Below, piece by piece: positions 1-64,000 of a stretch of 64,000 bases of DNA; within the stretch, counting starts at the first letter, position 1, and each line of letters begins with the position of its first letter. The notes beneath the pieces were generated by a model. That model saw only the letters and a program-made list of their open reading frames with translations. It was not told the DNA's origin and made no database searches. Source of the DNA: Candidatus Nanoarchaeia archaeon (lineage in GTDB: Archaea; Nanobdellota; Nanobdellia; SCGC-AAA011-G17; JAFCDX01); NCBI GenBank assembly GCA_041651575.1, contig JBAZJB010000001.1:74430-138429 (forward strand). The letters are read 5' to 3'. The position numbers and the translations under genes were made by a program.

Positions 1-201
1 CATTATTTCTTTTACTGTTTCTTCATTAGATAAATTTCTTGCTTGAGCATCAAGTAACTTAACAGAATGACTATATTTTTCTAAATTTGCTGCAATGAAA
101 CAGAGACCTAAATTAGGTAATTGACCTACCCTAATCTTACTCTTTGAGCCATATCCTTCTTTTATAAAATCATAAGGAGGAGTTATAAGTAAGACTTTCA
201 T
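1..201 (-). CDS. B12-binding radical SAM protein, N-terminal fragment (gene continues beyond window start)
   Basis: Minus-strand ATG at 201. Translation MKVLLITPPYDFIKEGYGSKSKIRVGQLPNLGLCFIAANLEKYSHSVKLLDAQARNLSNEETVKEIM resembles the N-terminal B12-binding domains of the ORFs at 2189-3604 and 10488-11894. It is absent from the ORF track, probably because the gene runs off the window edge. Confidence 0.5.
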   Translation of the reverse strand, partial: MKVLLITPPYDFIKEGYGSKSKIRVGQLPNLGLCFIAANLEKYSHSVKLLDAQARNLSNEETVKEIM

Positions 202-387
202 ATTTTTTCTCCTTTCAATTTAAGTTTTATTTCTAGGCATATTTTCATTTGTTAGACAATTATTTAACTATTTAAAAACGTTTGTTTTGTTTTTAAATAA
301 ATTTCTAAACCTTTTATTTTAGGTGCAATTTAAATAATTTTCTATAGATACCGATTATTTTATAAATAGATTATAATCTTTATTCAA

Positions 388-1089
388 ATGGACCTTTCAA
401 TTATAGTTCCGGTTTATAATGAAGAGAAAAGAATACAGCCTTTTCTTCCAAATTTGATAGATTTTTCTAAAAAAAACTTAAAAAATTATGAAATTCTCTT
501 AATAAATGATGGATCTAAAGATAATACGCTGAATGTTTTGAAAGAACTTATAAAAAATAATAAAACAACAAAAATAATTTCTTATAATGAAAATAAAGGA
601 AAAGGTTATGCTATACGCGAAGGCATTTTTTCTTCTAAGGGAAGCAAAGTTATGTTTATAGATGCCGATGGTTCTATAATGCCTGATCAAATTCCAAACC
701 TTGTAAAAGAATTAGAACATTATGATTGTGTTGTCGGTAATAGAAAAGATAAAAATTCAAAAGTAACAACTTCAAGATATAGAGCTTTTACACAAATTTT
801 ATTTAATGGAATAGTAAGGGTTTTATTTTGGACAGGAATAGATGATAATCTGTGTGGTTTTAAGGGTTTTAAAAAAGAAGTTGCAAAAGATTTATTTCAA
901 GAAATGTATGATTATGGATGGATATTTGATGTAGAATTATTTTATAAAATGAAAAAGAAAGGGTATTCATTAAAAAGGATTCCTTTGGTATGGACACACG
1001 TTGATGATTCAAAAATGAAATTTACAGATCCTGCTTGGATGTTTATTAAATTATTAATAATCTTAAAATTAAGACTTAAAAAATGGTAA
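388..1089 (+). CDS. Family 2 glycosyltransferase (dolichyl-phosphate sugar synthase-like)
   Basis: N-terminal 'IIVPVYNEE...INDGSKDNT' and 'FIDADG' are GT2 signature motifs. Its stop overlaps the next start (ATGGTAA). Confidence 0.7.
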   Translation: MDLSIIVPVYNEEKRIQPFLPNLIDFSKKNLKNYEILLINDGSKDNTLNVLKELIKNNKTTKIISYNENKGKGYAIREGIFSSKGSKVMFIDADGSIMPDQIPNLVKELEHYDCVVGNRKDKNSKVTTSRYRAFTQILFNGIVRVLFWTGIDDNLCGFKGFKKEVAKDLFQEMYDYGWIFDVELFYKMKKKGYSLKRIPLVWTHVDDSKMKFTDPAWMFIKLLIILKLRLKKW

Positions 1090-2114
1090 GAATAGGGAAT
1101 CAAAATTATAGTTTTAAAGAACTTTGGAAAATTAAGAAATCTATTTTTCTTGCTGTAATCTCTCCAAAAAAGTTTTATAATTTTTTTAAAGTAAAGTACT
1201 CAGAATTTAGAAAAAATACAAAAGTTTCTGGTCTTCCTTATTCAACTTTCATAGAAACGAGTTCTTTTTGTAATTTAAGATGTCCTATGTGTTTGAAATT
1301 GCAAAAAAATTCTAAATTTGATAATAAAAATATGACTTTAGAGCAATATAATGAAATAATGAAGCAACTTGGCCCAACTATGATGACATTAAGGTTGTGG
1401 AACTATGGAGAACCTTTGATTAATAAGGATATTTTTGAAATGATTAAGTTGGCTAAGAAATATAGAATTTTTACTGTACTTTCTACAAATGGAGTATTAA
1501 TGACTAAGGAAGTTTCTAGAAAATTACTTGAATCCGGATTAGACTTTTTAGTTATTTCATTTGATGGAGCTTCAAAAGAAACGTATGAAAAAAACAGGAA
1601 ACAAGGAGTTTTTGAAGTAGTATTAAAAAATGTACAAAATTTCATGGAATTAAAAAAACAAATGAAGAAAAATAACCTTTTGGTTTCTATACAGTTCATT
1701 ATTATGAATACTAATGAAAATGAAGTTGAAAAAATAAAAGAAATTACTAATAATCTTGGTGCAGATAAATTAATGTTAAGAGTATTAAATGTTGTATCTA
1801 AAAAAGGTTCTGAATTACTTCCAAAAAACAAAAAATATGAAAATCTTGAGCAAGAACCAGAAAAAAATCTTAATTTCTGTTCAAATGTTTGGGAAGAGAC
1901 AGTAATTAATTCTACAGGGATTGTAACCCCTTGTTGTATGGATGCGGCAATTGAATATCCCTTTGGTAATGTTTTTTCAGAAAGTTTTAAGGATATATGG
2001 AATGGTCCAAAATATTTAGAATTTAGGAAAAAAATACTTCAAAATATAAATCAAATTAAAATTTGTAATGCTTATTGTTATAAAAAGGATAATAAAATTA
2101 ATTTTATAAAATAA
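1083..2114 (+). CDS. Radical SAM protein with C-terminal SPASM/twitch-like Cys cluster
   Basis: CxxxCxxC motif 'CNLRCPMC' near the N-terminus. C-terminal Cys-rich region 'PCCMDAAIEYPFGN...CNAYCY'. Confidence 0.65.
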   Translation: MVRIGNQNYSFKELWKIKKSIFLAVISPKKFYNFFKVKYSEFRKNTKVSGLPYSTFIETSSFCNLRCPMCLKLQKNSKFDNKNMTLEQYNEIMKQLGPTMMTLRLWNYGEPLINKDIFEMIKLAKKYRIFTVLSTNGVLMTKEVSRKLLESGLDFLVISFDGASKETYEKNRKQGVFEVVLKNVQNFMELKKQMKKNNLLVSIQFIIMNTNENEVEKIKEITNNLGADKLMLRVLNVVSKKGSELLPKNKKYENLEQEPEKNLNFCSNVWEETVINSTGIVTPCCMDAAIEYPFGNVFSESFKDIWNGPKYLEFRKKILQNINQIKICNAYCYKKDNKINFIK

Positions 2115-2188
2115 TTATTTCTATATTGTTAATATTATAAAAGCTTTTGTAAAATCTTTTGGTAATTTAAAACTTTTATATTCCTAAT

Positions 2189-3604
2189 TCATATGATTGC
2201 CTTACTTTGTTTTAATGCTTCTTTATAGTTTTTAAATACTTTTAATGCAAATTTAATTGATATACAATCAATAAAATCTGGCAAAGTTAATTTTAAATTT
2301 TTCTTTGAAATATTTTTTTGTATAGCTGTTTTAATAAATTTATCATACCATATACCAAATTTATCCTTATCTATTTTATTTGTTAGTAATACATCTGGAT
2401 TATACTTTAAAATAGTTTTATGTTTTTCATCATAATAACTTTCTTTTATTTTTTTATGTTTTATTGCGTACTCCCATAAATCTGTTCCAGGTAAGGGCGT
2501 TGTTTGATATATTTGCACTAAATCTATTCCAGGATTTAACATAAAATCAAAGCTTTTTTGTAAATCTTCTTCGGTTTCATCAGGATTTCCTATCATAATA
2601 TATCCTACTACATTTAAATTATATTCTTTACAAAGTTTTATAGCAGTAAGTCCTTGAGCAACTGTTACTGTATTCTTTTTTAGATATTTTAATACTTTAT
2701 CAGAACCGGATTCAAAACCAAAACAAACAGTTTGAGCATTTAATCTCTTTAATAAATCACAAATTTCTCTGTCAATTATATTTGCTCTGGCATAAATCTC
2801 AAAATCTATTTTTTTATTTAATTTCTTTTGTTCTAATAATTCTACTATCTTTCTAAATCTATCTTTATTTGCAATAGCTAGATCATCATATATTGAAATA
2901 TGTTTAACTTTATATTTTTTATATAACATTTCTATTTCACTTACCACATATTCAGCAGAATGCCATCTTACCTTATTAAATAAAGTATTAGAACCGCAGT
3001 AAACACAATGATAAGGACATCCTCTCGAAGTCATTATGGTCCCTTTTTTCCCAATTTTTGTACCGATTCTTCCAGGAACTAAATAGAAACTTTTCATTTT
3101 TAATAATTCTCTTGCGATTGGGGGAATAGAATCTAAAGGTTCAATTAATTCTTCTCTTGGTGTTTTTATTAATCTTTCATTATCTTTAAAACAAATACCT
3201 TTTATTTTTTTTAAATTTTGTAAATCGAACTTTTTATTTTTATCGTATTCATTTAATAAATTCAAAAATATTTTTTCTCCTTCTCCCATAACACCAATAT
3301 CAAAATTTGTTTTTAATAGATCTAAAGGTTTAATAGTTATATGTACTCCTCCCAAAATTAAAGGAGCTTTTGTTATCTTTCTTAATTCTTTAGCTAATTC
3401 TTTAGCATCATAAAATTGTTCACTTACAGCACCAATTCCTATTATGTCTGGTTTATACTTTTTAATGGCTTTAATTGGGTTTTCTCTGTCTATTATTTTG
3501 ATATCTTTAAAATTACTATATTTTTTAACATAGGAAGCCAAATAAGATAATCCAATTGGTGGTGCACCAAATACCTTTTCTATATTAATTAGAGCTATTT
3601 TCAT
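2189..3604 (-). CDS. B12-binding domain radical SAM protein
   Basis: N-terminal Rossmann-like B12-binding region (MKIALINIEK...GIGAVSE) followed by 'SRGCPYHCVYCGS' (CxxxCxxC). Confidence 0.65.
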   Translation of the reverse strand: MKIALINIEKVFGAPPIGLSYLASYVKKYSNFKDIKIIDRENPIKAIKKYKPDIIGIGAVSEQFYDAKELAKELRKITKAPLILGGVHITIKPLDLLKTNFDIGVMGEGEKIFLNLLNEYDKNKKFDLQNLKKIKGICFKDNERLIKTPREELIEPLDSIPPIARELLKMKSFYLVPGRIGTKIGKKGTIMTSRGCPYHCVYCGSNTLFNKVRWHSAEYVVSEIEMLYKKYKVKHISIYDDLAIANKDRFRKIVELLEQKKLNKKIDFEIYARANIIDREICDLLKRLNAQTVCFGFESGSDKVLKYLKKNTVTVAQGLTAIKLCKEYNLNVVGYIMIGNPDETEEDLQKSFDFMLNPGIDLVQIYQTTPLPGTDLWEYAIKHKKIKESYYDEKHKTILKYNPDVLLTNKIDKDKFGIWYDKFIKTAIQKNISKKNLKLTLPDFIDCISIKFALKVFKNYKEALKQSKAII

Positions 3605-3656
3605 GGATTATGATAAAGACAAAAAGCTTTTATAACTTTCTCCTTATAATGGTTTT

Positions 3657-4496
3657 ATGAAAAGAAATCCAAAAGTCTCTATAATCGCCGCGGCTTATAA
3701 TGAAGAGAAATACATAGGAAAGTTGATAGGTTCAGTTTTAAATCAAAATTATAAAAACATAGAAATTGTGATAGTTGATGATAATTCTAAAGATAATACT
3801 TATAATATTATAACAGCTTATTCTAAAAAACATAAGAATGTAATTGTATTACAACAAGATAAAAAACTAAGAGGACCTGGAAATGCTTGGAATTTGGCAG
3901 TAAGAAAAGGAAGTTCTGGAGATATTTTATTTTTTGAAGGTGCAGATACAATTTTAGCTAAAGATTATGTTGAAAAAATGATAGCACCAATAATTTCTGG
4001 AGAGGTAATTGGTACTTTGCATAAAGAAGAAAAAATAGCTAATAAAAATAAGATTCTTGCTAGGGCTTATGGAAAAAGAATTTGTGTTGATAAAAATAAT
4101 GAAGGAATAATATTTGGGGCTATAAGAAAAGATAAATGGGAAGAAACAGGAGGGTTTGATCCTTCTTTGGGATATGCAGATGATCATACTTTATATTTAA
4201 AATTAAAAATTAAATCTAAAGGAGTTGATGCAGATATTTATCATCATAATCCAGAAACTTTAGCTGAAATATGGAAACAATATCTTTGGATTGGAGCTTC
4301 AACTAAAATTCCTTTTAAAATCTTGATAAGTTTGCCTGTTTTTCCTCTTTGGGTTTTATATAAAACTTTGAAACATTTAAAAGAAGATTTTTATTTACCT
4401 TTTATTCTATTTTTACCTTTCTTTTATACAATGAAGTATTTTGGATTTTATTTTGGTGTATTAAGAAAATTAATTTTCAAAAATATATATAGATAA
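3657..4496 (+). CDS. Family 2 glycosyltransferase with C-terminal membrane segment
   Basis: 'VSIIAAAYNEEKYI...VIVDDNSKDNT' GT2 motifs. Hydrophobic C-terminus. Confidence 0.65.
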   Translation: MKRNPKVSIIAAAYNEEKYIGKLIGSVLNQNYKNIEIVIVDDNSKDNTYNIITAYSKKHKNVIVLQQDKKLRGPGNAWNLAVRKGSSGDILFFEGADTILAKDYVEKMIAPIISGEVIGTLHKEEKIANKNKILARAYGKRICVDKNNEGIIFGAIRKDKWEETGGFDPSLGYADDHTLYLKLKIKSKGVDADIYHHNPETLAEIWKQYLWIGASTKIPFKILISLPVFPLWVLYKTLKHLKEDFYLPFILFLPFFYTMKYFGFYFGVLRKLIFKNIYR

Positions 4497-4498
4497 AA

Positions 4499-5620
4499 TT
4501 ATTTTTTATAAAATTCTTTTATTTTATCACAAGTATAATCAATTTCATCTGTTTTTAATGTTGGGAACATGGGTAAAGATAATATTTCATTGCTTACTTT
4601 TTCTGTTACTGGAAAATCTCCTTTTTTATAACCTAAATCTTTAAAGCAAGGTTGTAAATGTATTGGAACTGGATAATGTTTTCCTACAGAAATTCCATTT
4701 TCAGTTAAATATTTTTCAAGTTCATCACGATTTTGTGTTCTTATAACATATAAATGATAAACATGAGAAACATTTTCATTTTCTTTAGGAGTTATTACTG
4801 GTTCTAAATCTTTAAGTCTTTCATTATATTCTTCAGCATGTTTTCTTCTTAATTCATTCCAACGATCTAACACTTTTAGTTTAGTGTCTAACACTACTGC
4901 TTGTATCGTATCTAATCTACTATTTGTTGGAATATCGTTATGTACATATTTTTTTTCTTGACCATAATTTCTTATTTTTTTTATTCTTTCAGCAACTTCT
5001 TTATCATCTGTAGTTATTGCTCCACCATCTCCATAACAACCTAAGTTTTTTCCTGGATAAAAACTGAATGCAGCAATATTCCCTAGATTTCCTGTTTTTC
5101 TACTATAAAATTCAGCACCATGTGCTTGACAAGAATCTTCTAATATTAATATATCTAATATTTCTTGTTCTAATCTACGTATATCTACTGGTTGCCCATA
5201 TAAATGAACGGGAATTATTGCTTTAGTGCGTTTTGTTGTATTTTCTTGTATTTGGTTTATATCCAGGTTATAATTTGATTCATCAATATCAATTAAAATC
5301 GCATTTGCTCCAACACCTATTATAGCACCTACTGTTGCATTAAAAGTATTTGCTACGGTTATTACATCATCTCCTGGTTTTATATTATTAACTTTCAAAG
5401 CCAATTCTAAAGCAGATAATCCATTTCCTACACCTATACAATATTTTACCCCGCAATAATCTGCAAAATTCTTTTCAAATTCTTCAACACCTTTTCCAAG
5501 AATAAAATCTTTATTTTCTATAACTGTTAATATTTTTTCTTTATTTATTTCTTCTATGCTTCTTCCATCTATTTTAGTTTCTCTTTCGTCTCTTCTTAAA
5601 TCTCCAAATGGAACTTTCAT
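4499..5620 (-). CDS. DegT/DnrJ/EryC1/StrS-family PLP-dependent sugar aminotransferase
   Basis: Family-typical motifs (…GDDVITVANTF.AT…, …DSCQAHGAEF…, 'FSFYPGKNLG'). Confidence 0.7.
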   Translation of the reverse strand: MKVPFGDLRRDERETKIDGRSIEEINKEKILTVIENKDFILGKGVEEFEKNFADYCGVKYCIGVGNGLSALELALKVNNIKPGDDVITVANTFNATVGAIIGVGANAILIDIDESNYNLDINQIQENTTKRTKAIIPVHLYGQPVDIRRLEQEILDILILEDSCQAHGAEFYSRKTGNLGNIAAFSFYPGKNLGCYGDGGAITTDDKEVAERIKKIRNYGQEKKYVHNDIPTNSRLDTIQAVVLDTKLKVLDRWNELRRKHAEEYNERLKDLEPVITPKENENVSHVYHLYVIRTQNRDELEKYLTENGISVGKHYPVPIHLQPCFKDLGYKKGDFPVTEKVSNEILSLPMFPTLKTDEIDYTCDKIKEFYKK

Positions 5621-6132
5621 TTTAAATTATGCATAAGAGCAGCATATTTTTTGTCTCTTACATCTCCAATTATTCTTGCAGGATTTCCAACAACTACTGA
5701 ATATGGTTTAACATCTTTAGTTACCATACTTCCTCCACCTATAAAAGAATATATTCCTATTTTAATTCCAGGCCTTATTATTGCTCCTCCACCAATTGTA
5801 GCATTATCTTCAACTACAACTTCTTCTAATTTCCATTCTCCTCTGGAAGCTTTTTCTGCTGTTGGAAACATGTCATTTAAAAAAGTTGCTCTAGGACCAA
5901 CAAAAACAGAATTTCCTATTATTGTTCCTTCTGGAACGAAAACATAAGATTGTAATCTACAATTATTTCCAATTCTAGCATCTTTTTTTATTTCAGAATA
6001 ACTTCCCACTTGGGTATTTTCTCCAATAATACAACCATATAAATTACAAAAGTGCCATATTTTAGAACCTTTTCCAATTACAACATCATCAGTTATTAAA
6101 CTATTTTTTCCAACGAAATAATCTTTACTCAT
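5617..6132 (-). CDS. Hexapeptide-repeat (LbH) sugar N-acetyltransferase
   Basis: Repeated [LIV]G..x..[LIV] hexapeptide periodicity (IGKGSKIWHFCNLYGCIIGENTQVGSY...). 4-nt overlap with the aminotransferase. Confidence 0.6.
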   Translation of the reverse strand: MSKDYFVGKNSLITDDVVIGKGSKIWHFCNLYGCIIGENTQVGSYSEIKKDARIGNNCRLQSYVFVPEGTIIGNSVFVGPRATFLNDMFPTAEKASRGEWKLEEVVVEDNATIGGGAIIRPGIKIGIYSFIGGGSMVTKDVKPYSVVVGNPARIIGDVRDKKYAALMHNLK

Positions 6133-7124
6133 CTTAAAATAACCTCCAATCCATTTCTTTTTTTTGATTCTTCTGCTGCGCTTAATATTTTTACTATTTC
6201 AAGTCCATCTCTTCCATCACTTCTACATTGTTCTGAACCATTTATACAATTAAAAAAATGATTTAATTCTTCAAGTAAAGGTTGTTTTGATTGAATTTTT
6301 GGAATTAATATATCTCCGTCTCTTGTTGCTGCTTGAAAATCTCCAAATTCTCCACTTATTGGTTGATAATCTACTCCTTTATTATAAATGAAAAGTTTTT
6401 CTGTAGGTTGAACATCATCAAATAAAACTGCTTTTTTAGTTCCACCAACAACAAATTTTCTTTCTTTTATTGGATGTTCCCAATTAACATATATTGTAGT
6501 TAAAATATTATTTGGATATTTTAAATTCAAAGAAACAATATCATCTACTATTTTATTATGAGAAACTCCTTGATAACTTACTGAGATGGGTGAATTTCCT
6601 ATTAAAAAATTTGAAACATAAATATCGTGTGTTGCTAAATCCCAAAGAGCGCTTACATCTTTTCTTATTGGTCCAAGACCTACTCTTTTTGCTTCTAGAT
6701 ATCTTAAACTTCCTAATTCTCCTGATTCTATAATCTTTTTTAATTGAATTACTGCAGGATTATATTTGAAAATATGGCCTACCATTAAAACAACTTTTTC
6801 TTTTTCTGCTATTTTTATTAGTTCTTCTGCATCGCTAACATCATCAGTTATTGGTTTTTCTACTAAAACATGTTTTCCGTGATTTAAACAATCTTTTGCA
6901 ATATTATAATGCATTTTTGTAGGAGTAGCAATTATTACAGAATCTACTTTATCAAGAATTTTAGAATAATAATCAATTCCTTTTTCTTTTAATAATTGGG
7001 CAGGCAATCCTTTTGAAGGAATTGGATCACAGATATACTTTAAATCGACTTTTTCTGAATCTCTTAGGCTATTAACATAATTCTTACCCCAATATCCACA
7101 TCCGATTAATGCTACATTGTTCAT
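6129..7124 (-). CDS. Gfo/Idh/MocA-family NAD-dependent sugar oxidoreductase
   Basis: N-terminal 'VALIGCGYWGKNYV' Rossmann motif and 'EKP' motif. Together with the aminotransferase and acetyltransferase it resembles the WbpB/WbpE/WbpD-type acetamido-sugar module. Confidence 0.6.
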   Translation of the reverse strand: MNNVALIGCGYWGKNYVNSLRDSEKVDLKYICDPIPSKGLPAQLLKEKGIDYYSKILDKVDSVIIATPTKMHYNIAKDCLNHGKHVLVEKPITDDVSDAEELIKIAEKEKVVLMVGHIFKYNPAVIQLKKIIESGELGSLRYLEAKRVGLGPIRKDVSALWDLATHDIYVSNFLIGNSPISVSYQGVSHNKIVDDIVSLNLKYPNNILTTIYVNWEHPIKERKFVVGGTKKAVLFDDVQPTEKLFIYNKGVDYQPISGEFGDFQAATRDGDILIPKIQSKQPLLEELNHFFNCINGSEQCRSDGRDGLEIVKILSAAEESKKRNGLEVILR

Positions 7125-7237
7125 TTTACAATCTTTTAGACTTTAAATAATTTATAAATGTTTCTATCGGATAGTAGATAAACCTTATGAATTTAATTTC
7201 TATAAGAATAACATTTAAATATCTTTAAATTTGTTAA

Positions 7238-8587
7238 TTGGTTATGGAAGGAAAAAAAGAGACAGTATACTATTTCGGTTTAACTTTTATATCTAAATTT
7301 ATAACCTATCTTTTATTACTTATTTTAGCTAATTATTTTTATATTTCAGAATATGGTAAAGCTTCATTTGCTTTGGCAGTTTTTAATATAATCTATTTTT
7401 TTATGTTAATTGGTTTACCGGATCTATTTGTTCCATGGTTTATACATAAAAAAGATGTAAATTCGGTATTTTATTTTTTAGTATTATTAACTGGAATTTT
7501 TACTGTTTTAGGACTAGCTTTTACACTAATTTTTTATCCTTGGATCTTACCTTTAGCAATTTCACTTCCATTTTTATTAGTATATCTAGTAGGTTATTCT
7601 ATCTTTAGAATTAAAAAACAATATCATCTATTAAAAATTTCAGATATACTTTTTATTTTCTTAGTCTTTATTTCAGTATTTTTCTTAAAAAGTTATGGTA
7701 AATTTGGAATTACTTTAGGGTATAGTGTTGCTTATATTTTAACAAGCTTCTTTATTTTTAGTTTAACAAGAAAAGAAATATTTGGTTTGGCAAAAACTTT
7801 TAAATTAGATTTCAAAGCTATATTTCTTTATTTAAAAAAAGGTTTGTCTACAGCATTAATAATTTTGTCTTATTTATTCATAGGTTGGATAGATACCGTA
7901 ATACTTGGTGCAATGTCTACATTCGATAATGTTGCAAGATATAATATCTCTAGTCCAATTGCAAATATATTAACCATAGTTCCATTGTCTTTATCTATGT
8001 TTTTATTGACTAGGATATCTGAAGTTAAAAAAGAAAAATTATCTTTATCCATTTTTAATAGGGCCTTAAGGTTATCTACTTCTTTTTCATTACTATTGGG
8101 AATAGGAATTTTATCTTTACTTAATATATTATTAAAAATATTTTTTAAACAATATATGGATATTGGAATATATGTAACCTTGCTTATGATTGGAATATTC
8201 TTATTTTGTATATACACCTTAATTGCTACATATTTATCTGCTAAGCTTACTCCAGAAAAAACAGTTTTACCAATAACAATTGCTGCATTGTTAAATATAA
8301 TATTAGATATACTTTTAATTCCAAATTATGGTTTGTTAGGAATTTGTATTGCTACCCTGATTGCTCATACTGTTGCATTTATCCTTTTATTATCTAAAAT
8401 GAAACTATTAATTAAATATTTTTATATTATTCCACTTTCTGTTTTATTACTTATTGCTTTTTACTTGGGATTATATGGTTTAATTTTAATCCCTATTGTA
8501 ATATTATCTTTGTTTTTGTTTAAATTAATAAACTTAGAAGACTTAAAAGTCGTAAAAGGAGTTATTTTTAAAATTTTAAGAATTTAA
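7238..8587 (+). CDS. Polysaccharide/oligosaccharide flippase (Wzx-like, MOP superfamily)
   Basis: 449 aa and highly hydrophobic with about 12-14 predicted TM segments. Lies within the glycan cluster. Confidence 0.5.
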   Translation: MVMEGKKETVYYFGLTFISKFITYLLLLILANYFYISEYGKASFALAVFNIIYFFMLIGLPDLFVPWFIHKKDVNSVFYFLVLLTGIFTVLGLAFTLIFYPWILPLAISLPFLLVYLVGYSIFRIKKQYHLLKISDILFIFLVFISVFFLKSYGKFGITLGYSVAYILTSFFIFSLTRKEIFGLAKTFKLDFKAIFLYLKKGLSTALIILSYLFIGWIDTVILGAMSTFDNVARYNISSPIANILTIVPLSLSMFLLTRISEVKKEKLSLSIFNRALRLSTSFSLLLGIGILSLLNILLKIFFKQYMDIGIYVTLLMIGIFLFCIYTLIATYLSAKLTPEKTVLPITIAALLNIILDILLIPNYGLLGICIATLIAHTVAFILLLSKMKLLIKYFYIIPLSVLLLIAFYLGLYGLILIPIVILSLFLFKLINLEDLKVVKGVIFKILRI

Positions 8588-8764
8588 ACCAAAACTATAT
8601 AAATTTATAATTCTTTTATTAATGATGAAAGAAAAATTTATATTAAGTATATTGGTTTTTTATGTTTTAATTCTGTATCCTTACTGGTTATTATATAATT
8701 TAGTTGGTTTTCCTTATTATTTTTTTATAAGTTTGATTGGATTTATAATTTTTGTTAAATTACT

Positions 8765-10456
8765 ATGAAACAAGAAAGAATATTTTGGATATTTGTAATA
8801 ATTTCAATTTTAGTACATATTTATGCAATGACATTTCCATTAGCAACACTAGAAGATGAATCTTTTCATGTAGAAAGAGCAATTTATAGTACACAAATAT
8901 TGGATCTAATCAATCCTTTAGTACTTACATTTTTAATTTTATTAAGCATAGGCTTTTTATTTCTTTTATATAAATTATATTCTAAGAAGGTTAATTATTT
9001 TTTATTGGTTTTAATTCCAATAGCTATAATCTATTACTTTTTAATTAATTATTTTGCAATTAGATTTAGCACAGCCCAATTTGGTAGTCTGGATTTGAAT
9101 AATTTTTCTTGGTTAGTTAGATATGGTTCTATAGGCACAGTTGTTTATACTTTACAACTTTTTGTTTTTGGATACAAAGAATGGGCAATGCGTTTGTTTC
9201 CTTTAATTTTTTCTGTTTTAGCTTCTTTTATGATGTATAAATTGGTACTTTTATATAAAAATGAAAATTGGGCCCTATTTTCTGCAATTTCTTTATTATT
9301 CATGCCAGGATTTTTTTATTTTGTTAATATAAGTCAGCCAACTACAGGGGTTATTTTCTTTACTTTAACATCATTATACTTTTTACTGAAATATGTAAAA
9401 CAAAAAGAGCAGAAACATTTGATTTATATGACTTTATTCTTAATTTTAGGTTTTCAATATAAAGAAACTTTCTTTTTAATATACGGGATAATATTTTCTT
9501 ACTTAATTTATTTATATTTGATTAAAGAAAAGGATATAAACTTTAAAAAAATACTAAAATATATTTTTTTAAGTTTAATACCTTTAATTTTATGGTTAAT
9601 TGTACAGATGAGATTTAATGCAAATCCTTCTGCAAGCAGAATTTTCTTTTTAGATTCAAGTTTATTTACCTTTACAAATTTTTTTAGGTATATTATTCAT
9701 TTACCAGAACAAGTTACCTTACCTTTAACAATATTGTTTTTAATTTCTCTTCCTTTTATTAGTTATAATATTTTTAAGAAAAGAGACCAATTATCTTTTA
9801 TTTTTTTAGTTTATTTTTTAATTCATTTTGTATTTTTTACAAAAGACAATCTTAGAAATTTTATGGTGGTATATAGGTATGGAGCAGATTTAATTCCTCC
9901 TGTTGCTTATTTATCTTTTTTCTTTTTAGAAAAGTTTGATAAAAAAGAGATAATTAGGTTTTTATCTTATGGATTAGTTTTATTTTTATTAGTATCAAGT
10001 TGTTTTTTGACTTATAATCATTGGGAAAAGAGATTTATTCCTATGGATGGAACTTTTTCTTATATAAAAGAGAATGTCCCCGAAGATGCTAAGATATTAA
10101 AAACAATGGCTCCAAATCCTTATAAATTTTATATGGGGAAATATGAATTAAAACAAGAATTTAAACATGAAGTCTGGAAAAATTCTTCAGAACAGAATAT
10201 TACTAATTTGTATTCTTTTATGAAAAATAATAATTATACTTATTTTATATTCCCAAATCCGATAATAAGTTATCAAAGTTATTGGCCAACCGATTATGGG
10301 TGGGTTACTTCTTGGGTATATAAACCTGAATTAAAATTAGTATCTGTTTTAAATGAATCTTTATTGTATAACTTAGAAATTAATAATACTTATTTTGATA
10401 TAGTCTATCGTGAAGAATTAGGTCCTAATGCCTTATATTTAATAAAAATTAGATAA
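8765..10456 (+). CDS. GT-C fold membrane glycosyltransferase (ArnT/PMT-like)
   Basis: Polytopic N-terminal domain with first-loop motif 'LEDESFHVERAIY' resembling the DE..R/E motif of ArnT/PMT enzymes. Soluble C-terminal domain. Confidence 0.4.
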   Translation: MKQERIFWIFVIISILVHIYAMTFPLATLEDESFHVERAIYSTQILDLINPLVLTFLILLSIGFLFLLYKLYSKKVNYFLLVLIPIAIIYYFLINYFAIRFSTAQFGSLDLNNFSWLVRYGSIGTVVYTLQLFVFGYKEWAMRLFPLIFSVLASFMMYKLVLLYKNENWALFSAISLLFMPGFFYFVNISQPTTGVIFFTLTSLYFLLKYVKQKEQKHLIYMTLFLILGFQYKETFFLIYGIIFSYLIYLYLIKEKDINFKKILKYIFLSLIPLILWLIVQMRFNANPSASRIFFLDSSLFTFTNFFRYIIHLPEQVTLPLTILFLISLPFISYNIFKKRDQLSFIFLVYFLIHFVFFTKDNLRNFMVVYRYGADLIPPVAYLSFFFLEKFDKKEIIRFLSYGLVLFLLVSSCFLTYNHWEKRFIPMDGTFSYIKENVPEDAKILKTMAPNPYKFYMGKYELKQEFKHEVWKNSSEQNITNLYSFMKNNNYTYFIFPNPIISYQSYWPTDYGWVTSWVYKPELKLVSVLNESLLYNLEINNTYFDIVYREELGPNALYLIKIR

Positions 10457-10487
10457 ATTTATATATTTTTCATTAATACTCTGAACT

Positions 10488-11894
10488 ATGAAAACAACTC
10501 TTATTTTTCCTCCATTTGAGAGAGAAATCAATGATAATCTGCAAATAAGCACAGTTAAGAAATTTGCAGGAGTCCCTGTACCTTTAAGTTTAATGTATAT
10601 TGCCGCTACATTAGAACAAGCAGGTCATGATGTTACCATTCTAGATGCAAATGCTTTGGGTTATACAAAAGACCAAATTATTTCTTATCTTAAAGAAAGA
10701 AAAGTAGAAGTTGTAGGTCTGACTGTAACTACATTAACTTATCATAAAGAAGCGGCATGGATAGAAGCCATAAAAAAAGAACTTCCTGATGTAACAATGA
10801 TTGTTGGAGGAAAACATGCCTGGTATTATTCTAAAGAATTACTAAAAAATAAATATATAGATTATGTTTTTGTTGGAGAAGCAGATAATTCTATTGTAGA
10901 ATTTGCAAATGCTTGGGATAAAGATCAGAAAAAATTAAAAAAAATAAAAGGGGTTTGGTCTAGAAATGGAAATAAAATAATTGATAATGGAATGTCAGAT
11001 CCCATTACAGATTTAGATTCTTTACCTTTCCCTGCAAGACACATGTTACCTTTAGGAAATTATTGTACTTTTATAACTAAAAAACAAAAGTTTTCTACTA
11101 TGATTACAACAAGAGGATGTGTAGGAAGATGTACTTTTTGTGATGGTCATTTAGATAGATATAGGGCAAGAAGTGCAGAAAAAGTTGTACAAGAAATGCA
11201 ATTAGCTTATGATATGGGTGTAAGAGAAATAGAATTGTATGATGACGCATTTACAATAAATAAACAAAGAGCAAGAGATATATGTGAAGGCATCAAAAAA
11301 AGAAAATTAAAATTAAGATGGGATATGAGAACAAGAGTTGATATGGTTGATGAAGAAATATTAAAAATTTTAAAATCTGCAGGATGTTGCAGAATTAATT
11401 ATGGTATTGAATCTGGAGATCAGGGAATTTTAAATTTTATGAAGAAAGATATTACTCTTGAGAAAGTTGAAAAAGCAGTTTTATTAAGTAAAAAATTAGG
11501 ATTTGAAGTTTTTGGTTATTTTATTCTTGGATGTCCTGGAGAAACTGAAGAAACTTTGAAAAAAACAATTGAATTCTCTAGAAAATATCCTTTTGATTAT
11601 GTTCAATTTACAAGAATGGTTCCTCTACCAAGAACAGAGTTGTATAGACAATATATGGAAGAAAAAGGACAGGATTATTGGTTAGAATATACTCAAGGTC
11701 AACATAAAGATGAACAAATTCATTTAGTTGGTACGCAGTTATCTGAAAAAAGAATAGAAGAGGCAGTTAAAAATGCTTATAGGGGATTTTATCTAAGGCC
11801 AAAACAAGTTTTAAAAACTCTTTTACGTACTAGATCCTTTGGTGAATTGAATAAATACATTAGTGCAGGAATTAATTTTGTATTTAAAAAATAA
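10488..11894 (+). CDS. B12-binding domain radical SAM protein
   Basis: B12-binding-like N-terminus (LSLMYIAATLEQAGHDVTILD) and 'TRGCVGRCTFCDG' CxxxCxxC. Confidence 0.65.
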   Translation: MKTTLIFPPFEREINDNLQISTVKKFAGVPVPLSLMYIAATLEQAGHDVTILDANALGYTKDQIISYLKERKVEVVGLTVTTLTYHKEAAWIEAIKKELPDVTMIVGGKHAWYYSKELLKNKYIDYVFVGEADNSIVEFANAWDKDQKKLKKIKGVWSRNGNKIIDNGMSDPITDLDSLPFPARHMLPLGNYCTFITKKQKFSTMITTRGCVGRCTFCDGHLDRYRARSAEKVVQEMQLAYDMGVREIELYDDAFTINKQRARDICEGIKKRKLKLRWDMRTRVDMVDEEILKILKSAGCCRINYGIESGDQGILNFMKKDITLEKVEKAVLLSKKLGFEVFGYFILGCPGETEETLKKTIEFSRKYPFDYVQFTRMVPLPRTELYRQYMEEKGQDYWLEYTQGQHKDEQIHLVGTQLSEKRIEEAVKNAYRGFYLRPKQVLKTLLRTRSFGELNKYISAGINFVFKK

Positions 11895-11958
11895 GGTAGT
11901 TTTAAAAACAGTAAATTCTATAATAAGGTTTAAATAATTTTCTCTTCTACGAATATTA

Positions 11959-12744
11959 ATGGTAAAAATAGGTATTATTGGGGGTTCTGGGTTGGATAAT
12001 CCAGGTTTATTAACTGAGTATAAAGAAGTTAGTGTAAAAACTCCATATGGATCACCAAGTTCTAAATTAGTTTGTGGAAAAATAAATAACGTTGATGTTG
12101 TTATTTTATCCAGACATGGAAAAGATCATACTATCATGCCTACAAATGTAAATTCCCAAGCAAATATTTTTGCTCTTAAAAAATTAGGTTGTACTCACGT
12201 AATTGCTACAACTGCTTGTGGTTCTTTAAATAAAAAAATAAAACCAGGAACTTTAGTATTGCCTAATCAATTTATTGATAGAACTACAAAAAGAAAACAA
12301 ACTTTTTTTGAAAAAGGAAAAGTATGTCATATTTCTATGGAAGAGCCTTTTTGTAAAGCTTTAAGATTATTAATTGGACAAACAATAAAAGAATTAAAAT
12401 TAAATTATCAAACTGATAAAACTGTTGTTACAATTGAAGGTCCAAGATTTTCTTCAAGAGCAGAATCTTTAATGAATCAAAAATTTGGAGGAGATATTGT
12501 AAATATGTCTACTGTTCCTGAAGTTGTTTTAGCTAGAGAAGCAGGTTTATGTTATCAAGCTATTGCAATGGTAACTGATTATGATTGTTTTATGGAACAT
12601 AAAGAAAATGTTAGTTGGGAACAAATTTCTAAAATCATGAGTAAGAATGCAGACAATGTTAAAAACATATTAGTTAATGTTATTAATAAAATAAATTATG
12701 ATCACTGTATTTGCAGAGACTCTTTAAAGAGTGCGTTGGTTTAA
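11959..12744 (+). CDS. mtnP: 5'-methylthioadenosine / purine nucleoside phosphorylase
   Basis: 'MVKIGIIGGSGL' N-terminus and the overall PNP/MTAP-family pattern. Confidence 0.65.
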   Translation: MVKIGIIGGSGLDNPGLLTEYKEVSVKTPYGSPSSKLVCGKINNVDVVILSRHGKDHTIMPTNVNSQANIFALKKLGCTHVIATTACGSLNKKIKPGTLVLPNQFIDRTTKRKQTFFEKGKVCHISMEEPFCKALRLLIGQTIKELKLNYQTDKTVVTIEGPRFSSRAESLMNQKFGGDIVNMSTVPEVVLAREAGLCYQAIAMVTDYDCFMEHKENVSWEQISKIMSKNADNVKNILVNVINKINYDHCICRDSLKSALV

Positions 12745-13049
12745 CAACTGAATACAGAACAAGTTATATTTAAATTAGGGCAAGTCAATCCTTTTTCATT
12801 AGAATCTATTTTTTCATTACCATTTAAATCTACATTAAATTTATTGTTACAGAAAATTTCTTTTAATTCTATAGCGGGATAGGTTTCATATTGTATACAA
12901 TAATTATTACACCTGTTTGTTACTTCTGGAAGATTTAATGGATATTCTATAAAAGTTCTAGTCTTACTATGGTCGATAAATCCAATAATAAATAACCCTA
13001 TTAAAATAAGAAGCATTAAAATAACAACAATTAATATTCCTTTTTTCAT
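12741..13049 (-). CDS. Small Cys-rich membrane-anchored protein (possible class III signal 'MKKG|ILIVVIL')
   Basis: N-terminal KKG followed by a long hydrophobic stretch. Cys-rich C-terminus. Confidence 0.3.
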   Translation of the reverse strand: MKKGILIVVILMLLILIGLFIIGFIDHSKTRTFIEYPLNLPEVTNRCNNYCIQYETYPAIELKEIFCNNKFNVDLNGNEKIDSNEKGLTCPNLNITCSVFSC

Positions 13050-13104
13050 AATCTATACAAACTTTTAACCTTTATAACTTTTTCTTAAGAGTGCTTTGGT
13101 GTAA

Positions 13105-13386
13105 TTATTTTTCTTCTAAGGCATAAGTACCATTTAACATTTTTAATTTACCGTTTTCAACATACCTTATTCCTGAACCATTTTCATTTACTTCTACATA
13201 AGAATTATAAATATCTTTTTCTAATATAACTTTACCATTACAATCAAAAAGAGTAACATGATAATTTTTTTTATTAAAATCTCTTGATATATCATTACTA
13301 AAATTACTACAAGTACCACAATTTTGGTTAAAAGTAAAAACCAAAGCGGCTAATCCTGTCAATGCAACTTTTGCTAATTTATTCAT
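13105..13386 (-). CDS. Small secreted protein
   Basis: Sec-type signal peptide MNKLAKVALTGLAALVF. BRE/TATA about 30 nt upstream at 13416-13423. Confidence 0.35.
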   Translation of the reverse strand: MNKLAKVALTGLAALVFTFNQNCGTCSNFSNDISRDFNKKNYHVTLFDCNGKVILEKDIYNSYVEVNENGSGIRYVENGKLKMLNGTYALEEK

Positions 13387-13478
13387 TTTAATATATAGGT
13401 TATAGTATATAGTTATTTATAAATCTTTTGTTTATTAAAAGACTAAGTTTATATATAACCCTCTTGGTATGGTGTAAA

Positions 13479-13829
13479 ATGAAAAAGATATTATTAATTT
13501 TAAGTTTATTATTTGTAATTGGTTTAGTAAATGCTTCTAATGAAACCTTTAAAACCTCTTTTGGTGAAACAACTTGTGTTGAAAATGATTATAATTTTAC
13601 TGAATGGTCTAAATGCGTAGAAGGTGGAAAAGCAGTAAGAAGTTATACTTTACTTGATAATCATTGTAGAGTAAATGAAAAAGTATATGTTCCTGAAATT
13701 GAAAAAGATTGTTTTTATATTACTGAAGAACCAGTGTATAAATCCATAGAAAATATTACTGAAGAAGTTGTTGTAGAAAAGGGTTTCTTTTTTAGTATTT
13801 GGGATTGGATTAAAGGATTATTCTCTTAA
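13479..13829 (+). CDS. Small secreted protein (start probably the internal ATG at 13479)
   Basis: 'MKKILLILSLLFVIGLVNAS' signal peptide begins at the internal Met. The track ORF starts at 13428. Confidence 0.35.
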   Translation: MKKILLILSLLFVIGLVNASNETFKTSFGETTCVENDYNFTEWSKCVEGGKAVRSYTLLDNHCRVNEKVYVPEIEKDCFYITEEPVYKSIENITEEVVVEKGFFFSIWDWIKGLFS

Positions 13830-13937
13830 AAGGTTAGATTTATATATAGTAAATGAATAAAAAGATTTAAATACTATTAAATTGAATAAATAGGTAACCT
13901 ATATACTTAAGTATGTAGATTAGGGGTAAAAACAAAA

Positions 13938-14996
13938 ATGAAAAATTTAAAATTTATATTAGGACTTTTTATTCTATTAGTAATGCCTTTAACATTAGCT
14001 CACCCTGTACTTATGGGAGACTGTGATGGAAACGGTGTTCTTGAATTACCTGATTATATGTGTAATGAACTTATAATGGCAAATCAAATTACTAAAGCAA
14101 ATTGTTATATTCCAGGTTGTATGAATTTTGATTTTAATGGAAATAAAATACTTATTGAAATTCAAGATTATACAACTTTTCAGCAAGTATTTGTAAATCA
14201 TCAAATAATATATTGGATTCATGATTTAGATAATGATGGATTCGATTCAACTGATGCAACTGGTGCAATAGTAGATTGTAATGATGGGGATGCAACAATA
14301 TATCCTGGCGCAACAGAAACATGTAATAATGTAGATGATAATTGTGATGGTTCTATTGATGAATCTTTAACAATAGCAACAGTAAATATTCTTGGAGAGT
14401 GTTTAGCTAATACTCAAACTTGTTCAGCAGGAATATGGTCTGATGATTTAACCAATTATATACCTGTAGCAGAAATTTGTGATGCAAAAGACAATGATTG
14501 TAATGGTCTAATAGATGATGGATTAGTATTTTCTAATTATTATGAAGATATTGATGCAGATGGATATGGAAATTTAGCAGTAATACAAAATGCTTGCGCA
14601 TTAGTACTTAATTACGTTTTAGATAGTACTGATTGTATTGATAATGATGGAAATATACATCCGGGTTCAACTATGTGTGGATCTATAGATTATAATTGTG
14701 ATGGAATTGTAGACGCTTGTCCAGCAGTTGCTAGTTCTAGCGGTGGTGGAGGCGGTGGCGGAAGTTCAAGAGGTAAAGTAAAACCAGTTATAAATACAGT
14801 AACACCTGTTGTTCCAACTCCAGTTATAGAAGAATCTAAACAAGAGCCTGTTCAAGAAACACAAGAGAATAATTTAATTACAGGTGCAGCAACAACTGAT
14901 GCAGAAAATAGTGGAACAAGTGGTTTAACCATTGGTTTAATCCTTTTGGCATTAATTGTAGTAGCAGGTTTATTCTATTGGAAGAAATCTAGATGA
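13938..14996 (+). CDS. Cell-surface Cys-rich protein with MopE-like putative metal-binding repeats, Gly/Thr-Pro linker and C-terminal TM anchor
   Basis: Signal peptide. Repeats 'CNNVDDNCDGSIDE', 'CDAKDNDCNGLIDDG', 'CGSIDYNCDGIVDAC'. 'SSGGGGGGGSS' linker, Pro/Thr-rich stretch, C-terminal hydrophobic helix and 'KKSR' tail. Confidence 0.55.
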   Translation: MKNLKFILGLFILLVMPLTLAHPVLMGDCDGNGVLELPDYMCNELIMANQITKANCYIPGCMNFDFNGNKILIEIQDYTTFQQVFVNHQIIYWIHDLDNDGFDSTDATGAIVDCNDGDATIYPGATETCNNVDDNCDGSIDESLTIATVNILGECLANTQTCSAGIWSDDLTNYIPVAEICDAKDNDCNGLIDDGLVFSNYYEDIDADGYGNLAVIQNACALVLNYVLDSTDCIDNDGNIHPGSTMCGSIDYNCDGIVDACPAVASSSGGGGGGGSSRGKVKPVINTVTPVVPTPVIEESKQEPVQETQENNLITGAATTDAENSGTSGLTIGLILLALIVVAGLFYWKKSR

Positions 14997-15066
14997 TTTC
15001 TTTTAATTTTTTTCTTTTTAAATAACATAAGGAAAGTTTTAAAAGGTATTTAGTTTTACATTTAAA

Positions 15067-15657
15067 ATGAGTTTAATCACAAAAATTGAACAAAGTTTAA
15101 TTGAAAAACATCTATTGTATAATTCTGCTAGGGGTTCTGGTAATGGAGAAGAAGTTCAAATAGTTCATTTTAATGTTTTTCCTCAAGTAGGTTTATACAA
15201 TTTAATTCATTTACACTGTTTTTTTAATTATGTAAGAAAGGATTTGGAACCTACTACAGAAAAAGATTTTGATATAGAAGAAGGTAAATTAATTTTAGGA
15301 ACAATGAACTTTCAAGAAAAGTTAGGAATTTTAAAAGAAGTAACTACTAAAACACCAAGTATAAGCTTAAGAAGTAAAGACTTTATTCACCTTTATCCAA
15401 GATTAAAAACGTTGGAAAGACCGGTTAAAACTTCTGAACAAAAAACTCTTTTATCTTTTCTTAGTATTGATTTATATCCTAGTAAGTTAATTTATGCAGA
15501 TTTATTTTCTGAAAGAAAGAAGGAAATAACTGTAAAAGATCTTAAAAAATATGAATCAGAAGAATTAACAAGGTTTATGAAAGGGTTACATATTTCAAAA
15601 TATGAAGCAAAACAGATGCTCAGAAATCAAATGGAGTTTATAGGTATAACCTTATAA
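15067..15657 (+). CDS. Hypothetical protein
   Basis: ORF only. No recognisable motif. Confidence 0.3.
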   Translation: MSLITKIEQSLIEKHLLYNSARGSGNGEEVQIVHFNVFPQVGLYNLIHLHCFFNYVRKDLEPTTEKDFDIEEGKLILGTMNFQEKLGILKEVTTKTPSISLRSKDFIHLYPRLKTLERPVKTSEQKTLLSFLSIDLYPSKLIYADLFSERKKEITVKDLKKYESEELTRFMKGLHISKYEAKQMLRNQMEFIGITL

Positions 15658-15704
15658 AATTCTCTTAAGGAAACATTTAAATATAAATTCTATTAATAAA
15701 TAAT

Positions 15705-16268
15705 ATGTTTGATTTAGCAAAAACATTTTTAGCAATTGGAATTGCAGTAATTTTTGCAATATTTATCGGTTATGGACTTCATGTTGTTTATGAAATTCCA
15801 ACAGCGTATAGTTCTCATAATAGTGAATGTTCTAAGACATATAAATGTGAACAACAAATTTATGATTGTCAAAAACAATATACAAGTGATAGTGGAATGG
15901 CAAGAGATTGTTATTCTAGTGTTCCACAAACCCCCCAATATAAAACCTGTCAAGAAAATTTATTTAAATGTAATGAAGAAGCTACTAAAAAAAGTCCTCA
16001 GTATATTCATTCAAGAAATAGTTTTTACATTTTAATACTTATTGGAATAATTACTATAATAACTGGTCTTTTCTTATCAAGTTTAGAAGGAATTGGTTCT
16101 GGTTTGATAGGTGGAGGAGTTTTAGTTGTAATTTGGTCTTTATTTTACACAGCAAGATATTGGTCTACCTTGCCTAAATATCTTAAATTAGCTGCATTAG
16201 GAATTGTTTTAGTAGTCTTAATCTACTTTGGTTATAAAAAATTAGAAAGTAGACAAACAACTTTATAA
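15705..16268 (+). CDS. Hypothetical membrane protein with Cys-rich extracytoplasmic segment
   Basis: N- and C-terminal TM helices flanking a Cys-rich loop. Confidence 0.35.
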   Translation: MFDLAKTFLAIGIAVIFAIFIGYGLHVVYEIPTAYSSHNSECSKTYKCEQQIYDCQKQYTSDSGMARDCYSSVPQTPQYKTCQENLFKCNEEATKKSPQYIHSRNSFYILILIGIITIITGLFLSSLEGIGSGLIGGGVLVVIWSLFYTARYWSTLPKYLKLAALGIVLVVLIYFGYKKLESRQTTL

Positions 16269-16278
16269 ATTCTTTAAT

Positions 16279-16599
16279 TTAAACTTTTATTAACTGTTTA
16301 TTCTCTAGAACTTCTAAGTCTTGAATTAATAACTTATTAAATAACTCAATCAATTTTTTTATGGATTCATTTTTAACATTTAGTTTATACAATTGAGCTC
16401 TTCCAATTGCTCTTGTTTTAACAACCATATTATTTTTTATAAATTTTGGAAATAGTCTATGAACTGTTCTCCAGCTTACCCCAGAGTTATTTGCAATATC
16501 TGTTAAAGAATAATCAAAATCTTTACCTTCTATTAAAAATTCCAATATTCTAGTTGTAGGATTATTTCCCATGAACTCTCTAAATAGTGTATTTTTCAT
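16279..16599 (-). CDS. Winged-helix DNA-binding protein
   Basis: 'SLTDIANNSGVSWRTVHRLFPKF' HTH-like segment. 4-nt overlap with the HEPN gene. Confidence 0.45.
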   Translation of the reverse strand: MKNTLFREFMGNNPTTRILEFLIEGKDFDYSLTDIANNSGVSWRTVHRLFPKFIKNNMVVKTRAIGRAQLYKLNVKNESIKKLIELFNKLLIQDLEVLENKQLIKV

Positions 16600-17072
16600 T
16601 TTTTTTCAATTATAGCTTTTATTAAAGACACAAATTTTATTGCATTTTCAATTGATTCCTTCGCATAAGGGATATTTGCATTCGAATTGATATTATATGT
16701 AAATCTGCCTCTTTTCTTTTTTTCTGAATAAAAAATGTTTAAAAGAATTTCAGCTTTTTCTGCTTCTAGATCGTAAATTTCTAATAAATGCCTGTCAATT
16801 TTACCAGAATCAACGAGTCTTTTAAATTCATCATAAGTTTTTTTATGTTCTTCTGGAGCAGCGGTTTTTATTTCTTCCAATAACAAATAGGCTTTTGCTA
16901 CGTAAAAAATAGCATAATAACATTCTGAAATAACATCATTAAAAAAGGTTTGATTACTTTGTAATTTAAGAGTATTTTTTAATTCTTTATTTATAGATAT
17001 ATCAAAATTTGTTTTTGCAAGAATAATTTCATTTTCAGCTCTTTCAAGATATAATTTAACCATTGAATCCAT
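16596..17072 (-). CDS. HEPN-domain protein
   Basis: 'YYAIFYVAKAYLLLEEI' helix typical of HEPN. Overlaps the upstream MNT gene by 17 nt. Confidence 0.55.
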   Translation of the reverse strand: MDSMVKLYLERAENEIILAKTNFDISINKELKNTLKLQSNQTFFNDVISECYYAIFYVAKAYLLLEEIKTAAPEEHKKTYDEFKRLVDSGKIDRHLLEIYDLEAEKAEILLNIFYSEKKKRGRFTYNINSNANIPYAKESIENAIKFVSLIKAIIEKK

Positions 17073-17661
17073 TTTTGATAGCCTCCCTTATTAATTCATA
17101 ATAAATATATGCATTCTTTAAGATAATGTTGGATTTAAATATTTCCTTTCCATAATTCTCTTTTTCATCAAGCAACATTTCTATAATATCTTTATTATTA
17201 AATACATATAAATGTATTTTTGGATAAAATAATAAAGTTATATTTTCAACAAGTTTTTGAATATCTATTGCTTTTTCATGGTCTGGAATTACTATAACTA
17301 AATCCAAATCAGAACTTTTTGTTGCTTTACCTTTAGCATAACTTCCTGTAACAATTAAAAGGTATTGAGAAATCTCTCTAATAGACATTAATTTTTCATA
17401 GTTTGGTAATTTCTTCTCCATTGCTTCTTGTTCTTCTAAAAAGGATAGTTGGGCTATTGACTGAATTGTTAAGGGTAACGAGATAATATTAGAACTTCCA
17501 ATTTTTTCTGATTTTAAGATATTATTTTTTTCAAGATATTTTATAGCTTCATAAACTTTAGGATAAGCTTTATTGAGTTTTTTTGCTAGTTGTAATATAC
17601 TTGTTTTTAGAAAAATATCCTTTCTAAACAAATTTAAGATTCTTAGTTGGTTTTTTAACAT
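17056..17661 (-). CDS. Winged-helix plus minimal nucleotidyltransferase (MNT) domain protein
   Basis: 'GSYAKGKATKSSDLDLVIV' nucleotidyltransferase motif (hG[GS]...DhD). N-terminal wHTH-like region. Confidence 0.6.
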   Translation of the reverse strand: MLKNQLRILNLFRKDIFLKTSILQLAKKLNKAYPKVYEAIKYLEKNNILKSEKIGSSNIISLPLTIQSIAQLSFLEEQEAMEKKLPNYEKLMSIREISQYLLIVTGSYAKGKATKSSDLDLVIVIPDHEKAIDIQKLVENITLLFYPKIHLYVFNNKDIIEMLLDEKENYGKEIFKSNIILKNAYIYYELIREAIKNGFNG

Positions 17662-17771
17662 ATTTGTACCTTTTTAGGTATAACATTATACTCTTTTAGG
17701 TATATAAATCTTTCTTTTTTAAAAATGGTCTAATTTTATATATACTTGATTATTCAAATTAACATAGAAAA

Positions 17772-18503
17772 ATGTTAATAGATGCACATTGTCATTTAGA
17801 TTTTGAAGAGTTTGACAAAGATATAGATTTAGTTATAAAAAGATTTCCAGGCATAATAATCCAAAATGCAGTTAGTCTAGATTCTATGAAAAAATCATTA
17901 ATAATAGCAAAGAAATACAATAACGTTAAGTTAGCATTTGGTGTTTATCCAACAAGAGCTTTAGAATTAACTGAAAAAGACTTTGAAAAAGCATTATCTT
18001 TTATAAGAGAAAATAAAGACAATATAATTGCTCTAGGTGAAATAGGTTTAGAATACAAAGAAAGTCAAGAAAGAGAAAAACAAATAATTAATTTAAAAAA
18101 ATTACTAAAATTGGCAGAAGAAATAAAAAAACCATTAATAGTACATTCAAGAAAAGCAGAATTAGAAGTTCTAGAACTATTAAAAAATTCAAAAGTAAAA
18201 GTAGTACTACATTGTTTTAATGGAAATACAACCGCAGTAAGAACGGCTTTAGAATATAACTTTTATTTTTCAGTACCAACTAATATATCAAATTCAAAAA
18301 ACTTAAAAAAATTAGTAAAAATAGTTCCTATAGATAGAATTCTAACAGAAACAGATGCTCCTTATTTAAGTCCAATAAAAGGGCAAAGAAATGAACCTTT
18401 GAATGTTAAACATACAATTAAAGTAATTTCAGAAATAAAACATATTACAGAAGAAAACGTAGAAGAACAAATATACAGGAATTATAAACTAATCTTTGAA
18501 TAA
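17772..18503 (+). CDS. tatD: TatD-family metal-dependent hydrolase/DNase
   Basis: 'MLIDAHCHLDF' N-terminal motif and 'HCF' motif. Confidence 0.7.
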   Translation: MLIDAHCHLDFEEFDKDIDLVIKRFPGIIIQNAVSLDSMKKSLIIAKKYNNVKLAFGVYPTRALELTEKDFEKALSFIRENKDNIIALGEIGLEYKESQEREKQIINLKKLLKLAEEIKKPLIVHSRKAELEVLELLKNSKVKVVLHCFNGNTTAVRTALEYNFYFSVPTNISNSKNLKKLVKIVPIDRILTETDAPYLSPIKGQRNEPLNVKHTIKVISEIKHITEENVEEQIYRNYKLIFE

Positions 18504-19220
18504 TTTATCATAAATTTCGTCTTTGGGTATTTCTTTAAATTGTCTTAAACCTAATTTTTCTAATTTTATTTTTCCTATGGAAATTCTTTTTAGTTCTTTA
18601 ACAGTATAACCTAAAGCACCAAACATTCTTCTTATTTGTCTTTTTTTACCTTCTTTTATAGTAATTATTACTTCTTTAGGACCAATTTTATGTGCTTTTG
18701 CTGGTCTTGTTCTATAATCTTTATCATCCAATAAAATAGTTACTCCTGTATCTAATCTTTTTAAATCCCAATCTGAAATATCTCTATCTAATAAAACTTG
18801 ATAAGATTTTTTAATATGATTTTTTGGATTAGAAATTTTAGAAGCTAACATACCGTCATTAGTTATTATAATTAATCCTGAAGAATCTACATCTAATCTC
18901 CCTACAGTAAAACAAGATCTTCTTGTTGCTTCATCAACTTTTAATTCTTTTTCTATGATATTATAAATAGATTTTGGTTCGTTTTTCTGACAGCTAATCC
19001 TTTTTGGTTTGTTAAATAAGAAATATACTTTTCTTGCTGGTTCTAATCTTTCTTCATTATAATAAACATTGGTTTCTTTTGTATCAACTCTATAATTTGG
19101 ATTGTTAATTATTTCAGTTCTAATTTTAATTTCATTATTTCTTATAGCTTTCATTACCTCGTCCTTAGTCCTAAAAGCTCCTGATTTGGATAATACCTGA
19201 TGTAACCTTAATTTTACCAT
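18489..19220 (-). CDS. RsuA/RluB-family pseudouridine synthase with S4 domain
   Basis: N-terminal S4-like 'LRLHQVLSKSGAFRTKDEVMKAIRNNEIKI' and catalytic 'GRLDVDSSGLIIITNDG'. Confidence 0.65.
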   Translation of the reverse strand: MVKLRLHQVLSKSGAFRTKDEVMKAIRNNEIKIRTEIINNPNYRVDTKETNVYYNEERLEPARKVYFLFNKPKRISCQKNEPKSIYNIIEKELKVDEATRRSCFTVGRLDVDSSGLIIITNDGMLASKISNPKNHIKKSYQVLLDRDISDWDLKRLDTGVTILLDDKDYRTRPAKAHKIGPKEVIITIKEGKKRQIRRMFGALGYTVKELKRISIGKIKLEKLGLRQFKEIPKDEIYDKLFKD

Positions 19221-19562
19221 TTATTTATAACCAAATAATTTATTATATTCTTTGTGGTCCATAATTTTTAAAACAAATAAGAATATAGTAATGGTATCTC
19301 CTTCTATTGTATAAAGCATTCTCCAATAATTTGATAATTCTACCCTATATAAATTTTGAATTCCCATTTTTTTAAATTCAGAAGGAATTAGTTCTTTTTT
19401 AATGGGATCTCCATATTGCGGATTTTTCTTTAATATATCTTTTATTCTATTAAAAGAATTTAATATGGATTTTGCTTCTTTATCATTGCTTTTTTTTAAT
19501 TCTAAATAAGATTCTTCTGCATCTCCTTTTAAAAGTATTTTTACTTCTTTTCCAAAAAACAT
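19221..19562 (-). CDS. RelE/ParE-family toxin-like protein
   Basis: C-terminal 'LYRVELSNYWRMLYTIEGDTITIFLFVLKIMDHKEY' follows the RelE/ParE pattern. Confidence 0.5.
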   Translation of the reverse strand: MFFGKEVKILLKGDAEESYLELKKSNDKEAKSILNSFNRIKDILKKNPQYGDPIKKELIPSEFKKMGIQNLYRVELSNYWRMLYTIEGDTITIFLFVLKIMDHKEYNKLFGYK

Positions 19563-19563
19563 T

Positions 19564-19869
19564 TTAAACCTCTATAGTATTTTTTAACATCTTTTTTAAA
19601 TGTTCTGGTTCAGAATAAATCCATTGAATCCCCTTTGGCCCATAGATTATTTTTCCACTTTTCCAAAGATATTCTAAAATGAGTTTAAGAGTTTGATGCA
19701 TTATTTGTTTTGGAAGCCTTTTTTTTAATTCAGCTATAGAAATAGGAATATCATTATTTTTCTTTAAAAATTCTTCAACCATTAAAACAGTATTAAGATT
19801 AGGATACCTGAGTATAATATTATTCTTCTTTTCTATTAGTTCTGTTTTTTTAAATTCAAGTTTTTGCAT
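19564..19869 (-). CDS. Hypothetical small protein, putative cognate antitoxin
   Basis: Lies immediately upstream of the RelE-like ORF with a 1-nt gap, and is small. No sequence homology was recognised. Confidence 0.3.
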   Translation of the reverse strand: MQKLEFKKTELIEKKNNIILRYPNLNTVLMVEEFLKKNNDIPISIAELKKRLPKQIMHQTLKLILEYLWKSGKIIYGPKGIQWIYSEPEHLKKMLKNTIEV

Positions 19870-19969
19870 TTTATTTATATCAACTGATACTTATTATATA
19901 TCAAATAGTATATAAACCTTCCTGTTTTAATACAATAATTTTTATAAATAGTTATACCCTTTTAAATTT

Positions 19970-20500
19970 ATGCATAAAATCAAGGAAAAAATAAGAACAG
20001 TACCTCACTGGCCTAAACAAGGAGTTATGTTTAGGGACGTTACAACCTTGTTAAAAGATGCTCATGGTTTTAACTATATGATTGATAAATTGCATGAAAG
20101 GTACAAAGATTCTGGAATTGATATTGTAGTTGGGATTGAAGCAAGAGGTTTTATTACAGGTTCTGCATTAGCTCATAGATTAGGAATTGGTTTTGTACCT
20201 ATAAGAAAAAAAGGTAAATTACCTGCAGAAGTTATTTCTGAAGAATATGCTTTAGAATATGGAACAGATAAAATTGAAATTCATAAAGATGCAATAAATA
20301 AAGGAGATAAAGTTTTAATTGTAGACGATTTGATTGCTACAGGGGGGACAAGTTTTGCTGCATGTAGATTAGTTGAAAAACTTGGTGGAGAAATTCTTGA
20401 ATGTTCATTTATAGTAGATTTACCTGAACTTGGTGGAAAGAAAAAACTAGAACAAGCAGGTTATAAGGTTTTTAATTTAGTTGATTTCGAAGGAGAATAA
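19970..20500 (+). CDS. apt: Adenine phosphoribosyltransferase
   Basis: 'VLIVDDLIATGGT' PRPP-binding motif and 'GIEARGFI'. Confidence 0.75.
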   Translation: MHKIKEKIRTVPHWPKQGVMFRDVTTLLKDAHGFNYMIDKLHERYKDSGIDIVVGIEARGFITGSALAHRLGIGFVPIRKKGKLPAEVISEEYALEYGTDKIEIHKDAINKGDKVLIVDDLIATGGTSFAACRLVEKLGGEILECSFIVDLPELGGKKKLEQAGYKVFNLVDFEGE

Positions 20501-20919
20501 TGTCTTTTCAACCACATTATTAAAGAAATAGCCCTCATATTCCATACTTCTGTTACGCCTTTAACTTGTTTCATATAAATTGCATTTACTAAATCAAATA
20601 ACATATGGTAAGCTATACCTATAATTACACATAAAAATATTTCAGAAAAGAAACTTAATGCTAAAATTAAAATATGAAATTCTATTGTATGAAAAATATG
20701 TAATAAATCCCTATCTTTTCTTGGGTGAGGACTATGATATTCATAACATTTTTTCAAAGAAAAAGATTTGTTGTGAAAGATGCACCATAAATAATGGTCT
20801 ATATCAAATATCCAAGCAGAGAAAAATATAATTAAAGTATTTATTAGAGAAACATCAAAATAATTATATAAAATAAAACAAAAAGGTAAAGTTACCAGTA
20901 TATGTATTAAGGGTATCAT
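20461..20919 (-). CDS. Hypothetical His-rich membrane protein (possible membrane-bound metal-dependent hydrolase)
   Basis: Multi-TM with a His-rich core (DIDHYLW, HSPHPRK, HIFHTIEFH). Convergent 40-nt overlap with apt. Confidence 0.3.
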   Translation of the reverse strand: MIPLIHILVTLPFCFILYNYFDVSLINTLIIFFSAWIFDIDHYLWCIFHNKSFSLKKCYEYHSPHPRKDRDLLHIFHTIEFHILILALSFFSEIFLCVIIGIAYHMLFDLVNAIYMKQVKGVTEVWNMRAISLIMWLKRHYSPSKSTKLKTL

Positions 20920-21118
20920 TTAATTTACCTTTTTCTTCTTTTGGTTATGCTTTCTTCTAAGTCTTCAATTTTTTGTTCTAGGATAAATATTCTCCTTAAA
21001 CCATATAAATTTCCTAGACTTAAACCTAGAATTAAAAGCAACAAGTATGTATTCCCATCCATTACCATTAAATCACCTCTAATTAATATAAGAATTACTT
21101 ATTTAAAAATCTAACGTT

Positions 21119-21403
21119 TTAATTTTTATGAACACATTTAACTATTAAATCAGAATTATGTTCTTCTATGGTTACTTTTTCTAAATCATTTATAATTAAG
21201 TCATTTCCTGCAACCATATATTTTACGTTTCCATTAAATATCTTAACTTCTTTACATTTTGGAAATTCTAATATTTTTTTAGGGCAGTCAGGACTTTTAT
21301 GAGGATCATTTACATCACATAGTTCGATAAAAGGAGTTAATTTTCCAAGTTTTAAAAAGTTCTTTTTCCTTCCAATTATTGCAGATTTTGTTTTGTATTC
21401 CAT
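21119..21403 (-). CDS. Hypothetical protein
   Basis: ORF only. Confidence 0.25.
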   Translation of the reverse strand: MEYKTKSAIIGRKKNFLKLGKLTPFIELCDVNDPHKSPDCPKKILEFPKCKEVKIFNGNVKYMVAGNDLIINDLEKVTIEEHNSDLIVKCVHKN

Positions 21404-21404
21404 T

Positions 21405-22961
21405 TTAATCTTCTAATAAGTTTTCTATAATAACTGCGAATGCAGGCCTGGTTATAAATACTCCTACACATACACCTATTATAGTCATTATAGCAAAACC
21501 TCTTAATAAACCTGCTCCTGCGAATAATAAAGGCAACATAGCAGCTACTATTCCTGCAAAAGCAGCAAATATTATACTAAATGCAGATTTTATTCTATCT
21601 TTCCAGTTAGTATAAGTTTCTTTTCTTAATCCTTCGTCTGTAATAATAATTTGATCATTAACGCCTGTACCAATTGCTGCAATAATACCTGCTATTGCTG
21701 CCATATCCATACTGTTTTTCATGAAGGCAGCAACACCTAACATAATAAATATCTCAGATATTGAAATAAATATAATTGAACCAGAAACTTTCCAACTTCT
21801 ATATCTTACTAATATAATTAAAGAAACAGAAACTATTGCTAAAATTCCAATTAATAAAGTATTTTTTACAAATTGTTCTCCAAGTAATGGGCTAATTGAA
21901 TCTAATTTTACAATGTTTAATTTTGTTGGTAAAGAACCGGTAATTAAAACTGTTTGTAAATGTTTCATTTGTTTTTCTGCTTCTAATATTGCTTCATTTC
22001 TATCTTTTCCAACTCCAGGACCAGTGATTGAAATATCCATAGCAACTTTTCCTTTTAAGTCTCCCATAATTTGTAAACTATCAACTTGTTTATCGTCTAA
22101 ATAAAAGTCTAATTTTTTTTCAAGAACTTCAGAACCTTCTGGAGTTGTTATTAAAGGTATTTTTGAAGTTACATCTGCAAATTTCTTTGCTGCAGCTTCA
22201 CTTAATTTAATTGCAAATTCAAATTTACAAAATTCAGATCCATCTTGGTTTGTAGAACAATCTCTAATTCCAGAACAAGTACCATCATTTCTACATACAA
22301 ATTTAATATCTTCTTGTCCTCCACTAAATACAGTATCATTTCCAATTTTAGCTTCGAATTTTCCTTGTTGTCCTATTAATTGTCTAACTTCTTCTTTGGA
22401 TGCTCCTGCAACTTCAATTAAAATATAATTATTTCCAAATAAATCATTAACAGGTTTTAATTTAATATCAGATAAACCATAAACATTTAATCTATTTTCC
22501 ATAGTTGCAATTAAATCGTCTCTTTCTTGATCAGAAAATTCTCCTTCAGGTTGTATCAATACTCTAGTTCCTCCTGCCAATTCTAAACCTTTTTTAATAT
22601 TAGAAAATGGTTTGTCAGCAACAGTTAATCCTGAATAATTTGTTTTCATAAAAGCATATTCTCTTTTATCTGTAGAAAGTCTTATTATTTCTCCTTCTTT
22701 TATCGAATCAAGAGCTTTAGAATAATCTTGTAAATTAGTTATTGTATTTCCATTTACTGCTTTTATAGTTTCTAATTTAGTTTGTACCAAGGTTGGAGCC
22801 GGACTTGCCATACCTGCTAAATAAGAAGTACTATTAAGTTCTACAGCTTTAATTACAACTCCTTCTTTTCCAAATTGAGGATTTATTGCTATATATGAGA
22901 AGATTACGAATAGTAAAAATACAATTACTTTCCAACTTTTGAATATTTGTTTTATTTTCAT
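21405..22961 (-). CDS. secD: Protein-export membrane protein SecD
   Basis: Large periplasmic domain plus C-terminal 6-TM bundle with 'GTGVNDQIIITDE'. Confidence 0.65.
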   Translation of the reverse strand: MKIKQIFKSWKVIVFLLFVIFSYIAINPQFGKEGVVIKAVELNSTSYLAGMASPAPTLVQTKLETIKAVNGNTITNLQDYSKALDSIKEGEIIRLSTDKREYAFMKTNYSGLTVADKPFSNIKKGLELAGGTRVLIQPEGEFSDQERDDLIATMENRLNVYGLSDIKLKPVNDLFGNNYILIEVAGASKEEVRQLIGQQGKFEAKIGNDTVFSGGQEDIKFVCRNDGTCSGIRDCSTNQDGSEFCKFEFAIKLSEAAAKKFADVTSKIPLITTPEGSEVLEKKLDFYLDDKQVDSLQIMGDLKGKVAMDISITGPGVGKDRNEAILEAEKQMKHLQTVLITGSLPTKLNIVKLDSISPLLGEQFVKNTLLIGILAIVSVSLIILVRYRSWKVSGSIIFISISEIFIMLGVAAFMKNSMDMAAIAGIIAAIGTGVNDQIIITDEGLRKETYTNWKDRIKSAFSIIFAAFAGIVAAMLPLLFAGAGLLRGFAIMTIIGVCVGVFITRPAFAVIIENLLED

Positions 22962-23881
22962 TAGTTAATACCTTTTTTCTTACAATACCAAGTTATTATT
23001 CCTGCATTTGTTAAGAAAGTTGTAAATACATCTGCAATTAAAGCAATTAATATTATTGTGAACATTTCTTTAATAACAACTGAATTACTGAATATTATTG
23101 CTATTGTTAAAGCCGCTACTGCAGTTAGTAACATTGTTAATCCTGTTTTCATAGCATTCCACATTCTATCAAATATTTTTCCTTCGTGTTTTTTTAATGC
23201 TTTTGTTGTCAGTAATATATCTGTATCAATACTATAACCTATAATTAATAAAAATGCAACAATACCTGCACTTGAAATTTTCATACCCATTAAATTGACT
23301 GCTGCTAAAGCAATTACCATATCTCCAAATGCTGCTTGTATAACTGCAAGACTTGGAATAATATTTCTAAAAGTTGCAAATACAACAATACCCATTAATA
23401 TAAAAGCAAAAAATAAAACCATTAATAATTCTGAGTAAAAGGAACTTCCTAAAGAAGAACCTGTTTCTTCCATAGAATAATTTTGATCATCTAAAGTTAA
23501 ATCTAATCTTTTTTCTAAATAAGATTTTAATTCATCTGAGGTTTTTCCTGAAATTTCTACTAAAATCCCTATTTGTTTTCCTGTGCTTAAATCTGTTAAT
23601 GTTCTTACAGAAGCATCTACTAATTCTTTTTCAATTTCAGCAGTATCAACTTGTTTTTCAGTATAAATTGTAGCAGAAATACCTCCTTTTAAGGTAATAT
23701 CTTTGTTGATTATATCTCCTGTCTTATAATAAAACCCTATAATACTGACTAAAGATAGAGCTACAACTATTAAAGGTAAAACCATTAATAACTTATAATG
23801 CTTGTTGTAAAACTCTTCTACTTGCTGTTTTATCATATTTATATTGAAATTTAATGATTTAAAAACATTATGGAATTGCAA
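22961..23881 (-). CDS. secF: Protein-export membrane protein SecF
   Basis: 306 aa with a SecF-like 6-TM architecture. 1-nt overlap with secD. Confidence 0.6.
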   Translation of the reverse strand: MQFHNVFKSLNFNINMIKQQVEEFYNKHYKLLMVLPLIVVALSLVSIIGFYYKTGDIINKDITLKGGISATIYTEKQVDTAEIEKELVDASVRTLTDLSTGKQIGILVEISGKTSDELKSYLEKRLDLTLDDQNYSMEETGSSLGSSFYSELLMVLFFAFILMGIVVFATFRNIIPSLAVIQAAFGDMVIALAAVNLMGMKISSAGIVAFLLIIGYSIDTDILLTTKALKKHEGKIFDRMWNAMKTGLTMLLTAVAALTIAIIFSNSVVIKEMFTIILIALIADVFTTFLTNAGIITWYCKKKGIN

Positions 23882-24314
23882 AAAAGGTATTCTTACTAAG
23901 ATTATTATATATATCTCTTAGCTCTTTTCTTTCAGGCATATCTATATATTCTCCATATTCGGGATAATAAAATTTGGCCATTACATTAACTCCAATTATT
24001 GTAGGATTTGTGTCGCCCCAAATATATTCAATCTGCTCATCTGCGTCTATATTTGATTTAGGGTTATACTTTTTATCCCAATTATTATGTTTAATATTAT
24101 CTTTTTCTAATTCTAAAAGAATATTATCTAATACCTTATCAAGAATTTTATTAAAAATTAGTTTGTCTCCTGCACTTGGTTTAAAAGGTTTAGGGCATTT
24201 ATTACCAATAAAACTTATTCCATTAGCTCCCTTCATATAATAAAATACATCTATGGTTTGTGCACACTCACACATTCCTTTCAATATTTTTTCCCTATAA
24301 TAGTCTTTATTCAT
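23868..24314 (-). CDS. Hypothetical protein
   Basis: ORF only. Confidence 0.25.
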   Translation of the reverse strand: MNKDYYREKILKGMCECAQTIDVFYYMKGANGISFIGNKCPKPFKPSAGDKLIFNKILDKVLDNILLELEKDNIKHNNWDKKYNPKSNIDADEQIEYIWGDTNPTIIGVNVMAKFYYPEYGEYIDMPERKELRDIYNNLSKNTFFAIP

Positions 24315-24334
24315 TTATTAGAAGATAAAAAGAT

Positions 24335-24637
24335 TTATTTTAAGTCTTTTGTTTTGTCGTTTATTGTTTGTTCAAGTTGGTTTATTTCTTGTTCATTCAC
24401 TTGTTTTTTCTCTTTTTTTATATTATCTAATAATTTATAAGTTCCATCATTTTGTTGTAAAAAGATGAATTTAGTTCCAGCTGTATTTGTAACTACTATA
24501 TCTGAACTTCCTTTATTAGATAAATCTCTAACATAAGCACATTGTGGTTTAGTTATATATTGAGCAAGGTTTCCACCTATACCCACTCCTGCCATTAAAC
24601 TAATTACTCCTACTATTACATAATTTGATTCTGACAT
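24335..24637 (-). CDS. Small membrane-anchored protein with coiled-coil tail
   Basis: N-terminal TM (VIVGVISLMAGVGIGG). Conserved promoter element upstream (24679-24705). Confidence 0.35.
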   Translation of the reverse strand: MSESNYVIVGVISLMAGVGIGGNLAQYITKPQCAYVRDLSNKGSSDIVVTNTAGTKFIFLQQNDGTYKLLDNIKKEKKQVNEQEINQLEQTINDKTKDLK

Positions 24638-24678
24638 TTTTTTACCTGCATTTATTATACAAATATCGTATTAATTAA

Positions 24679-24705
24679 TATATAAACCTTTCTATTTGTA
24701 ACTAC
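24679..24705 (-). promoter_or_regulatory. BRE/TATA promoter with conserved upstream element (minus-strand reading GTAGTTACAAA..GAAAGGTTTATATA)
   Basis: TATA about 42 nt upstream of the ATG at 24637. Near-identical copies lie at 36198-36227 and 49083-49111. Confidence 0.45.
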
Positions 24706-24765
24706 TATTAAGTTATATAAATATCAATAATAAACCTTTAAAAAGAAATACTTTTTCCATAAAGA

Positions 24766-25293
24766 ATGATAGAAGTATTAAGACTGTCTCATAGAGTGTC
24801 TAGAGACCCTAGAATTAGCACTCACGTAGCTTTAACAGCAAGGGCTTTTGGAGCATCTAAAATATACTATTCTGGACAAAAAGACTCTAATGTAGAAGAT
24901 ACTGTTAATAAAATAACTGAAAATTTTGGTGGTCCTTTTGAAATAGAATATGTAAAAGATGCATTAAAACTAGCAGAAGAAAAAAAGAAAAAAGGTTTTT
25001 TTATAGTACATTTAACAATGTATGGATTAAAAATACAAAAAGAAATAAAAGACATTAAAAAACAAAAGAATATTTTAGTTTTAGTTGGTTCTGAAAAAGT
25101 ATTGCCTGAATTTTATAAAATTGCAGATAAAAATATTGCTGTAACAGGACAGCCACATTCTGAAGTAATGGCTTTGGGATTGTTTTTAGATATGTGTTTT
25201 GATAGAAAAGAATTAGATAAAAACTTTGATAATGGAAAAATGTTAATTATACCTCAAAACCTAGGAAAGAACGTTAAAAAGCTCAAAGAATAA
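24766..25293 (+). CDS. tRNA (cytidine56-2'-O)-methyltransferase aTrm56 (SPOUT family)
   Basis: 'MIEVLRLSHRVSRDPRISTHVALTARAFGA' matches the archaeal Trm56 N-terminus. Confidence 0.65.
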   Translation: MIEVLRLSHRVSRDPRISTHVALTARAFGASKIYYSGQKDSNVEDTVNKITENFGGPFEIEYVKDALKLAEEKKKKGFFIVHLTMYGLKIQKEIKDIKKQKNILVLVGSEKVLPEFYKIADKNIAVTGQPHSEVMALGLFLDMCFDRKELDKNFDNGKMLIIPQNLGKNVKKLKE

Positions 25294-25342
25294 ATTTATA
25301 AATAATAATATTCTAAGTTATATATAAAAAAGAGGGTGTTTA

Positions 25343-28300
25343 ATGAATAAAGTATTAGGTAATATAATCTTAATTTTTCTTGTTTTAATTCTATCTTCAG
25401 TTAGTGTAATTTCTTATACTTGTACAGAAACCGATGGAGGAAATAAACCTTACACTTATGGAGAACTTACTTGTTTAGAAACAGGCACTTGGATTTTTAA
25501 AGATAGTTGTGATTCTGCTACTAATTTAAGGGAATGGTATTATCGTAGTGATATAAAGGATTATTCTACTGCAAATTATATTTGTAATTGTATATATAAT
25601 CCAACTACTAAAGCTTCAACATGCTCTCAAGGATCTATTACTGGTTGTAGTAGTGGATTATGTGATACTAGTTTAATTGGTACTGGTGGAGGAACTGGAA
25701 CTTGTACATATACCTCATCAACTTGTCCAACTTGGTCAATATGTGCTTCTGCAAGTCAATATTGTACTGTTACTAATTGTAATTCATTAACTCGTTCTTG
25801 TATAACAGGAACTTCTTGTCAATATATTCCACAAACTTGTCCAACTTGGTCAGCTTGTTCAGGAAGTTCTCAATATTGTACTGCTCCAAATTGTAATTCA
25901 TTAACAAAAGCATGTACTTCTGGAACAACTTGTGCTTATACTCAAGTAACTTGTCCAACTTGGTCTACATGTTCTGGAAGTTCTCAATATTGTACTGCTA
26001 CAAATTGTAATTCATTAACTAAATCTTGTACAACTGGAACTGGTACAATAACTACAACAACAGGTTGTGTTTCAACTTCAGAAACAGAAGATACAGAAAC
26101 ATTATGTGCTAACAATGTTGATGATGATTGTGATGGTTCAATGGATTGTGCAGATAGCGAATGTAAAGATTTTTGTGCAACAACTTCAATTAGTCTTTCA
26201 AAAAATCCAACAATAAATATTTCTTTAATAAAAAATTATGGTCCTGGAGAAAAAATACAAGGTTTAATTAGTTTTAATAATTTAAAAGGATTACCTAGTC
26301 CAACAAAAGTAATAGTAGAAGTTGGGGATAAAAGAATAACAAAAAATTTAATTGATTTATGTAAAAATTGTATTACTGTCAAAGAATCTTATAATCTTTC
26401 TAATAAAGGACAAAATATTCCTGAAGAATCTAGAATTATTGAATTTTTAAAAGCAGACACTATAACAAAATATGCATTAGTTATACCTCAAGCAGGAGTT
26501 AATGATATACAAAAAGCAGAATTTAGTTTAACAGGTATTGCTAAAAATTCTTTTTATCCAAATTCTCCAAAATTAGATTTAAATCAAGCAGATGGAAAAT
26601 ATGATTGGGAATATACAGGTCCTTTGAAATTAGATGGTTCTGGAGCAGTTATTTATCAAAAAATTAATTCAGATTATTTAGCTTCATTAACCCCTTCATC
26701 AGAAACCTATAAAATTTATGGTGGAGAAAGATACGAATATTGTGAAAGAGTTAAATTACCTAAAACAAAAAAATATTTGTTAGAAGCTTATGTTAAAAAA
26801 ACTTCACAAACAGGTGGACAATTAAACTTTAGAATAAGACATGATGGAGCTCTTGGTTATTCTACAGAATTTGATGATAAAGAAGGAAACATTAAAAATT
26901 TAGAATGCACTGCACAAGAACCTTCAACAAGTTATTCTTGGAAATCCTGCGAAATAGATGTTTCTAATGTAGATTTAAGTGAAGAATATAATTTAATTTG
27001 TGTTTATTCAAAAGCAGATAATGATGAAGCTGCTTATTATGATTTAGCAACAGAAGATTATTCTTTAATAAATAAAGGATATAAATGTGATCCTGAAAAT
27101 TGTGTATATGCAGAAGGTTTTGATTATTTTATAAGAGCTTATTCTGCTGCCTTTGATCCTAAATTTAGTACAACAGAAAATGTAAATTTAATAAATTCCT
27201 TTTCCGAAGTTCAGTGTAATTATATTTCATCAATAGATAATATTGTTAATTGTATCTTTCCATTGACTTTTGTTTCTAATTCTCAAGGAAAATTACAATT
27301 GACTAATTTAAATTTAGAATATGGAGGAAGGAGTAGTTCTAAACTAATAGGAGTTAATTATATTCCAGAAACATTAAATTATGCTGGATCTTTGAATTTA
27401 ACAAGTAAAGATTTTATTAATTTAACAACTCCACTATCTGAAGGAGATTATAATTTAAAAGTAAAATTGATTTATGGAACATCACAATATGCTTCAAAAG
27501 AATTTGAAATAGAAGTTTTTCCAACACCAAGTGCTTCTTTAGATGTTCCTGAAACCGGAATTGTAAATACAGACATACCTTGTAATTTTAGTATAGATAA
27601 TTCAACAGGATTTAAATTTTCTTGGAGTTTTGGAGATGGAAAAAATGCAACTATTAAAGAAACAAAACATAGTTATGATAATATTGGATTTTATAATATA
27701 ACTTTACAAGTAACAGATCTTAATGGCGTTGTTTCTACTTTTGAAAAATCCATAGAAATTATTTCAGCAGAACAAACTTTGATTACTTTGCTAGATACTA
27801 CAAAGTTACAATTAGATAATGTATTACAACAATTAAATTCTTTATCTGGAGATGTTTCTTCTGTAATAACTACTTTAAATTTAAAACAAAAAATAAATGA
27901 TGCAAAACTTGCTGTTGATGGATATAATTCAGAATATAATTCTACTTTAATAATGACCGGAGTAACAAAAGAACAAAAAATTAGTGCAATATATAATAAA
28001 TTATTAACTTTGAGAAAAACTACTGTTTCACAAATTTCTATTTCCAATTTTGGTTTTAGTCCAAAGTTATCTATGCCTAATCAAATACCTGACCAACTAT
28101 TTTCTTCAGTAAGTGATATAGGAACTGCTAAGAACGATATTTTTGCAATACAAGATAAAATAGAGGTAACTTCAAAAGCTTATTTAGTTAATTTACAATA
28201 TCTAGCTGGAGAACAAGAAACTTTAAGATTGGTTAAGAAAACAGTTTCTGTTTCAGATATACCTCAAGGTTCTTCAATAGTAGAATATATTCCTAAAGAA

Positions 28301-28846
28301 GTAGAACAATCTATAACTGATAAAAATATTTTAAGTTCAGGATTTACTATAATTGCTGCAGATCCAATTATAAGTTGGCCTGCTTCTTCATCAGTAGAAA
28401 TAACTTATAAATTAAGTTCTGGAGATTTAGAATCTTTATCAAAAACAAGAACTTTCTTATTTGTACCTATTACAGAAGAACCTGTAGAAAAATATACTTG
28501 TGGAGACAATAAGTGTGATTTAGGAGAAGAAACAACTTGTAAAGCAGATTGTGAAATAAAATCTCCTACATTATTTTATATTTTTACTATTGTATTAATA
28601 ATTATTGTATTGGGTGTTGGAGGATATTATTTATATGAAAAATATGGGAAAAAATATCCTTTTGTAAACAAAGAATCAGAAATAAGATTAGAAGCTTATA
28701 TTAAAAAAGAACAAGCAAATAGATTACCAGACATACAAATTAAAAGTATTTTAGTTAAAAAGGGTTGGAAAAAAGAACAATTGGATTATGTTTTCAATAA
28801 AATTATAAAAGAAAAAAAAGCTAAACTCAATAGAAAATTGAAATAA
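25343..28846 (+). CDS. Large cell-surface protein: Cys-rich N-terminal tandem repeats, MopE-like motif, PKD domain, C-terminal TM anchor with basic tail
   Basis: Signal peptide. Three 38-aa repeats 'TCPTWS.C...QYCT..NCNSLT..C'. 'CANNVDDDCDGSMDCADSEC'. PKD signature 'FSWSFGDGKNAT...HSYDNIGFYNITLQVTDLNGV'. C-terminal TM 'LFYIFTIVLIIIVLGVGGYYLY' and Lys-rich tail. Confidence 0.6.
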   Translation: MNKVLGNIILIFLVLILSSVSVISYTCTETDGGNKPYTYGELTCLETGTWIFKDSCDSATNLREWYYRSDIKDYSTANYICNCIYNPTTKASTCSQGSITGCSSGLCDTSLIGTGGGTGTCTYTSSTCPTWSICASASQYCTVTNCNSLTRSCITGTSCQYIPQTCPTWSACSGSSQYCTAPNCNSLTKACTSGTTCAYTQVTCPTWSTCSGSSQYCTATNCNSLTKSCTTGTGTITTTTGCVSTSETEDTETLCANNVDDDCDGSMDCADSECKDFCATTSISLSKNPTINISLIKNYGPGEKIQGLISFNNLKGLPSPTKVIVEVGDKRITKNLIDLCKNCITVKESYNLSNKGQNIPEESRIIEFLKADTITKYALVIPQAGVNDIQKAEFSLTGIAKNSFYPNSPKLDLNQADGKYDWEYTGPLKLDGSGAVIYQKINSDYLASLTPSSETYKIYGGERYEYCERVKLPKTKKYLLEAYVKKTSQTGGQLNFRIRHDGALGYSTEFDDKEGNIKNLECTAQEPSTSYSWKSCEIDVSNVDLSEEYNLICVYSKADNDEAAYYDLATEDYSLINKGYKCDPENCVYAEGFDYFIRAYSAAFDPKFSTTENVNLINSFSEVQCNYISSIDNIVNCIFPLTFVSNSQGKLQLTNLNLEYGGRSSSKLIGVNYIPETLNYAGSLNLTSKDFINLTTPLSEGDYNLKVKLIYGTSQYASKEFEIEVFPTPSASLDVPETGIVNTDIPCNFSIDNSTGFKFSWSFGDGKNATIKETKHSYDNIGFYNITLQVTDLNGVVSTFEKSIEIISAEQTLITLLDTTKLQLDNVLQQLNSLSGDVSSVITTLNLKQKINDAKLAVDGYNSEYNSTLIMTGVTKEQKISAIYNKLLTLRKTTVSQISISNFGFSPKLSMPNQIPDQLFSSVSDIGTAKNDIFAIQDKIEVTSKAYLVNLQYLAGEQETLRLVKKTVSVSDIPQGSSIVEYIPKEVEQSITDKNILSSGFTIIAADPIISWPASSSVEITYKLSSGDLESLSKTRTFLFVPITEEPVEKYTCGDNKCDLGEETTCKADCEIKSPTLFYIFTIVLIIIVLGVGGYYLYEKYGKKYPFVNKESEIRLEAYIKKEQANRLPDIQIKSILVKKGWKKEQLDYVFNKIIKEKKAKLNRKLK
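25721..26062 (+). repeat. Three tandem in-frame 114-nt repeats (38-aa Cys-rich modules)
   Basis: 'acttgtccaacttggtc...' recurs at 25721, 25835 and 25949 with high nucleotide identity. Confidence 0.7.
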
Positions 28847-28880
28847 AAAGGTTTAAATATTTAAATTCTTAATTATTAAT

Positions 28881-30899
28881 ATGAAAAGAGGAGTATTAAT
28901 TATATTTTCTTTGTTGTTTATTTTGTTGAGTGTTAATTGTTTTGCATTTACTATTTCCGGGCATACTCTTTATAATGGTGACCCTTTTTCTGGGGTTAAA
29001 GTTAATATTAGTTGCCCTCCTTATTATTATGAAACTGATTCTGATTATTTAGGAGATTATAGTATTACTGACAATATAGCGTGTCCTAGTTATTATTTAA
29101 TTATCGCAGAAATTATTGATGAAGATCCTACTGATTCTGAAGGCACTTCACTTTATACGGCTAAGAAGATGAGTTATCCTGGAAGTAATCCTGTTAGTCT
29201 TGATTTAATTATGTGGATTGATATAGATAATGATCATTATACAATTTTAGGTTATTGTGCTTCTCCTTTATGTACTTGTCCTGGAGATCCAAGATGTAGA
29301 ATGGATTGTGTTGATACTCTAACTAATGATCCTGCAGGTTGTCCAACTTTAGTAAGTGGTTGTACATCAGCAACTTCAGCTTGTGCAATTTGTATAAATC
29401 CTGGCGCAACAGAAATTTGTGATGGAAAAGATAATAATTGTGATAATTCTATTGATGAAGGAGGAGTATGTCCTACAATAACTTATTATTGTAATACTGA
29501 TAATGATGGTTATTTTAGTTCAACCGCTTTAACTTGTAATACTTATAATTGTAAACCTACTTCTTGTCAACTTACTGCAGGAAATGATTGTGATGATACC
29601 AAATCAGATGATCCTACGGGTTGTCCTGCTATTAAAACCTCTTGTATTACTTCTACTTCAAAATGTGCTATTTGTATAAATTCTGGAGCAACAGAAGTTT
29701 GTGATGGAAAAGATAATGATTGTATCAATGGAATTGATGAAAATGTAAATTGTGGTACAACTTTATGTACGGCAGCAAACACAATAGGTTCATGTTCAAA
29801 TATTTGTGCAGGTATATCTGGTTGTTCAACTTGTATTCCTATATGTACTTGTCAAACTGGATTTTGTGATCAAGATAATAATATGGCAAATGGTTGTGAA
29901 ATATCAACAACAGAAATTTGTAATAGTATAGATGATGATTGTGATAATTCTATTGATGAAGATTTAACAAGGTATACCTATTATCAAGATTCTGATGGAG
30001 ATGGATATGGAAACTCTTTAGTTAATGTAACTACATGTGATTCTACTCCTCCAACAGGTTATGTAACGAATGATGATGATTGTGATGATACTAATCTTAA
30101 TAAAAATCCTGGGGCAGTAGAAATATGTGAAAATGGAATAGATGAAGATTGTAGTGGTTTTGATAAAACTCCTTGCGATTGTAATGACATTTCTAATTCT
30201 GAAGCATGTTTAAATAATAATGATTGTTACTGGGATTTTAGTGCTAATAGTTGTTTTGATTGTGCTCTTCCGCCTCTTTGCGCAGTATTTGGTTTAGATG
30301 AAAATTATTGTGAATCTAGAAGATGTGGATTACCTGTATGTGTATGGGATGATACTATTAATCCAAATGAATGTAAACAAGATGGAAATTGTGGAGAACA
30401 TGGTGGAGATTATGATAGTGATGGAATTTGTGATGATGCAGATAATTGTGTAGATATTTATAATCCAAGTCAAAATAATGAAGTATGTATGTGTTCGCAA
30501 GTTACAAATCAACCAAATACTCTTTGTGAAGATATTTTTGGAATAGGAACAATTTGTGATGAAGAATGTATTGGAGGTTGTTTTATTACTTCATCAGATT
30601 CTGCAACAGGAAAATGTTGTGTTTATGGAAGATGCGGTATTTCTAGTTATACTTTATCAGGAACTAGTTCATATGAATTAAGAAATAGCGAATGTATAAA
30701 TGCAAATGAAGAAGGAATAGGAACAAGATGGGTTGTTAAATTTAATCCCGCTACAGGAAATCAAATCGGAGAATCTTACCAAGAACCTTGTGCAATTCTT
30801 CCAAAACAAAAACAAGTTCCTTTTTTCAGTTTAATTTCAGCAATGTCAATAGTATTTATTCTAACTTTATTCTATGTATTTAAAAGAAAATCATTTTAA
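28881..30899 (+). CDS. Cell-surface Cys-rich protein with multiple MopE-like putative metal-binding repeats and C-terminal TM anchor
   Basis: Signal peptide. 'CINPGATEICDGKDNNCDNSIDEGGVC', 'CINSGATEVCDGKDNDCINGIDEN', 'CNSIDDDCDNSIDED', 'PGAVEICENGIDEDCSG'. C-terminal hydrophobic helix. Confidence 0.6.
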   Translation: MKRGVLIIFSLLFILLSVNCFAFTISGHTLYNGDPFSGVKVNISCPPYYYETDSDYLGDYSITDNIACPSYYLIIAEIIDEDPTDSEGTSLYTAKKMSYPGSNPVSLDLIMWIDIDNDHYTILGYCASPLCTCPGDPRCRMDCVDTLTNDPAGCPTLVSGCTSATSACAICINPGATEICDGKDNNCDNSIDEGGVCPTITYYCNTDNDGYFSSTALTCNTYNCKPTSCQLTAGNDCDDTKSDDPTGCPAIKTSCITSTSKCAICINSGATEVCDGKDNDCINGIDENVNCGTTLCTAANTIGSCSNICAGISGCSTCIPICTCQTGFCDQDNNMANGCEISTTEICNSIDDDCDNSIDEDLTRYTYYQDSDGDGYGNSLVNVTTCDSTPPTGYVTNDDDCDDTNLNKNPGAVEICENGIDEDCSGFDKTPCDCNDISNSEACLNNNDCYWDFSANSCFDCALPPLCAVFGLDENYCESRRCGLPVCVWDDTINPNECKQDGNCGEHGGDYDSDGICDDADNCVDIYNPSQNNEVCMCSQVTNQPNTLCEDIFGIGTICDEECIGGCFITSSDSATGKCCVYGRCGISSYTLSGTSSYELRNSECINANEEGIGTRWVVKFNPATGNQIGESYQEPCAILPKQKQVPFFSLISAMSIVFILTLFYVFKRKSF

Positions 30900-33461
30900 G
30901 AATTTTTTAATTTCTGCAAATACAAAAACACTTGAAGATATTAATAAAATATATATCCAATCTATTAATTTTAAGCTTACAATTCCAAATAAGCTTGTAC
31001 CAAAGTAAATTACAATTATTTGTAATAATATAGAAATTCCTAAAGCATATAATAATTTTTTATTCGTAAATAATCCAACTTTAAATACAGAACTTTCGCT
31101 TCTTGAATTAACTGCATTAAACATTTGAAACATCATTAAGGTAGAAAAAGCCATTGTTCTAGCATATTCTAAAGTATAATAGAAATTATACAATTTAAAT
31201 ATAAATAATGTTCCTATTGCCATTAATATCGCAATCAAACCCATATGTATTATATTGGATTTATTAAGAATACTTTCTTTTTTCTTTCTTGGAGCTTTAG
31301 ACATAATATCTCTTTCAATAGGCTCTAATCCTAAAGCTAGAGCAGGTAAACCATCTGTAATTAGATTTATCCATAATATTTGGATAGGTAATAACATTAG
31401 AGGCAATCCAATTATAGTTGCAATAAATATAGTAAATATTTCTCCTAAATTACAAGATAATAAATAAGTAATAAACTTTTTAATATTAGAATATATTCCC
31501 CGTCCTTCTTTTACAGCAGCAACAATAGAAGCAAAATTATTATCTAATAATATCATATCTGATTCTTGTTTAGCAATATCTGTTCCACGTTCAACTGCAA
31601 TTCCTATGTCTGCTGCTTTTAATGCAGGAGCATCATTTACTCCATCTCCTGTCATTGCAACAATATGATCTTTTTCTTGTAAAGCTTCTATGATTCTTAA
31701 TTTGTGTTTTGGAGTTACTCTAGCATATACAGAAATGTCATCTACTAAACTTTTAAAATCTTTTTTAGATAGTTTATTTAATTGTTCTCCTGTAATTACT
31801 TTTCCTTTAATTCCAACTTGTTGTGCTATTGCTTTTGCAGTTTCTTTATGGTCTCCAGTAATCATAATAACTTTAATTCCTGCTCTTTCACACAAATCTA
31901 TTGCATCTTTAACTTCTGGTCTTGGAGGGTCTATCATCCCCATCAATCCAACAAAAACTAAATTTTCTGGTTTATCTGTTTTTGAATAAGCAAAAGCAAG
32001 AACTCTTAATGCTTTACTTCCCATATTATTTAAAGTTTTTAATATTTCTTCACGTTCTTCTTTTCCAAACCATTTTGTTCTTCCATTAATATAATAATAT
32101 GAACAAAATTCCATTATTTTTTCTGGAGCTCCTTTAAAATAATATACTTCTCTATCTTTTATTTTATGAGAAGTTGCCATGAATTGTTTTTCATTAGCAA
32201 AAGGTATTTCTTTTATTCTTGGATAAGGTTTTATGTTTAAATTAGATTTTGCTACAACATTTAATAAGGCTAATTCAGTAGGATCTCCGGATTTGTATTC
32301 TAAATCTGCATTATTACATAAATAAGCAACTTGCATTAATGGTTGTAATTCTTCTGTGTCTATTTTTCTATTGTTATAAATAAAATCTCCTTTAATATCA
32401 TAACCTTCTCCTGTAACTTTAATTAATTTATCATTAACAAATATTTCTTTAACGGTCATTTCATTTTTAGTTATAGTTCCTGTTTTATCTGTGGCAATTA
32501 CTGTTGTAGAACCTAAAGTTTCAACAGCATTTAATTTTCTAATTAAACTATTCCTTTTTAGCATTCTTTGCAATCCTAAAGCTAAAGTAATTGTTATTAT
32601 TGCAGGTAATCCTTCTGGAATTGCAGCAACAGCCAAACTCGTAGAAACTAAAAATGTATCAATTAAATTTCTATTGATATAATAACCTATACAAAAAGTG
32701 ATTAGACAAATTAATACAATTGCAATTGAAATAAAAGTTCCTAATTTTTTAATGTTTGTTTGCAAAGGAGTTTCTGTTTCTTTTATTGTTTTTAAAGAAT
32801 AAGCTATTTTTCCAATTTCAGTTTGTATTCCTGTTTCAACAACTACAGCTTTTGCATGCCCATATACACAAGTTGTAGAAGAAAAAATCATATTTTTTTG
32901 ATCACTTACAACAATATCAGAATGTAACTTATCTATAATTTTTTCTACAGGTAAAGATTCTCCTGTTAAAATGCTTTCATCTAATTTTAAATTAATTGCT
33001 TCAATTAAACGAGCATCAGCAGGAATATTGCTTCCTTGTTCAATTAAAATAATATCTCCTGGAACCAATTCATCAGAATTTATTGTTTTTTTAATTCCAT
33101 CTCTTATTACATTTGCTTTGAAAGCTGCTAATTTTTTTAATGCTTTTAATGCTTTTTCAGCTTTGTATTCTTGTACAAAACCAAGTATAGAATTTAATAA
33201 TAATATAATTAGTATTAATACAAAATCACTAAATCTACCAATAAATAAAGAAATTAATGCTACAATTAATAAAATTATAACTAAAATATTTGTAAATTGT
33301 GATAAAAATATTTTTATTGGTCCTTTTGATTCTTTAGCTTTTATAGAATTTGGGCCATACTTTGCTAGCCTATCAGATGCTTCTTTTTCGGATAATCCTT
33401 TAGTTAAATCTGTGTTTAGAATACCCAACACTTCTTTTGTGCTTTTATCATAAAAAGGCAT
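30891..33461 (-). CDS. P-type cation-transporting ATPase (type IIA/IIB Ca2+-ATPase-like)
   Basis: 'DKTGTIT' phosphorylation motif, 'TGDGVNDAPAL', 'MITGD'. 10-TM architecture. Confidence 0.8.
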   Translation of the reverse strand: MPFYDKSTKEVLGILNTDLTKGLSEKEASDRLAKYGPNSIKAKESKGPIKIFLSQFTNILVIILLIVALISLFIGRFSDFVLILIILLLNSILGFVQEYKAEKALKALKKLAAFKANVIRDGIKKTINSDELVPGDIILIEQGSNIPADARLIEAINLKLDESILTGESLPVEKIIDKLHSDIVVSDQKNMIFSSTTCVYGHAKAVVVETGIQTEIGKIAYSLKTIKETETPLQTNIKKLGTFISIAIVLICLITFCIGYYINRNLIDTFLVSTSLAVAAIPEGLPAIITITLALGLQRMLKRNSLIRKLNAVETLGSTTVIATDKTGTITKNEMTVKEIFVNDKLIKVTGEGYDIKGDFIYNNRKIDTEELQPLMQVAYLCNNADLEYKSGDPTELALLNVVAKSNLNIKPYPRIKEIPFANEKQFMATSHKIKDREVYYFKGAPEKIMEFCSYYYINGRTKWFGKEEREEILKTLNNMGSKALRVLAFAYSKTDKPENLVFVGLMGMIDPPRPEVKDAIDLCERAGIKVIMITGDHKETAKAIAQQVGIKGKVITGEQLNKLSKKDFKSLVDDISVYARVTPKHKLRIIEALQEKDHIVAMTGDGVNDAPALKAADIGIAVERGTDIAKQESDMILLDNNFASIVAAVKEGRGIYSNIKKFITYLLSCNLGEIFTIFIATIIGLPLMLLPIQILWINLITDGLPALALGLEPIERDIMSKAPRKKKESILNKSNIIHMGLIAILMAIGTLFIFKLYNFYYTLEYARTMAFSTLMMFQMFNAVNSRSESSVFKVGLFTNKKLLYALGISILLQIIVIYFGTSLFGIVSLKLIDWIYILLISSSVFVFAEIKKFLK

Positions 33462-33500
33462 GTCCTATTATAATATATTACAATTTAAGAATTTTACTTT

Positions 33501-34391
33501 TTAAGCTCTAAATTTATCTTTTCTTCTTTTTTCTTTAATACGTTTAAATACTGTATAAGCAGCTTGTCCGCCAGGTATAAAGCTAGATAAAGCCTCTCCA
33601 CCTATTTCTAATATTTCAGATTCTGCAAAAGAAGTTTCTGTTTTTTTGTTTTCTAATTTACTTGAATAAGTTACTTCTTCTGTTAATCCATCTACAAAAA
33701 TAAATCTTTTTCCTCCTTGAGGATAAGCAATACATTCAAAAATATAGATAGGATGGAAATATAATATTAATTTTTCTACAGAAATTTCTTCATTTAATAC
33801 TTTATCTGCATCTACAGGATGCATTATAGCTTGTAAAATACTTCTTACTATGAATTCTGCTTTAGTTTCTATAGCATAAACTTGTGTACTTTCATTAACG
33901 ATTAAATCTTCAATTTCTTTTATCCTTCTGGTTTCAAAATTCAAATATTTTTCAAATTTAGTATTATTTTTTAGGTCTTCTGGTTTTTTATGTTCTATTG
34001 TAGCATCTATTAACAAATCTCTTTCTTTTTTTACTTCACATATATCTGTTCCATTAATGACTAAAGATTTTCTTTTTTCTCCTTTTTCTGCATCAAATCT
34101 TTCTTTATCAATAACAAAACTTTTAACTTCTTTATCCACATCTACCCTATATTTATTTTTTCTTTCATATTCTATATACGAGAATGCATTAATATGCCAG
34201 AATGGATAATATCTTTTTAACATACCAACAACTTTAATCTCTTCTTGTCTACCAAATTTTCTAGCAATACCATGGAACATACCAAAGGCTTTTTCTTTAT
34301 TTTGTTCGGCTAATTCTTTAGCTCTAGCTAAGTTGATTTTATCCAAAAAAAACCTTATTTCTTGCTTTTTATGTTTTACAGATGGTTGCAT
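33501..34391 (-). CDS. Hypothetical protein
   Basis: ORF only. No motif recognised. Confidence 0.3.
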   Translation of the reverse strand: MQPSVKHKKQEIRFFLDKINLARAKELAEQNKEKAFGMFHGIARKFGRQEEIKVVGMLKRYYPFWHINAFSYIEYERKNKYRVDVDKEVKSFVIDKERFDAEKGEKRKSLVINGTDICEVKKERDLLIDATIEHKKPEDLKNNTKFEKYLNFETRRIKEIEDLIVNESTQVYAIETKAEFIVRSILQAIMHPVDADKVLNEEISVEKLILYFHPIYIFECIAYPQGGKRFIFVDGLTEEVTYSSKLENKKTETSFAESEILEIGGEALSSFIPGGQAAYTVFKRIKEKRRKDKFRA

Positions 34392-34517
34392 TTTATCTCT
34401 TTAAATGAATTTTAGTGTTTTTAAAATTTTCTAATTGCAAAATAGGGGTTTGTAACTCTAGAGCAATAATACAAAAACTTTATAAAATAAAGAATTCTTA
34501 AGAATAAAAAGAGGTGT

Positions 34518-35345
34518 TTGATGAAATATAAGAAAGTTAAGGTTTCTGAAGATAAATCTAAAGAAGAATATAAAATAGCTTATGATTTTGCTGTTAAAGC
34601 TTATAAACAATTTAAAGAGGTTATAAAGACAGTAATTCTTTTTAACCCTACAGATAATACTTTAAAAGAAATTAATATTATAATTATCGTTGATGATTGT
34701 ACAATAGATTGGGATCAAGAATTAATAGCCTGGTATAGGGAAGAATTAGGAAAATTAATTGCTAAACAAAAATATGCTACTAAAGTGCATGTAAATACAG
34801 TTACTTTGTCTGCGTTTTGGGAAGAAGTTCGCGTAGGAGAACCATTTATAATTAATGTTTTAAGATATGGACAAGCTATGCTTGATTTTGGTGGCTTTTT
34901 TGAACCATTAAAAGTTTTATTAGCAAAAGGAAAAATAAGACCAACTCCAGAGGCAGTTTATACTGCTTTACGTAGAGCTCCTGATAGTCTTTCAAAAGCT
35001 AGATATAATATGCTTGCTAGTGTAGAAGGATTGTATTGGAGTATGGTGGATTCAGCACATGCTGCATTAATGGCTTCAAATGAAATTCCTCCAAGTCCAG
35101 AACATATTCCAGATATGTTAAGTACTATTTTTGTAAAACAAGGAAAAATACATAAGAAATATGTCGAATGGTATCATGAACTTCAAGATCTAGCTAGAGG
35201 TATTTCACAGGGAAAAATAATTTCTGTAAAACCTGAAGAATTAAATGAACATTCTAAAAGAGCAGAAATCTTTGTAAGTACTATGTATAAAATAACAGAT
35301 AATTTGTTAAAAAGAGAAAAAATAGTTAAAATAGAAAAAAAATAA
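34518..35345 (+). CDS. Hypothetical protein (weak, degenerate nucleotidyltransferase-like N-terminus and helical C-terminal half)
   Basis: 'VILFNPTDNTLKEINIIIIVDD' loosely resembles an MNT core but lacks the GS and DxD motifs. Confidence 0.25.
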   Translation: MMKYKKVKVSEDKSKEEYKIAYDFAVKAYKQFKEVIKTVILFNPTDNTLKEINIIIIVDDCTIDWDQELIAWYREELGKLIAKQKYATKVHVNTVTLSAFWEEVRVGEPFIINVLRYGQAMLDFGGFFEPLKVLLAKGKIRPTPEAVYTALRRAPDSLSKARYNMLASVEGLYWSMVDSAHAALMASNEIPPSPEHIPDMLSTIFVKQGKIHKKYVEWYHELQDLARGISQGKIISVKPEELNEHSKRAEIFVSTMYKITDNLLKREKIVKIEKK

Positions 35346-35346
35346 A

Positions 35347-36171
35347 TTAATGTTGTGCTTGTGCTTTATACACATCTAAAAGAGGCACAGTTAATTTCTT
35401 TAAGTTTTCTTGTGAACCATAAACTTCTTGTATCAATTCTTTATTTAATTGATATTTTCCATCTTTACATTTCACAAATTTACTTCCTAAGTCTCTTTTA
35501 GCTAATGCTGTTTGATAAGCATGTAAATCATTGTAATTTAATCCTAAACTTAATGTATTATACTTTAAGTTATATTTTTTTTGTAAATGAGCATCCATTT
35601 CGCCAGGTATTTGGTCTTTTTCAAGGTTTTTTAAGTGATCTAAAACAGCTTCAGCTTCTACAACAGCTTTATCGGCTTTTTCACTTTTCTTATACTCATC
35701 TGAGATTTTTAATTCACTGAAATAGTCTCCAAATAACTGATAAATATCTTGTTCTATTTTTTCTGTAAGAGCTTGTTTTTCTTCTGGAGTTTTTCCTTTT
35801 TCTATTTCTTCTTTTCCTTTTTTTACTAAATCTTCTAAGTGACCTGCACTAATAGCAGTATAATCTTGTAATATTTTTGGTGCATATTTAGCTAAGAATG
35901 CATCTATTGATTCAGAATTTTCTTTTAAATAACCTTCTGCTTCTCCTTCTATACGTGCATCTGTAGCATTTATAAATAAATCAGGCATTTCTCCATTAGT
36001 TTTAAGTTTTGATAAAGTTTCAACAAAGTGTTTATCGGAGAATTTTTTCTTACCTTTTTTAACTTCATTCATATATTGTCCAATTTGATAATTGTTGTTA
36101 GTAAGAACTAGGCCATCTAAATATTCCCTGTTTTGATTTTGTGTTTCTGACATTTTGTTTTTTATCCTCAA
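35347..36171 (-). CDS. Hypothetical protein
   Basis: ORF only. Conserved promoter element directly upstream. Confidence 0.3.
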   Translation of the reverse strand: MRIKNKMSETQNQNREYLDGLVLTNNNYQIGQYMNEVKKGKKKFSDKHFVETLSKLKTNGEMPDLFINATDARIEGEAEGYLKENSESIDAFLAKYAPKILQDYTAISAGHLEDLVKKGKEEIEKGKTPEEKQALTEKIEQDIYQLFGDYFSELKISDEYKKSEKADKAVVEAEAVLDHLKNLEKDQIPGEMDAHLQKKYNLKYNTLSLGLNYNDLHAYQTALAKRDLGSKFVKCKDGKYQLNKELIQEVYGSQENLKKLTVPLLDVYKAQAQH

Positions 36172-36197
36172 ATTTTATATATTCTAGTAGTAGAACT

Positions 36198-36227
36198 TAT
36201 TTATAAACCTTTCGCTTTTGTAACTAC
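36198..36227 (-). promoter_or_regulatory. BRE/TATA promoter with conserved upstream element (GTAGTTACAAAAGCGAAAGGTTTATAAATAAG on minus strand)
   Basis: TATA at 36200-36207, about 30 nt upstream of the ATG at 36171. Copy of the 24679-24705 element. Confidence 0.45.
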
Positions 36228-36279
36228 CTGTAGGTAACAACTTATAACCTTTTTAAAAGGGTTTTAAAGGAGTATAAAC

Positions 36280-36415
36280 GCCGAGAGCAGGATTTGAACC
36301 TGCACATCCTTTCGGAAACCAGCTTTCTTGCACAACCTTTCCAGGTTCGCCTTACTTCGAGGTTCGCCTTACTCTATTAGTAATCTGGCGCAATACCAGG
36401 TTATGCGATCTCGGC
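36280..36415 (-). tRNA. Intron-containing type-II tRNA gene (probably tRNA-Ser; pre-tRNA 136 nt, intron position unresolved)
   Basis: Minus-strand 7-bp acceptor stem GCCGAGA/TCTCGGC. T-arm GCAGG-TTCAAAT-CCTGC. 3-bp D-stem with 11-nt D-loop (GCA-TAACCTGGTAT-TGC) as in type-II tRNAs. Variable-arm hairpin TCC-GAAA-GGA. Discriminator G. About 50 nt of extra internal sequence. Confidence 0.55.
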
Positions 36416-36456
36416 ATATAAATCTAAAGAAATAATTGCTTTTAAAATTATCTATT

Positions 36457-36894
36457 TCAGAATTTTTCCCATAAATACAATCTAAAAATTCTTGTTTCTG
36501 TTAAGTTAGACAACATAATACTTTTTGCATAAACATCTTTATTATTAGGTATGAAGTCATTTTTTATATCTGGATTACAATTTGTATTTTTTTGATTACA
36601 TACTGTAAAATTAAAATCAAGAGTAACAAACTTTTTTGTATTATCTTTTATAGTAGCATATAGGTTTATTCTATTTGGGTCTGTAGGATTAAATGGAACG
36701 TTTAATGGGGATTCTAATACATTTTTTCTTAAAGAACTATTCAATTCTATTATTTTTAAGGTATTTTTTTGAATAGAACTTAATGTATTTTCTTTTTGAC
36801 TTTCTTTTGGAGTTAATATAGTCATTATAAAAATGAAAGTAAGTAAGATTGCAATTACTGCTTCTACTGTCCTTATGTATGCTTTTTTATTCAT
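36457..36894 (-). CDS. Type IV pilin-like protein (class III signal peptide 'MNKKA|YIRTVEAVIAILL')
   Basis: KKA followed by a hydrophobic helix. Last gene of the pilus operon. Confidence 0.45.
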   Translation of the reverse strand: MNKKAYIRTVEAVIAILLTFIFIMTILTPKESQKENTLSSIQKNTLKIIELNSSLRKNVLESPLNVPFNPTDPNRINLYATIKDNTKKFVTLDFNFTVCNQKNTNCNPDIKNDFIPNNKDVYAKSIMLSNLTETRIFRLYLWEKF

Positions 36895-36895
36895 T

Positions 36896-37648
36896 TTACC
36901 ACGCCATTATTGTTATTGTTATAGACTCTAATTCTCCATTTTGTTTTAATATATAGTTTGGTATTTGTCTTACAAATACATCTGCGCTTGCAGGAGGAAT
37001 CAAATTTTGTGGGAATTTATTTTCTCCTATTTGAATACTAAATTCTTTATTTGGTGGGAAATTCCATTCTGTTTTTAAATCTTCATAATTCTTTCCAAAT
37101 AATGAATTAATTTTATCTCCACAATTTCCATCATCACATATTCCTTTAATTGTTTCAGCAATTCCATACTGATAATTTGTTATAGGAACAATACAATTAC
37201 CACTAGAACCTCCTCCAGCAATATTGAAATCTAGAGAATTAAATATAAAAAGTTCATCGTTTGTTGCAGGTAAATTTCCATTTATTAAATAAGAAGCTAT
37301 ATTAAAATTTAAATAATCTCCACTAATTGAAGAAGCTAAAATAATACTTTTGGTTTTACTATAAACTTTTGTGTTTTTATCTAGCCATTCAAATGGAAAT
37401 GTTAATTTTGCTGCAACTGGATCTCCACTACATTGCCCCCCATCTAATTTAACATTCAAAGGAACTTTGGTAATTTCCCAATTAATGTCTTTCATTAAAC
37501 CATCTTGAACTAAATCTAATAAAACAGATCCTTTATACAATGGATCAATTCCAGGTTTTAACATTACTATAACGAATAGAGTATATACCATAAATAAACC
37601 TATTGCAAGCATCCAATCTAAATGATGACCTATTGCTTTTTTATTCAT
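36896..37648 (-). CDS. Type IV pilin-like protein (start at internal Met giving 'MNKKA|IGHHLDWMLAIGLFMV')
   Basis: The internal ATG forms an ATGA overlap with the stop of the upstream gene at 37645-37647. Confidence 0.45.
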   Translation of the reverse strand: MNKKAIGHHLDWMLAIGLFMVYTLFVIVMLKPGIDPLYKGSVLLDLVQDGLMKDINWEITKVPLNVKLDGGQCSGDPVAAKLTFPFEWLDKNTKVYSKTKSIILASSISGDYLNFNIASYLINGNLPATNDELFIFNSLDFNIAGGGSSGNCIVPITNYQYGIAETIKGICDDGNCGDKINSLFGKNYEDLKTEWNFPPNKEFSIQIGENKFPQNLIPPASADVFVRQIPNYILKQNGELESITITIMAW

Positions 37649-38538
37649 ATAACACCTACTGCTATTGCTGGAGTCCATGATACTGTTGAAATAATCAAAT
37701 ATCCAACAATTACAAATATTAAACTATGTTTTACTCCATATTTTAATTCCCCTTCTGAAAATTTTCCAATTAATAATCCCGCAAATAATCCTTGTATTAA
37801 TACCATCCAAGTAAAGGTATTTGCCATAATTTTTTCATCTAATTTTGCAGTTGAACTACTTCCTAAGGAAATTCCAGGAACTCCGGAAATAGGAGAGCCA
37901 CCCATACTTAATTCTTCTCCACCTAAATTACTTATTTTTGGCATAAGATAAACTTGCATCATTAACATTATTGCAATAAATATAAAAAAGATAATGTATC
38001 CTTGTACAACTTGTGAATATACAGAAGATTTTCTTTCTTCTTTTATTTTCTTAATAGAATATACTGAATTGCTTACTGCTTGTAACACCTCTGCCATATT
38101 ACCACCTGATTTTTCTGCTTCTGTAACTATAGAAATAGATTTATTTATAACTTTATTCCTTGCATCGTTTGCAAATACTTCTAGAACATCATCTAAAGGA
38201 AAACCCCATTCTATTTGTGCAGCCATTTTTTTAACATGAGGAGTTAAAGCACCATAATCTTCTGTTGAAATTTGTATAATTGCTTTTGGAATAGGAATAC
38301 CAGATTTTACTGTTTCTACTAAGGCTCTTACAAATTCTAAGAATTTTGTTTCTATTTCTTGTTGTCTTTTGTTTTCAGCTAAAAAATCTAGGAAGAATTG
38401 TATGCCCATTACAACGAATCCAATAATTATTACAGGTTTAAACCATCTTTCATTTAAAAAATAGATAAAATTAATTATAAGAATCAATATTCCTATTATT
38501 ATAAATAAAATATGTTTTGATTGAAGTTTTATTTCCAT
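37645..38538 (-). CDS. TadC/FlaJ-like pilus platform membrane protein (half-size)
   Basis: T2SS-F-like domain with cytoplasmic helical region and 3-4 TM segments. Follows the ATPase gene. Confidence 0.5.
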   Translation of the reverse strand: MEIKLQSKHILFIIIGILILIINFIYFLNERWFKPVIIIGFVVMGIQFFLDFLAENKRQQEIETKFLEFVRALVETVKSGIPIPKAIIQISTEDYGALTPHVKKMAAQIEWGFPLDDVLEVFANDARNKVINKSISIVTEAEKSGGNMAEVLQAVSNSVYSIKKIKEERKSSVYSQVVQGYIIFFIFIAIMLMMQVYLMPKISNLGGEELSMGGSPISGVPGISLGSSSTAKLDEKIMANTFTWMVLIQGLFAGLLIGKFSEGELKYGVKHSLIFVIVGYLIISTVSWTPAIAVGVI

Positions 38539-38539
38539 T

Positions 38540-39502
38540 TTATATCTCAGTTGCTGTTAAATTAAGGAATGCTATGAAACCTACGTTTAGTATAGGTAAA
38601 ACTAAAAAGGTTCCATATTGAGCAATGACTGTTGCAGTTAATCCTCCTACTGCTCCTCCAATAACATTAATGATTGCTAAAGTTGTAATAAACAATAAAG
38701 GTGCAGCAATTAATATTCCTGTATAAATATCTGAATATGTTGCAATAGATTCTACATATTTTTGTCTTTCTAATTTGTATGTTGAAAGAGCGTCTTGTGC
38801 TTTTGTTTCTAAATATGTTTTTAAATCTCCACCTGAATTAACTGTTGATACAATTCCATTTAATAATTCTCCAAATTCTGGACTTGGGCAAGTTGATGCA
38901 ACAGATTTCAAAGCAGTGCTTAAATCATAACCAAAAATATTAATATGATTCATTATTTTTTTAAATTCTGTTTCTAATTCAGGATATTCTTTGGATTGTA
39001 TTAACAAACTGAAAATATTTATTGGTGGAGTACCTGAGCCAGCAATAGCTGCCATATGAATAATTGCAAAAGGTAGTTCTGATTTAATTTTTTTCCTTCT
39101 GCTATTAATATTTGATTTTGGATAGAAGAAAAAAAGGATTACAGTAAAAAATAGAGATAATACTCCTAAACCTAATCCATTAAGAATATTTTTTAATATA
39201 ATTGAAAATAGAATTGTTCCTACAAAAAAAGCTAAAATACTTGAAAATATCATTATACTTACATAACTTTCAGAAAGCATATTTAATCTTATTAATTTTA
39301 AAGAATTAAATAAAGGTTTGAACAATTCTGGAAATTTTCTTAGTAAAAGAAGAGTTATAGGTTCTACAAATCTATTTGATATTTTTGCAAATTGGTTTGG
39401 TTTGTATAAAGTATATGGAACTACTGCAGGTTTTGATTTTACTTTTTTATAATTTTTAGCAAATTTCTTAATATAAGGATTTATTTCAGGATTTTTTTTC
39501 AT
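38540..39502 (-). CDS. TadB/FlaJ-like pilus platform membrane protein (half-size)
   Basis: Same architecture as the adjacent platform gene and directly downstream of the ATPase. Confidence 0.5.
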   Translation of the reverse strand: MKKNPEINPYIKKFAKNYKKVKSKPAVVPYTLYKPNQFAKISNRFVEPITLLLLRKFPELFKPLFNSLKLIRLNMLSESYVSIMIFSSILAFFVGTILFSIILKNILNGLGLGVLSLFFTVILFFFYPKSNINSRRKKIKSELPFAIIHMAAIAGSGTPPINIFSLLIQSKEYPELETEFKKIMNHINIFGYDLSTALKSVASTCPSPEFGELLNGIVSTVNSGGDLKTYLETKAQDALSTYKLERQKYVESIATYSDIYTGILIAAPLLFITTLAIINVIGGAVGGLTATVIAQYGTFLVLPILNVGFIAFLNLTATEI

Positions 39503-39509
39503 ATTTCAC

Positions 39510-41111
39510 CTAAATTACGCCGAATTGCTTTAAAACTTTTTTTGGATTTCTTGCATATTCATTAATTACTGTTTGAACTTGTTTATAATCAAAAATTTTA
39601 GCTTTGTACATAGCAACTAATAGTTTCGTTCTTAATTGGAATTCTTCTAATAATCTTTCTTTACCAAATCCAAATTCTTCTGTTAATTTTTTAAAAGTAT
39701 AACTATCTGTTTTAAAGAAAAAAGTATCTGTATTAACATCCCATTTAAATGGAATATTAATTTGTGCTTGTCCTGATTCTCCTACAGAAATAATTTCTTG
39801 AATCATTTTTATTCTTCTTACATCTACATTGTTTACTTTTGCATGTCCAATAACACAAACAACATCAAGGGATTCAACTAAAGTTGCAGATAAATTAATT
39901 GGGGGGCTCTCAAGTCTTTTTATCATACTTTCTACATCATTTGCGTGCATTGTACCCATTGATGGATGTCCTGAGCTCATTCCCTGGAATAAAACGAAAG
40001 CTTCTTGTCCTCTAATTTCTCCCACAATTACATAATCTGGTCTTTGTCTGAAAGATTCTTTTAATAAATCAAATAAAGTAACTTCTCCATATTTTTGGCC
40101 AACAATATTTGCTAGACCAATACCTTCTCTAGCTACACTTGGTAACCAGTTTTCATGTTCTAAATTTAATTCTCTAGTATCTTCTATTGAAACAATTCTA
40201 GCTTGAGGTGGGATAAAAAAGGCTAATCCATTTAAGAAAGTTGTTTTACCTGAACCTGTTCCACCAATGACCATAACATTAAATTCGTGTTCAATCAAAA
40301 TCCATAGGTATGCTAAAATTTCTGGGCTTACTGTTCTCATATCAATCATTTTTACAGGGCTCCATGGCTCTTTAGTAAATTTTCTTAAAGTGAAAGTAGG
40401 TCCTTTTGAAGAAATGTCTGTTGTATAAGTTGCATTTACTCTAGATCCATCTGGCAAAGATCCATCTAAAATTGGATTTGAATAAGAAACATATCTTCCT
40501 GCTTTTTGTGCTAATTTTTCTACAAAAGAAATTAAATAAGGAAATTCATTAAATGTAATATTTGATCTTAAATTTCTATATTTTCTATGTACTATATAAA
40601 CTGGACTCTTTATTCCATTACATTCAATATCTTCTATAAAATAATCACATAATAAAGGTTCAATCTCATTCATACCTACAAAATCTCGATAAACATAATA
40701 CATTATTTTTAAAAAAGTATCATTAGAAATTTTTAATCCAAGTTCTTTTAATAAAGTTTTAATATTTCTTTCTAAATATTCAATAACTGCTTCTCCTTTT
40801 TTAATACTAATAAAACTAACATTGATGAATTCTTTTACTCCATTTTCTAATATTTTTAGAACTTCTTTTTCTCTATCATCTAATCTTGGTTCTATTACTT
40901 CATAAATAACATCGCCTTCTTTTGGATCCCAATGTATATGAACAGAAGCATAAGGTTCAATTAAAGGATATTGAATATCAATTTTTTCTTTGTTTGGAAA
41001 ATCAGGTAATACTGGAAGTTTTTCTATACGATTTATTTTGAAAAGAGTCTCTTCTTTTATAGAACTATCTACTTTTTTATCTACCTCTTTTTTTCCAAAT
41101 AACTTAAACAT
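39510..41111 (-). CDS. Type IV pilus assembly ATPase (FlaI/TadA/GspE family)
   Basis: Walker A 'GGTGSGKTT', Asp box, Walker B 'DYVIVGEIRGQEA' and His box 'GHPSMGTMHA'. Confidence 0.8.
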   Translation of the reverse strand: MFKLFGKKEVDKKVDSSIKEETLFKINRIEKLPVLPDFPNKEKIDIQYPLIEPYASVHIHWDPKEGDVIYEVIEPRLDDREKEVLKILENGVKEFINVSFISIKKGEAVIEYLERNIKTLLKELGLKISNDTFLKIMYYVYRDFVGMNEIEPLLCDYFIEDIECNGIKSPVYIVHRKYRNLRSNITFNEFPYLISFVEKLAQKAGRYVSYSNPILDGSLPDGSRVNATYTTDISSKGPTFTLRKFTKEPWSPVKMIDMRTVSPEILAYLWILIEHEFNVMVIGGTGSGKTTFLNGLAFFIPPQARIVSIEDTRELNLEHENWLPSVAREGIGLANIVGQKYGEVTLFDLLKESFRQRPDYVIVGEIRGQEAFVLFQGMSSGHPSMGTMHANDVESMIKRLESPPINLSATLVESLDVVCVIGHAKVNNVDVRRIKMIQEIISVGESGQAQINIPFKWDVNTDTFFFKTDSYTFKKLTEEFGFGKERLLEEFQLRTKLLVAMYKAKIFDYKQVQTVINEYARNPKKVLKQFGVI

Positions 41112-41184
41112 CTTACCTAATTTAATATAAAAATTGTATATATAAATAGGTTTCGAATTTAGAAAATTGGTAAAATTAGGCTTT

Positions 41185-41703
41185 TTATATGCCCTTTATT
41201 GATATTTTGCCTGCATCTTCGTTTCTTATAAGGAGATTATATTTTCCTGAAAGTGTTTTTAAATCTGTATTTAATCCTGCTAAAGCGTTGGTATAATCTA
41301 AAGTTAATGTAATTTGATATTGACTTCCTTGTTTTATTGTAGATATTTTTATATTTCCTTCTGTTATTGTTGAACCTTCTTGAGATGCAATGTATTTTGA
41401 AGGACCAGTCCAAGTTATTTTCTTTGGTGCTATTGTTGGAGGATTATCTGCTCCTGTGGTTATACTGAATTCTCCTCTTTGTATTTCAATTGAAGCTGTT
41501 CTTTGTGCTCCAGGACCTTCTCTTAAAACGTCTCTTATTGTAGAATCTATTTTATGCATAACTTCTTTTGTTTGTAAATAAGTATTTCTATCTCTCATTT
41601 TATTTATTGCTGGTGTTGTTGCCGCTAATACTACTGCAAGAATTACTACACCAAGAGCTACATAAATTACTGCTGAAATCCAAATATCTGCTTTTTTGTT
41701 CAT
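41185..41703 (-). CDS. Type IV pilin-like protein (class III signal 'MNKKA|DIWISAVIYVALGVV')
   Basis: KKA followed by a hydrophobic N-terminal helix. Confidence 0.5.
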   Translation of the reverse strand: MNKKADIWISAVIYVALGVVILAVVLAATTPAINKMRDRNTYLQTKEVMHKIDSTIRDVLREGPGAQRTASIEIQRGEFSITTGADNPPTIAPKKITWTGPSKYIASQEGSTITEGNIKISTIKQGSQYQITLTLDYTNALAGLNTDLKTLSGKYNLLIRNEDAGKISIKGI

Positions 41704-41743
41704 GTTCGTTTATATAAAAAATAAAAAAATAAAAAAAATAAAT

Positions 41744-42277
41744 TTATGCTATTGTTGCTTCTGCTGCTACTCCAACATCACAAGGTTTTGTATCTGCTCC
41801 AATTTTAACTTTTGGAACTACTAATACTTTATTTCCTGCTTTTATTATTTTACTATTTGTTAAGTTCCATTGTTGTATTGCTGCACCATTCCAACTTATG
41901 TTGGTTAGTATGTTTATATCTTTAGAACCTAAAATAGGTATAGCATTTGTATTTGTTACATCTGCATCAACTGTTATCCTTTCGGTAGTTGTTTCTATTA
42001 ATACAATTGCACCTGCAACTTCTTTTTCTGCATTATTATTTGCTATTTTTATTGTTAAATTGCTTAATGCTCCATCTACAGGTTTTTCTAAAATTGCACT
42101 AGTAATTTCTAAATTCATACCCATACAAGCAGTTTGTAAGTTTACTGTTTTTTCTTGTTCAGCTGTTAAGTTTTTAACAAAACCACCTGCCCATTGCAAG
42201 ACAACTGCAGCTAAAACTATAGTAAATCCAATTATCAAAACTGTTGCGATTAATGGACTAATTGCTTTCTTATTCAT
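41744..42277 (-). CDS. Archaeal type IV pilin (class III signal 'MNKKA|ISPLIATVLIIGFTIVLAA')
   Basis: Canonical archaeal pilin/flagellin-N-terminal-like 'ISPLIATVL' helix. Confidence 0.65.
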   Translation of the reverse strand: MNKKAISPLIATVLIIGFTIVLAAVVLQWAGGFVKNLTAEQEKTVNLQTACMGMNLEITSAILEKPVDGALSNLTIKIANNNAEKEVAGAIVLIETTTERITVDADVTNTNAIPILGSKDINILTNISWNGAAIQQWNLTNSKIIKAGNKVLVVPKVKIGADTKPCDVGVAAEATIA

Positions 42278-42302
42278 TTTTCACCTCCGTTATCATTTTT
42301 TA

Positions 42303-42731
42303 TTAAATATCAACTGTAACTTTTTTCTCAGCACAAGTTCCAGTAACTCCTTGTCTTACTATCATTGGCATAACATCTAATTTACCTGTTTTTCCTGGAA
42401 ATGTTAAAGATTTTTGTTCTCCAGGATTAAAAGATTCTTTTTCTACAAGACTTTCTCCATTACTTTGAACCATTATTCTTATGCCATTAAATAAAGCAGT
42501 TCCATCGTTTTTAATTTCAAGAACTGCATTTCCATTTATTTTTTGAGCACTTAATATAATTAATGAAATTTGAGTTGTACAATCAGTTTTAATTTCATTT
42601 AAAGCTCCATCTTTTTGCATTTGTTCTCTAATAATACTTCCATACCACATCCAAATTGCAACAGCTATTATTACAGTGAAACCAATTAGAAGTACTGTAG
42701 CAATTAATGGACTGATTGCTTTTTTATTCAT
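42303..42731 (-). CDS. Archaeal type IV pilin (start at internal 'MNKKA|ISPLIATVLLIGFTVIIAVAI')
   Basis: Same N-terminal domain. The track ORF extends 9 codons upstream to 42758. Confidence 0.6.
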   Translation of the reverse strand: MNKKAISPLIATVLLIGFTVIIAVAIWMWYGSIIREQMQKDGALNEIKTDCTTQISLIILSAQKINGNAVLEIKNDGTALFNGIRIMVQSNGESLVEKESFNPGEQKSLTFPGKTGKLDVMPMIVRQGVTGTCAEKKVTVDI

Positions 42732-42748
42732 TAAATCTTCTCTTTTTA

Positions 42749-43300
42749 TTATGGACATTTTCTAATACTCTTAATCTCCTTTAATTTAAAAACCTTTTCA
42801 TTACAAATTATATTTTTATCTTCTACATGGATTATTGGAGTAATAATTATTTCTAAAGGTTTTAAAGTTAAATCTAAATCATCATCGGTTGCATCTTCAT
42901 CATTTAAACCTGCACTTAAAGATAGAAAAGCATTTACTCCTGGATTGATAACATTAAGTTTAGTAGTTCCTTCTGAATTACTTGTAATTGAAAATTGTTC
43001 ATCTTTTTCTAATTCATCTAAATCAGTTCCTTGTTTTAGATATAGTGTAATATTTACTATGTTAAAAGAACCAGTATTTTTTAATGTAAAATTTAATATT
43101 TTGGCATCATTCAAAATTTTATAACAATCTAATTGTGCATTAATACTTGTATCTGGACAATATAAATCTGAACCTTTTTCTATATTACTTACTTGTTCTC
43201 TTGTTTGGTTTATTATATAATTAGAAACGAAAACTCCAATTACAACTGTAAATCCAACTAGCATAACATACGCAATTAATGGACTTATTGATTTTTTCAT
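42749..43300 (-). CDS. Archaeal type IV pilin ('MKKS|ISPLIAYVMLVGFTVVIGV')
   Basis: Same N-terminal domain. Confidence 0.6.
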   Translation of the reverse strand: MKKSISPLIAYVMLVGFTVVIGVFVSNYIINQTREQVSNIEKGSDLYCPDTSINAQLDCYKILNDAKILNFTLKNTGSFNIVNITLYLKQGTDLDELEKDEQFSITSNSEGTTKLNVINPGVNAFLSLSAGLNDEDATDDDLDLTLKPLEIIITPIIHVEDKNIICNEKVFKLKEIKSIRKCP

Positions 43301-43971
43301 GGTGTTTCTATTACCTGTACTTTTACATTATTGTTGTCTTCACTTTTTACTATGGCATTAAAATTTTGATTTCCTATTTTATAAAAGACTCCTGCTATTT
43401 GTAAATAAAATTGTCCAGTAGTTAAGTCTACATTTCCAGAATTTAATTCAGAACCAAAATTAGTTACTTTTGTTGGAATTGTTTTAGTAAATTTCATTCC
43501 AGCCACATCTAAACTTAATTCATTAACTGTTTTACTAGTATCAGAAAATAAACTATCTGTACAGGAGGGTTGTTCTGTAGAAGTACATATCCAAGTAATA
43601 TCTTCATTTGGGGTTGAAGATTTTTTACCTAAGAAATTACCTACTTTGAAAGTATACGCATTTTTAGTTTCTTCATCTTCTAAAGGATTGATGCTTCTAT
43701 AAACATAAACAATTCCTAAACTTGGATCAATTGATTGAGCATAATTAGTAAAATTTTTTGTAAAATCTTCTAAAGCTGTTTCTACATCCTCATTAGTTAA
43801 TATTGCTTCGTTAACAACTTTTGGTGTTTCTTCAGCATAATTAGCAGACAAATCTGGAAAATCTTCTAATAAAATTCTTTCTTCATAGGTATTTACTCTA
43901 GAAGATAATATCAAAATTACTCCACAAAGTATTACTGCTATTAAAATAAAAAATTGACCTCTTTTATTCAT
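43297..43971 (-). CDS. Pilin-like protein ('MNKRG|QFFILIAVILCGVILIL')
   Basis: KRG followed by a hydrophobic helix. First gene of the operon, with a 4-nt overlap to the next. Confidence 0.45.
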   Translation of the reverse strand: MNKRGQFFILIAVILCGVILILSSRVNTYEERILLEDFPDLSANYAEETPKVVNEAILTNEDVETALEDFTKNFTNYAQSIDPSLGIVYVYRSINPLEDEETKNAYTFKVGNFLGKKSSTPNEDITWICTSTEQPSCTDSLFSDTSKTVNELSLDVAGMKFTKTIPTKVTNFGSELNSGNVDLTTGQFYLQIAGVFYKIGNQNFNAIVKSEDNNNVKVQVIETP

Positions 43972-43986
43972 TATTATTATACTCCT

Positions 43987-44619
43987 TTAGTCCTTTAATA
44001 ATTTTTCTACGTCTTTAAAAATGACTTTAATTGGCCTTTCACCATTAACTTCTTTTATAATTCCTAATTTTTTAAAATATTTTATAATGGGGGTTTCAAA
44101 TTTCCTATAAACTTTTAATCTTTCATCTATTACACATTCATCTTCTCTAACTTGTAATTTTGTTCTATCATAATCACAAATGTTATCGTGTTTTGGTTTT
44201 AAAAATTTAATATGATACGTACGTCCGCATTTAGGACATTGTAATCTTCCTTTTAATCTTGATTTTACTGTTTTATCAGAAACTTTAATCAAAATTGCTT
44301 TGTCTATTTGATTATTCTTAATTAAATTTTTAGCTTCTTCAAATCTTCTTGGAGAACCATCCAAAACATAATTATCTTTTGGAATATTTTTTATTAATAA
44401 GTTATTTACTAATTTATGCGGTGCTAATTTTCCAGAATCTAATATTTTTTCTAATTTTTTATCTTTTCTTGCTGCTTTTCTTAAGATATTTCCAACAGTA
44501 ATTCTCTTTAAATGATACTTTTTTTCTAGAAGTTGAGCATAAGTTCCTTTTCCAGATCCAGGTGGACCTATTATTGCTAGTTTCATTTTACCTCTTTTTA
44601 ATTTAAAAGAATTATTCAA
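43987..44619 (-). CDS. adk: Adenylate kinase (long type with zinc-ribbon lid)
   Basis: 'IIGPPGSGKGT' P-loop. 'CPKCGRTYH...C.YD' lid domain. Confidence 0.8.
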   Translation of the reverse strand: MNNSFKLKRGKMKLAIIGPPGSGKGTYAQLLEKKYHLKRITVGNILRKAARKDKKLEKILDSGKLAPHKLVNNLLIKNIPKDNYVLDGSPRRFEEAKNLIKNNQIDKAILIKVSDKTVKSRLKGRLQCPKCGRTYHIKFLKPKHDNICDYDRTKLQVREDECVIDERLKVYRKFETPIIKYFKKLGIIKEVNGERPIKVIFKDVEKLLKD

Positions 44620-44634
44620 TTATATAGTTTTCTA

Positions 44635-45114
44635 TTAACCGAAGTATTGGACTTTCTCTTTTTTCTCTGAGGATTCCCAACCTTTTATCAATTTTTCAAA
44701 TATTTTTTTAATTTTGTCTTTATTATCATTCCAATCTTGGTAAAATTCTTTTATGAATTTGGCATTTTCTTCTTCTTTTGATTCTATTTCTAAGGAAGCA
44801 GATCTCCTTTCAAATATCATCATATGACTTAATAATTTTGAAATGTTTTCTTTTTCTACTTCATCAAAGAAATTATTTTGTTTAATAGAAACAATAACTC
44901 CTGGATTTGGCATTAAAACTGCCTGTAAGTTATTACAAACAAAAATTAATTTTTCACTCATTCTTCTTCTTATAACATCTAATAAAAACTTTTCATTTAC
45001 ATTTTCTAGATTAACATTAGATAATTCGAATTCCTTGTCCAAACTATTAAAATCTGATAAACTATACTTTGTTTTGTATTTACTATATTCTTTTTCTAAG
45101 TTTGTTTTTTCCAT
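44635..45114 (-). CDS. Hypothetical protein
   Basis: ORF only. Confidence 0.25.
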   Translation of the reverse strand: MEKTNLEKEYSKYKTKYSLSDFNSLDKEFELSNVNLENVNEKFLLDVIRRRMSEKLIFVCNNLQAVLMPNPGVIVSIKQNNFFDEVEKENISKLLSHMMIFERRSASLEIESKEEENAKFIKEFYQDWNDNKDKIKKIFEKLIKGWESSEKKEKVQYFG

Positions 45115-45128
45115 TTTAAAGGATTATA

Positions 45129-45223
45129 AGCCCCGACCGGGAATTGAACCCGGGACCTCTTCCTTACCAAGGAACTGAGCAGTTTTCATCAAACTAGTGC
45201 TCTACCGACTGAGCCATCGGGGC
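45129..45223 (-). tRNA. tRNA-Thr(GGU) with 22-nt non-canonical intron (between positions 27 and 28)
   Basis: Minus strand. Acceptor GCCCCGA/TCGGGGC. D-arm GCTC-AGTCGGTA-GAGC. T-arm CCGGG-TTCAATT-CCCGG. Anticodon arm C|TTCC-TTGGTAA-GGAAG after removing TAGTTTGATGAAAACTGCTCAG, leaving a mature length of 73 nt. Confidence 0.55.
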
Positions 45224-45853
45224 GCTTTTAATAAAATCTACCTTCTCTTTATTTTTTAAAGGTATGTATTTTAATATTTTATAGAAATCCTTTTTATGTA
45301 TATAAATCTGATGGTAAACATGATTATTATACTTCCAAGGGCAAGAATGATAAGAAAATTTAAATTGTTTAAACATATTATCACAAAATTTAGCTAAATA
45401 TTTACTTGCTGTAGAAAGCCCAAAACCACTTCCCTTTTTACCTCCGTCTGTATCTAATAATCCTGTAAGTAATGGGGCATAATACTTTTTTGGTAAATTT
45501 GGAATTTTAGCAATTTTTGCTTTTTTACCGGTGGTAATTCCTTTATTTTTTAAGAATAAGTATATCTTTTTGGATTCTATTGGGCAATTATATAAAATTT
45601 TTCTATCTTTCTTTTTTCTAATTTCTAATCGCGGATTTATATTAAATAATCTAACAAATAGAGGAATGTATACTTCTTTACAGAAATTTAAAGAATTACA
45701 GAAAAAATAAATAAGGTGTCTTTTCTGTATTTTTCCATTTGGTCTTTTTGTAAATGCTTTAGGTAAACTTCCGTCCCCTAAAATTAAACCACAAAAATAA
45801 GCTAAATCATTATTCCATCTTTTTGGTAAAATTATATTTTTATTTATGCTCAT
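45194..45853 (-). CDS. LAGLIDADG-family homing endonuclease-like protein (free-standing)
   Basis: Two LAGLIDADG motifs 'LAYFCGLILGDGSL' and 'LLTGLLDTDGGKK' about 110 aa apart. The last 10 codons read into the tRNA-Thr 5' end, so the true C-terminus is uncertain. Confidence 0.55.
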   Translation of the reverse strand: MSINKNIILPKRWNNDLAYFCGLILGDGSLPKAFTKRPNGKIQKRHLIYFFCNSLNFCKEVYIPLFVRLFNINPRLEIRKKKDRKILYNCPIESKKIYLFLKNKGITTGKKAKIAKIPNLPKKYYAPLLTGLLDTDGGKKGSGFGLSTASKYLAKFCDNMFKQFKFSYHSCPWKYNNHVYHQIYIHKKDFYKILKYIPLKNKEKVDFIKSAPMAQSVEH

Positions 45854-45962
45854 ACCACTATGGTGCTTTTTTTATTTATAAATCTCACGCACACCCGTTT
45901 GCAAGTTGCAATTTGTTGTAATATATATTTTGTAGAATATACTTTTTATAAGAAAAAATAAG

Positions 45963-46046
45963 TGTGGGAGAAGGGATTTGAACCCTCGCAAGCACTAAGC
46001 TACTGGATCTTAAGTCCAGCGCATTTGACCGCTCTGCCACTCCCAC
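45963..46046 (-). tRNA. tRNA-Leu(UAA)
   Basis: Minus strand. GTGGGAG/CTCCCAC acceptor. 3-bp D-stem with 11-nt D-loop. Anticodon arm CTGGA-CTTAAGA-TCCAG. Long variable arm. T-arm GAGGG-TTCAAAT-CCCTT. Discriminator A. Confidence 0.75.
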
Positions 46047-46084
46047 ATAATCCAAAAAAGAACTAAAATTACTTATAAATATTG

Positions 46085-46579
46085 CTATTTATTGATTATA
46101 TTTAACCCTATTATTTTCTTATTTTTAATATCAAATACTAATAATTCAGAAGGAAATTCTTTGTTTTTTAAACCTGTTAATGTTGCTAGTTTTTCAGCTT
46201 TTAAGGTATCTATTACTATAGAACCAGGATATTCGGCTTTTGCTATGTTTTTTGCTATTTTTATTTTATGTTCTTCTATACTTTTGAATTTTAATAATTC
46301 TCCTTTGTAAACTTTTTTTAAGCATTCTGCTTCTATTTTTATTATCTCTTTTCTTGTCTTTGGTTTTTTCTTTTTTTCCATAGATACTTTTAATTTAGCA
46401 TAATATTCAACTATTTTTGTTATTTTGTTTATTTCTTCTTTTTTTAATCTAATGAATTTTAACCATTTTGTTCTTGCTGGAGAATTTAGAAATATTAACA
46501 ATACTTTCTGATCTATTAAGAATTCCCTTGCATCGCTTGGAGATTCTTGTTTTAATTTAGAAAAACTAACCTCTTTCAT
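46085..46579 (-). CDS. Hypothetical Lys-rich protein
   Basis: ORF only. Confidence 0.25.
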   Translation of the reverse strand: MKEVSFSKLKQESPSDAREFLIDQKVLLIFLNSPARTKWLKFIRLKKEEINKITKIVEYYAKLKVSMEKKKKPKTRKEIIKIEAECLKKVYKGELLKFKSIEEHKIKIAKNIAKAEYPGSIVIDTLKAEKLATLTGLKNKEFPSELLVFDIKNKKIIGLNIINK

Positions 46580-46679
46580 TAATATTAAAAGAATTCTTTT
46601 GTTTTTATAGGTTGTGGTGATAAAACTTTAATCTTAGCTCATTAAAAACCTTTAAATAATCAATTTATTTATTAAATAT

Positions 46680-47345
46680 ATGAAATTAAAGAGGAAGATG
46701 TTTTTATTATTTACCTTGGGATTAATAGTTATAGGATTAATGTTATTCTTACCAGCAGGTTCTTTTAGTTATTGGCAAGGTTGGTTATTCATAGCTATTT
46801 TATTTATTCCTTGTCTTTTTGTGGCATTATATTTTTTAAAACATGATCCAAAACTTTTAGAAAGGAGAATGAAATTTAAAGAAAAAGAAGTTCAGCAAAG
46901 ATTAATTATAAAAATATCAATTTTAATTTTCATTATAGGCTTCTTAATTCCAGGATTTGATTATAGATATCATTGGTCAAATGTTCCAGTGTTTTTAGTT
47001 ATTATTTCAGCAATTATTGTTTTAGTAGGATATTCACTAGTATTTTTTGTTTTTAAAGAAAATAGTTTTACTTCAAGAACAGTAGAAGTTTATAAAAAAC
47101 AAAAATTAGTTAGCACAGGACCTTATGCAATAATAAGACATCCAATGTATTTGGGAGTAATTTTAATGTATTTATTTATGCCTTTAACTCTTGGATCTTA
47201 TTACGCATCAATTTTTTCAATCCCAATGATTTTTGTAATAATTTTTAGAACTTTAAACGAAGAAAAAGTTTTGTTAAGAGATTTAAAAGGTTATAAAGAA
47301 TATATGAAAAAAGTAAAATATAGGATAATACCTTATTTATGGTGA
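46680..47345 (+). CDS. Isoprenylcysteine carboxyl methyltransferase (ICMT)/phospholipid methyltransferase-family membrane protein
   Basis: 'GPYAIIRHPMYLGVILMYLF' (the RHPxY motif of ICMT/PEMT family). Multi-TM. Confidence 0.55.
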   Translation: MKLKRKMFLLFTLGLIVIGLMLFLPAGSFSYWQGWLFIAILFIPCLFVALYFLKHDPKLLERRMKFKEKEVQQRLIIKISILIFIIGFLIPGFDYRYHWSNVPVFLVIISAIIVLVGYSLVFFVFKENSFTSRTVEVYKKQKLVSTGPYAIIRHPMYLGVILMYLFMPLTLGSYYASIFSIPMIFVIIFRTLNEEKVLLRDLKGYKEYMKKVKYRIIPYLW

Positions 47346-47346
47346 G

Positions 47347-47898
47347 ATGATGAGAGACAGTATATTTAATAAAGATTTTTTTGAAATATTAGGAACACAA
47401 CTAGTTTCTGTGATTGGTGGATTAATTGCAGGAACAATGTTAGCAATATATACTGATAAGGTTTTTTTAATTCCAGGTATGTTAATTCTTATACCAGGTT
47501 TACTAGAAATGAGAAATAGTATAGATGGTTCATTTGCTTCTAGATTAAGTGCAGGATTATTTTTACATGTAATAAATCCTAAGCATACAAAAACAAAAAT
47601 AATAAAAGGAAATTTAGTTGCAGCATTTTCTCTTGGAATTGTCGTTTCATTAGTTCTTGGTTTGGTTGCATTCGGATTTAATTATTTCATATTAAACTTA
47701 TTTATGCCAAAAATAATTTTGATACCTCTTATTGCAGGGATTTTTGCAAATTTAATCGAATTACCTTTAACTTTGTTTACCACTTTGGCTTTATTTAAAA
47801 GAGGATATGATCCAAATAACATAATGGGGCCTTTCATAACCTCAACAGGAGATATAATAAGCGTTATTTCGTTGCTTGTTACATTATTCATACTATGA
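47347..47898 (+). CDS. MgtE/SLC41-like divalent cation transporter TM-domain protein (half 1)
   Basis: 5-TM unit with 'PFITSTGDIISVISLL'. ATGA overlap with the next gene. Confidence 0.45.
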   Translation: MMRDSIFNKDFFEILGTQLVSVIGGLIAGTMLAIYTDKVFLIPGMLILIPGLLEMRNSIDGSFASRLSAGLFLHVINPKHTKTKIIKGNLVAAFSLGIVVSLVLGLVAFGFNYFILNLFMPKIILIPLIAGIFANLIELPLTLFTTLALFKRGYDPNNIMGPFITSTGDIISVISLLVTLFIL

Positions 47899-48608
47899 TT
47901 AATCACACAAAAAATCACAAATTGAAAAGAGAACTAAAGAAATTAATAAAAATTAAAAGACATAAACATCATCCTTTATTGCATCGCATTCATAAAAAGC
48001 ATGGAATATCCCATAAAACTCTTTTTTATATTAAAGAATATGGAGCTCATTCGCATGTCATTAATGTAATTATGAAAGAAAGCATTTTGATTCTTATTTT
48101 AGCAACTTTGATGAGTGCGTTTGGTGGAATTGCTTTAGAAAAGATGAAAGAAATTTTTCTAATTATAATTCCTTTTGTGATATTATACCCTACTCTAAAT
48201 GGAATGATTGGCAGTTATGGTTCAATTATTTCGTCTAAATTTGGAACTATGCTTCATCAAGGAAAAGTAAAAGATGGTTGGTGGACAAATAAAGAACTTA
48301 GAAAATTATATTATCAACTAATTACTATTGCCTTAGGAACAGGAATCCTTAGTTCAACCGTTGCAATAATTATAGCTTATTTTTCAAAATATGTTATTAC
48401 TTCTATAATTATATTAAAAATATATGGAATTGTTTTATTAGATGTTTTTATTTTAGTAAATATTTTATTTACAATTTCAATATATGCAGGAAGATATTAT
48501 TTTAAACATCAAGAAGATCCTAATAATTTTTTAGTGCCTTTAGCAACAGCAATAGCTGATTTAGGAAATGGGCTTATTTTAGCTGGACTTATATTTTTAT
48601 TATTCTGA
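47895..48608 (+). CDS. MgtE/SLC41-like divalent cation transporter TM-domain protein (half 2)
   Basis: 'PLATAIADLGNGLILAGL' resembles the conserved D..GN motif of the MgtE pore. Confidence 0.45.
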   Translation: MINHTKNHKLKRELKKLIKIKRHKHHPLLHRIHKKHGISHKTLFYIKEYGAHSHVINVIMKESILILILATLMSAFGGIALEKMKEIFLIIIPFVILYPTLNGMIGSYGSIISSKFGTMLHQGKVKDGWWTNKELRKLYYQLITIALGTGILSSTVAIIIAYFSKYVITSIIILKIYGIVLLDVFILVNILFTISIYAGRYYFKHQEDPNNFLVPLATAIADLGNGLILAGLIFLLF

Positions 48609-49064
48609 TTTATTTATAGGGAATGTTTTTTCAACAAACCTCTTTATAATTTCTTTTGCAGTTTCTAGAGACTTATAAGCGTGGCATTCGTAAGGAGTCT
48701 TTATAAATTTAGATCCTTGTTTTCCAAGAGTATATGCAGAAACTTGTTCTTCTAATCCTTCTTTGAATAAACATAAAATGGGTTTGCCTAAGCTTACTAG
48801 ATCAGATATTTCTCCACCAACACCTAAGCTAGGATTACTTATCTCGAAAATTCCACAATCTGCTCCTAAAATCCAGTTGTAATCTCTATCATGAATATCG
48901 GTATTTGTTAATTTAGCTTCACTTTTTTGCCAATCCCCTGTTTGATGCCTTGACATTAATAGATAACCTAATTCTTCAATAATATCTGGAAGTTTGGCTA
49001 ACTCTGTTTTATCTACTACGCCATATCCTCCACGCATTGAACATCCAAAAAATACTTTTACCAT
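48600..49064 (-). CDS. 2'-deoxynucleoside 5'-phosphate N-hydrolase (DNPH1/Rcl-like; nucleoside 2-deoxyribosyltransferase superfamily)
   Basis: 'KVFFGCSMRGG' and 'NPSLGVGGEISDLVSLGKPILCLF' resemble the 'YFCGSIRGG…QPSLGVGYELG…ILCLF' pattern as I recall it for DNPH1/Rcl. Confidence 0.6.
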   Translation of the reverse strand: MVKVFFGCSMRGGYGVVDKTELAKLPDIIEELGYLLMSRHQTGDWQKSEAKLTNTDIHDRDYNWILGADCGIFEISNPSLGVGGEISDLVSLGKPILCLFKEGLEEQVSAYTLGKQGSKFIKTPYECHAYKSLETAKEIIKRFVEKTFPINKSE

Positions 49065-49082
49065 AAAAATTAAATTGCCTCT

Positions 49083-49111
49083 TTATTTATAAACCTTTCT
49101 TTTGTTATCAC
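49083..49111 (-). promoter_or_regulatory. BRE/TATA promoter with GTGATAACAAA upstream element (variant of the 24679 and 36198 element)
   Basis: TATA at 49087-49094, 23-30 nt upstream of the ATG at 49064. Confidence 0.45.
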
Positions 49112-49402
49112 TTTAAAGAAGTTATTATAACTCTAACCTATTTTATCTTAGGTTTGATTTTTGTAGTAATTGGTTTAAAGATTACTCGTAAAGTTAACAA
49201 GAATTAATTATTCTGATTTTGTATTAGAATTTCCTATGTTTGTGGTTCTAAACTTTCCACCGTGTTTGTAAGGATTGTACCTTCTTTTATTTCTTTTTTC
49301 TTTTCTTGATTTTCTATAGCTTGCACATTCAAAATCTGACATATTTTTACTAATGTTTTCTAATATATAAAATTATTTAAATTAAAAGATTAAGTTAATG
49401 GT

Positions 49403-50386
49403 ATGAGAAATAAAACTCTGATGAAACTTGTGTTGTTTGCTTTTTTAATAGGAGCAGGTTTAATTGGTTATAGTCAGAAGAATATTTCTCCTATGGCTGT
49501 TCTTGAGCAACCAAAAATAATACAGGAAAATTACAAATATATGCAAGTTTATTTTTGTGAAACTGATGATTGTGGTAAAATTCAAGCAGATTTAATAAAA
49601 AACACAGAAAATCCGGATTGTGCCTTTTATGATATTGATTTGGAAAATATGGTTAGTGAATTATCTAAGAAAAATTATAGATTAGTTACAAATGATCATA
49701 GTAAGATTAGTTTAGAACACAAATTTGATACTAATAAAGCTTTAATGCATGACAAATTTTGTATTTATTCAAATAATACCTTTTCTTCAGGTTCTTTTAA
49801 TCCGAAAGAAGCTAGTTTGTTTAAAGATTATAATAATTTAATAGTAATTCAATCAGATTATCTATCTCAGAATTATAGAGATGAATTTGAAGAGTTATTT
49901 TCTGGAATATTTGGTTCTGGAGCTAAAGTAAGATATCCAAAAGTACAATATGGAGATATTTTAATAGAAAATTACTTTTGCCCGGAGGATTCTTGCCAAA
50001 AACACGTTTTAGAACAAATGGATAAAGCAAATTCTAGTATTTATGGATTATTATTTTCCTTTACAGATAGTTATATTGCAGAAAAATTAGTTGAAAAGAA
50101 AAATCTCGATATTAAATTGGTTGTTGAGAAACAAAGGATGAATATGCAATATGAAAAGTACAAATTCTTGAAAGAAAATGGAATAAATATAAAAACAGAT
50201 TCAAATCCTTATTTACTTCATGATAAAGTATGGATAATTGATAGAAAAATTGTAATAACAGGAAGTTATAATCCAACTGCTTCTGGAAATACTAAGAACG
50301 ATGAAAATATATTAATAATTCATTCTTCAGAATTAGCTGAAAAATTATTAAAAAGATTTGATTCTATTTATTCTAGTGCAAATTAG
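49403..50386 (+). CDS. Secreted phospholipase D-superfamily protein (Nuc-like nuclease / two HKD motifs)
   Basis: Signal/TM 'MRNKTLMKLVLFAFLIGAGLIG'. 'HDKFCIYSNNTFSSGSFN' and 'HDKVWIIDRKIVITGSYNPT' (HxKx4Dx6GSxN). Confidence 0.6.
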   Translation: MRNKTLMKLVLFAFLIGAGLIGYSQKNISPMAVLEQPKIIQENYKYMQVYFCETDDCGKIQADLIKNTENPDCAFYDIDLENMVSELSKKNYRLVTNDHSKISLEHKFDTNKALMHDKFCIYSNNTFSSGSFNPKEASLFKDYNNLIVIQSDYLSQNYRDEFEELFSGIFGSGAKVRYPKVQYGDILIENYFCPEDSCQKHVLEQMDKANSSIYGLLFSFTDSYIAEKLVEKKNLDIKLVVEKQRMNMQYEKYKFLKENGINIKTDSNPYLLHDKVWIIDRKIVITGSYNPTASGNTKNDENILIIHSSELAEKLLKRFDSIYSSAN

Positions 50387-50417
50387 AGTTTTATACCTTT
50401 TAAATACGATATAAAAA

Positions 50418-50426
50418 TATTTATAA
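50418..50426 (+). promoter_or_regulatory. TATA box (ATTTATAAA) about 25 nt upstream of the giant surface protein gene
   Basis: Spacing consistent with a leaderless archaeal transcript. Confidence 0.4.
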
Positions 50427-50449
50427 ACGCGTATACTACACTATTTATT

Positions 50450-53400
50450 ATGCATAAAAAGAGGGTAAGAGATACTTTTTACTTTTATACTTCTAAAAGA
50501 GAAAAAGGAAAAGTCAAAAGCGTTTACTTAGGTACTAATTTCTTATCTGCAAAGAAAAGAGAACTAGAGTTACAATTTAATAAGTTTAGTATACTACAAA
50601 CAAAATATGTATTAATGCTTTTAATTTTAGTACTTTTATTATCTGGATTTTATTTTATGGGAAATTATACTGGATTATTTATTTCTAATGAAACAGGAGA
50701 AACTTTTGTAAATGAAACTGAAGGTATTACTTTAACTGAACCTTCAAATGTTTCTGAAACCATAGCAGAAACTAATATAACAGAAATACCTGAAGAAATA
50801 ATTCTTGTAGAAGAGATTATAATCCCAGAAGAAGAACCAGAAGAAAGTTTTACCTTACAAGATTTAATTTTAAATAGGGGCAATGGACTACAAACTAATT
50901 TTACAGGAATAACTCCTGCAAATAATTCAATTCAATCAAACACAAATATATTTGTGAATGTTTCAAGCAGTGATGATGGAGATCATTATACTTTTTTGGA
51001 TTTTGATAGAGATTTGGCTTTATGGATGACAATGGATGATGTAAATGCTTCAACAGAGCCAACTGATTTATCAATATATAGCAACAATGGAAGCAGACAA
51101 GGAAACGCAGCACAATCTGCTTCTGGACATTTTGGAAAATCATTTAGTTTTGATGGTACTGGAGATTTTGTTGCTATAAAAAATGCAAATATTCTTAATC
51201 CGGCAGATAGATTAACTATTTCTGCTTGGATATATGCAAATGAATGGGAAACAAACCGTTGGGAAGGAACAATTGTTGGAAAAGATGATTGGGCAGATGG
51301 AAATGCTAATGGTTATGTATTAAGAACAGGAGATAATGGTAGACTTTCTTTTGCATTTGGAAAGGGGGCAGCAGGATGGTCAGAAATACTTTCAGATCAA
51401 ATAATGGCCATAGGAACTTGGTATCATGTTGTTGTAGTATTAAACAATACAAATATGAGTTTATTCATAAATGGAACAATTAAAAAAAGTGCATCTTTAC
51501 CAAGTGTAACAACTATAAACCCCTCTTCATATGCTTTAGATATAGGTAGAAGTACTTTTGCTACAGATAGATTATTCAATGGATTGATAGATGAAGTTTT
51601 AATTTTTAATAGAAGTTTATCTGATCAGGAAGTTTATGCCTTGTTCAATGCTTCATCAAATAATTATTATAATAATTTTACTAATCTTATTCTAGGAACT
51701 CATACATTTACTGCTTATTCTGTTAATAGTTCTGGAGTAAAAAATCAAACAGAACAAAGAATTGTAAGAATTATAGAAGAAGCAAATAGGCCTGCAATAG
51801 ATTTTGTTGATCCTACTCCAGGAAATGGAGCAAATACTTCAAACACTTCTGTTGAGATTAATGTTTCAATAGCTGAACAGAATTTAAATTCTTTAATTTA
51901 TAATTGGAATGGAACTAATTTTACTCTCTATGATAATACTTTGGTTCTAAGATATAATTTTGATAATAGAAGTGTATTAGGAGAAAATTCAACTTATGTT
52001 ATGGATATGAGCAATTATAGTAGCAATGGTAGTTTAATTGGTCCTCCAAATTTTATTACAGCTGGACGTTATGGTTTAGGATTAAACTTTTCTGGAAATG
52101 CTCAATATATTAATATAACTGATAACCCTAGAATAGATGTTACCAATAATTTTACATATTCTGCATGGATTAATCCTGTAGGTTATAATGCTTGTCAAGG
52201 AATTATTAGTAAATATCATGTAGGTTGGGGAAATGGGCCTACCTTTAGATTAAAATGTGCTGAACCTTATAATACAATTGATTTTAATGAATTAGTTTCA
52301 ACAAAAGTTATTGATTTGAATACTTGGACTCATGTTGTTGGAATTATTAAAGATGGAGTGGCATATGTTTATGTAAATGGAGTGTTAGATGCTTCTGGAG
52401 CTCCAGGATATGCCGTTTTAGATAATGCTCAACCATTAATGATAGGAGTAGATTTCTTTGTTAGTCCAAGATATTGGAATGGTTCTCTTGATGAGATAAA
52501 AATATGGAATAGAAGTTTAACTGCAGAAGAAGTTTATCAAGATTATGTTTCAAATTTATACAAATTTAATTCTACACAATGGTATTTTTATATAAATCAA
52601 TCACAGAATGCTACAACTAATTTAGGTTATGGAAATTATACTTATCAAGTTTTTGCAGAGGATAAATTTACACTTTCAAATCAAACAGGACAAAAATTAA
52701 TTAATCTAAATAATAATATCCCTACTTTTTTTAATATAACTTTTTTTGATAATGTAACAACTAGTTCATATGGAAAAGCAAAACAATTTAATGGTTCTGT
52801 GGCTATTGGGGATTTAGATTCTGGACAAAAATTAAATATTTCCTTTTTTTGGTATGAACAAGATTCTATAATCATCTCTAATAATACTGCAGGTTCTAAT
52901 ATGAGTAATATTACTAATGGAATAAATGGAACGATGTATTACACAACACAAAATTTAACTGCATTAAATTACAAGCTGGGTTATAATTACTCTTTAGGAA
53001 TTTACGTTTGTGATGGATTTGGATGTAATCAATCCAATTCAACTAGATTATTCATTAATAATACATTGCCTTTCTTTAGAAATATTACTTTATATGATAA
53101 TGTAACAACCACTTCTATAGGGAAGGGTTATTCATTTAATGCTTCAACTTTTATAGAAGATGCTGATAATGATAAATTAAACATTTCATTTTACTGGTTA
53201 AAAATAAATCCATATTCTATAATAAAAACTTCAACAAATAATGCAAATCAAAACATTACTAATGGAAATAATGGAACAGAATATTATTCTAGTATTAATT
53301 TAACTTATTCTGATTATGAATTAGGATTTAATTATACTTTTTTAGTTCAGGTTTGTGACAATTTATATTGTAATACTAGTAATTGGTCAACAAGTATATT

Positions 53401-55093
53401 ATTTATTAACAATTCTATGCCTACAAATGTTTCCTTATTTACTCCAAATAATGATTCAATAACAGGAACTAATAATACCAATTATAGTTGGTATAGTTCT
53501 GTAGATTTAGATGAAGATATACTAAATTATATCTTAGAAATTGATGATGATATTAATTTTGAATCTATAGATTATTATTCAGATTATATCGGTAATTCAA
53601 CTATAATAAGTAATAAATCTCAACAATTAACAGATGGAGTGTATTATTGGAGAATTATTACTACAGATAATTATTCTAATTCAACAGTATCAGATATAAG
53701 AAAATTAACTATAGATACAACAAGTCCTAATTTAACTATATTATACCCTATGAATAATTCAGGATTTTATGGTAATGTTACTATAAATCTAAATATAACA
53801 GATAGGAATAATATAACTAATTGTACTTTAAATTTAAACAATCTATTAAATATAACAGAAATATCAATAATAAAAAACATTACAACCAATATTTCATTAT
53901 ACAATCTAAATATATCTAAATATAATTATACTATAAATTGTACAGATGTAGCAAATAATACTATTTTAAGTGAATTAAGACAATTTTCAATAATCTATAC
54001 AACCTCTTTTTCTGGTGAGACCACTAATATGAGTGCTGTTAATGTATCAAATATATCAGATTTGACAGTAGAAACTTCTTCTAAAGGAAAATTAGTCTTT
54101 AAAGAAAATATAGATTTAAGCAATGGAACAGATTTAAGTTCTTACATAACCATTTCTTCAAATTACATAGAAATTAATTCAACAGCCTATCCTGAATTAA
54201 ATAAATCTGCTAATATTACTTTATATGGAATTACCTATTCCAATCCAGAACCATTAAGAAATGGTTTGACTTGTCCAACAACAATTTGTCAAGAAATAAG
54301 TTATTCTGGAAACGTATTTGTATTTAATGTAACTCAATTTACAAGTTATTCTGCAGGAGAAACCGCAGTGTCTGGTGGACCTGGTGGCGGAGCAGCAGGT
54401 GGTGGCGGAGGCGGTGGAGCTGTAAAAGAAAAAGTAACTTATGAATGTACTAAAAATAGTGATTGTTCAGAAGGGTATACTTGTTATGGAACTAAATGTG
54501 TAAAATTATTCGACGTAAAGATATTAGAAATTCAATCTCCAATTACTTCAACAGGATTCTTTGATTTAACTTATTATATAAAAGGAATGGCAAATATTAA
54601 TGGAGATGTAATTATAAAATTTTATCTAGATAAAAATGGAAATATAACAGAACTTGGAAAAGATACAGTTTACTTTGGAAACTTTGAAGAAAAAACAGAA
54701 AAAACAAAGTTATTCTTACCAAGTTATCTAGAAGGAGTATACGACTTTAATGTAGAAGCACAATTTGAAGATTATTCTGCTAGCTCTTTCAGAAAGATAG
54801 AAATAATAAAGAAAGAAAATAAAACAGAAATTCTAGAAAATGGAAAACCAATAGAAATGTCTAGTTATGAATACTTTAGATATTCTGTCTGGCCTATACT
54901 AAAAATAATAATATATACATTAATTATTATTGCAATAGTTTTCCTTGGAATAAAATTACTAACTAAAAAAAGAATTAAAAACATAAAGAAAAAGTTCTTA
55001 AAAAGATTACATAGAAAATACAATAAAAAATTAAAAGTGTTTAAAAAGAAATTAAAACGCTTAATAACCAAGTATATAACTTCTAAACTCTAA
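50450..55093 (+). CDS. Giant (1547 aa) cell-surface protein with two LamG/concanavalin-A-like lectin domains, tandem Asn-rich modules, Gly linker, C-terminal TM anchor and Lys-rich tail
   Basis: LamG_3-like blocks ('LTISAWIYANEW…GLIDEVLIFNRSLSDQEVYALF' and 'FTYSAWINPVGY…GSLDEIKIWNRSLTAEEVYQDY'). Two roughly 115-aa repeated modules. 'GGPGGGAAGGGGGGGA' linker. TM 'ILKIIIYTLIIIAIVFLGIKLL' followed by a K-rich tail. Very dense N-x-S/T sequons. Confidence 0.6.
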   Translation: MHKKRVRDTFYFYTSKREKGKVKSVYLGTNFLSAKKRELELQFNKFSILQTKYVLMLLILVLLLSGFYFMGNYTGLFISNETGETFVNETEGITLTEPSNVSETIAETNITEIPEEIILVEEIIIPEEEPEESFTLQDLILNRGNGLQTNFTGITPANNSIQSNTNIFVNVSSSDDGDHYTFLDFDRDLALWMTMDDVNASTEPTDLSIYSNNGSRQGNAAQSASGHFGKSFSFDGTGDFVAIKNANILNPADRLTISAWIYANEWETNRWEGTIVGKDDWADGNANGYVLRTGDNGRLSFAFGKGAAGWSEILSDQIMAIGTWYHVVVVLNNTNMSLFINGTIKKSASLPSVTTINPSSYALDIGRSTFATDRLFNGLIDEVLIFNRSLSDQEVYALFNASSNNYYNNFTNLILGTHTFTAYSVNSSGVKNQTEQRIVRIIEEANRPAIDFVDPTPGNGANTSNTSVEINVSIAEQNLNSLIYNWNGTNFTLYDNTLVLRYNFDNRSVLGENSTYVMDMSNYSSNGSLIGPPNFITAGRYGLGLNFSGNAQYINITDNPRIDVTNNFTYSAWINPVGYNACQGIISKYHVGWGNGPTFRLKCAEPYNTIDFNELVSTKVIDLNTWTHVVGIIKDGVAYVYVNGVLDASGAPGYAVLDNAQPLMIGVDFFVSPRYWNGSLDEIKIWNRSLTAEEVYQDYVSNLYKFNSTQWYFYINQSQNATTNLGYGNYTYQVFAEDKFTLSNQTGQKLINLNNNIPTFFNITFFDNVTTSSYGKAKQFNGSVAIGDLDSGQKLNISFFWYEQDSIIISNNTAGSNMSNITNGINGTMYYTTQNLTALNYKLGYNYSLGIYVCDGFGCNQSNSTRLFINNTLPFFRNITLYDNVTTTSIGKGYSFNASTFIEDADNDKLNISFYWLKINPYSIIKTSTNNANQNITNGNNGTEYYSSINLTYSDYELGFNYTFLVQVCDNLYCNTSNWSTSILFINNSMPTNVSLFTPNNDSITGTNNTNYSWYSSVDLDEDILNYILEIDDDINFESIDYYSDYIGNSTIISNKSQQLTDGVYYWRIITTDNYSNSTVSDIRKLTIDTTSPNLTILYPMNNSGFYGNVTINLNITDRNNITNCTLNLNNLLNITEISIIKNITTNISLYNLNISKYNYTINCTDVANNTILSELRQFSIIYTTSFSGETTNMSAVNVSNISDLTVETSSKGKLVFKENIDLSNGTDLSSYITISSNYIEINSTAYPELNKSANITLYGITYSNPEPLRNGLTCPTTICQEISYSGNVFVFNVTQFTSYSAGETAVSGGPGGGAAGGGGGGGAVKEKVTYECTKNSDCSEGYTCYGTKCVKLFDVKILEIQSPITSTGFFDLTYYIKGMANINGDVIIKFYLDKNGNITELGKDTVYFGNFEEKTEKTKLFLPSYLEGVYDFNVEAQFEDYSASSFRKIEIIKKENKTEILENGKPIEMSSYEYFRYSVWPILKIIIYTLIIIAIVFLGIKLLTKKRIKNIKKKFLKRLHRKYNKKLKVFKKKLKRLITKYITSKL

Positions 55094-55133
55094 AATCATA
55101 AACCTTTTAAATCCTAGATATTAAATACTATTA

Positions 55134-56951
55134 ATGTCAAAAGAAGTTTTATCAAAAGAGAAAAAGGCCTTATTATTTGGTAATGAGTCAGTTGTAAGAG
55201 CTTGTTTAGAGTCGGGTGTAGGCTTCTCGGCTTCATATCCAGGAACTCCTGCTTCTGAAATAGGTACTGTATTGGCAGAAGTATCAAAAGAAACAGGATT
55301 ATACTTTGAATGGTCTACTAATGAAAAAGTTGCTTTGGAAGCAGCAGCAGGTGCCGCATTTTCTGGAGTAAAATCAATAACTGCAATGAAACATTATGGT
55401 TTAAATGTAGTTTCAGATTCATTATTACCTTTAACATATTTAGAATGTCCTTTAGTAGTTGTTGTAGCAGATGATCCAGGATGTTTTAGTTCTATTGAAA
55501 CAGAACAAGATACAAGATGGTATTCTAAAATGGGTTATATTCCTATGTTAGAGCCAAGTTCTCCTGAAGAAACAATGGATGTAACAAAAAAAGCATTTGA
55601 AATTGCTTGGAAATATAAAATTCCAGTTATAATAAGATTAACAACAAGAGTTTGTTACACAAGATCAATAATTAATTTAAGTAAAATACCAAAAATAAAT
55701 TCTATTGGAAGATTTGAAAAACCAATAAATTATGAAGGTTCTTGCAGTCATACTGTTTTAGGTCATGAAAAATTATTAAATAAAATAGAATTATTAAAGA
55801 AATTATCTGAAAAATCTGAATTAAATTTTACTGAAGCAGGAACAGGAAATGTAGGAATTATTACTTCTGGTGTTTCTTACAGATATGTAAAAGAAGTTTT
55901 TGATGATTTAAAAATTAAATTGCCTTTATTAAAAATAGGTATGAGTTATCCTATGCCTGAAGAAAAAATAAAGAATTTCTGTAAAAAATTAAAAAAAGTT
56001 TTAATCGTTGAAGAAGTTGATCCTATAATTGAAAACGAAGTTAAATGTTTAACAAATAATTTAGAAGTTCATGGTAAAGATTTTTTATCTTCTGTTGGAG
56101 AATATAATACTGAAATTGTTTTAAGTGGAATATGTAAAATATTAAATAAAAAATTCCCAAAAGACATTGAAAATATAGGTAAACAATATAATAATACAGA
56201 AATAGAGCCAAGAATTCCATTTTTATGTGCAGGTTGTCCTCACAGATCTACATTTTATGCTATTAGAAAAGTAATTCCAGATGCTCCAAAATTAGGAGAT
56301 ATTGGTTGTTATTTATTAGGTTCTTGGAAACCAGAAAAAATAGAAGATATAATTGTAAGTATGGGTGCAGGAATAAGTTTAGCTCATGGAGTTTCAAAAT
56401 CTACAAATAAAAAAACAGTTGCTTTTATTGGAGATTCAACATTTTTCCATGCAGGTGTTCCAGCATTATTGAATTTAGTTTATAATAAATCAGATATTTT
56501 ACTAGTTATTTTAGATAATAGATGGACTGCAATGACTGGCCATCAACCTACATTAACAACAGGAAGAAATGCAACAGAAGAAGCAAAGATAATTGATATA
56601 GCAGAAATTGTTAAAGCTTGTCAAGTTGATAATTACGCAAGTGCAAATGTTTACAACATGAATGAATTATTAACTACTGTAAAAGATTTATATTCAAAAA
56701 AAGGAGTTTCTGTTTTGATTGCTAAAGGAGAATGTAAGTTAGCTTATTTGAGAAGATTAGCAAAAGAAAAGAAAAATTATTTCAAATTTGAAGTTTATCA
56801 ACAAAATTCAGACTTAAAAGAGCTTGATAATTTTAAATGTCCAGCAATATTCAAAGAAAATGGAAAATATTCAATCGATGCAAATTTATGTTGGGGTTGT
56901 ACTGTTTGTAAACAATTAGCACCTAGTTCAATAAAAATAAAAACACAATGA
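55134..56951 (+). CDS. iorA: Indolepyruvate:ferredoxin oxidoreductase subunit alpha
   Basis: N-terminus 'LLFGNESVVRACLESGVGFSASYPGTPASEI'. TPP-binding 'GDSTFFH' region. C-terminal Cys cluster 'CWGCTVC'. Confidence 0.7.
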   Translation: MSKEVLSKEKKALLFGNESVVRACLESGVGFSASYPGTPASEIGTVLAEVSKETGLYFEWSTNEKVALEAAAGAAFSGVKSITAMKHYGLNVVSDSLLPLTYLECPLVVVVADDPGCFSSIETEQDTRWYSKMGYIPMLEPSSPEETMDVTKKAFEIAWKYKIPVIIRLTTRVCYTRSIINLSKIPKINSIGRFEKPINYEGSCSHTVLGHEKLLNKIELLKKLSEKSELNFTEAGTGNVGIITSGVSYRYVKEVFDDLKIKLPLLKIGMSYPMPEEKIKNFCKKLKKVLIVEEVDPIIENEVKCLTNNLEVHGKDFLSSVGEYNTEIVLSGICKILNKKFPKDIENIGKQYNNTEIEPRIPFLCAGCPHRSTFYAIRKVIPDAPKLGDIGCYLLGSWKPEKIEDIIVSMGAGISLAHGVSKSTNKKTVAFIGDSTFFHAGVPALLNLVYNKSDILLVILDNRWTAMTGHQPTLTTGRNATEEAKIIDIAEIVKACQVDNYASANVYNMNELLTTVKDLYSKKGVSVLIAKGECKLAYLRRLAKEKKNYFKFEVYQQNSDLKELDNFKCPAIFKENGKYSIDANLCWGCTVCKQLAPSSIKIKTQ

Positions 56952-57517
56952 AATCAGATATAATAATAACAGGATACGGAGGACAAGGAGTTTTAACAAT
57001 TGCAGAAGTGATAGCAAAAGCTGCTTTAAGTCAAGGATATAATATTTCACAGACAGAATTACATGGACTTGCTCAACGTGGAGGTTCTTTACAATGTCAT
57101 ATAAGAATTTCTGATAAAAAAATAAATTCTGAATTAATTTTGGTTGGAAGTGCTGATTTAATAATAGCTTTAGATCCTTTAGAAGCATTAAGAGCTTGTT
57201 ATTGGGCAAATCCAAACACAACAATCTTAATTAATTATAAAACTTCTAAACCTTATCTGGTTGAAGAACTTTCTCCAGAAGGATTAATAACTAAAATTAA
57301 AAAATTCTCAAAGAAAATAGAAATTGTAAAAGCAGACGATATCGTTCAAAAGTTAACAGGAAATATTATGGACGCAAATACTTATATTTTGGGTTATGCT
57401 TTAAAGAAAAAGATTTTAATTTTGAATAAAGATAAAATTTGGAAGTCAATAACTGATAAGATTAGACCAGAATTCATAGAAAGCAATAAAAAGGTATTTG
57501 AAACAGCATTAAAATAA
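56948..57517 (+). CDS. iorB: Indolepyruvate:ferredoxin oxidoreductase subunit beta
   Basis: 'IIITGYGGQGVLTIAEVIAKAA' pyruvate-oxidoreductase gamma-like domain. 4-nt overlap with iorA. Confidence 0.65.
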   Translation: MKSDIIITGYGGQGVLTIAEVIAKAALSQGYNISQTELHGLAQRGGSLQCHIRISDKKINSELILVGSADLIIALDPLEALRACYWANPNTTILINYKTSKPYLVEELSPEGLITKIKKFSKKIEIVKADDIVQKLTGNIMDANTYILGYALKKKILILNKDKIWKSITDKIRPEFIESNKKVFETALK

Positions 57518-57537
57518 TTTTTAATAGGGGGTGAAAA

Positions 57538-58314
57538 ATGTATTCGGAAGAGCAATATAAAAAAGCATTTGATTTGAGAAAAGAAGGTTTTACATATAAT
57601 GAAATAAAAGAAAAACTTAATCTTTTATCACTAAACGCAGCATATGGTTGGATTAAAAAAAGAAATCTACCGCGCGGATCATTTTTAAGTTCTGATGCTA
57701 AAAAATTATCTCCAGAACTGGCTTATATTTTGGGGGTAATTCAAGGTGATGGATATGTTTCTATTAGTAGAACAAAAGGCTGTGCAAAATTAGAAGCAAA
57801 AGACAAAGATTTCGTAAAAAATTTTAAAAATAAATTAAGTAAATGGTCCGGACAAAAATCTTATTTTAATCTAAGAAAAGACAGAAATTTATATACGGCA
57901 ACGCTTAATTCATTAAGGGCATCACAATTTCTTAAAGATTTTAATATTTATAATTTATCTAATACTAAAAAAGATATAAAAATCTCTTTTTTAAGAGGGT
58001 TATTTGATTCAGAGGGGGGAGTATCAGGTTATAATTTAAGCACTCCTAGAACTGCTACGAGATTTATAGCTTTTTATAATACAGATAAAGATTTAATATT
58101 CCTTGTTAAGAATATGTTAGAATCTTTAGGAATAAGAGTTCAAAATATAGATAAAAGGATTAAAAGTGGTTTTTCTACTAATACTCTGCTTTTTAGACTT
58201 AGGATAGGTGGAAAAGAGAATTTAGAAAAGTTTAATAATACTATAAGGTTTTCGATAAAAAGAAAAAATAAAAAACTTGAAGAAGTTTTAAGGAGTTATA
58301 AGAAAAATGTTTAA
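57538..58314 (+). CDS. LAGLIDADG-family homing endonuclease-like protein (free-standing) with N-terminal HTH-like region
   Basis: Motifs 'LAYILGVIQGDGYVS' and 'FLRGLFDSEGGVS' about 90 aa apart. Confidence 0.55.
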   Translation: MYSEEQYKKAFDLRKEGFTYNEIKEKLNLLSLNAAYGWIKKRNLPRGSFLSSDAKKLSPELAYILGVIQGDGYVSISRTKGCAKLEAKDKDFVKNFKNKLSKWSGQKSYFNLRKDRNLYTATLNSLRASQFLKDFNIYNLSNTKKDIKISFLRGLFDSEGGVSGYNLSTPRTATRFIAFYNTDKDLIFLVKNMLESLGIRVQNIDKRIKSGFSTNTLLFRLRIGGKENLEKFNNTIRFSIKRKNKKLEEVLRSYKKNV

Positions 58315-59401
58315 AAAATTTAATAAATTTAGTATAATTTTCTTATTTATTATTCTTTTATTTACTCCTTGTTTGGTTATGGCTGAACAGAATGTAGACT
58401 TATACTTCTTTTACGGAAAATCCTGTCCACATTGTGCAAATATGGAAGTTTTTTTACAAGATACACAAAAAGAATATTCTAATTTAAATATTAAAGAATT
58501 TGAAATATATTTCAATGAGAAAGATAGAGAATATTTACAACAATTAGCAACAGCGTATGGAACTAAAGTTGAGGGTGTTCCAACAATTTTCATTGGAGAT
58601 AAATTCTTTGTAGGAGAATCTCAAGAAGTTAAAGATGGAATAATAGAACAAATACAGAAATGTTCTCAAGAAAAATGTGAAATAAAACAAGAGCAACAAA
58701 CAGGAATATGGGAAAAATTAACAATACCTGCGGTTATTTCTGCTGCTGCAGTTGATTCAATTAATCCATGTGAATTTGCAGTATTAATTATTCTATTAAC
58801 TACAATTTTAGTTGCTGGAAAAAAGAAAAAAGCATTATATGCAGGATTGGCATTTAGTGCTGCAATGTTTTTATCATATTTAGCAATGGGTTTTGGTTTA
58901 TATTCCGCAATACAATATTCTGGAATTACACATATTATTTACATAATCGTTTCTGTATTAGCAATTTTAGTTGGATTATTTAATTTGAAAGATTATCTTT
59001 GGTATGGTAAATGGTTTATCATGGAAGTTCCTTTATCCTGGAGACCTAGAATGAAAGGTCTTGTTAAAAGTGTAGCTTCTATTCCTGGTGCTTTTGGTAT
59101 GGGTTTAGTAGTTAGTTTATTTTTATTGCCTTGTACTTCTGGTCCTTATATTGTTATACTTGGATTATTGGCTAAAGCAGCAACAAGAGCAAATGCAGTT
59201 CCATTATTATTACTTTATAATTTGATATTTATTTTACCTATGTTGATTATTACTCTTGCAGTTTATTTTGGAATTACTACAACAGAAAAAGCAGAAGAAT
59301 GGAGAACAAGAAAATTAAGAACTTTACATTTAATTACAGGTTCAATTATTTTATTATTAGGTATTGTAATGTTAGCCAGTGTTATTTTTGGATGGCTTTA
59401 A
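58307..59401 (+). CDS. Thioredoxin-fold (CPHC) domain fused to CcdA/DsbD-like disulfide-transporting membrane domain
   Basis: Signal peptide. 'FFYGKSCPHCANMEVFL' Trx/DsbA-like. TM domain with paired Cys 'SINPCEFAVL' and 'LLPCTSGPYIV'. Confidence 0.6.
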   Translation: MFKKFNKFSIIFLFIILLFTPCLVMAEQNVDLYFFYGKSCPHCANMEVFLQDTQKEYSNLNIKEFEIYFNEKDREYLQQLATAYGTKVEGVPTIFIGDKFFVGESQEVKDGIIEQIQKCSQEKCEIKQEQQTGIWEKLTIPAVISAAAVDSINPCEFAVLIILLTTILVAGKKKKALYAGLAFSAAMFLSYLAMGFGLYSAIQYSGITHIIYIIVSVLAILVGLFNLKDYLWYGKWFIMEVPLSWRPRMKGLVKSVASIPGAFGMGLVVSLFLLPCTSGPYIVILGLLAKAATRANAVPLLLLYNLIFILPMLIITLAVYFGITTTEKAEEWRTRKLRTLHLITGSIILLLGIVMLASVIFGWL

Positions 59402-60072
59402 TTTTTATTAACTAGTTTAGATAGTTCAGCTATATTTTCTGGTTTATTTCTTTTTTTAATATGGTGTCTTAGTCCCTCTATTATTACAGGAAGTAAAGAA
59501 ACAAAAATTATTCCAACAATTACTGCACTATAATTTTCTCTTACAAAAGGAAGATTACCAAAAAAATAACCTAAAGAAACAAAACCAGTTGCCCACATTG
59601 CAGCCCCAGTTATATTATAAAAACTAAATCTAGAATATTTCATTTTTGCTATACCTGCAACAAAAGGAGCAAAAGTTCTAACAATTGGAACAAATCTAGC
59701 AATTATAATTGTTTTTCCACCATATTTTTCATAAAAATGATGAGTTTTATCAATGTATTCTTGTTTAACATATTTTTTTCTTATTAATAAATTTCCAACA
59801 TGTTTTCCAAGGTAATAGTTTATTATATCTCCAAGTACTGCTGCTAAAGTTAATACTATAACTAAATAATAAGGATTCAAAACTCCTTGTGCTGCTAATG
59901 TCCCTGCTGCAAAAATTAAAGAATCTCCTGGTAAAAAAGGAGTAAATACAAATCCTGTTCCTAAAATTATTAAAAATAATAAACCATAAATGAATGTTCC
60001 ATATTTAAACGTCCACACTATTAAATTATCATCCATATGTAATACAAAATGAATAATTTGTGAAATTATCAT
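59398..60072 (-). CDS. DedA/SNARE-associated family membrane protein
   Basis: 'ARFVPIVRTFAPFVAGIAKM' family motif. Confidence 0.6.
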   Translation of the reverse strand: MIISQIIHFVLHMDDNLIVWTFKYGTFIYGLLFLIILGTGFVFTPFLPGDSLIFAAGTLAAQGVLNPYYLVIVLTLAAVLGDIINYYLGKHVGNLLIRKKYVKQEYIDKTHHFYEKYGGKTIIIARFVPIVRTFAPFVAGIAKMKYSRFSFYNITGAAMWATGFVSLGYFFGNLPFVRENYSAVIVGIIFVSLLPVIIEGLRHHIKKRNKPENIAELSKLVNKN

Positions 60073-60193
60073 ATTTCTTACTTTTAGTATAAATATATAA
60101 ATTTATGCTATCAAAATGCTTATAAACTGTAGAACTCAACTTAAAGTCTTGAGGGGTGCAAAAAAGAGGTGATTACTCTTTATTTATTCTAAC

Positions 60194-60211
60194 AAAACTT
60201 TTATAAACAAT
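60194..60211 (+). promoter_or_regulatory. Promoter 18-mer CAAAACTTTTATAAACAAT (TATA 24-32 nt upstream of ATG 60231)
   Basis: The identical 18-mer recurs at 60493-60510, upstream of the permease gene. Confidence 0.45.
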
Positions 60212-60230
60212 ATATACATACTTTTTCTTA

Positions 60231-60470
60231 ATGAAAAATGTTGATGAATTAAAGAAATTTTCTGTATATCCCGTTATTATAACTTATTACACTACTGGAA
60301 TAGATACAGCTATTGCTGCTTTTCATAAAGAAGCTTATAATGTATTTGAAAAAACTGAAGAACTTGCTATTAAAAAAGCAACCACTAAATTTAAAAAAGA
60401 ATTCCCAGATAAAACAATTGATAGAATTGGGATAGGTATAAGCACTAGATTAGAGGATTGTTTATTTTAA
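60231..60470 (+). CDS. Hypothetical small protein
   Basis: ORF only. Confidence 0.25.
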   Translation: MKNVDELKKFSVYPVIITYYTTGIDTAIAAFHKEAYNVFEKTEELAIKKATTKFKKEFPDKTIDRIGIGISTRLEDCLF

Positions 60471-60492
60471 ATAAGTTTTAATTCTATATATC

Positions 60493-60510
60493 AAAACTTT
60501 TATAAACAAT
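60493..60510 (+). promoter_or_regulatory. Second copy of promoter 18-mer, followed by SD-like AGAGGTG (60531-60537)
   Basis: Exact repeat of 60194-60211. Confidence 0.4.
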
Positions 60511-60542
60511 TTAAACTAATTAAATCTTAAAGAGGTGTTAAA

Positions 60543-61667
60543 ATTAAAGATAGAACTTTATTACTTGAAGCAATAGCTACTATCACAGGATGTGTTATTG
60601 GAGCAGGAGTTCTTGGAATACCTTATGTTGTTGCAAAAGCAGGATTTTTTACTGGTTTAGTTGATATAATTTTAATAGGAATTTTAATTTTAATACTTAA
60701 TTTTTATTTAGGAGAAGTTGTTTTAAGGACAAAAGGAAAGCATCAGTTAACTGGTTATGCTAATAAATATCTTGGTGAAAAAGGAAAATATTTGATGTTT
60801 TTTGCTTTATTGATTGGAGATTTAGGTGCATTAATTGCTTATTTGATTGGTGAAGGAAAATCTTTATCAACTTTACTTGGAGGAGACCCATTATTATGGA
60901 GTTTTATTTTCTTTGCAATTGGATCTTTTTTAGTATACAAAGGAATTAAAAGCATAGCCGAATCAGAATTTTTAGTTTCAGGTTTAATTTTAGTAATAGT
61001 TGTAGTAATAGGGATATTTTCATTTAGTCATATTTCAACTGCAAATTATACTGGATTTGATATTAAAAATATTTTTATTCCTTATGGAACTGTGCTATTT
61101 GCTTATTTAGGATTTTTAGCAATACCTGAAGCTCACGAAATTCTAATAAACAAAAGAAAATTATTTAAGAAAGCAATTATGATTGGATTAGCAATTCCTG
61201 CAGCAGTTTATATTTTATTTCCTTTAATTATTATAGGGGTTACTGGAGTAAATACAACCGAAATTGCAACAATTGGATTAAGTGATCACATCGGTAAAAT
61301 TGGTTTTGTTCTTGGTAATTTATTTGCTGTTTTTGCAATGTTTACTTCATTTTTAGCAATATCTTTAGCATTAAGAGAAGTTTTAAATTATGATTTCAAA
61401 GTAAAAGAAGATTTATCTTTTTTATTTGCAACGTTTTTACCATTATTTATTTTTTTGATTGTTAGAAAATTTGCTAGTTTTAATACTGTTTTAAATTATG
61501 CAGGAGCTTTATCTGGTGGATTTACTGGATTAATGATTTTACTTATGGCAAGAAAAGCAGAAAAACTTGGAGATAGAAAACCAGAATATAAAATAACTAA
61601 AAATGTCTTTGTAATGGGGGCAATAGCAATAGCATTAATCTTAGGAATAATCTTTGCAATAATATAA
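60543..61667 (+). CDS. Amino acid permease-family transporter (N-terminus extended upstream of the track ORF; probable non-ATG start)
   Basis: The frame is open from 60531. Upstream in-frame translation 'IKDRTLLLEAIATITGCVIGAGVLGIPYVVAKAG' is the conserved first TM of APC-family permeases. There is no ATG/GTG/TTG between the stop at 60528 and 60792, but there is an ATT at 60543, 5 nt after an SD-like motif. Confidence 0.5.
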   Translation: MKDRTLLLEAIATITGCVIGAGVLGIPYVVAKAGFFTGLVDIILIGILILILNFYLGEVVLRTKGKHQLTGYANKYLGEKGKYLMFFALLIGDLGALIAYLIGEGKSLSTLLGGDPLLWSFIFFAIGSFLVYKGIKSIAESEFLVSGLILVIVVVIGIFSFSHISTANYTGFDIKNIFIPYGTVLFAYLGFLAIPEAHEILINKRKLFKKAIMIGLAIPAAVYILFPLIIIGVTGVNTTEIATIGLSDHIGKIGFVLGNLFAVFAMFTSFLAISLALREVLNYDFKVKEDLSFLFATFLPLFIFLIVRKFASFNTVLNYAGALSGGFTGLMILLMARKAEKLGDRKPEYKITKNVFVMGAIAIALILGIIFAII

Positions 61668-61668
61668 A

Positions 61669-62568
61669 ATGTTATGGATAATTTATTCTTTAGCTTCTGC
61701 TCTTTGTACTTCTATTTCTTATTTGCTTAGGAAAAAAACTTTAATAAAAGAACATTCAATTCAGTTTTTAACGGTTTTTAAATTCTTTGAAGGAGTATTT
61801 GTTTTATTATTAGTTCCTTTTGTAAATTTTAATTTACCCATTTTTGTATATGTATTACTATTTTTAATTTCTTTAATAGGATTAGAGGCAGATATTTTTG
61901 ATACAAAATCTTTAAAACATTTAGAAATTAGCAATGTTTTTCCTTTAAAGAATTTAAGTCCTTTGTTTTTAGTTATTATTTCTTATATTTTCTTAGGTGA
62001 AAAATTAGTTTTATTACAGATAATTGGAATTATTATTTTAATCTTTGGAACTTATGTTTTAGAATGCAATGGTAATTTACTTAATTATCAATATTTTTTT
62101 AAAAGAGTAAAACATTCTAGATATTTACAATATGCTTTTTTAAGTTTAGTTTTGGTTTCATTTTCGGCAATTGGAGAAAAATATACTTTTAATAAACATC
62201 TAGTGGATCCTTTAACCATTTTATTTTTTATATATACTTTTATGGCAATTGAAATGTTGATAGTTCAAATATTCTTTCCAAAAGAGAAAGAGCATAAGAA
62301 TCCAATCAAAGAAATTTTTGATACTTTAAATAGGGCAAGATGGCCAATTTTTGTTTCTGCTTTATTTGGATTACTTGCAGCAGCTTTTTATTATTTAGCA
62401 ATACAAATTGCACTAGTTTCTTTGGTAATACCTCTTAAAAGATTATCTACATTAATAACAACGGTTTTAGGTGGAGAATTCTTCAAAGAAAAAAATTTAT
62501 TCTTTAGAACTTTAGCTTGTCTTATTATGTTATTTGGATTATATTTGATAGTTCATCCTATGATATAA
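61669..62568 (+). CDS. EamA/DMT-like 10-TM transporter
   Basis: Hydrophobicity pattern of two 5-TM repeats. Weak. Confidence 0.35.
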   Translation: MLWIIYSLASALCTSISYLLRKKTLIKEHSIQFLTVFKFFEGVFVLLLVPFVNFNLPIFVYVLLFLISLIGLEADIFDTKSLKHLEISNVFPLKNLSPLFLVIISYIFLGEKLVLLQIIGIIILIFGTYVLECNGNLLNYQYFFKRVKHSRYLQYAFLSLVLVSFSAIGEKYTFNKHLVDPLTILFFIYTFMAIEMLIVQIFFPKEKEHKNPIKEIFDTLNRARWPIFVSALFGLLAAAFYYLAIQIALVSLVIPLKRLSTLITTVLGGEFFKEKNLFFRTLACLIMLFGLYLIVHPMI

Positions 62569-62600
62569 AACTTTAAATATTAAAAGAATTTAATTATAAT

Positions 62601-63494
62601 ATGAAAAAGAGCCTGATTTATGCGTTTGCTTTTTTATTCTTAATGAATTTAGTATTTGCTCTGGATTGGTCTAATATTACTGCTAAAGACTTAGGGTTTA
62701 TAGATGCTGGACAAAAAGTTGTAGAAAATGGTAAAACTATTACTTTGGTAAGTACTGGAGGAACAAAAGCAATATTCAATGTGGATGGAGAATTAAAAGC
62801 AATTACAACAGATGGAGTTGTTTCTGGGGTTTGGATTGCAGTTGATGGAGTATTTGATGATCCTGCTAGAGCAATGGTAAAAATTTATGTTCCTTTTAAT
62901 TGCGGAGATGCTATTTGTGATGATAATGAAAGTTATAGAAATTGTTGCACTGATTGTAATTGTAGTAAAAAATCTGAATCATGTATTTCAAATCAATGTT
63001 CTGATAAATCTTTAAACAAATGTGAATTTGATTGGGATTGTTCTGATAATATTTCTTGTACAAAAGATACTTGTGAAGGAAGTCCAGCAGAATGCAAATT
63101 TGTTAAAATAACCGAATGTAAAAAAGCAGATGGTTGCTGTCCTGCAGGATGTATTTACCAATATGATAAAGATTGTCCAAAACCAGACCAGTGTAAAACA
63201 GATGTAGATTGTGATGATAAAAGTCCATGTACAATAGATTATTGTGCAGGAGATCCAAGAAAAGTATGTATTCATAATTCTACAGAAGAAGGTTGTGGAT
63301 TAGAAGGAAAATGTGTTCCTATAGGTAGTATAACAAATAAAACTTATTGTGAAAATATAACTTGGGTTGAACAAAAACAAGATTTAGAAAATTGTACAAA
63401 AAGTTATGAATGTATTAATTCTTGTTCTAATGGAATATGCAAACAATTAGGTTTTTTTGATAAAATAATTAGTTTCTTTAAGAATTTATTTTAA
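62601..63494 (+). CDS. Secreted Cys-rich repeat protein
   Basis: Signal peptide. Repeated 'DC.D...C T.D.C.G' modules (DCSDNISCTKDTCEG, VDCDDKSPCTIDYCAGD). Confidence 0.45.
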   Translation: MKKSLIYAFAFLFLMNLVFALDWSNITAKDLGFIDAGQKVVENGKTITLVSTGGTKAIFNVDGELKAITTDGVVSGVWIAVDGVFDDPARAMVKIYVPFNCGDAICDDNESYRNCCTDCNCSKKSESCISNQCSDKSLNKCEFDWDCSDNISCTKDTCEGSPAECKFVKITECKKADGCCPAGCIYQYDKDCPKPDQCKTDVDCDDKSPCTIDYCAGDPRKVCIHNSTEEGCGLEGKCVPIGSITNKTYCENITWVEQKQDLENCTKSYECINSCSNGICKQLGFFDKIISFFKNLF

Positions 63495-64000
63495 TAATTT
63501 TTTTAATATTTCTTGAACTTTATGAGGTTCTGCTTGTCCTTTAGTAATTCTCATAACTTGTCCTGCAATAAATTGTAAGGATTTTTCATTTCCATTTTTA
63601 TAATCGTCTGCTGCTTTTTTATTCTCAGAAATTGCTTTCTTACATATTTCTTCAAGTTCTTTTTCAGAAGAAACAACTTTAATTCCTTGTTTTTTAACGT
63701 ATTCTTTTGGAGAAAATGGTTTTTCTATTAATTGTTCAATAATTCTTTGACCGACTTGTTCTGTAATTTGTTTTTTCTCAATTAATTCTAATAATTCAAT
63801 CAAATGTGTTTCGTCAATTTCTAAATCGTGTAAATCTAATTTATTATAAGCAACAACTCTCATTAATTCACGTTTTAACCATTTTGCTGCTAATTCTGGA
63901 TTAATTTTCTTAGCAACTTTTTCAAATAAATCTGCAAGTAAATATTCTGAAGCAATTACTTCTGCATCTTCTTTTTTAATATTATAAATTTTTATATATT
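63486..64000 (-). CDS. gatB: Asp/Glu-tRNA amidotransferase subunit B (GatB/GatE C-terminal region; gene continues beyond window end)
   Basis: The GatB/YqeY tail 'NGNEKSLQFIAGQVMRITKGQAEPHKVQEILKKLL'. The reading frame is open upstream to the window edge (…ADLFEKVAKKINPELAAKWLKRELMRVV…). Confidence 0.6.
   Translation of the reverse strand, partial: YIKIYNIKKEDAEVIASEYLLADLFEKVAKKINPELAAKWLKRELMRVVAYNKLDLHDLEIDETHLIELLELIEKKQITEQVGQRIIEQLIEKPFSPKEYVKKQGIKVVSSEKELEEICKKAISENKKAADDYKNGNEKSLQFIAGQVMRITKGQAEPHKVQEILKKLLK

What the first reader, a model, noticed from the sequence alone, without database searches (positions are those of the whole stretch)
57538..58314. Second free-standing LAGLIDADG endonuclease-like gene immediately downstream of iorAB
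This 258-aa ORF has motifs LAYILGVIQGDGYVS and FLRGLFDSEGGVS plus an N-terminal HTH-like segment. It sits in an intergenic position between iorB and a DsbD-like gene and is not intron- or intein-borne. Two unrelated free-standing LAGLIDADG genes in 64 kb are unusual and suggest either active homing endonucleases spreading intergenically or domesticated DNA-binding proteins.
Basis: partly seen in the sequence, partly recalled or inferred. Interest (0 to 1): 0.55.

Follow-up and report, generated by a model that had tools for sequence, protein, structure and literature searches.

The report
Free-standing LAGLIDADG endonuclease beside thioredoxin gene
The ORF is a real, intact LAGLIDADG endonuclease gene with an added DNA-binding helix-turn-helix, one of a small family in tiny-genome (DPANN) archaea that always sits next to a thioredoxin-type gene yet is missing from close relatives, so it looks more like a long-lived selfish nuclease gene than a tamed regulator.

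Summary
Window 57538..58314 (+) encodes a 258-aa protein with two LAGLIDADG_3 stretches (Pfam 5e-17) and an I-DmoI/PI-PfuI-like fold (AF2 pLDDT 91). It has an N-terminal three-helix HTH, and both metal-binding acidic residues are kept (D71, E159).

It is not intron- or intein-borne. It lies in a tight same-strand array: iorA, iorB, this gene, trx-ccdA.

It belongs to a small DPANN orthogroup (51-63% identity). In 12 of 12 other loci the gene is divergent from an 87-aa CxxC thioredoxin-like gene that heads a 2-oxoacid dehydrogenase operon. Intact copies are under strong purifying selection (dN/dS about 0.1-0.16) and largely co-diverge with that neighbour (r = 0.70).

The gene is nevertheless dispensable:
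- A relative with 92-95% nucleotide identity carries an unrelated 155-aa membrane-protein gene in exactly this slot.
- A clean empty site exists at the canonical locus (L117 versus L178).
- Two copies carry frameshifts.
- About 60 Trx-E1-E2 operons lack it.

The nearest outgroup carries a homing-endonuclease-associated repeat in place of the HTH.

Best reading (0.5): a catalytically competent free-standing homing-type endonuclease tied to one genomic address. Main rival (0.3): a domesticated DNA-binding or regulatory protein. It is a new member of a known kind and of moderate interest.

The parts
57538..58314 (+). Free-standing HTH-LAGLIDADG endonuclease gene (258 aa)
   Evidence: ORF list. 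Pfam LAGLIDADG_3 at 5e-17 with two stretches. AF2 model pLDDT 91. Foldseek top hits PI-PfuI and I-DmoI. Identical to an NCBI protein named 'LAGLIDADG family homing endonuclease [Candidatus Nanoarchaeia archaeon]'.
57538..57660 (+). N-terminal three-helix HTH module (residues 1-41)
   Evidence: Helices H4-15, H20-27 and H32-40 in the AF2 model. The segment is conserved across the orthogroup, W38 nearly invariant. Sub-threshold HTH_28/HTH_23 hits in orthologue L003. Relatives carry other HTH types or the PF18780 repeat at this position.
57712..57753 (+). LAGLIDADG motif 1 (residues 59-72, ELAYILGVIQGDGY); catalytic Asp71 is codon 57748-57750
   Evidence: G70-D71-G72 are invariant in 16 sequences. 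The profile alignment places D71 on the I-DmoI GDG aspartate.
57970..58017 (+). LAGLIDADG motif 2 (residues 145-160, KDIKISFLRGLFDSEG); catalytic Glu159 is codon 58012-58014
   Evidence: F156, D157 and G160 are invariant. E159 is nearly invariant, with Asp in one member. It aligns with I-DmoI E117 (role of E117 from PMC3384342).
57527..57534 (+). Shine-Dalgarno-like GGGGGTGA, 3 nt before the ATG, inside the 20-nt iorB-LAGL spacer
   Evidence: Read directly from the sequence. GGTGA also lies 8-11 nt before the ATG in L008, L011 and L094. The inference is that the gene is translated as an internal gene of the ior transcript.
55134..57517 (+). iorA (55134..56951) and iorB (56948..57517): 2-oxoacid:ferredoxin oxidoreductase genes directly upstream
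   Evidence: Pfam POR_N and TPP_enzyme_C for iorA, and POR for iorB. 94.6% nucleotide identity and the same gene order in relative L175.
58307..59401 (+). Thioredoxin/glutaredoxin-CcdA (DsbD-type) fusion gene; its start overlaps the LAGLIDADG stop by 8 nt
   Evidence: Pfam Glutaredoxin/Thioredoxin at residues 31-100. Sources name it cytochrome c biogenesis protein CcdA. Its N-terminal domain is the only match in the window to the 87-aa Trx-like partner of the orthologues (tblastn 7e-10).
57499..58402 (.). Segment with no nucleotide match in close relative L175 (the polymorphic slot)
   Evidence: blastn blocks stop at 57498 and resume at 58403. L175 holds a 155-aa membrane-protein gene here. 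The first ~200 nt of trx-ccdA are more diverged (48-83%) than the rest (89-100%).

Best explanation
This is an intact, probably catalytically active, monomeric two-domain LAGLIDADG endonuclease with an N-terminal helix-turn-helix that adds DNA contacts. It is encoded by a free-standing gene.

It belongs to a small DPANN-archaeal lineage of such genes bound to one genomic address: the 5' side of a thioredoxin-fold gene attached to a 2-oxoacid-oxidising operon. In relatives that operon is Trx87-E1alpha-E1beta-E2. Here it is iorAB / trx-ccdA.

The gene behaves as a dispensable, selfish-type element. It is inherited mostly vertically. It is kept intact by selection on the protein. It is repeatedly lost precisely, frameshifted, or swapped for other genes in close relatives.

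The likely mechanism is inferred, not shown. The enzyme would cut alleles that lack it at or near the conserved 5' part of the thioredoxin-fold gene. It would then be copied in by recombinational repair, as in the 'intronless homing' of phage free-standing endonucleases. In this genome it rides on the iorAB transcript.

Shown here: fold, motifs, catalytic residues, context, selection, and presence/absence polymorphism.
Inferred: nuclease activity, the target site, and homing.
For: Fold and motifs:
- Established.
- D71 and E159, the metal-binding acidic residues, are invariant or nearly so in 16 members. They are also kept in distant subfamilies, unlike in WhiA (PMC3384342).

Presence/absence:
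- L175 shares 92-95% nucleotide identity and the same iorA-iorB-[slot]-trxCcdA-dedA order, but has an unrelated 155-aa membrane-protein gene in the slot.
- L117 has Trx87, 79 bp, then Fer4. L178 and L094 have the LAGLIDADG gene inserted there. Flanking proteins are 83-85% identical. The right junction lies directly after the stop codon.
- L093 has ACS-alpha (88% to L003) next to Trx87 without the gene.
- About 60 Trx-E1a-E1b-E2 loci with at least 1 kb upstream lack it, and its occurrence is patchy within the low-GC clade.

Decay stages:
- A -1 frameshift is present in L011/L012/L099 and another in L005.

Address specificity:
- 12 of 12 orthogroup loci have the Trx87 gene divergently adjacent while the other flank varies.
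- The window copy is also adjacent to a Trx-fold gene.

Other support:
- One moderately supported tree conflict with the flanks. LAGL groups L005+L008 at 86% bootstrap. Trx, E1a and E1b group L003+L005 at 92-100%.
- The nearest outgroup (43-44% identity) carries the Pfam 'homing endonuclease associated repeat' instead of the HTH. Such module swapping is typical of homing endonucleases.
- The best PHROG hit is 'endonuclease'.
Against: - No invasion was caught. No copy is much more similar than its flanks. LAGL and Trx87 identities co-vary (r = 0.70 over 55 pairs) and are similar in magnitude. That fits long vertical descent, which a purely selfish gene should not survive without homing.
- dN/dS of about 0.1-0.16 equals that of the neighbours and is equally expected for a host-useful protein.
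- No target site was identified. The CxxC-coding region shows no difference between loci with and without the gene.
- Orientation relative to the Trx-fold gene differs: divergent in relatives, co-directional and overlapping here.
- In the window the slot holds another gene in the relative, not an empty site. G+C matches the host (26.4% versus 26.7%). There are no flanking repeats. It does not look like a fresh insertion.
- Parsimony on the E1a and LAGL trees makes the L117 state a loss rather than a gain in L178.
- The positions aligned with the I-DmoI secondary active-site residues Q42 and K120 are A/V87 and V162. K88, aligned with K43, is not invariant. Activity is therefore not assured.
Confidence: 0.5

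Rival explanations
1. Domesticated LAGLIDADG-HTH protein with a host function. It would most likely be a sequence-specific DNA-binding regulator (or a redox-linked co-factor) of the adjacent thioredoxin-fold / 2-oxoacid oxidation genes, analogous to bacterial WhiA.
For: - Adjacency to a Trx-fold gene is invariant in 12 of 12 orthologous loci despite rearrangement of everything else.
- The adjacency is re-created with a non-orthologous Trx-fold gene and a non-homologous 2-oxoacid enzyme (IOR instead of OADH) in the window.
- Distant homologues lack these neighbours.
- Purifying selection acts over the whole length, including the HTH.
- The gene co-diverges with its neighbour.
- In the window it is packed like an operon, with a Shine-Dalgarno-like sequence and an 8-nt overlap with trx-ccdA.
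- WhiA is among the structural matches (8dy9_I).
Against: - The catalytic Asp and Glu are conserved family-wide. WhiA lost them.
- The supposed target operons are intact without the gene in most lineages and in close relatives.
- Two copies are frameshifted.
- The IOR-Trx and OADH-Trx linkages exist independently of the gene, so only the Trx adjacency needs explaining.
- No conserved operator-like motif was found in the divergent intergenic regions beyond TATA and Shine-Dalgarno elements.
Confidence: 0.3
2. An ancestral accessory nuclease with some other cellular role (for example DNA repair, or defence against mobile DNA). It would be simply in the course of being lost during DPANN genome reduction, and its link to Trx genes would be historical synteny.
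For: - The pattern fits loss only: vertical descent plus repeated precise loss and pseudogenes.
- Other subfamilies also occupy stable positions, next to radA, aspS, alba and the cox operon.
Against: - Historical synteny does not explain why the window copy, at a different locus, is again beside a Trx-fold gene.
- There is no match to defence-system models.
- No repair-gene neighbours occur in the orthogroup.
Confidence: 0.12
3. An inactive relic: a decaying former homing endonuclease gene with no function, whose open frame is a matter of chance or recency.
For: - Frameshifted copies exist in two lineages.
- The gene is absent from close relatives.
Against: - dN/dS is about 0.1-0.16 over deep divergence.
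- There are 38 invariant columns, including the catalytic residues and the HTH.
- The AF2 model is confident.
- There are no internal stops in the window copy.
Confidence: 0.05

Closest known systems
Archaeal monomeric LAGLIDADG homing endonucleases: I-DmoI (rRNA-intron-encoded) and the endonuclease domain of the PI-PfuI intein
   Same: - Two tandem LAGLIDADG domains in one chain.
- An acidic residue at the end of each motif.
- These are the best structural matches (Foldseek E about 1e-9, TM to target about 0.7) and the best profile matches (PI-PfuI 5e-5, I-DmoI 0.016).
   Different: - Not in an intron or intein.
- Has an extra N-terminal HTH.
- Only 18-22% identity.
- The I-DmoI secondary active-site positions Q42 and K120 align with A/V and V.
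- Neither target site nor cleavage is known.
Free-standing homing endonucleases of T-even phages (SegF, MobE and others; GIY-YIG/HNH) that spread by 'intronless homing'. This comparison rests on my own knowledge, not on a paper read here.
   Same: - A gene inserted between conserved genes.
- Presence/absence or gene-swap polymorphism between close relatives.
- A non-homologous segment in the same slot in the relative.
- Elevated divergence in the first ~200 nt of the neighbouring gene.
   Different: - Different nuclease family and different host domain.
- No cleavage or marker-exclusion data here.
- The lineage looks far more vertically stable than the phage examples.
WhiA/DUF199 (bacterial LAGLIDADG + HTH transcription factor)
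   Same: - A LAGLIDADG core fused to an HTH.
- Free-standing and chromosomal.
- A structural match (8dy9_I).
- Some relatives give weak LAGLIDADG_WhiA Pfam hits.
   Different: - The HTH is N-terminal, not C-terminal.
- The catalytic acidic residues are retained, whereas WhiA lost them.
- Not universal in its clade.
- No Pfam WhiA hit for the window protein.
HO endonuclease of yeast (a domesticated, free-standing, intein-derived LAGLIDADG enzyme)
   Same: - A free-standing LAGLIDADG nuclease.
- Keeps its catalytic residues.
- Carries an added DNA-binding module.
- Shows that a host function and nuclease activity can coexist (PMC7282813 abstract).
   Different: - HO retains a Hint-domain relic and a C-terminal zinc finger.
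- No developmental switch is known here.
COG3780-type archaeal 'DNA endonuclease related to intein-encoded endonucleases' (for example P. abyssi PAB1251)
   Same: - The same broad superfamily: HTH + 2x LAGLIDADG + a C-terminal GFSIxRKxxKL motif, free-standing, 250-350 aa.
- Listed as a lineage-restricted archaeal protein in PMC1852104.
   Different: - The window protein is 25-33% identical to those.
- It belongs to a separate DPANN orthogroup with its own conserved neighbour.

Membership tests
LAGLIDADG endonuclease superfamily (monomeric, two-motif type) | [quoted passage not shown] | tested here: met
   Pfam PF14528 with two stretches at 5e-17. AF2 secondary structure. Foldseek hits to I-DmoI and PI-PfuI.
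LAGLIDADG endonuclease superfamily (monomeric, two-motif type) | A conserved acidic residue at the C-terminal end of each motif (metal binding) | tested here: met
   D71 is invariant. E159 is nearly invariant, with E-to-D in one member. They align with I-DmoI D21 and E117.
LAGLIDADG endonuclease superfamily (monomeric, two-motif type) | Site-specific cleavage of a long (14-22 bp or more) DNA target | not testable with these tools
   Needs biochemistry. No candidate target could be derived.
Homing endonuclease gene (mobile, selfish) | Presence/absence polymorphism at a defined site among related genomes | tested here: met
   Window versus L175, a slot swap at 92-95% nucleotide identity. L178/L094 versus L117, a clean empty site. 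L093.
Homing endonuclease gene (mobile, selfish) | Horizontal spread: gene phylogeny discordant with the flanks, or copies more similar than the flanks | tested here: inconclusive
   Overall co-divergence, r = 0.70. One conflict with 86% versus 92-100% bootstrap. No copy is markedly more similar than its flanks.
Homing endonuclease gene (mobile, selfish) | Degenerate copies, as expected from the invasion-decay-loss cycle | tested here: met
   -1 frameshifts in L011/L012/L099 and in L005.
Intein- or intron-borne homing endonuclease | Embedded in a Hint splicing domain or in a self-splicing / BHB intron | tested here: not met
   There is no Hint or Intein_splicing Pfam hit. The ORF has its own ATG and a Shine-Dalgarno-like sequence, and lies between two complete genes. 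The NCBIfam hits touch only the endonuclease part of intein-containing proteins, far below the cut-offs.
WhiA-like domesticated LAGLIDADG regulators | [quoted passage not shown] | tested here: not met
   D71 and E159 are conserved. The WhiA criterion is taken from PMC3384342.
WhiA-like domesticated LAGLIDADG regulators | Universal, single-copy conservation within the host clade | tested here: not met
   Absent from L175, L117, L093, L095, L100/101 and about 60 further Trx-OADH loci.
WhiA-like domesticated LAGLIDADG regulators | LAGLIDADG core plus a C-terminal HTH; matches to Pfam WhiA models | tested here: not met
   The HTH is N-terminal. The window protein has no PF14527 or PF02650 hit.

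The most novel reading that the evidence does not exclude
The protein is a nuclease-derived regulator, or a still-cutting 'molecular switch', that works together with the adjacent small 4-Cys thioredoxin-like protein to couple redox state to expression of 2-oxoacid-oxidising enzymes in DPANN archaea. That would be an archaeal counterpart of the bacterial WhiA-WhiB pair, re-created twice: with Trx87/OADH in relatives, and with Trx-CcdA/IOR here.
Probability: 0.15. Interest if true: 0.75.

Novelty: new member of a known kind. Interest (0 to 1): 0.42.

Why it matters
Free-standing LAGLIDADG genes are well studied in organelles, yeast and inteins, but hardly at all in archaeal chromosomes.

This family offers a tractable case. 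The gene has a fixed address beside a thioredoxin-fold gene. Intact, frameshifted, swapped and empty alleles are all available in public data. That combination is what is needed to test whether 'intronless homing' operates in archaea, or whether a nuclease fold has been recruited to a host task while keeping its active site.

If the enzyme is active, it and its HTH-swapped relatives are also new long-target nucleases from very AT-rich genomes.

If the finding is ordinary, the result is still useful. It shows that the database annotation 'homing endonuclease' for this ORF is structurally sound, and that the gene is an accessory, not a core, component of the ior/trx locus.

Tried and rejected
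- **Intron- or intein-borne reading.** Rejected: there is no Hint domain, the flanking genes are complete, and the gene has its own Shine-Dalgarno-like sequence.
- **Close paralogy with the 45194..45853 ORF.** Rejected: 27% identity, E = 3e-6.
- **Derivation from the LAGLIDADG intein inside the neighbouring ACS-alpha gene of L010.** Rejected: only generic motif similarity, E of 0.1 or worse.
- **L093 as an exact empty site of L001.** The small ORF between ACS-alpha and Trx87 is not clearly homologous to L001's 94-aa gene, so L093 counts only as 'gene absent'.
- **Search for a shared operator in the divergent Trx87-LAGL intergenic regions.** Only TATA-like and GGTGA (Shine-Dalgarno) elements recur. 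The GC-rich direct repeats in L006, L010 and L013 are not shared.
- **Search for an immunity polymorphism in the CxxC-coding region.** No difference was found between loci with and without the gene (the script stopped before printing the window and L175 rows).
- **Flanking repeats, sigma-70 promoters and terminators.** Nothing above chance, and the promoter scan is not applicable to archaea.
- **Defence-system models.** No hit.
- **Foldseek against afdb50.** Unavailable.
- **Polarising the window/L175 swap with a third close genome.** Impossible: the next Trx-CcdA relative is only 66% identical and lies in another context.
- **Literature searches** for characterised archaeal free-standing HTH-LAGLIDADG proteins found none.

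Full report
**1. Observation**

The ORF at 57538..58314 (+) is real: ATG start, 258 aa, with the quoted motifs.
- Pfam LAGLIDADG_3 matches at 5e-17 with two stretches. Hom_end is a weak second hit.
- NCBIfam touches only the endonuclease portions of intein-containing IF-2, RtcB and DnaB, far below their cut-offs.
- The AlphaFold2 model built on 16 homologues is confident (pLDDT 91.1, pTM 0.85). [quoted passage not shown]
- Foldseek against the PDB ranks PI-PfuI (1dq3) and many I-DmoI entries first, at E of about 1e-9 to 1e-8. PI-SceI, I-Tsp061I, the bI3 maturase and WhiA (8dy9_I) come further down.
- A profile search of PDB sequences gives PI-PfuI (5e-5) and I-DmoI (0.016). It aligns D71 with the I-DmoI GDG aspartate and E159 with E117.
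- The protein is identical to an NCBI entry from a 766-kb contig of a Candidatus Nanoarchaeia MAG, annotated 'LAGLIDADG family homing endonuclease'.

**2. Local anatomy**

Four genes lie on the + strand with almost no spacing.
- The genes are iorA (55134..56951), iorB (56948..57517), the LAGLIDADG gene, and a thioredoxin/glutaredoxin-CcdA fusion gene (58307..59401).
- The 20-nt spacer after iorB contains GGGGGTGA 3 nt before the ATG.
- The LAGLIDADG stop overlaps the next start by 8 nt.
- G+C is 26.4%, against 26.7% for the window.
- No meaningful flanking repeats were found.
- There is no intron or intein context.
- The other LAGLIDADG ORF (45194..45853, -) is a distant relative: 27% identity, E = 3e-6.

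**3. The family**

- A word-indexed search found 45 relatives. Fifteen of them are 51-62% identical over the full length and form one orthogroup. The rest are 40% identical or less and carry various N-terminal HTH types.
- An exhaustive HMM search gives 116 clusters at E <= 1e-30, 1881 at <= 1e-10 and 5658 at <= 1e-3. The orthogroup collapses to two or three 50%-identity clusters.
- In the 16-sequence alignment, 38 columns are invariant, including G70-D71-G72 and F156-D157-G160. E159 is nearly invariant. The HTH and a C-terminal FSIxRKNKKL motif are conserved as well.
- K88, which aligns with I-DmoI K43, is usually but not always Lys or Arg. The positions aligned with Q42 and K120 are A/V and V.
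- The role of these residues in I-DmoI, and their loss in WhiA, are taken from PMC3384342.

**4. Conserved address**

- In every orthogroup locus with upstream DNA, the gene is divergently adjacent to an 80-94-aa thioredoxin-like gene. These loci are L001, L003, L005, L006, L008, L010, L011, L013, L094, L173, L174 and L178.
- That neighbour carries CxxC plus a second Cys pair, and gives sub-threshold Glrx-like and Thioredoxin Pfam hits.
- It usually heads an E1alpha-E1beta(-E2) 2-oxoacid dehydrogenase operon. ADP-forming acetyl-CoA synthetase and glutamate dehydrogenase genes are often nearby.
- The genes on the other side vary.
- Homologues at 44% identity or less have none of these neighbours.
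- In the window, the only sequence similar to this small protein is the N-terminal domain of the downstream Trx-CcdA gene (tblastn 7e-10, about 30-35% identity). The upstream enzyme is again a 2-oxoacid oxidoreductase, of a different family.
- This linkage does not need the LAGLIDADG gene. A metagenome scan with the Trx87 profile found at least 508 loci. Of the 80 fetched, about 59 had at least 1 kb upstream and no LAGLIDADG gene.
- In an E1alpha tree the positive loci are scattered within a low-GC clade. They are absent from a large 45-52% GC clade.

**5. Mode of evolution**

- LAGL and Trx87 pairwise identities are similar in size and are correlated (Pearson 0.70 over 55 pairs).
- Nei-Gojobori dN/dS is about 0.09-0.16 for LAGL and 0.18-0.25 for Trx87, with dS near saturation.
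- Bootstrapped NJ trees agree on L006+L010 but conflict on L005. LAGL groups L005+L008 at 86%. Trx, E1a and E1b group L003+L005 at 92-100%.
- Two lineages carry -1 frameshifts in A-runs.
  - In L011/L012/L099 the shift falls at EKW|SGLK. It leaves 104-aa and 154-aa ORFs, the second starting with ATG at the shift.
  - In L005 the shift is at codon 9.

**6. Presence/absence**

(a) Window versus L175.
- L175 (GCA_028716945.1, Nanoarchaeia) matches the window at 90-95% nucleotide identity in collinear blocks.
- It has iorA, iorB, a 155-aa predicted membrane protein, trx-ccdA and dedA.
- The 155-aa protein is unrelated to the LAGLIDADG protein and has no homologue in the window.
- Homology breaks about 20 nt before the iorB stop and resumes about 96 nt into trx-ccdA. 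The first 200 nt of trx-ccdA are 48-83% identical, against 89-100% further on.
- No LAGLIDADG homologue above 62% identity exists in the protein collection, so this relative appears to lack the gene.

(b) L178 and L094 versus L117.
- L178 and L094 have Trx87, LAGL, an 88-aa gene (L178; not resolved in L094), then Fer4_15.
- L117 has Trx87, 79 bp, then Fer4_15.
- The flanking proteins are 83-85% identical.
- The 44 nt directly after the LAGL stop in L178 match the L117 spacer at 88.6%. This defines an empty site, CAGAAT^AATTAATTTTCG.
- Tree position suggests this is a loss in L117.

(c) L093 has ACS-alpha (88% to L003), a small unrelated ORF, then Trx87, with no LAGL gene.

**7. Relatives outside the orthogroup**

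- The nearest outgroup (L016/L017, 43-44% identity in the core) has the Pfam 'Homing endonuclease associated repeat' (PF18780, above its cut-off) in place of the HTH. Others have HTH_23, HTH_7 or HTH_38, sometimes at both ends.
- All inspected members keep the GD[GA] and FDSE[GA] motifs.
- Several genomes hold 2-3 copies.
- Other subfamilies have their own stable neighbours: radA, aspS, alba, and the cox operon in Nitrososphaerota.
- COG3780-type proteins were listed as lineage-restricted archaeal proteins in PMC1852104.
- No functional study of such free-standing archaeal proteins was found.

**8. Interpretation**

Shown:
- a two-domain LAGLIDADG fold with an HTH;
- retained metal-binding residues;
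- a free-standing, operon-embedded gene;
- a small orthogroup with a fixed neighbour;
- strong purifying selection;
- dispensability, seen as swapped, empty and frameshifted alleles.

Inferred: nuclease activity, and that the link to the Trx-fold gene reflects either the cleavage target or a functional partnership.

I favour a long-lived free-standing homing-type endonuclease (0.5), for three reasons.
- The active-site residues are kept family-wide.
- Close relatives with intact neighbouring operons lack the gene.
- Its nearest relatives have typical homing-endonuclease modularity.

The domesticated regulator or partner reading (0.3) is kept alive by two things.
- The adjacency to a Trx-fold gene recurs at a non-orthologous locus.
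- The gene largely co-diverges with that neighbour, with no caught invasion.

Other roles (0.12) and an inactive relic (0.05) are less likely.

**9. Novelty and score**

The ORF is already annotated as a LAGLIDADG homing endonuclease, and HTH-LAGLIDADG proteins are widespread. This is therefore a new member of a known kind.

What is new is the family's fixed address beside thioredoxin-fold genes of 2-oxoacid-oxidising operons. Also new is the documented allele series: intact, frameshifted, swapped and empty. Interest: 0.42.

Noticed in passing
window 45095-45894 (ORF 45194..45853, -) versus L175 1-800: The other LAGLIDADG ORF and its surroundings are 98-100% identical in nucleotides to relative L175, with one amino-acid difference in 219. 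Neighbouring protein genes are only 81-100% identical per 100 nt (mostly 83-98%). This could be recent gene conversion or homing between the two lineages, or unusual constraint. It contrasts sharply with the 57538 gene, which the relative lacks.
   Followed up: partly
window 45129-45223 (-) and 45194-45853 (-): The last ~10 codons of the first LAGLIDADG ORF (…APMAQSVEH*) read into the 5' half of a tRNA gene. That tRNA has a ~35-nt insertion in the anticodon region (Rfam tRNA 50 bits). ARAGORN calls it tRNA-His with anticodon 'atg', probably a mis-typing caused by an intron. tRNA-Leu(TAA) lies just upstream at 45962-46046.
   Followed up: partly
window 50386-55092 (ORF 50450..55093, +): The 1547-aa Asn/Thr-rich surface-type protein gene directly upstream of iorA is absent from relative L175. 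L175 has 388 bp with a 111-aa EamA-like ORF there. This is a second strain-specific replacement within 8 kb.
   Followed up: no
window 48611-49203 and 60218-60488 (79-aa ORF 60231..60470): Two further short segments have no counterpart in L175. The locus shows frequent small cassette turnover between genomes of 92-95% identity.
   Followed up: no
L093-L172 (for example L108 6001-10094): An 82-92-aa four-cysteine thioredoxin-like gene (CxHC … CGGVPF … ICG) is the first gene of a widespread Trx-E1alpha-E1beta-E2 2-oxoacid dehydrogenase operon. There are at least 508 metagenomic hits. No E3 was seen within the fetched flanks in most loci, which raises the question of whether the Trx-like protein re-oxidises the lipoyl arm.
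   Followed up: no
L011 5699-6465 (also L012, L099): The orthologue is split by a -1 frameshift into a 104-aa ORF (HTH + domain 1) and a 154-aa ORF (domain 2). The second ORF begins with ATG exactly at the shift. Both halves are otherwise intact and conserved, so a two-chain enzyme is conceivable.
   Followed up: partly
L010 5680-8391: The ADP-forming acetyl-CoA synthetase alpha gene next to the orthologue carries an intein with its own LAGLIDADG_3 domain (903-aa product). That intein endonuclease is not specifically related to the free-standing gene.
   Followed up: yes
L003 ~5858-5986, L004 2081-2209, L005 5775-5906: A conserved 42-43-aa ORF (MKDTITFKGDRNIWIDFISKIKKERKQVWEVLEKLIKDYLKK) lies between Trx87 and the LAGLIDADG gene in two lineages. 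It looks like a ribbon-helix-helix-type peptide. It has no Pfam hit.
   Followed up: no
L016-L092 (for example L037 6986-8957, L030 356-4487): Other subfamilies of free-standing HTH-LAGLIDADG genes have their own conserved neighbours. These are radA (7 loci), aspartyl-tRNA synthetase (8 loci), Alba (10 loci), and the heme-copper oxidase operon plus H+-pyrophosphatase in Nitrososphaerota (10-14 loci).
   Followed up: partly
L177 5377-5956: In a more distant Nanoarchaeia genome (Trx-CcdA 66% identical), the genes directly upstream of trx-ccdA are a DUF5320 gene and a DUF134 (sigma70-r4-like HTH) gene. A small DNA-binding protein therefore occupies the position taken by the LAGLIDADG gene in the window.
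   Followed up: no
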